Shown here: positions 1 to 30,881 of the stretch, piece by piece
How the letters are laid out: each line of letters opens with the position of its first letter
Numbering within the stretch: position 1 is the first letter of the stretch
Virus record (IMG/VR): IMGVR_UViG_3300017978_000092
Span: 1 to 30,881 of that record
Reading direction: 5' to 3' (one strand)
Length of the DNA stretch: 30,881 bases
From: a virus
Taxonomy: Duplodnaviria; Caudoviricetes
Made by a program: the position numbers and the translations under genes
Notes under the pieces: model-generated
Database searches by the model: none
What the model was told of the DNA's origin: nothing
The model's input: the letters and a program-made list of their open reading frames with translations, nothing else

Positions 1-55
1 ACCGGTAAATACAATTTTATATAAACGCTATTTATAATCGATATGACTTGGAAAG
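1..55. repeat. 55-bp terminal direct repeat, left copy (circular-contig overlap)
   Basis: 1-55 is identical to 30827-30881; TerL ends inside it and gene 1 starts inside it, so the genome is continuous across the join (~30,826 bp). Confidence 0.95.
28..41 (+). promoter_or_regulatory. Putative late-promoter motif STATTTATWAWCGA, copy 1
   Basis: CTATTTATAATCGA directly before ATG 43; same motif at 7303-7316 and 9573-9586. Confidence 0.55.
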
Positions 56-690
56 ACGTTACTGTATGGCAGTGGATCCAGCTCCAGAATCTTCTTCAAA
101 AAACTGAAGGACTGACAGAGCTCGACATCGCTGTGAAATCCTTGGCTATTCTGACTAACCAAACAGAAAACCAAATAGACTCCTTATCTGTAAAGGATCT
201 AAATAAGCAATTATTAAAAATAAAGTTCATCACTGACACGCTCCCAGAGCCTAAGCCGGTGGACTTTATTAAGACGCCTGGTAGACGTTACCGGTGTATC
301 TATGACGTTCGGAATATACCCTATGCGCGCTACCTAGAAACGAAGTTTTTCGGGGCTGACATAGCGATGAACATTCACAAGATCGCCGCGTCTATGGTCA
401 TGCCTATGAAGCGGACCTGGAGAGGATGGAAAGTATGCAAGTACGATTCGGCTAAGCACGAGGAATACGCTGAGGATATCTTGGAAGCTCCGTTCGAACA
501 AGTCTACGGCTCGATAGTTTTTTTTTGTCAAGTCTTCAGCGACTCGATAAAGAATTTGTCGGGCTATTTCAAGACGGAATCAATGAAGGCGGGGATGACG
601 GAAGAGGAGGCAGAGATTCTGGTGGAGGGTTTATGCAACGCTTTGGATGGATATACCAGGCCACAATTATTGCGGAGCACGAAAGGATAA
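43..690 (+). CDS. Tail assembly chaperone (gpG-like), zero-frame product
   Basis: 215-aa ORF with a 9-T slippery run at 518-526 and an overlapping -1 ORF; heads the tail gene block. Confidence 0.6.
   Translation: MTWKDVTVWQWIQLQNLLQKTEGLTELDIAVKSLAILTNQTENQIDSLSVKDLNKQLLKIKFITDTLPEPKPVDFIKTPGRRYRCIYDVRNIPYARYLETKFFGADIAMNIHKIAASMVMPMKRTWRGWKVCKYDSAKHEEYAEDILEAPFEQVYGSIVFFCQVFSDSIKNLSGYFKTESMKAGMTEEEAEILVEGLCNALDGYTRPQLLRSTKG
518..526 (+). other. Slippery site T TTT TTT for a programmed -1 ribosomal frameshift
   Basis: Reads GTT TTT TTT TGT in frame 0; the -1 frame is open from here to TAG 806. Confidence 0.65.
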
Positions 691-806
691 AATTGTCTGA
701 AGTTTACGAGCTTCCGACGATCCAGGCTTTGAATGATTTGTCGTATTTAAAGAGTAAAACAGCGCACGATCGCGAACAAATAAAACAAGCGTATGCCAAG
801 CATTAG
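525..806 (+). CDS. -1 frame extension of the tail chaperone (gpGT-like C-terminus; fusion ~254 aa)
   Basis: ORF call begins at the slippery run with no convincing start of its own; F..RFGWIY...LPTIQALNDLSYLK; stop overlaps the next gene start. Confidence 0.65.
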   Translation: MSSLQRLDKEFVGLFQDGINEGGDDGRGGRDSGGGFMQRFGWIYQATIIAEHERIKLSEVYELPTIQALNDLSYLKSKTAHDREQIKQAYAKH

Positions 807-1488
807 TCAAGCTCAAGCTTCTTTAGGATCAGACTTCACGGCTGGAGGAATCTCCAAAGGTGGGGAAGTGGTTTTGAATGCTGTCGAGGCGATCATGACT
901 CAGGCAGCTTTTGAGTTTATTCAGCTGGCTAAAAAAAGATTAACTCAGAGAGGCAAGATCGACACTGGTAATCTGTCTGATATCGTAGTCACGGAAGTAA
1001 AGCAGAGCGGAACTAAATACTCTTTGACGATCGGATATGATAAAAATAATCCAGCGTCTGAGTATTACGATTTCAACGACAAAGGTGTGAAGGGTATCGG
1101 AGGCTTCAAAGGATCGCTTCCTAGAGGATTTCGCGAGCCTACAAATAGTCCATATAGCTTTAAGAATTTACGCCTTTCTAGTGGCTTCATTACGTCGATC
1201 ACTAAGTGGTATTTAAGACATAAGTCTTATATACGCAACGAGGACCAGAGAAAGAATCTGACCGGCTTACAGCGCAAAAGAAAAACGCTTGGCAATGTGG
1301 TAGACAAAACAGAGACGCTTCGAAATCTGGCAATAGCAACGGCTAGAAATATAAAAAGAAAAGGTATCTCTAGGACTGGATTCTTCGAAGATAATATCGA
1401 AGAGGCATTCGGTCAGGACTTCCAGATCAAGCTTGCCAAAGCACTAGGTCAAGACGTAGCTTTAAACATTAAACAAACATTCAAATAA
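793..1488 (+). CDS. Putative neck/tail-completion protein (HK97 gp10-like)
   Basis: Basic protein with DTGNL, Y..F.DKGVKG and C-terminal I.R.GI..T.FFE motifs; structural context. Confidence 0.5.
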   Translation: MPSISQAQASLGSDFTAGGISKGGEVVLNAVEAIMTQAAFEFIQLAKKRLTQRGKIDTGNLSDIVVTEVKQSGTKYSLTIGYDKNNPASEYYDFNDKGVKGIGGFKGSLPRGFREPTNSPYSFKNLRLSSGFITSITKWYLRHKSYIRNEDQRKNLTGLQRKRKTLGNVVDKTETLRNLAIATARNIKRKGISRTGFFEDNIEEAFGQDFQIKLAKALGQDVALNIKQTFK

Positions 1489-2639
1489 TGGCGATCACTA
1501 TTGAAAGCATTCCTCCTAGTTATTCTTCCGCTCATGACGCGCTCTGGTTCGTCGTGAGCTCGGACAACGTAGGACTAACCAACTTCAAATATGTATTTGA
1601 CATACAGATTAATTCAGCAACCGTCGCAAGCTTCAAAGTCTATCCAGACTCTAACAATTTGGGGATCATCGATTTCGGACCTATTGTCAGAAATTACTTT
1701 GCAAGCCAACTTGTCGATGACGGCTCAGGATTTGTCCGCAATGCAGACTCTTTCCTGGCTGTCGATTACACGATCCGCTACGGGGAAGAATACAATGGTG
1801 TAACTTATCCGAACTTAACTTCTGGATCCTATAAGGGCTGGAACTTTTCGCTTGATCCTTTCCGAACTCCGATGACTACTTATGAAAATAAGTTCCTAAC
1901 ATCGCGCGACCGGACAGCTGCGAAGGTAGTTCAGGGAGAATCTTTCTTGATAACTTACTTTAATTCAGACTTAGCCAGCTCGCTAACTGCTACGATCCAG
2001 AATCTAAATGAGGACGGCACCAATAACGGAAGCGCATCGACTGGCTCTAACTTCTTACCTAGCGCAGTACACGGAATCCTTTTGGACCTATCTCCGGCTT
2101 CGATAAACGCCTACCTAGGTACGACTAAGATCACGGCGAGTACTTATGCCTATCGCGTATCGATCGGCTCTGATTCGATAACTATCACACAAACGTGCGC
2201 GCCTAGATTTACACCGGTTCAGATCGTATTCCAAAATCAGTTTGGAGGGTACGATCAATTCGCGTTTAGATTGCTATCGAGACAGAATAAAAAAATGGAT
2301 CGCAAAACTTACACACGCTCAGGATATGAAATTAACACTAGCACAAAAACGATGGATTTCAAAGATTCGTCTAATGTTTTTTACGGGGGTACAAGAAGCT
2401 TCACGACTGGTATCGATTATTCTTACTTTATAATCTCTGATTATTTAACGATCGATGACTACAATCTGGGATCTCAGCTTTTAGCTTCTAATGAGATTTA
2501 TTATCAATTTGGGGGTAATTACTACCCGATCGTTTTCACTGCCACAAACTGGCAGGAAAAAAATAATAGCTCAGATAAGATATTCAACTACGAATTGAAC
2601 TTTGACCTAGGTATCAAACAGTTTAGCCAGTTTAAATAA
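1488..2639 (+). CDS. Virion structural protein, putative distal tail/baseplate component
   Basis: 383 aa, beta-rich and S/T/N-rich, with F.N.FGGYD.F.F motif; TAATG-coupled to both neighbours. Confidence 0.55.
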   Translation: MAITIESIPPSYSSAHDALWFVVSSDNVGLTNFKYVFDIQINSATVASFKVYPDSNNLGIIDFGPIVRNYFASQLVDDGSGFVRNADSFLAVDYTIRYGEEYNGVTYPNLTSGSYKGWNFSLDPFRTPMTTYENKFLTSRDRTAAKVVQGESFLITYFNSDLASSLTATIQNLNEDGTNNGSASTGSNFLPSAVHGILLDLSPASINAYLGTTKITASTYAYRVSIGSDSITITQTCAPRFTPVQIVFQNQFGGYDQFAFRLLSRQNKKMDRKTYTRSGYEINTSTKTMDFKDSSNVFYGGTRSFTTGIDYSYFIISDYLTIDDYNLGSQLLASNEIYYQFGGNYYPIVFTATNWQEKNNSSDKIFNYELNFDLGIKQFSQFK

Positions 2640-4795
2640 TGATCACAGAAATAATTTTAGAAAATAGCCGGCTTGATATTTACGAGGATATTGGGCTGGA
2701 ATTAAATTTGGCGATTGATGACATCAAAGACTTTAGCTCTAGAAATACGACGTATTCAAAAACGATCACAGTTCCAGGCAATGCTAATAATAATAAAATT
2801 TTTGGGCATATTTATAGCCTTACAAATTCTAATAATTACGGCGTTAATACAGATAATCCAAGCGTTGGTTATAATTTCGATCCGACTAAACAAACGAATG
2901 CGAAGATTTTTGTAAATAAAATCCAGGTATTTAAGGGCGTTCTTCGCTTGCTTGAGATCAAGATCAACAAGGGAACGATCGAGTACGAGTGCGCGGTGTT
3001 TGGAGAGCTTGGAGGCTTTGCTTCTGCGATTGCTAATAAGACGCTTGAGGATGAGGAGTTTTCAAACTACTTTTCGCAGTACGATCAAACCTGGACAGAA
3101 GTAAACGTTGAAAACTCCTGGGATGCTTCAGGAACTGGTGTGGTTTTCCCATTGATTGATTATGGTAACTGCAAGCAAGACGGGAATAACTACCACTTAA
3201 ACGCGTTTAGACCGGCTTTCTTTGTCCATGAAATAATGGATAAGATAATCGACTACTCTGGCTACACTTATTCAAGTGACTTCTTCAATACGTCATTCTT
3301 TAGATCGCTGATTATCCCGAATAATTTCGCAAACCTAGAGCAGGTCATCGCTAATTTATTAAACGCTCAGGCGGCTAATATCACGATCACTGGATCGGAT
3401 GAATTGCTGACTTTTAACTCGACAAATTTATATCAATTCACGGTCGCGTCAAGTAATACGTTCACGTTTACTGGCACTACTGGAACGCTTGGAAAGTTTA
3501 CTTTCCAGGGATATGGAACTGTTATAACTCAGCGCCAGGTAAATATCAAGCTATACCAGAATACGACAGTGATCGGATCCTGGACGCTTGCAGATAATGA
3601 CGATGAGCAAACCGAGTTCTACATTAACCAGGAGATCGAAGCTTCGCTGACAAATGGGGACACGTTCTATGTGGAAGTGACTACGAATCCAGGAAGTAAT
3701 CCGAACTACGAATTTATTTCAGAGAACTTAATGCTCGATTTTAATTCGGACAATTTGGTTCCGGTCGCTGCTACTTATGGCGCGTCACTTTCGATGCCGA
3801 ACTTATTACCTAAAGGAATCCTTCAGAAAGATCTATTTATCTCGATCTGCCGGATGTTTAACCTTTACGTGTATGAGGACAAGTCAAAGGATAAGCACAT
3901 CATGATTGAGCCCTTCATAGACTTCTATCAGATCGGTGGTGGCTTTATTAAGATTGATGACTTTGGAGACTTGCTTCTTCACGGAGAGCCAGGCGATACG
4001 ACTGGGCTAGTATTACTAGAGGATCCAGTATCAAACGCAATCGACTGGTCCGATAAGGTGGACTATTCTCAGCCGATTAGTATCAAGCCGATGAGCGAAC
4101 TTAATGCGCGCTTCTACGACTTCCAATATACAGAAGACGATGACTTCTTCAATGAGCGATACAATAAAAAATACAGCGAAAGCTACGGAGATAGAAAAGA
4201 GGATACTGGATTCGAGTTCACAAAGGACCGAACAAATATCGATATAATCTTTAGCCCTTCTGTATTAGTCAAAAGGACTGGAGATGACAAACTTTGCGCT
4301 TCTATTTTTGACCAGTCGGATAATGTGGAAGAAAGACGCGATACTAATATCCGAATCATGCAATTTCAGAAAATATCTGGAGTTTCATCTTGGACTATTA
4401 GACAAGTTAGCGAACAAGGATCGGGAATCTTAGGCTCTGCGATTACTTATTACGGCTATGCTGGACATTTAGATCATCCAACGGCACCGACTAAGGATAT
4501 TAATTTTGGGGTTCCTAAAGAATTGCTATTCAGTCTATCTGTGCAATATCCTTCAGCCAACTTATTCACTTCATTCTGGGGCGATTATTTGGCCGAGATC
4601 ATTGCTAAGGATAGTAAGCTCCTATCTTGCTATTTATACCTAGATCTGCAAGACATCTATTCGCTAGATTTTGCAAAGCTGATCCTGATTGATGGCGCGC
4701 TTTGGAGATTAAACAAAGTAAATGACTACAATCCAAGCGTTCCAAAAACTACCCAGGTAGAACTATTGAGAGTAATTGAATTAACATACGCATAA
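2639..4795 (+). CDS. Tail tip/hub structural protein
   Basis: 718 aa; N-terminal DI.D.SSR..TYSKTI.VPG..NN.IF and YP/FPLIDYG-type motifs typical of Bacteroidota siphophage tail-tip proteins; precedes tape measure. Confidence 0.6.
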   Translation: MITEIILENSRLDIYEDIGLELNLAIDDIKDFSSRNTTYSKTITVPGNANNNKIFGHIYSLTNSNNYGVNTDNPSVGYNFDPTKQTNAKIFVNKIQVFKGVLRLLEIKINKGTIEYECAVFGELGGFASAIANKTLEDEEFSNYFSQYDQTWTEVNVENSWDASGTGVVFPLIDYGNCKQDGNNYHLNAFRPAFFVHEIMDKIIDYSGYTYSSDFFNTSFFRSLIIPNNFANLEQVIANLLNAQAANITITGSDELLTFNSTNLYQFTVASSNTFTFTGTTGTLGKFTFQGYGTVITQRQVNIKLYQNTTVIGSWTLADNDDEQTEFYINQEIEASLTNGDTFYVEVTTNPGSNPNYEFISENLMLDFNSDNLVPVAATYGASLSMPNLLPKGILQKDLFISICRMFNLYVYEDKSKDKHIMIEPFIDFYQIGGGFIKIDDFGDLLLHGEPGDTTGLVLLEDPVSNAIDWSDKVDYSQPISIKPMSELNARFYDFQYTEDDDFFNERYNKKYSESYGDRKEDTGFEFTKDRTNIDIIFSPSVLVKRTGDDKLCASIFDQSDNVEERRDTNIRIMQFQKISGVSSWTIRQVSEQGSGILGSAITYYGYAGHLDHPTAPTKDINFGVPKELLFSLSVQYPSANLFTSFWGDYLAEIIAKDSKLLSCYLYLDLQDIYSLDFAKLILIDGALWRLNKVNDYNPSVPKTTQVELLRVIELTYA

Positions 4796-6669
4796 TGGCA
4801 GTAAACGAAACAGTAGGAATTAATCTAGTAGCCGACACGAAGAGTCTGAGAGGACAACTTCGTGAGGCTATGATGGAATTAGTAAAACTCCAAAATTCAG
4901 CTGGAGCCTCCGCTCAGGAGATTGCAAACGCTGCTAAAAGAGCTGCCGAATTAAAGGATAGAATAGGAGACGCTAAGGCTACGATCGAGGCGTTCGATCC
5001 AGATGCTAAATTTAAAGCATTTGGTCAGTCAATCCAGGGTGTAGCTGGTGCGTTCGCTGCAACTCAGGGAGCTTTGGCTCTTGTAGGGGTAGAATCTGCT
5101 GAGGTAGAGAAGCAACTCTTAAAAGTTCAGGGTGCCCTGGCGTTATCTGAAGGACTAAATACGGTCCTAGCATCGATCGATGGCTTTAAAAACTTAGGGC
5201 TAGTAATCAAAACAAACGTATTGAGCGCCTTTGCTAGCCTTAGAGCGACAGCCGTAGCTACGTTTACAACTATTAGAGGGGCATTAATTGCCACTGGAGT
5301 AGGTGCTTTTGCGATAGCTTTAGGATTAATCGTCTCAAATTTTGATGCAATTAAGGAGGCGGTCCTTAAAGCGATCCCTGGTCTGGCTAATGTAGGTAAG
5401 ATTTTCACTGGATTAGTGGAGAAAGTGACCGATTTTATAGGCATTACAAACCAGGCAGACAGAGCTTTAGAGAAATTCACTAAGACTTCAGAGCGTAGAA
5501 AGGAAACTTTAGAGTCTGATCTTAAAGTTTTAGAAGCAACTGGAGCCAGCGAGAAGGTACTTTCTGAGAAGCGCAAGGAGATTGTCAATACTGACTTAAA
5601 TGTATTACGTCAAAAACTAAAGACAAACGGGGAGTTAAGCAAAGAGGAAATGAAGAAATTCCGCGAGCTTAAAACTGACTTAGTCGTGATTGACGCTAAA
5701 TACAATAAGTCTGTAACGGATGAAAATAAAAAGCGTAATGAAGAAGTAGCTAAGCAAAATAAAGAGGCAGCAGACAAAGAGCTAGCCGCTGCTAAAAAAC
5801 GCCTGGAAGATCTTCGCAAAGGAGCGGAAGATACACGCGCAGAATATGAAAAGAATCAGGCAAGGATCAACAAGGAAGATGAAGACATCGCAAATAGAAA
5901 CGCGGAGAAATTCCTGACTGATCAAGAAAAAGAAATTGAATTAGAGCAGGCAAAATATGACAAGCTTTATGAAGATCGTCTAAAATTTGGGGGAGATCTT
6001 GAAGGCGTAGAAGAGGCACGACAAGAAGCGCTTCTAAAGATCAATGAAAAATACGAACAGCAAGCGCTTGAAAATTTAAGCACGACTTCTGAGGATATCG
6101 TACAAACTAATAGAGCTACTCAGCAGATGCAAACTGAGGACGCGAAGAAAAACGCTGAGGCTAGAAAGAAAATCGCTCAAGAAGAAGCAAAGGCTAAGAT
6201 CGCAGCAGCTCAAGCAACTGCTGACACACTAGCGAACTTATCGAATTTATTAGGGCAAGAGACGGCAGCAGGAAAGGCGGCAGCGGTAGCAAGCGCGACG
6301 ATCTCAGCGATATTATCAGCTCAGAAAGCTTACGAGTCTACGATTGGGATTCCTTTCGTAGGACCAGTGCTTGCTCCGATCAATGCTGGACTTGCTTTAG
6401 CTTCTGGATATAAATCGATTCAGAACATCTTAGCTGTCCAGGTTCCTGGTCAATCTGGTGGAGGATCAGCGCCTAGCTTAGGATCAGCACCAAGCGCAGG
6501 AGCCGGCGCTCCTATTGCGCCAAGATCAGCGGAGCCTATCCCGACTTCATTGGATCAGAGATCACTAAATAGTATCTCAAACGTAACGACACGCGCGTAT
6601 GTGGTAGAGAGTGACATCACTGGATCACAGAAAAGAATTGAGCGTATCGAAAAAGCTTCAAGATTTTAA
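4795..6669 (+). CDS. Tape measure protein
   Basis: 624 aa, Ala-rich and helical; ALIATGVGAFAIALG hydrophobic segment, long coiled coil, C-terminal RAYVVESDIT..Q motif. Confidence 0.8.
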   Translation: MAVNETVGINLVADTKSLRGQLREAMMELVKLQNSAGASAQEIANAAKRAAELKDRIGDAKATIEAFDPDAKFKAFGQSIQGVAGAFAATQGALALVGVESAEVEKQLLKVQGALALSEGLNTVLASIDGFKNLGLVIKTNVLSAFASLRATAVATFTTIRGALIATGVGAFAIALGLIVSNFDAIKEAVLKAIPGLANVGKIFTGLVEKVTDFIGITNQADRALEKFTKTSERRKETLESDLKVLEATGASEKVLSEKRKEIVNTDLNVLRQKLKTNGELSKEEMKKFRELKTDLVVIDAKYNKSVTDENKKRNEEVAKQNKEAADKELAAAKKRLEDLRKGAEDTRAEYEKNQARINKEDEDIANRNAEKFLTDQEKEIELEQAKYDKLYEDRLKFGGDLEGVEEARQEALLKINEKYEQQALENLSTTSEDIVQTNRATQQMQTEDAKKNAEARKKIAQEEAKAKIAAAQATADTLANLSNLLGQETAAGKAAAVASATISAILSAQKAYESTIGIPFVGPVLAPINAGLALASGYKSIQNILAVQVPGQSGGGSAPSLGSAPSAGAGAPIAPRSAEPIPTSLDQRSLNSISNVTTRAYVVESDITGSQKRIERIEKASRF

Positions 6670-6683
6670 CTAAAAAATAAAGA

Positions 6684-7280
6684 ATGAATTTACCTATTTA
6701 TTTACTAGAAATTAACGAGGATCTAATGGATGGATCAGAAGTAGATTTTGTCGCTTTGGTAGATAAGCCAGCGATCGAGAGAAACTTCCTTCGCTTCAAA
6801 GAGGATCGCATGAATTTTGAGATCCAAGACGAAGAGCGTCGAATCATCTCAGGTCCTATGATGTTAGCAGATACACCGATCTATCGTAATGATAACGGCC
6901 AAGAGTATTTCGTTTCATTCCCAAAGGATACGATTTATAAGATCGTCAAAAAAATGTTCCAGAAGGGATACACTTCAAACGTCAATTTGATGCATGATCC
7001 TAATCAGGTAGTCGATGGCGTCACGATGTTTGAGTGTTGGATCACAGATGAGTCGAGAGGTATCAAACCAATGAAAGGATTTGAAGACGCTCCAGACGGA
7101 TCAGCTTTTGCCTCTTATTCGATCGATAATGATGAAGTGTGGGGAGACATTAAAGCAGGTAAGTTTAAAGGATTATCTGTTGAAGGTATGTTCAACTACA
7201 AGAAACATCCAGGAGATATGACTAAAGAAGAAAAGCTCTGGTCTGACATTGCTAAGATTTTGGATGAGTGCAAAGTTTAA
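6684..7280 (+). CDS. Prohead protease (XkdF-like/S78 serine protease)
   Basis: ALVDKPAIE, GPMMLAD.PIYR, N.MH and W..IK.G.FKGLSVEG motifs; upstream of scaffold and capsid. Confidence 0.8.
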   Translation: MNLPIYLLEINEDLMDGSEVDFVALVDKPAIERNFLRFKEDRMNFEIQDEERRIISGPMMLADTPIYRNDNGQEYFVSFPKDTIYKIVKKMFQKGYTSNVNLMHDPNQVVDGVTMFECWITDESRGIKPMKGFEDAPDGSAFASYSIDNDEVWGDIKAGKFKGLSVEGMFNYKKHPGDMTKEEKLWSDIAKILDECKV

Positions 7281-7282
7281 AG

Positions 7283-7316
7283 TATAAACTTTTTTTTTAT
7301 CTGTATTTATAAACGA
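7283..7316 (+). promoter_or_regulatory. Putative late promoter, copy 2 (TATAAA-N15-TATTTATAAACGA)
   Basis: Intergenic, upstream of scaffold/capsid; same spacing as copy 3. Confidence 0.55.
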
Positions 7317-7335
7317 GTAATAAATTAAACTAAAC

Positions 7336-7929
7336 ATGACAGTAAAAGAAGGAATCGAAAAAATCCGCTTGATGCTAGCTTCAGAAAACGAAGAAGTACA
7401 AGTGGAGACTAGCGAGGAATCTGCACCGGTCACTGAATTGTCTTTCGAAACTTATGATCTTAAAGACGGATCTAAGATTGATTTAAGCGGTTTGGAGATT
7501 GGAGCTGAAGCTTCGATAGTAGATGAAAGCGGAAATACTTCTCCTGCACCAGAAGGAGAGTATGAGCTAGTAGACGGTACTATGATCACGATCGTAGGTG
7601 GTAAGGTAGAAGGCATTGAGACTCCTCAAGCTGAAGCTGAGCCAATTGAAATGCCAGAGGAAGAGATTCCAATGGAGTCGGACAAGTTCACAGAGATCGA
7701 TGGCACAATCGAAAACTTAAAGGCAGAGAACGAAGCTTTAAAAGCTAAGATCGCATCTATCGAGGGTAAATTCTCTCAAGCGATCAACGATCTTTCTGAC
7801 GTAGTTTTAGGTTTAGCTTCAACTCCTAGCGCTGGTCCTATCCAGGCACCAAAAAATTCTTTCTCTCAAGTAGAGAAAAGAGAAGATAAAATCGAGAGAT
7901 TTTTAAACAAAGTAAAAAATTTAAAATAA
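7336..7929 (+). CDS. Capsid scaffolding protein
   Basis: Very acidic, with APEGEYELVDG motif and a coiled coil; lies between protease and capsid. Confidence 0.65.
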   Translation: MTVKEGIEKIRLMLASENEEVQVETSEESAPVTELSFETYDLKDGSKIDLSGLEIGAEASIVDESGNTSPAPEGEYELVDGTMITIVGGKVEGIETPQAEAEPIEMPEEEIPMESDKFTEIDGTIENLKAENEALKAKIASIEGKFSQAINDLSDVVLGLASTPSAGPIQAPKNSFSQVEKREDKIERFLNKVKNLK

Positions 7930-7948
7930 CAATTTAACAAACAAAAAG

Positions 7949-8911
7949 ATGGCATTTGTAGTATCTTCATTGGCTGACTATACAGAACAAAACGCGACTC
8001 AATTAGTAGCGTCTTCAGTATTAGGAGCAAAAACAATCTCTTTGATCAAGGATCAAGGTAACGTAATGTTAGGCGTAAAATCTGCTGAGACAGTAAACAT
8101 TATGGACACAGACGCGTTCTTCCAAGATGGTTCTTCTTGCGGTTTCAACGCTTCTGGCACAACTACTTTCACACAGCGTACATTAACTGTTGGAAAGATC
8201 AAAGTAAACGAGGCACTTTGCCCGAAAGATTTAGAAGCTAAGTATTTACAGAAGGCATTGCCAGCTGGATCTTCTTACGATTCTATCGTATTCGCTGCTG
8301 AATACTCACAACGTAAGGCTGACAAGATCGCTTCTCAATTAGAGATCGCGGTATGGCAAGGCGATACAGCTTCAGCAAACGGAAACTTGAACAAGTTCGA
8401 CGGTTTCGCTAAGTTAATTGCTGCTGCTTCTGCTTCAGTAATCCACGCTAACACGACTACTTACTACGGTACTCCTTTAGCTGCTTCTGCTGGTATCACT
8501 ACTTCAAACGTGATCGCTGTAATTGATGCAGTTTACAAGGCATTACCTGCTGAGATCGTAGCTAAGGACGATGCGACTATCTTCGTAGGAATGGATGTAT
8601 TCCGTACTTACACAATCGCATTAAAGAACGCGAACTTATTCGCTTACAACTTTGATGGCAAGGCAGATTCAGAATTGATGTTGCCAGGAACTACTATTAA
8701 GGTGGTAGCTGTTCAAGGTTTGAATGGTCTTTCTAAGATCTATGGTGGTCGCGTTTCAAACATGTTCTACGGTACTGACTTATTAGATGAGCAAGAGCGT
8801 TTCGAATTGTTCTTCGCTAAAGAAGCAGATCAAGTTCGCTTCGTAGCTGAGTTCAAGGCTGGCGTTCAGATCGCTTTCCCTGCTGAGATGGTAGATTTCA
8901 TCTTAGCTTAA
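7949..8911 (+). CDS. Major capsid protein
   Basis: 320 aa, high-expression codon bias; LCPKDLE, WQGD and FDGF.KL motifs; follows protease and scaffold. Confidence 0.85.
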   Translation: MAFVVSSLADYTEQNATQLVASSVLGAKTISLIKDQGNVMLGVKSAETVNIMDTDAFFQDGSSCGFNASGTTTFTQRTLTVGKIKVNEALCPKDLEAKYLQKALPAGSSYDSIVFAAEYSQRKADKIASQLEIAVWQGDTASANGNLNKFDGFAKLIAAASASVIHANTTTYYGTPLAASAGITTSNVIAVIDAVYKALPAEIVAKDDATIFVGMDVFRTYTIALKNANLFAYNFDGKADSELMLPGTTIKVVAVQGLNGLSKIYGGRVSNMFYGTDLLDEQERFELFFAKEADQVRFVAEFKAGVQIAFPAEMVDFILA

Positions 8912-8928
8912 TTCTTACCAATAAGTTC

Positions 8929-8962
8929 GGGGAGATCCATTGGATTGGACTCCCCTAATTTT
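8929..8962 (+). terminator. Hairpin/partial terminator after the capsid gene
   Basis: GGGGAG-A-TCCA-loop-TGGA-CTCCCC followed by TAATTTT. Confidence 0.55.
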
Positions 8963-8982
8963 AACCTTTTAAATTTAAAATA

Positions 8983-9495
8983 ATGGCTTGCGCATTAACT
9001 CAAGGATATACCTTAGATTGCAAAGATTCATTAGGCGGAATCACGGAAGTGTATTTCATTGAAAAGGGTAACGTATCTAGCACGACTGAAGCAAGCGGTG
9101 TAATTACTGCAATCACTAAGGGAAGCGGTAAGGTTTTTAGAAAATACGAATTAGTTCCTGGAACTTCTTCTTTGACTGAGAACATCAACGCGAACGTGCA
9201 AAACGGGACTGTATTCTACGCTCAGGAATTGTCAATCATTCTTAACAAATTACAAGCGAATACAAGAAATGAAATTCTTTTATTAGCTCAGAATACTTTA
9301 GTAGCTGTCGTAGGCGATAACAACGGCAAATACTGGTATTTAGGCAAGGTCCACGGACTTAATATGTCAGGTGGCAATGGTGCAACCGGTACGGCTCAAG
9401 GAGATCGTTCTGGATACACTTTGACATTCTCTGCTTCAGAAGGTGCTTTGGCTCCAGAAGTAGCTAGCGGTGTAATCTCTGGATTGACTGCTTAG
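8983..9495 (+). CDS. Major tail tube protein
   Basis: MAC.LT.G..L.CKD..GGI..VYF N-terminus, NGT.FY.Q.L and GD.SGYTLTF motifs; strong codon bias. Confidence 0.7.
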   Translation: MACALTQGYTLDCKDSLGGITEVYFIEKGNVSSTTEASGVITAITKGSGKVFRKYELVPGTSSLTENINANVQNGTVFYAQELSIILNKLQANTRNEILLLAQNTLVAVVGDNNGKYWYLGKVHGLNMSGGNGATGTAQGDRSGYTLTFSASEGALAPEVASGVISGLTA

Positions 9496-9548
9496 TAAGA
9501 TAGTCGTTTGGTTAGACGGGGAGGGGGCGAGAGCCTCCTCTTTTTTTT
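9496..9548 (+). ncRNA. Candidate 3'-UTR antisense sRNA (seed TCGTTTGGTTAGA, 9504-9516)
   Basis: Seed is the reverse complement of the TCTAACCAAACGA-type motif found before ATGs at 14956, 15574, 19805, 25435 and 27288. Confidence 0.45.
9521..9548 (+). terminator. Rho-independent terminator
   Basis: GAGGGGGC-GAGA-GCCTCCTC followed by 8 T. Confidence 0.9.
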
Positions 9549-9552
9549 GTTT

Positions 9553-9586
9553 TATAAAATAACTTTGCTTTGCTATTTATTATCGA
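9553..9586 (+). promoter_or_regulatory. Putative late promoter, copy 3 (TATAAA-N15-TATTTATTATCGA)
   Basis: Immediately after the terminator and abutting ATG 9586. Confidence 0.55.
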
Positions 9587-9972
9587 TGATTCATTTCACT
9601 AAAGGACAAACGACGAAAATAGTAGTGACGCTAAAGGAGAAGCAAACCCTTTCGGCGCCTAATTACTTATTCTATTTCACGTCCAGAGCGACTGGCGATA
9701 CAAAGGCTTTTGTGCTTTTAAATAACGCGGATGTATCGAATTTTAAAGATCGATTCAACGCTTTTAATGTAGCGACAAATAGCTATTTCGCTAACTATGA
9801 CAGCGGAGAATATACTTATGCTATATATGAGCAGACTTCAAGCTCAAATTTAGATCCTACTTTAGCTACTGGATTGCTGGAAGTGGGGCAAATGTCGCTT
9901 AAAAACTCGACAGAATTTGAGTTCACGACATACAACCAAACGAATAATACCTTTATAGTGCGCGATATATGA
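9586..9972 (+). CDS. Small beta-rich virion protein (head-closure or Ig-like)
   Basis: Start revised to ATG 9586 because the longer call runs through the terminator; G.Y.Y.IYEQ.S..NLDP...G..E.G motif. Confidence 0.6.
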   Translation: MIHFTKGQTTKIVVTLKEKQTLSAPNYLFYFTSRATGDTKAFVLLNNADVSNFKDRFNAFNVATNSYFANYDSGEYTYAIYEQTSSSNLDPTLATGLLEVGQMSLKNSTEFEFTTYNQTNNTFIVRDI

Positions 9973-11948
9973 GCAATACAACGAATTTCTTGAACGTCCT
10001 TACCTTTGCGGAGGCCAGACAGCCAGAATACCAAGAGAAAAAAGGCGAGAATGGTGGGTACATTGAGTTTGGAAAAAAGAATGATTACCCGAATTACCTG
10101 GTAGATCTGTTTAGCAAGTCAGCTAAGCATAACGCGATCATTAAAAGTAAGGTAAATTACATCACTGGAAACGGTTTTAAGCCGATCGAAGAGACGGATC
10201 AGGTAGCTCAGGAGTTTATTGATAAGCCAAACCCTTTCGAGTCACTTAATGACATCCTAAAAAAGGTATCGACAGACGTCGAATTATTCGGTGGCGCTTA
10301 TCTTCAAGTTATCTGGAGCCAAACCGGTGGACAGATTGCTGAGGTTTATCACTTGGACTATACAAAGGTTCGCACGAATGACGATAATACTCAGTTCTGG
10401 TATTCTGAAAACTGGCAAGATTCAAAATATAAGCGCTCAATTTACAACGCGTTTAATGACAAGCTCCCAGTAGGGACACAGATCCTTTACTTAAAAGAAT
10501 ACCGTCCGAATCTTTCGGCTTATTCTTTGCCTGGTTATATCGGAGCCTTGAATTATATCGAGTCTGACATCGAAGTATCTAAGCACGTCTTAGGAAATGC
10601 TCAGACTGGATTCAGTGCTTCTAAATTAATCACGCTTCCAAACGGAGAGCCTCAAGACGAAGAGAAGAGAATCGTAGAGCGTAAATTTACAGATCGTTTC
10701 TCTGGATCCGATGGCAAGAAGTTCATTCTTTCATTTGTGAACGATGCTTCAAGAAAGCCGATTATTGAGGACTTAGGAGCTTCAGATATTACAAAGGAGG
10801 ATTTTGCGAATGTCGATAAAATCATTGAGAAAAACGTGTACGCTGGACACCAGATCACGTCTCCAGATTTATTCGGTATCTCGACACCTGGTCAATTAGG
10901 ATCACGCCAGCAAATGCGCGATTCATACGAGATCTTTAAAAATACCTACGTCAATGATAAGCAAATATATCAGGAACAAGTATTCAGTTTACTTGCCAAA
11001 TTACGCGGTGCTATCGATGGGTTACAAATAATCCCAGTCGAGCCGATCGGTATGGAGTTCTCTGAAGCTACGATCGCGCAGAACTTAACAAAAGACGAGA
11101 TCCGTGAAAAACTAGGAGCTCCTAAATTAGAGGCTAAGACTTCTGGAACTTCTCAGGATGTGATCGATGCGATCAATAGCTTATCGCCATTAGTAGCAAA
11201 CAAGGTACTTGAGTCCATGACTCCAAATGAAGTCCGGGCCCTGGTAGGCTTAACAGAAGAAAAGGGAGGAAGCGAGCTAGAATGCGTCGCTCCTTCTGCT
11301 ACTAATTTACGATTCAGCGAAGATGATATCATCTCGATCTTTGATCAGTTCGGAGAGTCAAAAGAAAATTATTCAGTATTTCGCACGAGAGACACGTTCT
11401 CTGCCTTGCCTAATGACTTGGAAGAGTCGATGAATTTAGACTTTGCTACGCAAGAATTGACACGTCTAGAGGCGAATGTATTGGACCTGATCCAGAAGGA
11501 TAAGCGAATCACTCCAGAGATAATCTCAGGCACGATCAAAACGGACCTGGCGATCATTAATAAAATCATGGACTCCTTAGAGGAGCGCGGATTAATTAAA
11601 TCCACAAATGTAAAGGGAAACGTCGAGAGAGTTTTGACTTCTCCGCTTTCTGAGATCACTGATACGAAGCCATCGACAAGAAGCTTCATGGTCCGTTATT
11701 CTTACGAGTGGAGATCATCGATCCCAGCAGGACAGAGAAACACAGCAGCGCATCCAAGCAGACAATTCTGTGCGCGCTTGATGCAATTAGATAAGCTATA
11801 CACCAGGGCAGAGATCGAAGCGATCAGCTTGCGCCTAGGTTATTCAGTATTTGATCGTCGCGGTGGCTGGTGGACTATGCCAGACGGAGAACACTCTCCT
11901 TCTTGCCGCCACGTCTGGGCTTCTCAGGTAGTAATTAAAAAAGGATAA
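9969..11948 (+). CDS. Portal protein with C-terminal wHTH and MuF-like Cys domains
   Basis: FG..NDYP.YL..L...S..HNAII..K...I.GNG, D.ELFGG.Y and H.ITSP.LFGI portal motifs; ~270-aa C-terminal extension. Confidence 0.8.
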   Translation: MSNTTNFLNVLTFAEARQPEYQEKKGENGGYIEFGKKNDYPNYLVDLFSKSAKHNAIIKSKVNYITGNGFKPIEETDQVAQEFIDKPNPFESLNDILKKVSTDVELFGGAYLQVIWSQTGGQIAEVYHLDYTKVRTNDDNTQFWYSENWQDSKYKRSIYNAFNDKLPVGTQILYLKEYRPNLSAYSLPGYIGALNYIESDIEVSKHVLGNAQTGFSASKLITLPNGEPQDEEKRIVERKFTDRFSGSDGKKFILSFVNDASRKPIIEDLGASDITKEDFANVDKIIEKNVYAGHQITSPDLFGISTPGQLGSRQQMRDSYEIFKNTYVNDKQIYQEQVFSLLAKLRGAIDGLQIIPVEPIGMEFSEATIAQNLTKDEIREKLGAPKLEAKTSGTSQDVIDAINSLSPLVANKVLESMTPNEVRALVGLTEEKGGSELECVAPSATNLRFSEDDIISIFDQFGESKENYSVFRTRDTFSALPNDLEESMNLDFATQELTRLEANVLDLIQKDKRITPEIISGTIKTDLAIINKIMDSLEERGLIKSTNVKGNVERVLTSPLSEITDTKPSTRSFMVRYSYEWRSSIPAGQRNTAAHPSRQFCARLMQLDKLYTRAEIEAISLRLGYSVFDRRGGWWTMPDGEHSPSCRHVWASQVVIKKG

Positions 11949-11951
11949 GGA

Positions 11952-12533
11952 ATGAAAAATATCTGCTTTATAAACGTAAACACGATCAAGGAAAGAAGCG
12001 CGCTTCATTCTAATGTCGATGACAAATTGATCCTTCCGGAAATCCTAACAGCTCAAGACATGTTCTTATTGCCTGCTTTAGGAACGGCTTTATATGATCG
12101 CTTGCAGGATGGAATCGAAAATAATAATTTGACAGCGGACGAGGTGGACTTACTAGATAATTTCATCACGAATCCTTTGGTCTATTACACACTTTCGGAG
12201 CTTCCGGTGGGATTGTCTTACCAGTTCTATAATAAGGGCTTAGTGCGCAAAACAAGCGACAATACAGACACGCCAAACATGCAGGATCTGATCGATGTCG
12301 CATCAAGATATAGAACGCGCGCGGAGTTTTACACTCAGCGTCTGATCAAACACTTGAAACAAGTCTCTTCGACTACTGATAAATTCCAGGAATACGTTAA
12401 TTATGGATCAGGAGTAGATATCATCAAGCCGGATCACGACGCTTACCAAGCTTCGATCTGGTTAGGCGATGAATATGGCTGTAAGCCTATGAGTTTCGAG
12501 GAAAGATACCAGGGCGAAAACGGACTTTGCTAA
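11952..12533 (+). CDS. Head-tail adaptor protein
   Basis: Follows portal; NVD.KL..P.I..AQD..L.P.LGT.LY..L motif. Confidence 0.65.
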   Translation: MKNICFINVNTIKERSALHSNVDDKLILPEILTAQDMFLLPALGTALYDRLQDGIENNNLTADEVDLLDNFITNPLVYYTLSELPVGLSYQFYNKGLVRKTSDNTDTPNMQDLIDVASRYRTRAEFYTQRLIKHLKQVSSTTDKFQEYVNYGSGVDIIKPDHDAYQASIWLGDEYGCKPMSFEERYQGENGLC

Positions 12534-12545
12534 AACAAAAAAGAT

Positions 12546-12659
12546 ATGCCGAAAGCTTATAGCACAAAAAATATCAAGAAATTAGAAGTTTACCTAGCGA
12601 CGCAACAAAATGGCAATCAAACAGCTGACATTAAATCAAACAATCAAGCTAATAAGTGA
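12546..12659 (+). CDS. Small 37-aa peptide MPKAYSTKNIKKLEVYLA...
   Basis: ATG after an A-rich leader; fills the gap between adaptor and tail terminator; too short for the ORF track. Confidence 0.45.
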   Translation: MPKAYSTKNIKKLEVYLATQQNGNQTADIKSNNQANK

Positions 12660-13068
12660 TTTAGCCTCCGCGCATGAGCAGATAAATACTGTTTATTTCG
12701 GGGATGTATGGGAGTTTTTAAACCAGGCCGATAATGTTTATCCGGCGATGTTCTATTCTTTGACTGGATCGTCGATTGCAGGAAAGGAATTATCACTTAA
12801 TTTCTCACTTTACTTCCTAGATCGACAGCTCCAGGACGAATCAAATGAAAACGACGTTCTATCGGATCAGCTATTGATCGCGCAGGACATCGTCTCTATG
12901 ATGAGATATCCTAAGTTTGACTGGGAGATCGGCGATAGTGTAAATCTAGAATTTTTTACAGAGAAGGAAGAGGACTATTTGGCTGGCGTAAAGGCAGACG
13001 TGACTGTTTCCTTCCCTATGCTATCCGATCGCTGTCAGGTTCCTACAAATTTTAATTATCCTAACTAA
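12610..13068 (+). CDS. Putative tail terminator/completion protein
   Basis: Acidic, 152 aa; H.QI..V.FGD, YP.M and E..VLSD.L.I..D motifs; position after adaptor. Confidence 0.6.
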   Translation: MAIKQLTLNQTIKLISDLASAHEQINTVYFGDVWEFLNQADNVYPAMFYSLTGSSIAGKELSLNFSLYFLDRQLQDESNENDVLSDQLLIAQDIVSMMRYPKFDWEIGDSVNLEFFTEKEEDYLAGVKADVTVSFPMLSDRCQVPTNFNYPN

Positions 13069-14900
13069 TGGCAAATAAAAAAGTAAGTCAATTAACCAGT
13101 AAGCCCTCAGTCCTAGTCACTGATTTATTCCCTATTGCAGATCCTTCAACTGGTCAGCTTTACAAGACTACTATTTCAGATTTAGGAACTGCTATCGGTT
13201 CGGGTGTAAGCTCAGTAAACGGATTAGTCGGAGCGGTGGTCTTAGATACGGACGACATCCAGGAGCTAGTTAGTCCGACTAACAAATGGTTTACAGATAC
13301 AAGAGCAAGAGCGGCGATAAGTGCCGGTACTGGTATCTCTTATAACTCTGGTACTGGTGTAATTACTAACGCTGTAACCAGCGGACAAATTGCTATTGCT
13401 TTAGGATATACGCCAGCTAATCCAGCTAACGTAGTGCCTTACACTGGGGCAACTGGAGCAGTAAATTTAGGAGCTTTTAATTTAACGGTAAATACTTTAA
13501 CGGTTGGTATTGGCTCAGGAAATATATCTACAAATACCGTTTTAGGATACGAAGCTTTATTAGCAAATACAACTGGTTATAGTAATGTAGCGATAGGATG
13601 GCGATCATTAAAGGCTAATACTATTGGAAACAATAATACTGCAATTGGAGAGAGTGCTATGATTTCCGCAATTAGTGGAGACAATAATACTGCAATTGGA
13701 GGATTTGTTTTAAACTCACTTACAACTGGTTCTAGTAATACTATTATGGGTCAAAACTCTGGCTCGACTATTACAACTGGAAGTCTTAATACAATAATTG
13801 GAGCAGTAAATACAAGTGGGATAACTACTGGTTCATTTAATACAATTTTGGGTGCACAAATTTCTGGACTATCTACTTCTTTAGCTAATAATATTATAAT
13901 CGCAGATGGCCAAGGTAATATAAAATATAGATGGGATGGTACAACAAATAATCTTTTTGGATCAACTACTCTTAGCAGCACTTTAAATGGTACAAATGCA
14001 ATATTTACAAGCACATTAAAAAATAAAACATCACTTGAAATAACTTCTACTAGCACATCAGCGGTAACAAGTTCAATTTTTTTAGGTACTAATGCTTCTG
14101 GATTATATGGAAGTTCTATAAAAGTTAATTCTAATTATGCAGTTAGTAATTCAACAGATTTAATTTTTCAAGTTTCAAATGCTGGAACGACAGTTACTGC
14201 CGCTAATTTTTCTAATTTAGGGGCTTTTACATTAGGAAGTATTTCTGGTCAAGGAACTGGAAGCTTCTTTGCGGCAACTGCAACAATTGGAAATTTCACT
14301 CCGATTGCAGATGCTTTATTACCAGTACAAATTAATGCAGTAGCAACAACTGGACAAGCATATTTTGCCGCAAATAATGGAGGGACTTATGGATTGTTAA
14401 TTGGTTACGATAATGTTAATGGAATTGCAAGAATAAGAAATGTTTCAAATACTTCTTTAACTTTTGAAACAAGTAATACTGAACAAATGAGAATAATCAG
14501 TAATGGTAATATAAATCTTAATAGTACAGTTTATGGGAATACGGCTACAGCGGTAGCTCGAATACTTTACATAGGAAGTGATTATCGTATTGGAGGCTTA
14601 GCATCAGTTAGAAAATCAAAAAAGAATATAGAAAATATATCAAATGTAGATTGGATTTATAATCTTAATCCAGTTACTTTTAATTATCGCAAAAAGGACG
14701 CAGATGAAAAATTTACAGAAGATGTTTATGATGAATTAGTCTATGGATTAATTGCAGAAGATACGCAACCTATCGCAGATTTTTTAGTTAATTATAATGA
14801 TAAAAATGAAATGGTAGGTATTGAATATATGAGATTAATTACTCCAATGCTTAAAGCAATACAAGATTTGAAACAAGAAATCAATTATTTAAAAAATTAA
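13068..14900 (+). CDS. Tail fibre/receptor-binding protein with C-terminal intramolecular chaperone (peptidase S74-like)
   Basis: MANKKVSQL start, VSSVNGLVGAV and ALGYTP motifs, 17-aa N(T/V)AIG repeats; C-terminal S..K.KKNI..I..L.PV.F.Y...GLIAED...KAIQDL. Confidence 0.85.
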   Translation: MANKKVSQLTSKPSVLVTDLFPIADPSTGQLYKTTISDLGTAIGSGVSSVNGLVGAVVLDTDDIQELVSPTNKWFTDTRARAAISAGTGISYNSGTGVITNAVTSGQIAIALGYTPANPANVVPYTGATGAVNLGAFNLTVNTLTVGIGSGNISTNTVLGYEALLANTTGYSNVAIGWRSLKANTIGNNNTAIGESAMISAISGDNNTAIGGFVLNSLTTGSSNTIMGQNSGSTITTGSLNTIIGAVNTSGITTGSFNTILGAQISGLSTSLANNIIIADGQGNIKYRWDGTTNNLFGSTTLSSTLNGTNAIFTSTLKNKTSLEITSTSTSAVTSSIFLGTNASGLYGSSIKVNSNYAVSNSTDLIFQVSNAGTTVTAANFSNLGAFTLGSISGQGTGSFFAATATIGNFTPIADALLPVQINAVATTGQAYFAANNGGTYGLLIGYDNVNGIARIRNVSNTSLTFETSNTEQMRIISNGNINLNSTVYGNTATAVARILYIGSDYRIGGLASVRKSKKNIENISNVDWIYNLNPVTFNYRKKDADEKFTEDVYDELVYGLIAEDTQPIADFLVNYNDKNEMVGIEYMRLITPMLKAIQDLKQEINYLKN

Positions 14901-14920
14901 ACATTTAGCATTTTTGCTAT

Positions 14921-14930
14921 CTATTTATAG
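14921..14930 (+). promoter_or_regulatory. Partial late-promoter motif CTATTTATAG
   Basis: Core TATTTATA in the intergenic region before the lysis block. Confidence 0.4.
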
Positions 14931-14955
14931 ATTAATAAATTAAACAAACCAAACG

Positions 14956-15225
14956 ATGAAATTAAATTTCAATTTTGACCTTTTAGGTTTAGATGAGCAA
15001 CCGATCGAGGGGGCGAATGCAAGTAAATTATTAGCGAACGCTTTAGCCCATGGATCCAAAGGCGATGCCTTAAAGTTCTGGGATTGGGCGGTAAGCTTAA
15101 ACAAGGGAGAAGTTCTTGACTTGGATTCATCCGATCAAGAAACGATCAAAAATTTTATTAAGGATTCTGAAGGTTTCACGATCCTAGCGAAAGCGCAATT
15201 ATTACAAGTTTTGAAAAAAGACTAA
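14956..15225 (+). CDS. Hypothetical protein (possible fibre-associated chaperone)
   Basis: 89-aa ORF with a good A-rich leader, directly after the fibre gene. Confidence 0.6.
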   Translation: MKLNFNFDLLGLDEQPIEGANASKLLANALAHGSKGDALKFWDWAVSLNKGEVLDLDSSDQETIKNFIKDSEGFTILAKAQLLQVLKKD

Positions 15226-15546
15226 TTGATGGAAGTTAATGACATTCTTGGGCAATCTGTAACGGGTGCCATCGCTGCATTGATAGGCTGGATAGTAGGA
15301 AGGCGCAAAGAGAAAGCGGACCTTAATACAATCGAATTAGAGCAGACCACAAAAGCGATCGAGATCTGGAGACAGATGGCTCAAGAAATGTCTGACAAAG
15401 TGAAGGAGCTTAGCGATAAGATCGACATCTTAACTGCTGAGGTCCACTCTTTAAAATCCGAGAATTCAAACCTGAAAACCAAACTAGGAATAATTGATGA
15501 AAGTCACGAAGATAAGCCAAAGCCTACCAGGTCACGGAAATCTTAA
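15226..15546 (+). CDS. Holin-like membrane protein (N-terminal TM plus coiled coil)
   Basis: TGAIAALIGWIVG followed by RRK and a coiled coil; directly upstream of endolysin; start may be ATG 15229. Confidence 0.5.
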   Translation: MMEVNDILGQSVTGAIAALIGWIVGRRKEKADLNTIELEQTTKAIEIWRQMAQEMSDKVKELSDKIDILTAEVHSLKSENSNLKTKLGIIDESHEDKPKPTRSRKS

Positions 15547-15573
15547 TTAATTATACCTTTATATTCTAACCAA

Positions 15574-15993
15574 ATGGTCACTTCACAGCAAGCGCTTAAA
15601 AAGTACGGCCCAGCATCGGATTCAAATCCTAACCTAGTTCTTTGGGATGTGCCTACAAACCTAGAAATAGGACTGATCCCTAAAAGAATCTATTGCAATA
15701 AAGATTTAATTGGTCCGCTATCCCTGGCATTTAAAAAATTGATTGACACTGGATCAGTAAAAGAATTGAAGACTTGGGACGGGTGCTTCAATATCAGAAA
15801 GAAGCGCGGTCTTGCCTCAATGTCATTACACTCCTGGGCTATCGCAATAGATGTAAACGCCTTCGAGAATGGATTAGGACAGACGCCTAAATTATCTAAT
15901 AAATTTGTAGAATGTTTTACAAGCTCAGGCTTTGACTGGGGTGGAACTTGGACGCGAAAGGATGGCATGCACTTTCAACTTAGCAAAATATGA
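15574..15993 (+). CDS. Endolysin, M15-family Zn peptidase (L-Ala-D-Glu type)
   Basis: GCFNIR, S.HSWAIAIDVN, WGG.W and DGMHFQL motifs. Confidence 0.9.
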   Translation: MVTSQQALKKYGPASDSNPNLVLWDVPTNLEIGLIPKRIYCNKDLIGPLSLAFKKLIDTGSVKELKTWDGCFNIRKKRGLASMSLHSWAIAIDVNAFENGLGQTPKLSNKFVECFTSSGFDWGGTWTRKDGMHFQLSKI

Positions 15994-16436
15994 AAAAATT
16001 ACTTATTCTTTTGGCTTCTGTGGCATTCTTTTCTTGCAAGCAGACAAAGACTCTGACCGAGTATAAAGAAACGCTTAGAATCGATACTATAAAAAGCGAG
16101 AAGATAGTAGAAAAATTTAGAGCGGTCCACGATACGCTCACGATCTCGAATCCTTGCGACTCTTCTGGGATCCTTTCTTCTTTTTATTCCAGGTTAATTC
16201 TTCCTAATGGATCAGTGACGATCAAGTCCGACAAGGGCCAGATCAGAGCTACGATCGACATCGATTCGATGCGCCAGGAGATCGAGAATAATTACCGAAA
16301 CTCTCAAGTGAAATGGATCGAATACAGAGACAAGGAAGTGATCAAGTATCGGGTTCCTACCTGGGTGGTCATGCTACTATTCGCGGAGGCTGTCATGTTG
16401 ATCGCTTATATTTATCTTAAATTCGGCTTAAAATAG
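15990..16436 (+). CDS. Unimolecular-spanin-like lipoprotein
   Basis: Lipoprotein signal MKKLLILLASVAFFS-C plus C-terminal TM (WVVMLLFAEAVMLIAYIYL); follows endolysin. Confidence 0.7.
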   Translation: MKKLLILLASVAFFSCKQTKTLTEYKETLRIDTIKSEKIVEKFRAVHDTLTISNPCDSSGILSSFYSRLILPNGSVTIKSDKGQIRATIDIDSMRQEIENNYRNSQVKWIEYRDKEVIKYRVPTWVVMLLFAEAVMLIAYIYLKFGLK

Positions 16437-16630
16437 TGTATCAAATAGACATCGAAGGAATCGAAAATCCCCAAAATAAAACTAGCCAGCTATTGCAGAC
16501 TATGCTCGACGTAATGGAATCCATTGAGCAGATCGACGATGCTGGCTTTGTGCTTCGCATGAAGCTATTAAATAACATTGAGTTCCTGGTGGACCAATTA
16601 ATGGAAGAATATGAACAAGGAAAACGATAA
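16436..16630 (+). CDS. Hypothetical acidic protein
   Basis: 64-aa ORF with GTG start, coupled to both neighbours. Confidence 0.55.
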   Translation: MYQIDIEGIENPQNKTSQLLQTMLDVMESIEQIDDAGFVLRMKLLNNIEFLVDQLMEEYEQGKR

Positions 16631-17603
16631 GGCAGAAGCAATCAAGAAACACTTCTACTCTACCAATATGACACGCGCAGATTTTGAGCGTGAAAACTGG
16701 GAGAATTACGGATACAAAGACATGTCTACCTTTCATCGCCAGATGACTAGATACGGGATATCTGTCCAAGATCGATCTGATTACTTTAAAAAGACTAGAC
16801 CAATCGCGAAGATCGAATCATTCAACCTGGATGAGATTGATAGCTTTGGAATCGAGCCAGGGATCGGGAAAGAATACACCAGTGCGCGCCTTCCTGAGCA
16901 CTTAAAAAAGATCGGGATCCTATCTGACATTCACGTTCCTTTTCACTCCTTAGAAGCGCTTACCTGCGCGATAAAATATCTGAAAGAGCAAGAGATCGAC
17001 TGCCTTTATTTGAACGGCGATACGTTCGACTTCTATTCTATATCCAGGCACGAGAAGGAAAAAGATCTCAGAGACTTTCCGCGCGAGATCGAGATGGCTA
17101 GAAACTTTCTTCAGAAGCTTCGCGACATATTCCCTTTGATTCCGATCTACTTCAAGGCAGGAAATCACGAGAATCGCTTCCAGCGCTATCTGTTTAGCCA
17201 GGCTGAAGAGTTCGCTGGCCTCCACGAATTGCAGTTCGATAAGTTCTTCCGTATGGATCACTTGAAAATCGAATGGGTGGAAGACTGGCAAGGTATGGAA
17301 ATGGGCGATCTATTAGTCTGTCACGGTCACGAGCTCATGGCTGGAGGGATGAATCCTTCGCAAACGACGTTCAATAAAACTTTCTGCAATACTTTGATAG
17401 GTCACGTCCACAGAACGACGAGCACGATCAAGAAAAACGGCTTTAAAAAGTTCATTCATTCTTATTCGACTGGGTGCCTGACTCACTTATCGCCGAAATA
17501 CTATCCTTTTGCGCAGCACAATCACGGATTTGCACTGGTAGAAATAGAAGAAGGCAAGGCAAAAGTTCAGAATCTTATGATAAAAGACGGAAAAATTGTG
17601 TAG
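16611..17603 (+). CDS. Calcineurin-like metallophosphoesterase
   Basis: SDIH, GD.FD, GNHE, HGH and GHVH metal-binding motifs. Confidence 0.9.
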   Translation: MNKENDKAEAIKKHFYSTNMTRADFERENWENYGYKDMSTFHRQMTRYGISVQDRSDYFKKTRPIAKIESFNLDEIDSFGIEPGIGKEYTSARLPEHLKKIGILSDIHVPFHSLEALTCAIKYLKEQEIDCLYLNGDTFDFYSISRHEKEKDLRDFPREIEMARNFLQKLRDIFPLIPIYFKAGNHENRFQRYLFSQAEEFAGLHELQFDKFFRMDHLKIEWVEDWQGMEMGDLLVCHGHELMAGGMNPSQTTFNKTFCNTLIGHVHRTTSTIKKNGFKKFIHSYSTGCLTHLSPKYYPFAQHNHGFALVEIEEGKAKVQNLMIKDGKIV

Positions 17604-17608
17604 CTTTG
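17601..17608 (+). promoter_or_regulatory. Bacteroidota -7 promoter element TAGCTTTG
   Basis: Matches TAnnTTTG; would drive an ~75-nt ORF-less RNA ending at the terminator. Confidence 0.45.
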
Positions 17609-17611
17609 TAG

Positions 17612-17690
17612 AAATTAATTGTTTTTCATAGTGTTTTTATAGGTTTAGATGACATTAGAAAGCCCTGGGATCTTATCTCCGGGCTTTTTT
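17612..17690 (+). ncRNA. Candidate antisense sRNA against early-gene leaders
   Basis: Bounded by a promoter motif and a terminator; 17634-17651 is complementary to 17789-17806 and 18096-18113. Confidence 0.55.
17659..17690 (+). terminator. Rho-independent terminator ending the late/lysis block
   Basis: AAAGCCC-TGGGA..TCTCC-GGGCTTT plus T tract. Confidence 0.85.
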
Positions 17691-17749
17691 GTGCTTGAAA
17701 ATAATTTAAAAATAAATTTAAAATAATTTTTTAGTATCAAAAAAGGTAG

Positions 17750-17757
17750 TATCTTTG
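17750..17757 (+). promoter_or_regulatory. Bacteroidota -7 promoter TATCTTTG (probable main early promoter)
   Basis: Exact TAnnTTTG with a very AT-rich upstream tract at 17697-17732. Confidence 0.7.
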
Positions 17758-17799
17758 TCATGTAGTCAGCAACGAAGCAACTACAAAACATCTAAACTC

Positions 17800-18057
17800 A
17801 TGAAAATCAATCAAATTGCAGGATTAAATCGCCAAGCTAGAAAATTTTTATTAGCAAATTTAATTAGTGTAAAATCAGCCGAAGTTATGGGCTTGTATTT
17901 TAAGGGAAATATTAATGGGCGCTATGCTGAAGGAATTTCAATTATTAGAGAAAATGGCAAATGGATTATATTTTCAACAAAAGAACCTATTCAATCAATA
18001 TACGGTAATATAGAGTGCTTTATTACTACAAATAATACTTTTAATTCTTCAATATAA
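17800..18057 (+). CDS. Hypothetical early protein (AT-rich)
   Basis: Start revised to ATG 17800 because the TTG call lies inside the promoter; 85 aa. Confidence 0.6.
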   Translation: MKINQIAGLNRQARKFLLANLISVKSAEVMGLYFKGNINGRYAEGISIIRENGKWIIFSTKEPIQSIYGNIECFITTNNTFNSSI

Positions 18058-18106
18058 TCATCCGAACCAGAGCGGATTCTCTGGCAATCTTTAATCATCT
18101 AATTTT

Positions 18107-18217
18107 ATGAGAGAATTATTAAAAACAATCCCAGGATCTGAACTAGCCCAGGCTACTGTCCTAACGCTGATCGTGATCGGCATCTTATCAATCATCACAA
18201 TTATTTCAAACCTTTAA
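18107..18217 (+). CDS. Small single-TM membrane peptide (36 aa)
   Basis: MRELLKTIPGSELAQATVLTLIVIGILSIITIISNL; leader shares the CATCTAA motif. Confidence 0.6.
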   Translation: MRELLKTIPGSELAQATVLTLIVIGILSIITIISNL

Positions 18218-18228
18218 TTTTTATTATC

Positions 18229-18870
18229 ATGTCTACCAAAACTTCAATTATCGCCTATTCGACTGGAGGATCAAACTACGAGCCGATCGCGGCCGGTACT
18301 TACGTTGCACGTTGCTATTCCATGATTCACATGGGAACTGTTAAGGAGTCCTACATGGGCGAAGAGAAATTCATTAATAAGGTCCGCTTATCTTTTGAGC
18401 TTCCGACTGAGCTAAAAGTTTACAAGGAGGAGAACGGCGAACAGCCGGCGGTATTATCTAAGGAGTTCACGCTATCACTATCTGAGAAGTCAAACCTTCG
18501 CGCCTTCTTAAATTCCTGGAGAGGAAAGGCCCTGACAGAGGACGAGTGCAAAGCGTTCGACATCGTTGTCCTAGCTGGCAAACCTTGCACGCTATCTGTG
18601 ATCCATAAGACGTCCAAGGTAAGCGGAAAGACTTACGCTGAGATCGCCTCGATCGGTGGCGTAATGAAGGGAATGGAAGTTCCTCCAATCATTAACCCAC
18701 AGATCGTTTTCTCTGTAACTAACTTTGACCAGGTAGCTTTTGATTCCTTCCCTGATTTCATCAAAGAGAAGATCCAATCTTCGAATGAATACAAGGCGCT
18801 ATCGGTAAGCGCTCCGGCTCCAGTAGTGGAAGAGCCAGCAGTGATCGACGAAGACGATTTACCTTGGTAG
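18229..18870 (+). CDS. ssDNA-binding/replication protein with SSB-like acidic tail
   Basis: AGTY.ARC..I..GT, LSLSEKSNLR..L.SWRG and C-terminal EDDLPW. Confidence 0.65.
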   Translation: MSTKTSIIAYSTGGSNYEPIAAGTYVARCYSMIHMGTVKESYMGEEKFINKVRLSFELPTELKVYKEENGEQPAVLSKEFTLSLSEKSNLRAFLNSWRGKALTEDECKAFDIVVLAGKPCTLSVIHKTSKVSGKTYAEIASIGGVMKGMEVPPIINPQIVFSVTNFDQVAFDSFPDFIKEKIQSSNEYKALSVSAPAPVVEEPAVIDEDDLPW

Positions 18871-18872
18871 TC

Positions 18873-19220
18873 ATGTTCAAGCAAGGGACAAGCTTCATGT
18901 TTAGAAATTCGATCGATTGGTCAGTGAGTTATTTGAAAGACTTCGAGACTAAGTCTGACTTCGATCAGTGGATGGATGAACGACTAAGGGATGGGCTGGT
19001 TTATATCGGGGAAAAATCCAAAGAGATACCAGCCTATCCTCAAGTTTTAAAGCTAGATTTTAAGTACACGTCTGGCGGTTATTCAACTGCAATAGAGCGC
19101 TTCAATTCTAGTGAAGAATATACCAGGTATTGCGACTGGAAATTATCGCAAGGATATAAAGTTATAGGCTCAGAGCCTTACATGGAATTAAAAACAGACC
19201 AAGAAGATGGCACGAATTAA
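18873..19220 (+). CDS. Hypothetical protein with an internal two-fold repeat
   Basis: FETKSDFDQWMDERLRDGLVYIGE resembles FNSSEEYTRYCDWKLSQGYKVIGSE; ATG 18873 preferred as start. Confidence 0.6.
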   Translation: MFKQGTSFMFRNSIDWSVSYLKDFETKSDFDQWMDERLRDGLVYIGEKSKEIPAYPQVLKLDFKYTSGGYSTAIERFNSSEEYTRYCDWKLSQGYKVIGSEPYMELKTDQEDGTN

Positions 19221-19401
19221 AAAAATGGATATTTACAAAGAGGTAGCAGAACGCCTAAATGCTAAGGGGAAGCTTCCATTTAGCGCCAGGGAGTGGAACA
19301 CTGGCTTAGTCCAGCAGACAGTCTACGGGAAACTAAAATACCCGGAAGTAATGGAGGAGTTAAAATTAATCATGCAAGAATATGAAAGAGCAGAAGCTTG
19401 A
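19207..19401 (+). CDS. Small putative DNA-binding protein
   Basis: YKEVAERLNAKG......EWN...V pattern. Confidence 0.5.
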   Translation: MARIKKMDIYKEVAERLNAKGKLPFSAREWNTGLVQQTVYGKLKYPEVMEELKLIMQEYERAEA

Positions 19402-19567
19402 TTTTAACGCCTGGATGGATCACATATCTAACCAGCTCCAGGAGGATTATCGTAAACTTTACTATTCATCTAAATTCAAACAAGATGCTAACATTCAAAG
19501 AGTATCACGCAAAGAATCAAAAGATATACGAAGAGTTCAAACGCTTCGCCTTTTTGCTGATCAATAA
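19382..19567 (+). CDS. Hypothetical protein
   Basis: 61-aa ORF overlapping both neighbours. Confidence 0.4.
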   Translation: MKEQKLDFNAWMDHISNQLQEDYRKLYYSSKFKQDANIQRVSRKESKDIRRVQTLRLFADQ

Positions 19568-19751
19568 CGGTCACAAAAAAATAGGAGCCAAGCAGATCTT
19601 CGAAAGGATCAGATGGGAGTCAATGATTGAAAGGACTGATCGATACAAATGCAATAATAACTATACGGCAGATTATGCTAGAAAGTTCGAATCAGACTTC
19701 CCATATCTGGAAGGTATTTTCTTCCACAGAATTAGGAAAGTAAAAAATTAG
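19485..19751 (+). CDS. Conserved-looking phage hypothetical protein
   Basis: F..YH..N..IYE.F, IFERIRWE and NNNY.A.YAR.F motifs; start revised to ATG 19485. Confidence 0.65.
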   Translation: MLTFKEYHAKNQKIYEEFKRFAFLLINNGHKKIGAKQIFERIRWESMIERTDRYKCNNNYTADYARKFESDFPYLEGIFFHRIRKVKN

Positions 19752-19759
19752 TATATTTG
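19752..19759 (+). promoter_or_regulatory. Bacteroidota -7 promoter TATATTTG
   Basis: Exact TAnnTTTG, intergenic, followed by a hairpin leader. Confidence 0.6.
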
Positions 19760-19804
19760 TAAACCGGGCCGGTCATGTAGGCTGGCCCACATCTAACCAA
19801 TAAA

Positions 19805-19996
19805 ATGACAAGAAAGCAATTCGCAGCAAGTTTAGTAAAGCGTTTCCAGGAAGCGCACCCACAGATCAAGAAAAATAAAGAGGAGGCAATCGCTTCCGCA
19901 ATCCTAGGCGCTGAGATAGTCATGGAAGCGATTCACGCTGGAGACTTAGATCTTAGCCACTGGGCAGAATTAAGAGAGGATCTAATAAATCTGTAA
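19805..19996 (+). CDS. Small helical protein, MTPKEKA-like family paralog 1
   Basis: MTRKQFA..LV..F / A..SAIL / W.EL.E.L..L pattern. Confidence 0.6.
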   Translation: MTRKQFAASLVKRFQEAHPQIKKNKEEAIASAILGAEIVMEAIHAGDLDLSHWAELREDLINL

Positions 19997-19999
19997 GCC

Positions 20000-20215
20000 A
20001 TGACACCGAAAGAAAAAGCAGTAGAAATAAGATTTACATTCTGGAGATATGCAGATGTAGATTCAGAACAAGCGACTAGGTGTGCATTAATTGCTATTGA
20101 TGAGATATTAAAATCAAATCCAATTATGCCTTTATCTTATATGCTTGAAAGTGAAGCATTAGATGCAGGAATTAATTATTGGAAAAAAGTAAAACAAGAA
20201 ATAAAAAAGCTATGA
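20000..20215 (+). CDS. Small helical protein, MTPKEKA family paralog 2 (AT-rich)
   Basis: MTPKEKA...A.RCALIAIDEIL...YWKKVKQEIKKL. Confidence 0.7.
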   Translation: MTPKEKAVEIRFTFWRYADVDSEQATRCALIAIDEILKSNPIMPLSYMLESEALDAGINYWKKVKQEIKKL

Positions 20216-20412
20216 CACCGAAAGAAAAAGCAGACGATATAATTAACTATATCAGCGATACTCATCTAAAGCAATACGGAAAGATTCAGATGAAATACGT
20301 CCTAGAAGAAGCCCTGGAAAACTCCAGGCTGATAATTAAAAATAGGATCATTGACGGACTAGACGCGACGTACTGGCGTGAGGTAGTTAATCACATTAAG
20401 GAAAGACAATGA
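20212..20412 (+). CDS. Small helical protein, MTPKEKA family paralog 3
   Basis: Start at ATG 20212; first 22 nt identical to 20000-20021; ends YWREVVNHIK. Confidence 0.7.
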   Translation: MTPKEKADDIINYISDTHLKQYGKIQMKYVLEEALENSRLIIKNRIIDGLDATYWREVVNHIKERQ

Positions 20413-20600
20413 CACTAGAGGACCAATGCTTTCACGCTGTGGTAAACGTGCGAATCGCACACGAACAGCAAACGATTTCGGACTATTCTAAGATCATGAA
20501 ATACTACAATCCAGAGGTCAAAGCCTTCGATCTGATCCTGGATAAGATCAGTGAAGCGGAGGCAGAGATCCAGCGATTAACGGAGCTGTTAAATTCTTAG
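20409..20600 (+). CDS. Hypothetical protein with C-terminal coiled coil
   Basis: 63-aa ORF, ATGA-coupled to the upstream gene. Confidence 0.6.
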   Translation: MTLEDQCFHAVVNVRIAHEQQTISDYSKIMKYYNPEVKAFDLILDKISEAEAEIQRLTELLNS

Positions 20601-20606
20601 AAATAA

Positions 20607-20637
20607 TTTGTTATTTAAAAATTTTGTTTTAAATTCG
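20607..20637 (+). promoter_or_regulatory. Bacteroidota-type promoter TTTG-N19-TAAATTCG
   Basis: -33 TTTG at 20607-20610 and -7 variant at 20630-20637 with canonical spacing. Confidence 0.55.
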
Positions 20638-20641
20638 AACA

Positions 20642-20730
20642 TATTCAGCGGAAGGGGTGAGAGTCTTCCGGTGAATACGGGTTAAAAAACCACTAAGCCA
20701 GTCTGATCTCTCACTCAGCTGGCTTTTTTA
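20642..20730 (+). ncRNA. Structured leader/attenuator RNA with complementary loops
   Basis: Hairpin 20642-20677, mini-hairpin 20680-20691 and terminator hairpin 20695-20725 plus T tract; loops GTGAGAG and CTCTCAC are complementary. Confidence 0.65.
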
Positions 20731-20740
20731 TTTTACTAAA

Positions 20741-20911
20741 ATGAAAAATTCAAACAATCTAAGTTTTATTGAGATTTTAACTTTAATCTTAATAACATTG
20801 AAATTAACTAATCAAATTGACTGGAGCTGGTATAGTGTATGGACTCCATTAGTTTTAAGAGAGTTATTTTATTTAATAGCTAAATATATTATTGATAAAA
20901 CTTATAAATAA
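20741..20911 (+). CDS. Small membrane protein (56 aa, LKL...IDWSW..VW.P motif)
   Basis: MKNSNNLSFIEILTLILITLKLTNQIDWSWYSVWTPLVLRELFYLIAKYIIDKTYK; too short for the ORF track. Confidence 0.7.
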   Translation: MKNSNNLSFIEILTLILITLKLTNQIDWSWYSVWTPLVLRELFYLIAKYIIDKTYK

Positions 20912-20912
20912 T

Positions 20913-21611
20913 ATGGCGGCATTTCGAAAAATATCGGTCACTTTCTGGAGCGATTCCTTCATTGGGGATCTAACACCAGAGCAGAAATACTTTTACTTGT
21001 ATTTGATGACAAATGACAAGACTACTCAGTGCGGAATATACGAGACATCAATCAGAAAGATCTGCTTCGATACTGGTTACAACTCCGAAACGGTCCTAAA
21101 ATTATTAGATTTCTTTCAGGAGAAAAACAAAATCAGATTCTCAAAAGAGACCAATGAAATCGCGCTTTTGAACTGGGTTAAGTTCAATGACTCGAATTCT
21201 CCTAAAGTTTTGTCATGTGTTGAAAAAGAACTAAAGAACGTAAAAAATACAGTATTGATACAGTATCTATACAGTATGGATACTCAATCGCAAGAAGAAG
21301 AAGAAGAAGAAAAACAAGAAGAAGAATATAAGAGTAATGATTTTGAAATCTTCTGGAATTCTTACGGAAAGAAAGTCGATCGAGTAAAATGTGAAAAGGC
21401 TTGGAAGAAATTGAAGAAGCAAGAGATCGAGAAAATCCTGGAGACTATTAATCGATACGTCGGAGCTAATCCAGATATTCAATACCGAAAGAATCCACTT
21501 ACCTATCTGAATGGGAAGTGCTTCAACGATGAGCTTCCAGGATTAGGAAGAAATCAAAATAATATTTTACCTTTGAACGACAAACCTATAATAAATCAAG
21601 AATGGCTTTAA
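20913..21611 (+). CDS. Replication initiator/replisome organiser
   Basis: FRKI...FW.D...LTPE.KYFYLYL.TN..T..CGIY N-terminus; C-terminal FE.FW..Y.KK...KAW.KL...P.TYLN; internal iterons; upstream of DnaB. Confidence 0.8.
   Translation: MAAFRKISVTFWSDSFIGDLTPEQKYFYLYLMTNDKTTQCGIYETSIRKICFDTGYNSETVLKLLDFFQEKNKIRFSKETNEIALLNWVKFNDSNSPKVLSCVEKELKNVKNTVLIQYLYSMDTQSQEEEEEEKQEEEYKSNDFEIFWNSYGKKVDRVKCEKAWKKLKKQEIEKILETINRYVGANPDIQYRKNPLTYLNGKCFNDELPGLGRNQNNILPLNDKPIINQEWL
21247..21330. repeat. Probable replication origin: three ATACAGTAT iterons (11-bp period) plus a GAA-rich tract
   Basis: ATACAGTAT at 21247, 21258 and 21269, half-site at 21280, then a purine run at ~21292-21327, all inside the initiator gene. 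Confidence 0.65.
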
Positions 21612-23011
21612 AACTAAACCTTAGCGATATACACCTTGAGAAGGACATCATCGCTCACTTACTCAGTTATCCTCACTTATTTTCGGAGGCTGACAAAATA
21701 ATCAATGCTGAATCGTTCACTGACACTTTATTTAAGGCGTCATATTTGGCGTTTAAGGAACTATCGCTAGAAGATAAGAGGATCACTAGAGCAGATGTAT
21801 TTCGTGTCCTTAAAAGCAAAGAAAAAGAGAAAGGAATTTCTTCTGAGCTGGTCCTGAAATTAATGCCAGACCGAGTGATCAACCTGGAAGATTCCTGCTA
21901 TCTGCTAAAAGAGACAGAAGGAAAGAGAAGATTTCACGATCTGGCCTTCAAGATCCAGGCGGCGATCCTTGATAACAAAGAAGTCTCAGACTTACAGACG
22001 ATCATCGAGAAAGAGATGGACTCACTAGAGCGATCTATCGAATCGACAGAGGTGTTCGACATCGCTAATCTTTATGACGATGTGATCAATCGCCTAGAGG
22101 CAAATGCTGGAAAGATAAAATTCTCAGGGATCGACACTGGATCGCGTGAACTTAATTACATCCTTGGAGGATTCCAGGAAGGTATGACGGTCATCGCTGG
22201 GCGTCCAGGTATGGGAAAGACAGTCGCTGGATTACAACACGCTAAGAGCGCTGCTAAATCTGGTAAACGAGTTCTATTCCTTTCGCTTGAGATGCCAAAG
22301 GAGTCGCTCATGTATCGTCTTATCAGCTCCGAGAATTGCGACTATAAATACAGCGATCTAAAAGCTAACCGAGTGAAGCCGGACGATATACTTAAAATCC
22401 GCAACTCGAACGCGTCGATTCTTAAATCGCTTCCGATCTTCTTCTATGACTCCGATAATCGCGACATCAACTATCTGTCGATGATCCTGACATCGGAAGC
22501 CAAGCGAAATAAAATTGACCTGGTAGTCATCGACTATCTGCAACTAATCAGAGACAATCAACTCAAGGATCAGTCAGATTTTGCTCAGGTTTCTTCCGTA
22601 TCGAATAAGATCCAGAAGCTAACTAGGAAGCTAAAGATTCCGATCATCGCTTTGTCTCAATTATCTAGAGGCATTGAGGGAAGATCATCAAGACTTCCTC
22701 AGCTCTCAGACATTAGAAGCTCTGGTAATGTCGAGCAGGACGCGATCGCAGTGATCGGATTATATCGCGACGATTACTATAAATACACCGACGCCAGGGC
22801 TAACAATACAGCCAAGGGACCAGACGATAATATCCTGAACTATGTGATCCTTAAAAATAGAGACGGGGAAACTTGCACGATCGATCGCTATGTGGATATT
22901 ACGACAAACCGAATCGCGGATTCTTATGATGAGCTAAGAGCTTATCAGGGTTTAATTAAAGAGACGGTTTTAAATACAATAAATAACACCTTTGAGGAGG
23001 CTAAATTTTAG
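21602..23011 (+). CDS. dnaB: Replicative DNA helicase (DnaB family)
   Basis: GRPGMGKT, FLSLEM, IDYLQL, LSQLSR, SG.VEQDA and KNRDG motifs. Confidence 0.95.
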   Translation: MALKLNLSDIHLEKDIIAHLLSYPHLFSEADKIINAESFTDTLFKASYLAFKELSLEDKRITRADVFRVLKSKEKEKGISSELVLKLMPDRVINLEDSCYLLKETEGKRRFHDLAFKIQAAILDNKEVSDLQTIIEKEMDSLERSIESTEVFDIANLYDDVINRLEANAGKIKFSGIDTGSRELNYILGGFQEGMTVIAGRPGMGKTVAGLQHAKSAAKSGKRVLFLSLEMPKESLMYRLISSENCDYKYSDLKANRVKPDDILKIRNSNASILKSLPIFFYDSDNRDINYLSMILTSEAKRNKIDLVVIDYLQLIRDNQLKDQSDFAQVSSVSNKIQKLTRKLKIPIIALSQLSRGIEGRSSRLPQLSDIRSSGNVEQDAIAVIGLYRDDYYKYTDARANNTAKGPDDNILNYVILKNRDGETCTIDRYVDITTNRIADSYDELRAYQGLIKETVLNTINNTFEEAKF

Positions 23012-23014
23012 GAG

Positions 23015-23698
23015 ATGTCTATTACTAAAAAGTATTCTGTAAAACCTATTAATTCTGACCAGACTTACGATTGGTTATTGCATAAACATTATGCTAAAAG
23101 AATTCCTTCGATATCTTATGCATTTGGCTTATTTAATATAGACAATATTTTACAAGGAGTAATTACCTATGGGACACCAGTAAGTTCTACATTAAGGTCT
23201 TTATGGAAAGATGAGTATAAATTAATTGAGCTAAATAGATTGGTAATTAATGATAATTTAGAAAAAAATTCTTTAAGCTTTTTAGTATCTCAATCTTTAA
23301 ATATGTTACCAAAGCCTTTAATTATTGTTTCTTATGCAGATTCTTCTCAAAATCATCATGGATATATTTATCAAGCAACTAATTGGATTTATACTGGTTT
23401 ATCAATTCCTTTTAAGGATTATTTTATTGAGGGATTAGAGCACATGCATCACGGAACAATATATGATTTAAGCAGAGGTAAAAAAAATAGGACTGAATGG
23501 TTAAAAGAAAAATTTGGAGACAAATTAATTATTAAAGAACGGTCAAGAAAACATAGGTATTTTTATTTTTTAGCAAATAAAAGAGATAAAAAAAACATAA
23601 TTAAAATGCTTCCATATGAAATTTTACCTTATCCTAAGGGAGAAAATAAAAAATACGATTCAAGTTTTAAACCAGAGGTTCAATTAAATTTATTTTAA
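23015..23698 (+). CDS. mom: Mom-like adenine-modifying GNAT enzyme
   Basis: KHY....S...FGL, GVITYG, ELNRL and VSYAD..Q.H.GYIYQATNWIYTG signature. Confidence 0.8.
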   Translation: MSITKKYSVKPINSDQTYDWLLHKHYAKRIPSISYAFGLFNIDNILQGVITYGTPVSSTLRSLWKDEYKLIELNRLVINDNLEKNSLSFLVSQSLNMLPKPLIIVSYADSSQNHHGYIYQATNWIYTGLSIPFKDYFIEGLEHMHHGTIYDLSRGKKNRTEWLKEKFGDKLIIKERSRKHRYFYFLANKRDKKNIIKMLPYEILPYPKGENKKYDSSFKPEVQLNLF

Positions 23699-23709
23699 TA
23701 ATAATAGTT

Positions 23710-23814
23710 ATGTTAAATAAAGACACATTATTTTTTTTATTATCAATATATGCAATATTTTTTGGAGGCTTTGCATTAGGGTTTTATTTATACAAAATTT
23801 TAAAGGATAAGTAA
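23710..23814 (+). CDS. Small single-TM peptide (34 aa)
   Basis: MLNKDTLFFLLSIYAIFFGGFALGFYLYKILKDK; TAATG-coupled to the next gene. Confidence 0.55.
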   Translation: MLNKDTLFFLLSIYAIFFGGFALGFYLYKILKDK

Positions 23815-24028
23815 TGGAAGAGAAACAAACAGCAGTTAAATGGTTAGTAAAGTATATGGAAACTTATTTTCATTTAACAGATGATTCAAGAGAAGCTTTT
23901 AAGGTAGCTTTAGAAAAAGAAAAGAACAAATTTGTCAAGCATATTTAGAAGGGCTTAGTTCTATTCTTGAACATAGAGATGAAGAAGAATATTATGATGA
24001 AACCTATATAAAAAAAATAAAATCATGA
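23814..24028 (+). pseudogene. Frameshifted small gene (KQTAV..L / EKEQI..AY / YY.ETY family)
   Basis: Frame 0 stops at TAG 23946-23948; a -1 shift at GAA AAG (23919-23924) restores EKEKEQICQAYLEG...YYDETY ending at an ATGA overlap with rusA. Confidence 0.6.
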
Positions 24029-24372
24029 TCGTAATAAAAGGCCAGGTGCCTAGTAAGTCAAACGGATACCGGATCGGAGGAAATCGCCTCTATAAGACCG
24101 TTGATCTAAAGGAGTACGAAGTGAGCTTCGAGTGGCAGATCAGAAAGCACAGAGGCGAAACGATCAGCGTTCCCTTCCAGATCTGGATCGATGTCTACTT
24201 CCAATCTAATAGATCTGACCTAGACAACGCGGCGAAGGTAATCCTTGACTGCCTCCAGAATTGTGGCATGATTCAGAACGATCGACTCTGTTCGGTCCTG
24301 GTCATGAGGAAGCACATCGATAAAATGGATCCTAGAATTGAGTTTGAGATAAAAAAAATAAATGAAAAATAA
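24025..24372 (+). CDS. rusA: RusA-family Holliday junction resolvase
   Basis: PSKSN and R.DLDN..K.ILD.L......ND motifs. Confidence 0.85.
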   Translation: MIVIKGQVPSKSNGYRIGGNRLYKTVDLKEYEVSFEWQIRKHRGETISVPFQIWIDVYFQSNRSDLDNAAKVILDCLQNCGMIQNDRLCSVLVMRKHIDKMDPRIEFEIKKINEK

Positions 24373-24625
24373 AATGGAAAAGAATTTGACGGCAGTTATG
24401 CAAATTATTGAAAGAGCAAAAAAATACCCTAGTAAGGAAATAAGAGATTATATTCTATCTCAGATTATTAAAGAAGAAGAAAGTATTGAGATAGAGAAGG
24501 AGCAGTTAAAAGAAGCTCACGGAGAAAGAAGGCAACACATAGGCATTAATGAAAAAGGAGATTTAGAAATTTGTGATATTACTGCTGGATACTATTACGA
24601 AAAAACCTACGGTATTGGACACTAA
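24362..24625 (+). CDS. Hypothetical protein, paralog of the 23814 gene (AT-rich)
   Basis: LTAV..I, EKEQLKEAH and YYYEKTY motifs. Confidence 0.6.
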   Translation: MKNKMEKNLTAVMQIIERAKKYPSKEIRDYILSQIIKEEESIEIEKEQLKEAHGERRQHIGINEKGDLEICDITAGYYYEKTYGIGH

Positions 24626-24842
24626 TAAAAATCTGCCGGACAATTATAAGCTGTGCATCGCCTGGATCGAGTCAGAATTGACACGAGAGACACGATCGAT
24701 CACTCTGCCTGGTGTTATCATCAACGACTTAAATCATTCGCTTAGAATCAATCTTTTGCGAATCTTAAATAATCACGGATCCGAGCGGAGGGCTGCCTTC
24801 CTTCGGACCAAAAGAATAAAGGACTATCTAAATAAAAATTGA
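24573..24842 (+). CDS. Hypothetical protein (true start uncertain, possibly near 24615)
   Basis: ORF with genome-typical codon usage in its 3' part. Confidence 0.55.
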   Translation: MILLLDTITKKPTVLDTNKNLPDNYKLCIAWIESELTRETRSITLPGVIINDLNHSLRINLLRILNNHGSERRAAFLRTKRIKDYLNKN

Positions 24843-24843
24843 C

Positions 24844-25053
24844 ATGGACAGATACGCGTTTGGAGATTTGCATAAGCTTCAAAATAAAATTGGAGAAGCT
24901 GAAATAGGTAAAACCAATTTAGACGATTATAAGGTAGCTTTATTAGTTTGTCAAGTTATAAAAGAAGAACTCTATAATTATAGCGACAGAATGGAATCCT
25001 ACAAAGCCTGGAATGAAATAGAAAAACTTTTATTAGAGAAAAAATTTGTATGA
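24844..25053 (+). CDS. Small helical protein, divergent MTPKEKA-like paralog 4 (AT-rich)
   Basis: KVALLVCQVI...WNEIEKLL. Confidence 0.55.
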   Translation: MDRYAFGDLHKLQNKIGEAEIGKTNLDDYKVALLVCQVIKEELYNYSDRMESYKAWNEIEKLLLEKKFV

Positions 25054-25394
25054 AAAAGCTAAAAGAAAAAGAGACGATCATTATCTACGCTGGTCTGATC
25101 AATTCACTGATCGATCACATCGAGGCAGACTTCCGGCCGTCGATCTTTAATCGCCAGGCGCTTAAGATGAAATCAAACAGCGTCCTTGATGAATTACTCA
25201 AGATCGAGCAGGAGATCTACAAAGGCGATCCGAGCGGAGAAGTCACTGATCAGTACCTGGATGCCGGGAAGCTTATGATCCTATTCTTTCGCCTAGGCTT
25301 GGAGATGACTGAAATGTCAGAGACTAAGAGCGAAGGTCTTAATACTCAGCTGAATATATTATTAAAAAATTACGGCATAAATTTGGAGTTTTAA
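25050..25394 (+). CDS. Hypothetical protein
   Basis: 114-aa helical ORF, ATGA-coupled. Confidence 0.65.
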   Translation: MKKLKEKETIIIYAGLINSLIDHIEADFRPSIFNRQALKMKSNSVLDELLKIEQEIYKGDPSGEVTDQYLDAGKLMILFFRLGLEMTEMSETKSEGLNTQLNILLKNYGINLEF

Positions 25395-25434
25395 AAAAGA
25401 TTTTTTAAACTTTGTAAAACCAAACGAAATACCA

Positions 25435-25698
25435 ATGAATAGTAACGCTGAGCAAGTGGTCAAACCTGATCACTATCAAGGAAAGGGAGGACTCCAGGCG
25501 ATTGACGTGATCGATGCTTTTGGGCTTGGGTTCTCCCTAGGTAACGTCATCAAGTACGTTCTTAGAGCAGGCAAGAAACAAGATCGTCTTCAGGACCTTG
25601 AGAAAGCGATGGAATACTTAAAGTTTGAAATCGAAAACACGAAGAAGATCGTTAAGGAAGTCGAAGCTTACATCGCTAGTTTACCAGAGGACTTATAG
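25435..25698 (+). CDS. DUF3310-family protein (T7 gp1.7-like nucleotide-kinase domain)
   Basis: P.HY......AIDVI....F.LGNVIKY..RAGKK....DL.KA..YL. Confidence 0.85.
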   Translation: MNSNAEQVVKPDHYQGKGGLQAIDVIDAFGLGFSLGNVIKYVLRAGKKQDRLQDLEKAMEYLKFEIENTKKIVKEVEAYIASLPEDL

Positions 25699-26201
25699 TG
25701 AAGAGCAGAAATGAGATAATCGAGGAGCTGTACCTTTCGAAGGATATAAGCCAGGCGCTTCGCAAGATGCAACCGGCTAGCCTCCGCGACGATCTTAGGC
25801 AAGAGATGTTCATCTCACTTTGCACTCTAAGCGACGAGAAATTCTGGAATCTTTATGAGAACAACGCGCTGAAGTTCTATCTGGTCCGGGCCATGCTAAA
25901 CATGATTCGAAGCACTGGGATGAATCAGCCTTTCTTCCGTAACTTCCGGGCAAAGTTCGAATCGATAGAGGAGATCGAAAACCTGGAAGATCAGATCGAT
26001 AACTCGAAGGACCAGAAGGAAATTCTTTTCGATTTGCTAGATAGTAAGAGAAAGACGCTGTGCTGGTATGAAGACCGACTGCTGGATCAATACGTCGAAT
26101 CTGGTTTTAATCAGATGGACGTCCACAGAAAGACCAAGATACCCTATCCGTCGATCGTCAAAACTATCGCGTTAATCAAAAAGAAACTCAAGGATGAATA
26201 A
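25698..26201 (+). CDS. Sigma-70/ECF-like RNA polymerase sigma factor
   Basis: Region-2-like DDLRQEMFISL...FYLVRAMLN and region-4-like L.WYE..L...Y....HTH..IKKKLK. Confidence 0.7.
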   Translation: MKSRNEIIEELYLSKDISQALRKMQPASLRDDLRQEMFISLCTLSDEKFWNLYENNALKFYLVRAMLNMIRSTGMNQPFFRNFRAKFESIEEIENLEDQIDNSKDQKEILFDLLDSKRKTLCWYEDRLLDQYVESGFNQMDVHRKTKIPYPSIVKTIALIKKKLKDE

Positions 26202-26385
26202 GAAGCCAGATGAGACAGCCCGTGAGCTGTTCAATAATTGCCTTTACTTTACTGGCTCTAAACTAATGGCCCGAGAGTGCGCTCTGTTTATGTGCCAGAA
26301 GTTTATCGACATGTCGAAGCGGATGGACGATAAATGCTATTACCTGGAAGTAAAAGAAGCGCTCTATAAAATAGAAATAAAATAG
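26194..26385 (+). CDS. Small helical protein, MTPKEKA-like paralog 5
   Basis: KPDETARELF...ARECALF...YYLEVKEALYKI. Confidence 0.6.
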   Translation: MNKKPDETARELFNNCLYFTGSKLMARECALFMCQKFIDMSKRMDDKCYYLEVKEALYKIEIK

Positions 26386-26515
26386 TCAGGTGGCGGAATG
26401 GTAGACGCTAAGTGGTAAAGCTAACCACAGACAAAGCTGTGACGGACTCAGAAGTACAATGAGTTGAAGTAGAGAAGATTACGCATGGTTATAGGTTCGA
26501 ATCCTATCCTGACTA
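26384..26515 (+). ncRNA. tRNA-like RNA with an expanded central region (132 nt)
   Basis: Acceptor stem AGTCAGG/CCTGACT, D arm GCG-GAATGGTAGA-CGC, T arm ATAGG-TTCGAAT-CCTAT; ~80-nt non-canonical middle; no encoded CCA. Confidence 0.75.
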
Positions 26516-26661
26516 CACAAATAGCAGAAATGCTCAACGTTTTATTGTTTCAATGGGGGATATAGAAATAATATGACTGCTGGAAAGACAGCAAATTTTA
26601 TCGTTAATATTTGAATGACAAAACACTTTGTTGTTCAAAATTGACAAAAAATGATAAACAA

Positions 26662-26901
26662 ATGATTCAACTTATCGCCTCAGTGGCTTTCGTAACGTTC
26701 TGGAATATGAACAATTTGCCCTATGACCTGGGGATCAATTTTAAACCGTTCAACTGCGCGCCTTGCCTGGGCTTCTGGGTGGCGCTTGGTTTGATGTTTG
26801 CGCCTGAGTTACTATCGACGATCGTCGCGACTTCCTTCGGGGCCGGCGTGATCGCTGCGATAGTGGAGAAGCTATTAATTAAACTACTTACAAAGCTATA
26901 A
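26662..26901 (+). CDS. Small membrane protein with CxxC (DUF1360-like)
   Basis: KPFNCAPCLGFW plus hydrophobic helices; start revised to ATG 26662. Confidence 0.6.
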   Translation: MIQLIASVAFVTFWNMNNLPYDLGINFKPFNCAPCLGFWVALGLMFAPELLSTIVATSFGAGVIAAIVEKLLIKLLTKL

Positions 26902-27050
26902 TGAAAAGATTATTTTCGAAATTTATAGAAAGAAGCTTTTGGGATCCGATAGAAGGGAAATATGTTAATTTATATGAATGTAAAAACGGAGATAAATTTT
27001 TAGCAACTTCTAAGTTTAATTCATTATTTTTTTACGTTAATCTACCATGA
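26901..27050 (+). CDS. Small hypothetical protein (49 aa, AT-rich)
   Basis: MKRLFSKFIERSFWDPIEGKYVNLYECKNGDKFLATSKFNSLFFYVNLP; TAATG and ATGA overlaps on either side. Confidence 0.55.
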   Translation: MKRLFSKFIERSFWDPIEGKYVNLYECKNGDKFLATSKFNSLFFYVNLP

Positions 27051-27334
27051 CAGAAAAAGACATAAAATTCATCCAAGACAATATCATCAACTTTGAATCG
27101 GTAGCGCTTGGATTTACTCGAAACCTGGATCACGCGGTCCTCAATGAGTATCACGAAATCTACAAGCGATCACTGGATCCAAGTTATGTTTTAAATGCCT
27201 GGTGTGGAGGCTGTGTCTTCGACATGCTCAAGCGATTAAAGCATCACTACGAGAATGTGATCTCAGCTCAACAAACTAACCAAACCAATGACAAAATCAA
27301 AGCTAAGAATCCTGGCGGTAGGAAGTCAAAATAG
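27047..27334 (+). CDS. Hypothetical protein with CxxC (WCGGCV)
   Basis: 95-aa ORF. Confidence 0.6.
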   Translation: MTEKDIKFIQDNIINFESVALGFTRNLDHAVLNEYHEIYKRSLDPSYVLNAWCGGCVFDMLKRLKHHYENVISAQQTNQTNDKIKAKNPGGRKSK

Positions 27335-28310
27335 TGGCGTAACTTACCACAGACTGGCGCTTCCTTTGTCGATCATGGAGAAGGAATACTGCCTGATCAC
27401 TGACACGATCACAGAGGACCTATTGAAAGAAAAGAATTTCAATGTGGTAGTGGTAAATCGGTTCCTGGAATCAACGCCACTTCTTCAGCTACTGGAATGG
27501 CGCCAGAAGTTTGGCTTTAAATTGGTGGTAGATATTGATGACTACTGGACTCTGTTCGATAAGCATCTAAGCGCGCCTACCTATCGCAAGCTTGGAGTGA
27601 CTAGGATCATCAAGGACTACATTCGTTTCGCTGACCTGGTTACAACGACTCACAATCGCCTCCGCTTGGAGATCGTCCAGATCAATAAAAACTGCGAGGT
27701 CCTTCCTAATGGCTTGCCATTCGATAAGGATCAATTCACGGCGATCAGGAAAGAGAATGAAAAAGTAACGATCGCACACACTGGATCGATCACTCACTAT
27801 CCAGACATTCAGCAACTCAAGCAACCGATCAGAGAGCTGGCGAAGTCTAGGGTATTCAGAGATAATACTAGAATGCTTCTGTGTGGATGGAATAATTTCA
27901 ACAAGTGGCACTGGGAACAGATGGGAAATATCTACACAGCAAACGAGAAGCTTGACTACAAGATCCTTGAATCAATGCCGGTGGATCTTTACATGAATTT
28001 TTACCTTGAAGCCGACATGCTTTTAGTTCCTTTGCTGGATAACAAATTCAACAGACTAAAATCGAATCTTAAAGCGCTGGAGGCAGGAGCGAAAAACATT
28101 CCGATCCTAACATACAAGCGCGCGCCTTATGACGATATACCGACGATCTTCGAGGTGGATAACTGGGAGCGCGACATTAAGCGAATGGCATTCAGTAAGC
28201 AGATGCGCGATGACTACGGATATAGGAATGGAGAATACGTCCGCGAACATTACGATATCTTTAAAATTAACGAGGCCCGATTTGCTACTTACTCCAAACT
28301 AATCGAGTAA
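27288..28310 (+). CDS. Glycosyltransferase (GT-B fold, GT4-like)
   Basis: SGVTYHRL..P, VVDIDDYW, ADLVTTT...L, V.PN, H..D and D.LLVPL..N.FN..KSNLK.LE motifs. Confidence 0.85.
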   Translation: MTKSKLRILAVGSQNSGVTYHRLALPLSIMEKEYCLITDTITEDLLKEKNFNVVVVNRFLESTPLLQLLEWRQKFGFKLVVDIDDYWTLFDKHLSAPTYRKLGVTRIIKDYIRFADLVTTTHNRLRLEIVQINKNCEVLPNGLPFDKDQFTAIRKENEKVTIAHTGSITHYPDIQQLKQPIRELAKSRVFRDNTRMLLCGWNNFNKWHWEQMGNIYTANEKLDYKILESMPVDLYMNFYLEADMLLVPLLDNKFNRLKSNLKALEAGAKNIPILTYKRAPYDDIPTIFEVDNWERDIKRMAFSKQMRDDYGYRNGEYVREHYDIFKINEARFATYSKLIE

Positions 28311-28314
28311 AATT

Positions 28315-28743
28315 ATGCCAGTCATAAAATGCAATAATGGGAAATACAGAATCGGATCAGGTGCTTGCATCTATGGCACCGAGGAGAAAGCGATCGAAGT
28401 CTACCAGGCGATCCTAGCCGGTGGAGCTTTTGCTGAATCGTTCAATGACTATCCAGAGGCAGCGACAAACAACGCCAAGCGAGCGCTTGCTTATGCTGAG
28501 AAAAATGGCTGGGGATCATGTGGCACTCCAGTAGGAAAAGCCAGAGCTAACCAGCTAGCAAACAAGGAGCCGATCTCACGCGACACGATCGCAAGAATGG
28601 CGAGCTTCAACAGACACCAGCAGAATAAAGACGTTCCTTATAGCGAAGGCTGTGGAGGTTTAATGTGGGACGCCTGGGGAGGCACCGAGGGGATTGAATG
28701 GGCGATTAGAAAATTAGACCAGATAGATAATGCAAGCAACTGA
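28315..28743 (+). CDS. Hypothetical protein, putative head-associated domain
   Basis: DYPEAA.NNAKRAL...CGTPVGK.RA.QLA....S..TI.RM.SF.RH...WDAWGG..G.EWA. Confidence 0.6.
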   Translation: MPVIKCNNGKYRIGSGACIYGTEEKAIEVYQAILAGGAFAESFNDYPEAATNNAKRALAYAEKNGWGSCGTPVGKARANQLANKEPISRDTIARMASFNRHQQNKDVPYSEGCGGLMWDAWGGTEGIEWAIRKLDQIDNASN

Positions 28744-29263
28744 AAAGGAGTTTTTCGATTACGAGATTAGTATCGGAGTTTCCCCACATAATCCCGATTA
28801 TTGGAACTTAATGGCGGGAACTTCCAACATAATAAAGAACTACGCGCAATCTGTAATCGAGATCGGTGCTGGTATGGGAACGCTAGGCGAATGCTTAGAA
28901 CACAAAGGAATCCAGTATCACGGCATCGAGCCAAACAAATATCACAGAGACTTTGCCCGATCCAGGGGAATAAACCTAAAAGATTTAGGTAATTATCCTA
29001 GTAAATGTGGAATGATTGTCTCGATCGAGGTGTTTGAACACCTAACAGATGAGGAGATAAACGAGTATTTGGAGAGTATCGAGGCTAATTACCTGCTTCT
29101 TTCTTCAACTCCTTACACTACGACAGAAGAATTTGATGCCTGGTGGGGCCATATTAACATAAAACAGACCGACGAATGGATCGAATTTATGGCTGAATAT
29201 GGATATTCGCTATATCATCGCCTAACTATACCGACTGATTGGACCTTATTATTCAAAAAATGA
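28730..29263 (+). CDS. Class I SAM-dependent methyltransferase (small-molecule/glycan type)
   Basis: VIEIGAGMG, GIEP, SIEVFEHL and GHIN motifs; no DPPY or PCQ DNA-MTase motif. Confidence 0.85.
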   Translation: MQATEKEFFDYEISIGVSPHNPDYWNLMAGTSNIIKNYAQSVIEIGAGMGTLGECLEHKGIQYHGIEPNKYHRDFARSRGINLKDLGNYPSKCGMIVSIEVFEHLTDEEINEYLESIEANYLLLSSTPYTTTEEFDAWWGHINIKQTDEWIEFMAEYGYSLYHRLTIPTDWTLLFKK

Positions 29264-29703
29264 AAGAGAAAAAACCAGTAAGCACTAAAAAACCAGTCGA
29301 GAAAATCAGAGAAGCTGACCTGATCCTGGAGTGGGCGAATAAATATATCGACTATTGCCTGGATTCTACTAAGGAAGTAGCAACTGGGGCAGGCGTTCGG
29401 ATCATTCGTGAGCGTCACTTGCCTACGATCAGCTACTTTTTACTGATCTGGCTACCAAGACAAGGCGCTCAATTTTACAAGCGCTCTAATTGGTATAATG
29501 TCCTGGGCAATTCTGATCATCCACTACACAAAGAAGTCAAAGAGATCGACGAAATGTTTCGCGCTCTAGCGGCTGATATTGTGGCCAATGAAGGAAAGGG
29601 TATCTTCTACGCTAAGAATCTCTTAGGATGGACGGATCGAGCTAAGAACGAAGAGAAACAAGAAGTAATCATAAGCTTTGCAAACGAAGATCACACTTCC
29701 TAG
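29260..29703 (+). CDS. terS: Terminase small subunit
   Basis: Directly upstream of TerL; Y.D.C, PTI..F and IFYAKN.LGW.D motifs; start revised to ATG 29260. Confidence 0.7.
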   Translation: MKEKKPVSTKKPVEKIREADLILEWANKYIDYCLDSTKEVATGAGVRIIRERHLPTISYFLLIWLPRQGAQFYKRSNWYNVLGNSDHPLHKEVKEIDEMFRALAADIVANEGKGIFYAKNLLGWTDRAKNEEKQEVIISFANEDHTS

Positions 29704-30850
29704 ACCACACACTAACCAAGCGAAGGTCTTAAACTCAAAAGCAAGGTTCAAGGTGTTAATGTCCGGCAGACGATGGGGGAAGTCCTTAATCTGCCAGGTC
29801 ATCACATGCCTTGAATCCATGCAAGGAAAGCGCGTCGCTTACATCACACCGACTTACTTACTTGCCAAGGCATTCTTCGATGAGCTTGCCTTATTGATGC
29901 CGGCAAACGTAGCGATCCCTAACCGATCCGATCTGACATTCAAGCTAATCACTGGAGGCTCGATCAGATTCTTCACTGGCGAACGCCTGGATAATCTCAG
30001 GGGTTTAAAGTTTCACTATGTGATCATTGATGAGGCGTCCTTCATCCCTAACTTAGAAGAGGGCTGGAATAATGCGATCAGACCAACGCTCACAGACTTC
30101 CAAGGAAAGGCGATATTCTTATCCACTCCGAAAGGGAAGAATTTCTTTTACTCACTCTACCTTAAAGGGCTCGATCCTTCTGGGGAATGGGAGTCGTTTA
30201 AATACAGCTCTTATGATAATCCTCACATTGCAGACGAAGAGATCGACTCAGCTAGGCTTGCTTTGCCTGAAGTAGTATTCGAGCAGGAATACATGGCAAA
30301 CCCAGCAGAGAACAGCGCGAATCCATTCGGATCTCAGGCGCTATCTAGGTGTGTTTCTGCCATGTCTCAGGAAAATGTTAAATGTTACGGAATAGATTTG
30401 GCAAAGTACAGCGACTGGACCGTAATTATCGGATTAGATAATAATGGTCATGTGGCTTATTTTGACCGATTTCAAAGCGACTGGGCAAGCACTCAGAATA
30501 AAATCCGTCAATTGCCAAAAGCGCCGATGTTAATTGATAGCACTGGCGTAGGCGATCCAGTGGTCGAGCAATTACAGCGCGAAGGATTAGCGATCGAGGG
30601 CTTCAAGTTTACAAGCCAGTCGAAGCAGGAATTAATGTTAGGCTTGCAGGTGGCGATTCATCAAGAGAAGATCCACTATCCGGCCGGCATGATCCAGGAG
30701 GAGCTCGAAATCTTTGAGTATCAATACTCCGCTAATGGTGTAAAGTATTCCGCGCCGAGCGGTTTTCACGATGATTGCGTGATGGCTTTGGCTTTAGCTT
30801 GGAGAAAGCTAGACTTCAAGGCTGGCACCGGTAAATACAATTTTATATAA
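29678..30850 (+). CDS. terL: Terminase large subunit
   Basis: GRRWGKS Walker A, VIIDEA Walker B, STPKG, FEQEY.A, and nuclease motifs GIDLA, DSTGVG and HDD.VMALALA. Confidence 0.95.
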   Translation: MQTKITLPRPHTNQAKVLNSKARFKVLMSGRRWGKSLICQVITCLESMQGKRVAYITPTYLLAKAFFDELALLMPANVAIPNRSDLTFKLITGGSIRFFTGERLDNLRGLKFHYVIIDEASFIPNLEEGWNNAIRPTLTDFQGKAIFLSTPKGKNFFYSLYLKGLDPSGEWESFKYSSYDNPHIADEEIDSARLALPEVVFEQEYMANPAENSANPFGSQALSRCVSAMSQENVKCYGIDLAKYSDWTVIIGLDNNGHVAYFDRFQSDWASTQNKIRQLPKAPMLIDSTGVGDPVVEQLQREGLAIEGFKFTSQSKQELMLGLQVAIHQEKIHYPAGMIQEELEIFEYQYSANGVKYSAPSGFHDDCVMALALAWRKLDFKAGTGKYNFI

Positions 30851-30881
30851 ACGCTATTTATAATCGATATGACTTGGAAAG
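30827..30881. repeat. 55-bp terminal direct repeat, right copy
   Basis: Identical to 1-55. Confidence 0.95.

Follow-up and report, generated by a model that had tools for sequence, protein, structure and literature searches.

The element described here resembles several known base-pairing regulators. The FopS RNAs of Bacteroides (RF04319) comprise a single-stranded anti-start seed and a terminator, one of the 14 members being derived from a 3′ UTR, and a copy has been noted in a phage (PMC11697453). FopS base-pairs with start regions to repress translation, its binding to a first gene also lowered the downstream genes, FopS-14 is an exception to the presence of an own sigma-ABfr promoter, and the Bacteroidota are said to be devoid of classical sRNA chaperones (PMC11697453). 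GlnZ (PMC9731577) and CisR (PMC13250501) are 3′ ends of mRNAs that carry the operon terminator and a conserved seed acting in trans; both are host-encoded and Hfq-dependent, with repression shown experimentally, GlnZ must be released from its mRNA to act, and CisR acts on a phage mRNA. Among phage-encoded RNAs, PreS, VpdS, StxS, and sar are base-pairing regulators, and PAK_P4as15 of the Pseudomonas phage PAK_P4, a cis-encoded RNA of ca. 550 nt antisense to the endolysin gene, has been proposed to delay lysis by repressing translation (PMC12197685). In the literature covered, mostly outside subscription journals and confined to main texts, no report was found of a 3′ UTR of a phage structural gene pairing or co-evolving with leaders of the same phage.

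The stretch of DNA analysed (the window) is a whole virus record of 30,881 bases with terminal repeats. All its gene calls are on the + strand, and the PHROGs labels include portal, terminase, tape measure, protease, tail spike, endolysin, DnaB, and glycosyltransferase. The only cultured relatives found are the Nonlabens phages P12024S and L, with 31% identity of the tail protein (gp03 in P12024S). The host is likely a Bacteroidota cell, as indicated by these relatives, by homologs of the 89-aa target gene described below, which occur in Bacteroidota assemblies in six of seven cases, and by the A-rich leaders and TANNTTTG boxes of the window genome. The sequencing runs best holding the stretch, after omission of those with a small share of it, are from freshwater. 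An intergenic gap at ca. 26384–26515 carries tRNA-like 5′ and 3′ ends ca. 130 nt apart, called as a tRNA by neither ARAGORN nor Rfam.

The element lies at the end of the probable major tail gene and comprises the following features:

8983–9495, + strand: probable tail tube (major tail) gene of 170 aa, whose mRNA bears the element
9496–9548, + strand: 3′ UTR element, i.e., seed region plus intrinsic terminator, between the tail stop and the end of the U-run
9504–9516, + strand: seed UCGUUUGGUUAGA (TCGTTTGGTTAGA), whose complement is enriched in leaders
9506–9513, + strand: core GUUUGGUU of the seed, conserved among tail-gene loci
9505–9518, + strand: predicted weak hairpin whose loop contains (U)GGUU
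9519–9548, + strand: terminator hairpin and U-run, with a stem sequence varying by lineage

The product of 8983–9495 is likely the tail tube protein, a reading based on gene order (it is encoded downstream of a capsid-like gene) and on an ESM Atlas lead, Phage_TTP_16 at 0.85, with the ten best named matches in one family or clan, rather than on fold; Pfam and PDB sequence searches gave no match. Between the capsid and tail genes (8929–8955) there is a GC-rich hairpin without a U-run, similar to one found after the capsid gene in several relatives, which could set the capsid-to-tail ratio. The tail stop codon occupies 9493–9495, the GC-rich terminator hairpin 9519–9542, and the U-run ends at 9548, so that the seed is situated between the stop and a strong terminator exactly as given in the preliminary description of this DNA; its distance downstream of the tail stop is 5–12 nt. 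The seed hairpin, adjacent to the intrinsic terminator, is predicted to be weak (3–8 bp) with an open loop, and among 15 distinct arm pairs its fourth position is paired C-G in nine and A-U in three and is open in the other three (p = 0.016 by arm shuffling). A listed ORF starting at TTG 9508 (9508–9972) crosses both seed and terminator; its true start is likely ATG 9586, which gives 128 aa as in the relatives.

The element appears to be the end of the capsid/tail message, since no conserved promoter of its own is found: there is no TANNTTTG box within 4501–9560, and in the last 240 nt of the tail gene neither a late motif nor an internal promoter is conserved among the relatives compared. A separately promoted sRNA was rejected on the latter ground. 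Contigs from four RNA runs have a depth of 24–72 over the capsid and tail genes and of 4–10 from 9604 onward, and three of the four stop at 9446–9517 (two with loose ends) and one spans the terminator; as these are assembled contigs whose ends need not be transcript ends and whose depth is no basis for ranking genes, the drop is a weak hint of an abundant capsid/tail mRNA. A scan of the window against Rfam at the gathering score gave no match, and an E-value scan of 9400–9650 gave six, judged to be chance, with FopS absent at E up to 10. In exact 15-mer scans, the viral matches followed by a terminator, among those listed, resemble this tail-gene end, and the bacterial ones are scattered.

With 3′UTR-derived sRNAs the element shares its location in an mRNA 3′ UTR, a shared terminator, and a conserved seed complementary to other mRNAs. 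In this it is similar to GlnZ and CisR; it differs from them in being phage-encoded, in having the phage's own genes as predicted targets, and in being read from sequence alone. Seed and targets lie on the same strand, 5–18 kb apart, and not on opposite strands as in a cis-antisense pair. Thus, unlike PAK_P4as15, the element has a seed of 10–14 nt encoded elsewhere than its targets, which are several, the conserved one not being the endolysin gene; and none of PreS, VpdS, StxS, or sar is presented, in the part of the source available, as the 3′ UTR of an mRNA for virion structural proteins or as co-evolving with a partner leader (PMC12197685). The preliminary description did not recognise the layout, a U/G-rich seed followed directly by an intrinsic terminator, as described, but FopS sRNAs of Bacteroides already possess it, and they also share complementarity to the start regions of operon-first genes (a prediction in our case) in a phylum without Shine-Dalgarno sequences (PMC11697453). 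Nevertheless, the element at 9.5 kb, judged by its sequence, is not a FopS member: it has no Rfam match, lacks the GUUUUUCAU seed and a conserved promoter of its own (sigma-ABfr, TANNTTTG), belongs to a structural mRNA, and has a seed that varies with the leaders of its own genome, while that of FopS is fixed. The 5′ seed consensus of the FopS model is GUGUUUUUCAU, compared with UCGUUUGGUUAGA at 9.5 kb and UUGUUUUUCAU in another element of the window, at 17.6 kb:

17601–17693, + strand: separate FopS-like element with a TANNTTTG box, the GUUUUUCAU anti-start seed, and a terminator, recognised by alignment to RF04319

This second element aligns to all 71 positions of RF04319 and is much closer to FopS in sequence than the one at 9.5 kb, so that it can be called FopS-like, yet its score of 17.6 bits is far below the cut-off of 56, which is passed by none of the 41 phage records (best score in relatives, 25.5 bits). 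Its own TANNTTTG box at 17601 overlaps the phosphoesterase stop codon. Eight relatives have it at this position, and seven more have similar TTTCATAG elements in front of other terminators. The two seeds had been proposed to form one antisense network. The enrichment and co-variation given below support this for the 9.5-kb seed, and thus for half of the proposal; the 17.6-kb seed is only weakly enriched in leaders (6 vs 2.1, p = 0.04 in the window; p = 0.13–1.0 in the eight relatives that carry it). Matches of the FopS model over the tail 3′ UTRs of G002, G012, and G018 (12.6–15.1 bits) were disregarded as evidence, G018 being seedless.

The complement of the 9.5-kb seed is matched at seven places on the + strand, all of them at the positions reported beforehand:

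14947–14956, + strand: main target site AACCAAACGA, which includes the A of a start codon and is conserved in relatives
15565–15578, + strand: site across the start of the endolysin gene (Peptidase_M15_4), match at 15565–15574; 10 Watson-Crick pairs, 14 with G-U; lineage-specific
19792–19800, + strand: site preceding a 63-aa gene, in its leader, with a TANNTTTG box upstream at 19752; seen as a match and in relatives
25418–25427, + strand: site in the DUF3310 leader, with a TANNTTTG box at 25378 and a sigma-like gene next; seen as a match and in relatives
27276–27285, + strand: site in the glycosyltransferase leader; seen as a match and in relatives
9934–9943, + strand: match in the coding region of the gene starting at 9586, upstream of the portal start; probably chance
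155–164, + strand: match in a coding region, with no role assigned

The extension of the endolysin match to 14 bp with G-U pairs across the AUG likewise holds. Matches of at least 9 nt occur in five of the 50 leaders (−30 to +5), while dinucleotide shuffles give a mean of 0.07 leaders and never reach five in 2000 trials, column shuffles behaving alike; three of the 50 leader starts are misplaced by one base, none of them belonging to a matched leader. Enrichment at leaders, which the preliminary description had named as a check, is therefore evident. Five of the seven + strand sites fall in leaders, which constitute 5.7% of the genome, and the sole − strand site of the complement is the seed itself. 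Among 30,868 genomic 13-mers, only seven reach five leaders; two of these are the seed and five are near-pure A/T strings. When the whole element is cofolded with the 43 called leaders in an accessibility-aware manner, the five named ones take the top five places, with energies of −11.9 to −13.9 kcal/mol.

The match at 9934, presented earlier as a site before the portal gene, falls within the 9586 coding sequence, at −35 to −26 relative to the portal ATG; G001 and G036, two phages whose tail protein is identical, have lost it through a synonymous change. The portal leader was therefore rejected as a target, and the match is likely due to chance. A further string, GACTATCT at 24822–24829, complements the element's 5′ portion and recurs 20–22 nt before a start in G000, G002, G011, and G036; it may be kept as a second sub-seed, or because the upstream gene needs this coding sequence.

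Among the 80 closest tail-gene loci, a set with much redundancy, the core GTTTGGTT is present within 35 nt of the tail stop in 70, with a terminator stem that differs between lineages, which bears out the conservation of the seed, another check suggested at the outset. Among the remaining ten loci, related U/G-rich strings occur in seven and no such string in two, and one locus is an apparent artefact. The sequence of L037 past the tail stop enters an adapter-like string, presumably a sequencing adapter, which is also a loose end in the RNA-run contigs, and this tail end is likely an assembly artefact. Of 38 genomes, 36 have a terminator downstream of the tail gene. In distant relatives the same slot is occupied by other anti-start strings, e.g., GTTTTCAT, CTTTCGTGG, and CATAAGGTTTAG, and no anti-leader seed was seen in five of the 38 genomes (G018, G030, G031, G037, and G042). 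The tail 3′ UTRs of four distant loci (L453, L457, L459, and L461) contain a sense AACCAAA-like motif, in L459 and L461 able to pair with the far side of the hairpin.

For the study of co-variation, genes were called with our own script in 38 records and orthologs were grouped by BLAST. Where the 3′ flank of the seed changes, the leaders of orthologous genes change correspondingly. Thus, the DUF3310 leaders CTAACCAAACGA (G036), TCGCCAACCAAA (G007), and TCAACCAAA (G011) and the glycosyltransferase leaders CTAACCAAAC (G000), GTCAACCAA (G006), and TAATCAACCAA (G019) each complement the seed of their own phage, the lineage-specific match reaching 12 nt in the DUF3310 leader of G007 and 11 nt in the glycosyltransferase leader of G019. 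Beyond the shared AACCAA, 35 bases are matched over 31 lineage-by-gene sites, the three composition-matched nulls yielding 7.9, 6.4, and 17.5 (p ≤ 0.0013), and permutation of the seven seeds gives p = 0.005. The extension amounts to 1.13 bases per site in leaders vs 0.30 in coding-region control sites; the control set, at least one site of which is a missed leader, also leans weakly to the own seed (permutation p = 0.017; 0.005 before removal of duplicates). In clades with another small gene after the fibre, the seed/leader pairs are GCTTTCGTG/CACGAAAGC, TATAGGT/ACCTATA, and TTTGTTGTTTG/CAAACAACAAA. Over the seven seed types, own seed-leader pairs have 75 matched bases vs 49.6 after permutation (p = 0.0004), the partners for three of the types (G013, G020, and G024) having been picked once the matches were visible. 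Co-variation of seed and leader, also named beforehand as a check, is thus positive in the flank test, in the seed permutation, and in the second clade described below.

The most conserved partner is the gene following the tail fibre:

14956–15225, + strand: 89-aa gene, first in the lysis cassette according to gene order; protein model with pLDDT 95
14921–14927, + strand: late-promoter-like motif CTATTTA before the main target, found by motif search; its function is presumed

Its leader matches the seed over at least 7 nt in all 14 core-seed genomes in which the gene is called, and over at least 8 nt in 11 of them, compared with 14 of 598 for other genes at at least 8 nt. By duplex energy the post-fibre gene is among the top five in 18 of 21 genomes, a noisy statistic, coding windows being about as good as leaders in many relatives; in G005 there is no 8-nt match within −30 to +10. 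Two leaders put forward as sites from the window alone, those of DUF3310 and the glycosyltransferase, are matched in eight of 15 relatives and in all eight with trusted starts (nine short, probably mis-started glycosyltransferase calls were dropped), respectively, and that of the 63-aa gene in five of the eight genomes having it; the gene after DUF3310 matches Sigma70_r2 in three of 15 homologs. The endolysin, taken in the preliminary description for a target, fared otherwise: the M15 endolysin site is present in two of two genomes, near-identical to each other, and a different lysin, lysozyme-type in our reading, has it in one of four (four short calls dropped), so that this site is lineage-specific and the 89-aa gene is the conserved target. 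Behind the latter, most genomes carry endolysin genes and genes that we read as holin-like and lipoprotein genes. The 89-aa protein has a confident model whose closest folds are uncharacterised phage proteins; Pfam, PHROG, and PDB sequence searches gave no match, and fold comparison gave no clear one (best Z 4.2). The CTATTTA-like motif has 13 matches in the genome, four of which (28, 7303, 9573, and 14921) lie 13–35 nt before starts in the structural region, and it may track the sigma-like gene at 25698. In the same place the motif reads (C/G)TATTTA in the window, CGTTTA in the second clade (e.g., L673), and CGTTA in P12024S.

The second clade came from a locus found via the 89-aa gene, in which the tail protein is 39% identical and the longest antisense match in 12.9 kb is one of 12 nt in the tail 3′ UTR. 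From 80 loci fetched, 17 distinct seed-leader pairs were obtained, of which 14 match over 12–14 nt and 12 are the sole match of such length, in both directions, within 11–20 kb. One seed is common to most pairs, and two variants are altered on both sides (ATCACAAAAAACAA; AAACAAACAAAA). In the three failures, one UTR is lost and two pairs match over 7–8 nt only. The tail gene of L690 abuts the next gene without a UTR or terminator, and the post-fibre leader still has the site. In the seedless G018 the site is absent. In larger phages (49–117 kb), represented by 11 records with the 89-aa gene and no tail homolog, AACCAA was found in none of ten readable leaders, which indicates that the site is not needed for translation of the 89-aa gene. 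In P12024S (L760), the tail 3′ UTR (2695–2724) is complementary over 13 nt to the gp24 leader (ATPase/GNAT; 16300–16312), which is the best of 45 leaders, the next best having 8, the sequence being of low complexity.

Taken on its own, the claim that the feature is real and has been selected to stay complementary to a specific leader is, from the comparisons above, very probably correct. That the tail mRNA 3′ UTR pairs in trans with the start regions of the phage's own genes, where it is predicted to block ribosome loading, is probable, at about two chances in three. Of the matched leaders, 41 of 47 have an intergenic gap in front of them, compared with 233 of 582 others, and several follow promoter-like boxes; they are thus probably the 5′ ends of separate mRNAs, which favours pairing in trans. 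The capsid/tail mRNA, ending at the 9548 terminator, would be abundant late in infection. Its looped GGUU would nucleate on the unstructured AACC of a target leader, loop-first pairing being a common route for antisense RNAs, and the weak hairpin would then open to give 10–14 bp. The duplex would cover about −20 to +5, and translation would fall; in Flavobacterium, initiation is promoted by adenines at −3, −6, and −12/−13 (PMC6847099), and as these would be covered, repression is the simplest outcome. Either the intact mRNA or a fragment of ca. 55 nt freed from it may be the active species, and we speculate that terminating ribosomes may cover the seed, masking it until fragment release or slower translation.

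The conserved circuit would link the level of the structural mRNA to the 89-aa gene heading the lysis cassette, and lineages would gain or lose extra targets, namely the glycosyltransferase, the DUF3310/sigma-like operon, the 63-aa gene, and here the endolysin. As a result, the post-fibre protein would be capped, the lysis genes would be slowed by polarity during virion assembly, and the middle operons would receive negative feedback. The delay of lysis by polarity, two steps of reasoning deep, is plausible by analogy with FopS, which lowers downstream genes; a role of the element in the timing of lysis as such is conceivable, with the balance somewhat against it.

All the co-variation results are symmetric, and they would fit equally the opposite direction of action, in which it is the target leaders that alter how stable the tail mRNA is or how it is processed, or that soak up the seed away from host mRNAs. 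The position of the seed near the stop codon, where a duplex could recruit or block a nuclease, agrees with this, but the sites cluster on the start codon and at −20 to −1 of operon-first genes, as befits ribosome blocking, and the tail mRNA is probably, on slender grounds, in excess. We hold such reversed action to be unlikely, at roughly one chance in seven, relative to repression of the leaders by the tail mRNA.

A little less likely again, roughly one chance in nine, is a generic anti-start or protein-binding seed of the FopS/RbpB kind, directed at common Bacteroidota leaders including those of the host, with matches in the phage arising from A/C-rich composition. Consistent with it, AACCAA is found in 38 of 829 leaders (4.6%) of phages without the core seed, vs 57 of 705 (8.1%) with it, GTTTTCAT-type seeds occupy the same slot in distant relatives, FopS is bound by RbpB (PMC11697453), and many relatives have no significant enrichment. 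Genome-wide 8-nt leader enrichment has p at most 0.015 in only six of 29 genomes, so the five-target network is unusually full in the window phage and its closest kin. The composition-matched nulls are nevertheless exceeded, and a generic seed leaves the lineage-specific matches of 11–14 nt and the unique reciprocal best matches unexplained. Host targets in addition to the phage leaders are possible.

Very improbable is an origin at the DNA level, as inverted repeats produced by template switching or gene conversion or as sites of a DNA-binding protein. G-U-compatible mismatches beside the matches number 36 vs 31 mirror transitions (p = 0.28), which did not separate RNA from DNA, so RNA pairing is judged from strand and position, and the matches are mostly perfect Watson-Crick. 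On the other hand, all target copies are on the sense strand with a single antisense copy in the 3′ UTR, the sites track start codons, the segment between them has one orientation in the genomes examined, and the sequence changes wholesale between clades with complementarity kept. The weakest candidate, pairing in cis in rare read-through transcripts from the tail gene to the post-fibre gene 5–8 kb downstream, can draw on the main target being downstream on the same strand and on the one RNA-run contig crossing the terminator, but it is hardly credible given the strong hairpin, the promoter-like motif ca. 30 nt upstream of the target, and two other targets more than 12 kb away round the genome.

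The post-transcriptional balance between structural proteins and lysis in lytic phages is poorly known, least of all in the Bacteroidota, whose ribosomes ignore Shine-Dalgarno sequences. Here the seed and its conserved target are both named and compensatory variants occur in nature, so that a direct test is possible, and the Nonlabens phage P12024S, a cultured distant relative with a similar arrangement and a different partner, could provide a host-phage system. The co-variation of seed and leader can detect regulatory pairs in uncultured phages where Rfam is blind owing to the turnover of the seed sequence. FopS-like RNAs, for their part, appear to extend past the gut Bacteroides into freshwater phages. 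For the phages themselves, we tentatively suggest, as a possibility somewhat short of even chances, that in a whole family of small Bacteroidota tailed phages the 3′ end of the major structural mRNA would serve as a re-addressable antisense guide, rewritten in each lineage together with the leader of the first gene of the lysis cassette, so that the output of virion proteins would time lysis and shut the middle operons with neither a regulatory protein nor a Shine-Dalgarno target.

Follow-up and report, generated by a model that had tools for sequence, protein, structure and literature searches.

The window, by which we mean the whole stretch of DNA analyzed, is an entire virus record of 30,881 nt with direct terminal repeats. 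Its genes run along the + strand, the structural and lysis genes coming first and ending at a metallophosphoesterase gene (Table 1), which gene, as the final one of the late/lysis block, served us as the anchor for finding related loci; 3' of it follow the small early genes, the replication initiator, DnaB, RusA, and the terminase. Among the 51 ORFs of the + strand and the 5 of the minus strand, many of them small and without a family, we recognized no integrase, repressor, or antirepressor, nor was a partition gene found among the ORFs scanned in the window. By its sequence the phage would belong to a freshwater family infecting Bacteroidota-type bacteria, in which family DNA comparison revealed no cultured relatives. 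Related loci were present in three bins named Sediminibacterium sp., Bacteroidetes, and Bacteroidia; these bins are short contigs and thus provide a host hint only, integration not being demonstrated by them.

Several other features of the genome deserve mention. The gene at 25698-26201 has a weak full-length match to the ECF sigma factors and is 57-64% conserved in other clades, and its product is likely a late-gene sigma factor. The sequence TATTTATAA, a candidate late promoter, occurs at 29 and 7304, ahead of the structural genes at 43 and 7336, and at 30855, near the end of the record. A 64-aa gene without family (19207-19401) has matches in 90 loci of all classes and is a candidate small DNA-binding regulator; a repressor search with that conserved gene gave only matches to unnamed clusters below 0.9 and a weak one to FlhC. 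In addition, a terminator-like hairpin (20697-20730) stands ahead of 20741, and its 3' part, CTGGCTTTTTT, recurs before the replication genes in several clades.

The unit of interest lies between the metallophosphoesterase gene and the first early promoter. The first-pass annotation, made from the letters alone, had placed a promoter at 17601-17608 and a terminator at 17659-17690, and all those coordinates were confirmed. The TAG within TAGCTTTG doubles as the metallophosphoesterase stop codon. The 5' part of the predicted RNA, when folded alone, reaches only -5.0 kcal/mol, and the terminator is the sole consensus helix across 14 aligned units, with two-sided changes at 10 of its 14 consensus pairs.

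Table 1. Positions in the window of the unit, its predicted and possible targets, and neighboring features.
Feature	Position	Strand	Basis or remark
Metallophosphoesterase gene	16611..17603	+	phrog_221, E 1e-42; Pfam Metallophos
TAnnTTTG, -7 box of the Bacteroidota primary sigma factor	17601..17608	+	sequence TAGCTTTG; overlaps stop codon
Predicted RNA, ~79 nt	17612..17690	+	start placed from the -7 box; 5' part with little structure, then terminator
Constant anti-start-codon segment TGTTTTTCATAGT	17620..17632	+	TCAT in 143/148 units
Clade-specific seed	17634..17652	+	core TTAGATG (17645-17651) mirrors early-leader tag CATCTAA
Intrinsic terminator	17659..17690	+	stem 17664-17683; common to the unit and any late read-through
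First early promoter TATCTTTG	17750..17757	+	sequence
Short hairpin with GCAACGAAGC core, 5' end of first early leader	17761..17785	+	motif in 25/26 C1 loci
Predicted target 1: start of 85-aa gene, variable first slot	17789..17806	+	-17.7 kcal/mol, z -2.3
Predicted target 2: start of 36-aa hydrophobic peptide gene (18107-18217)	18096..18113	+	-18.0 kcal/mol, z -3.1
Predicted target 3: phrog_13625 gene, ATG 19485	19467..19487	+	-16.9 kcal/mol, z -2.5
Predicted target 4: 63-aa gene, ATG 19805	19790..19807	+	-18.4 kcal/mol, z -3.0; promoter TATATTTG at 19752
Possible target 5: ATCTAA, ATG 20000	19980..20002	+	-17.9 kcal/mol, z -2.4; absent from the first-pass annotation
Possible target 6: AAACCTATAA in DnaB helicase leader, ATG 21602	21582..21591	+	10-nt complement
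Possible phage sigma factor	25698..26201	+	TIGR02937, E 7e-4, 19 bits vs cut-off 42.9

Anchored scans of viral contigs and genomes gave 282 sequences, of which 265 contained the end of the anchor gene and 159, the window included, remained after the removal of duplicates. Four of these nonredundant loci ended too soon to be judged. Within the 155 evaluable loci the unit was present in 154—6 recognized by eye and 148 by a script that, in demanding a promoter with at most one mismatch, makes this latter count partly circular—and was lacking in one. TAnnTTTG was exact in 117 of the 148 scripted units and carried one mismatch in 31. Independent evidence for the retention of the promoter comes from eight loci in which a gene has been inserted behind the anchor: in all eight a further TAnnTTTG immediately precedes the unit, lying in two of them inside the coding sequence, and the three inserted genes tested were all HNH nucleases. 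A second layout, in which the early block lies on the opposite strand, likewise retains the unit (L126, L183, L230, L233, L235, L245); the anchor genes of those loci are scattered on the tree, which distribution indicates that recombination acts on the anchor gene separately from the unit.

The HNH cassettes were seen to insert exactly at the unit promoter (L001 5991-6100, L004 2307-2408, L058 5988-6096, L026, L049, L182). The leaders that lie between TAnnTTTG and the HNH start in these cassettes are structured and of at least three types, with two long stems and possibly a pseudoknot; no Rfam match was obtained for them in the loci scanned.

In most loci the promoter match shares bases with the stop codon of the last late gene. 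This overlap, together with the weak -33 box of the unit, raises the question of whether a separate RNA exists at all, or whether the seed is the 3' tail of the late-operon mRNA and would exert a late-to-early feedback; FopS-14, for its part, is derived from a 3'UTR, according to the available portion of PMC11697453. We consider such a tail highly unlikely, since in 19 of the 148 units TAnnTTTG does not touch the stop codon, and it occurs within HNH coding sequence in other frames.

The pairing of the seed (17634-17651) with 17789-17806 comprises 15 Watson-Crick pairs, 2 G-U pairs, and 1 mismatch, and that with 18096-18113 comprises 12, 5, and 1, respectively; both of the 18-nt pairings originally claimed, with one mismatch and G-U allowed, were thus upheld by position and base count, and the CATCTAA sites at 19467 and 19790, ahead of the ATGs at 19485 and 19805, were found where they had been reported. 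CATCTAA occurs in 4 of 14 early leaders, as against 0.022 expected under an order-2 Markov model, and in none of the 20 late or the 13 middle leaders. When the 47 start regions were ranked by duplex energy, these four targets took places 1, 2, 4, and 6, and together with the gene at 20000 constituted five of the six best, the difference between early and late start regions having a p of 0.002. In comparison with shuffled RNA, moreover, the sites at 17789, 18096, 19467, and 19790 gave z-scores of -2.3 to -3.1. For target 3 the mean longest complement was 8.7 nt across 14 orthologues of the seed class C1. The DnaB leader contains the longest perfect complement (10 nt) among 46 starts, with a mean of 10.2 nt in 12 distinct C1 leaders, this complement being retained among close relatives, and has an ordinary duplex energy (-12.4, z -0.3). 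The replication initiator leaders were not targets. The sigma-like gene at 25698 was rejected as a target, its leader pairing reaching z -2 in just 2 of 18 orthologous leaders.

A further claim, that the segment TTTTTCAT is antisense to five gene starts of the form ATGAAAAA, fared less well. All five starts exist, two of them belonging to late genes, and the one at 24362 exceeds shuffled RNA (z -2.2); the other four (11952, 15990, 20741, and 25050) show no such advantage, their z-scores being -0.9 to +0.3. A role of the segment as a guide to these five phage genes is therefore mostly not supported; it is instead the part that the unit shares with the host FopS RNAs considered below.

Across the relatives, the seed and the early-leader tag change together from clade to clade. 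The seed classes largely coincide with clades on the anchor-protein tree, constructed with 62 of the 136 proteins, with C7 scattered. The 7-nt tags in the early-gene leaders are CATCTAA in C1, ATTCTAA in C4, CTTAAAC in C3, and CAACAAC in C2. Each was found in the distinct early leaders of its own class (30/154, 21/89, 36/281, and 25/134, in that order), in none of the late leaders of that class (0/143, 0/87, 0/232, and 0/100), and no more than 4 times in each of the other three, which counts are to be read with the tags having been selected after the seeds were seen and with the loci in one clade not being independent (about six switches on the tree). A motif-free duplex matrix with 25 of the 48 distinct RNAs gave the cognate RNA class as the best for 20 of 24 loci. 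The distance from tag to AUG also tracks that in the mirror (C4, 11/11; C3, 9-10/10; C2, 3-4/1-3), and is split in C1, being 4 and 11 versus 9-15 in the mirror.

Two cases are especially informative. In a C2 sub-lineage (L118 and L120) the RNA has lost TGATTCAT and its anti-AUG and carries a new 11-nt seed, GTATAGTTGTT. Of the 20 start regions of those loci, 4 contain AACAACTATAC, as against none of 156, and none contains ATGAATCA, which is present in 14 of the 156. An internal orthologue has there lost ATGAATCA and gained the complement of the new seed, which exchange constitutes a compensatory swap. In the complete genome G001, where the early block is on the opposite strand from the unit, the two best of 51 start regions belong to early genes 7.3 and ~10.6 kb distant (-30.1 and -25.2 kcal/mol); since these targets are remote and on the other strand, pairing within one transcript is ruled out in that genome. 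The unit is accordingly a conserved promoter/U-rich/terminator element that co-varies with the early-leader tags. The co-variation, the lack of a minus-strand gene, and the distant opposite-strand targets in G001 are all consistent with the trans-acting, multi-target antisense RNA that the first-pass annotation had proposed; conserved complementarity to several targets elsewhere along with compensatory change, which is one mark of trans-acting base-pairing sRNAs as a class, was found here.

Other results cut against pairing. When the duplexes were examined for an excess of G-U over A-C differences, the wobble type accounted for 55 of 144 and 35 of 188 (p 0.22 and 0.07), and within a class an RNA was no better on its own locus than those of its class-mates (five classes, p 0.09-0.66). 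The duplexes that C1 RNAs form with C4 targets are as good as those with their own (-19.4 vs -18.8); C1, C3, and C4 RNAs cross-pair substantially, with C2 nearly orthogonal. For the C5 and C6 tags no class specificity was observed, and the loci L261 and L217 are discordant. In G001 the overall comparison of early with late start regions was not significant (p = 0.18), 3 of the 10 top start regions being those of late genes. Only in C4 and C2 does the orthologue of a distal 250-aa gene track the seed; in C3, C5, and C6 it does not, and the C4 tag was seen at one C3 locus. Finally, 26 of the 27 C1 units retain the anti-AUG segment, with ATGAAAA starts unenriched in the C1 early genes (7/167 vs 10/162).

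That the G-U test did not favor RNA would agree with an origin of the mirror at the DNA level, template switching or recombination copying the adjacent early leader in inverted form and the tag being a recombination site for shuffling the small early genes, with RNA pairing not under selection. The mirror is indeed collinear with a leader ~140 nt away, and behind a single leader the first early slot is occupied, across 26 loci, by genes of 7 protein families. Such a process, however, would leave unexplained the kept promoter and co-varying terminator, the distant opposite-strand targets of G001, and the swap at an internal gene, and no inverted early promoter was noticed in the flanks inspected; we thus regard it as decidedly unlikely.

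The minus strand of the unit reads as a leader and then an ATG, and any A-rich leader will pair with a U-rich RNA, which circumstances could speak for the unit as the relic leader of a lost minus-strand gene, for the tag as an orientation-independent protein-binding site, or for chance composition. The first of these, the decayed leader that the first-pass annotation had itself set against its proposal, finds no conserved minus-strand ORF and no internal promoter: the ORFs on that strand span 2-45 codons with no conserved peptide behind the mirrored ATG, and TAnnTTTG on that strand is inside none of the 148 units and within 64 nt beyond in 4. The tags, moreover, are located at the start codons of internal genes and not at promoters, and chance composition was excluded by the shuffles and the cross-class controls. 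Taken as a group, we hold these explanations to be scarcely probable.

The closest known family is that of the FopS sRNAs of Bacteroides thetaiotaomicron (Rfam RF04319; PMC11697453, from whose available portion all statements here on that family are taken). FopS RNAs (~70 nt) and, by its sequence, the unit have in common a primary-sigma promoter, a single-stranded 5' part, and an intrinsic terminator; FopS represses by pairing beside start codons, and the same geometry is predicted for the phage RNA. The segment TGTTTTTCATAGT is identical over 13 nt to the 5' end of FopS-10 (supplementary oligo table, PMC11697453), that stretch beginning 8 nt inside the predicted RNA and being absent from C2 (0/26) and C7 (0/6). 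The sole hit of the RF04319 model in the genome is at 17619-17693, where the full model aligns, with 17.6 bits against a cut-off of 56; in five related records none exceeded the cut-off (best, 22.1 bits), the unit being the best hit in 2 of the 5, and nothing passed it in the three genome bins holding relatives. FopS is multicopy, whereas the unit is single-copy in the window genome; and FopS possesses a nearly invariant seed directed at host SusC-like mRNAs (PMC11697453), whereas the second seed of the unit varies by clade and has its own early genes as predicted targets. GibS, also from B. thetaiotaomicron (PMC7366714, available part), resembles the unit in being unstructured and in extending a two-part seed over the start codons of mRNAs lacking a Shine-Dalgarno sequence, and works in a host without Hfq or ProQ; it differs in its length of 145 nt, its non-canonical promoter, and its chromosomal metabolic targets, and no Rfam match to GibS was found here. 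The unit would therefore resemble FopS and GibS in its manner of working, but fails formal FopS membership.

That likeness invites the alternative of a FopS mimic aimed mainly at host mRNAs beginning with AUGAAAA, those of SusC-like transporters that may serve as phage receptors, or at RbpB, an RNA-binding protein of the host. The 13-nt identity with FopS-10, the enrichment of FopS targets in SusC-like mRNAs (PMC11697453, same portion), and the conservation of the anti-AUG segment without own-gene enrichment in C1 all agree with such a mimic, and the shared segment, kept in C1 without enrichment of matching early starts, would allow for host targets or the binding of a chaperone. An unanchored pattern scan of 3 of the 64 parts of the collection, which scan gave 119 loci, adds that the sense form TAAACCTA...ATGAAAA stands ahead of an ORF of at least 50 codons in 45 of them, indicating that the mirror is partly generic. 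With a purely host-directed RNA, however, the phage leaders should be driven away from the seed, and they instead match it and change along with it. This alternative as the main function is thus very unlikely in our judgment, host-directed action being more likely a second role.

The reading that we favor, with somewhat better than even confidence, is that of a FopS-like phage sRNA that turns down the translation of its own early genes as a timer. The ~79-nt RNA would pair in trans over the early start regions and block ribosome loading. According to the accessible portion of PMC13000457, initiation in the Bacteroidia depends on adenines at -3, -6, -12, and -13 plus low structure, and the predicted duplexes cover the AUG and those same positions; GibS and FopS repress by the same pairing geometry in Bacteroides without Hfq (PMC7366714, PMC11697453, in the parts available). 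The unit and the early genes have promoters of one type, and transcription from the start is hence to be expected: the host RNA polymerase would presumably transcribe the unit from the onset of infection alongside the early promoters, and the terminator-protected RNA would accumulate, with late read-through ending at the same terminator probably adding more. The rising RNA would gradually dim the tagged early genes while the untagged late genes remained on, the outcome being a built-in timer without a repressor protein. Since the tag is located in the leader, any gene entering the variable early slots would fall under the same control, and the sigma-like gene, a possible driver of late transcription, not being a conserved target is consistent with the timer.

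The same RNA and the same pairing might instead have immunity as their main task, silencing a superinfecting relative or holding a carrier state, the seeds then corresponding to immunity groups, as with c4 for P1 and P7. The clade-specific seeds with a nearly orthogonal C2, the 10-nt complement in the C1 DnaB leader, and the lack of a recognized repressor in the ORFs scanned are in keeping with that role, and c4 does underlie the heteroimmunity of P1 and P7 through differences in its sequence (PMC12197685, available text). We nonetheless deem that role unlikely, in view of the substantial cross-pairing of the C1, C3, and C4 RNAs, the lack of an integrase or partition gene among the scanned ORFs, and the replication initiator leaders not being targeted. 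If the timer, the immunity variant, and the 3' tail of the late mRNA are taken together, it is quite probable that an RNA pairs with the early gene starts in one form or another. We would propose with considerably more reserve a repressor-free master switch derived from a FopS-like design, in which one RNA reads clade-specific address tags on interchangeable early genes, RNA and tags co-evolving like repressor and operator, and sets the early shut-off, perhaps also immunity, across a large phage group; this is a tentative idea that may well prove wrong.

The RNAs c4 of P1/P7 and CI of P4, like the one predicted here, are phage RNAs acting in trans on the phage's own transcripts, but are processed and structured, with their targets in their own operon—ant translation for the former and premature termination for CI—as far as the available parts of PMC8546580, PMC12197685, and PMC4825925 describe them. 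The unit, in contrast, would be unprocessed, its tag is common to several separate genes, and only the terminator fold is conserved. C4 and CI RNAs had no Rfam match in the window or in 10 loci, nor did any Rfam family at E<=1 in the entire window or those 10 loci; on a stretch of 401 nt ten sub-threshold hits appeared. Lambda PreS and VP882 VpdS (bioRxiv 10.1101/2024.10.31.621285) are multi-target base-pairing phage sRNAs of the lytic cycle; both are proteobacterial, and PreS was found via Hfq and acts mainly on host genes, and the accessible portion of that preprint does not describe a co-evolving self-tag.

In the literature searched, outside which most subscription papers lie, we found no account of a phage sRNA whose own early genes bear a tag co-evolving with it. 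The available text of a 2025 review of phage sRNAs (PMC12197685) does not contain the terms "Bacteroid", "early gene", or "start codon", and one FopS copy in a Caudovirales phage is reported in PMC11697453, which copy may bear on novelty.

The question addressed is how small phages without a visible repressor turn off their early genes. In T4, RegA and RegB carry out a post-transcriptional shut-off of many early phage genes via a common start-region feature, these being a protein repressor and an endonuclease, not an RNA. The present unit would offer a one-RNA self-regulon with natural seed/leader pairs, which pairs can be tested directly by reporters. If the reading is true, the FopS family would be tied to phage gene control, and ready, partly orthogonal RNA-leader pairs would be at hand for hosts without Shine-Dalgarno pairing and Hfq.

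With respect to the tagged leaders themselves, a short hairpin like that at the 5' end of the first one is found ahead of others as well (18060-18077 and 19764-19787), the GCAACGAAGC form being present in 25 of 26 C1, 15 of 53 C3, and 6 of 7 C6 loci. This hairpin could be a 5' stabilizer, a processing site, or an antitermination signal.

The Nonlabens phage P12024S (L284), whose capsid match is weak (25%), has a single promoter/U-rich/terminator unit after the holin gene (10174-10245), to which the leader at 16313 offers a 12-nt complement. We discarded that phage as a model, there being no anti-AUG segment and no clear early preference among 60 starts (one start one base off). Several of its structural genes have CGTTAATA in common ahead of the start. 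In the unanchored scan a terminator followed the match in 11 of the 119 loci and both promoter and terminator were present in 6, three of which (L286, L331, L361) had no anchor gene and lie outside the phage family. Units with an anti-AUG segment and a terminator were also noted in genome bins and other contigs (L404 154-221, L406, L292, L297), some of them behind a TAnnTTTG-like box and all below the FopS cut-off, and this design may be widespread in the Bacteroidota.
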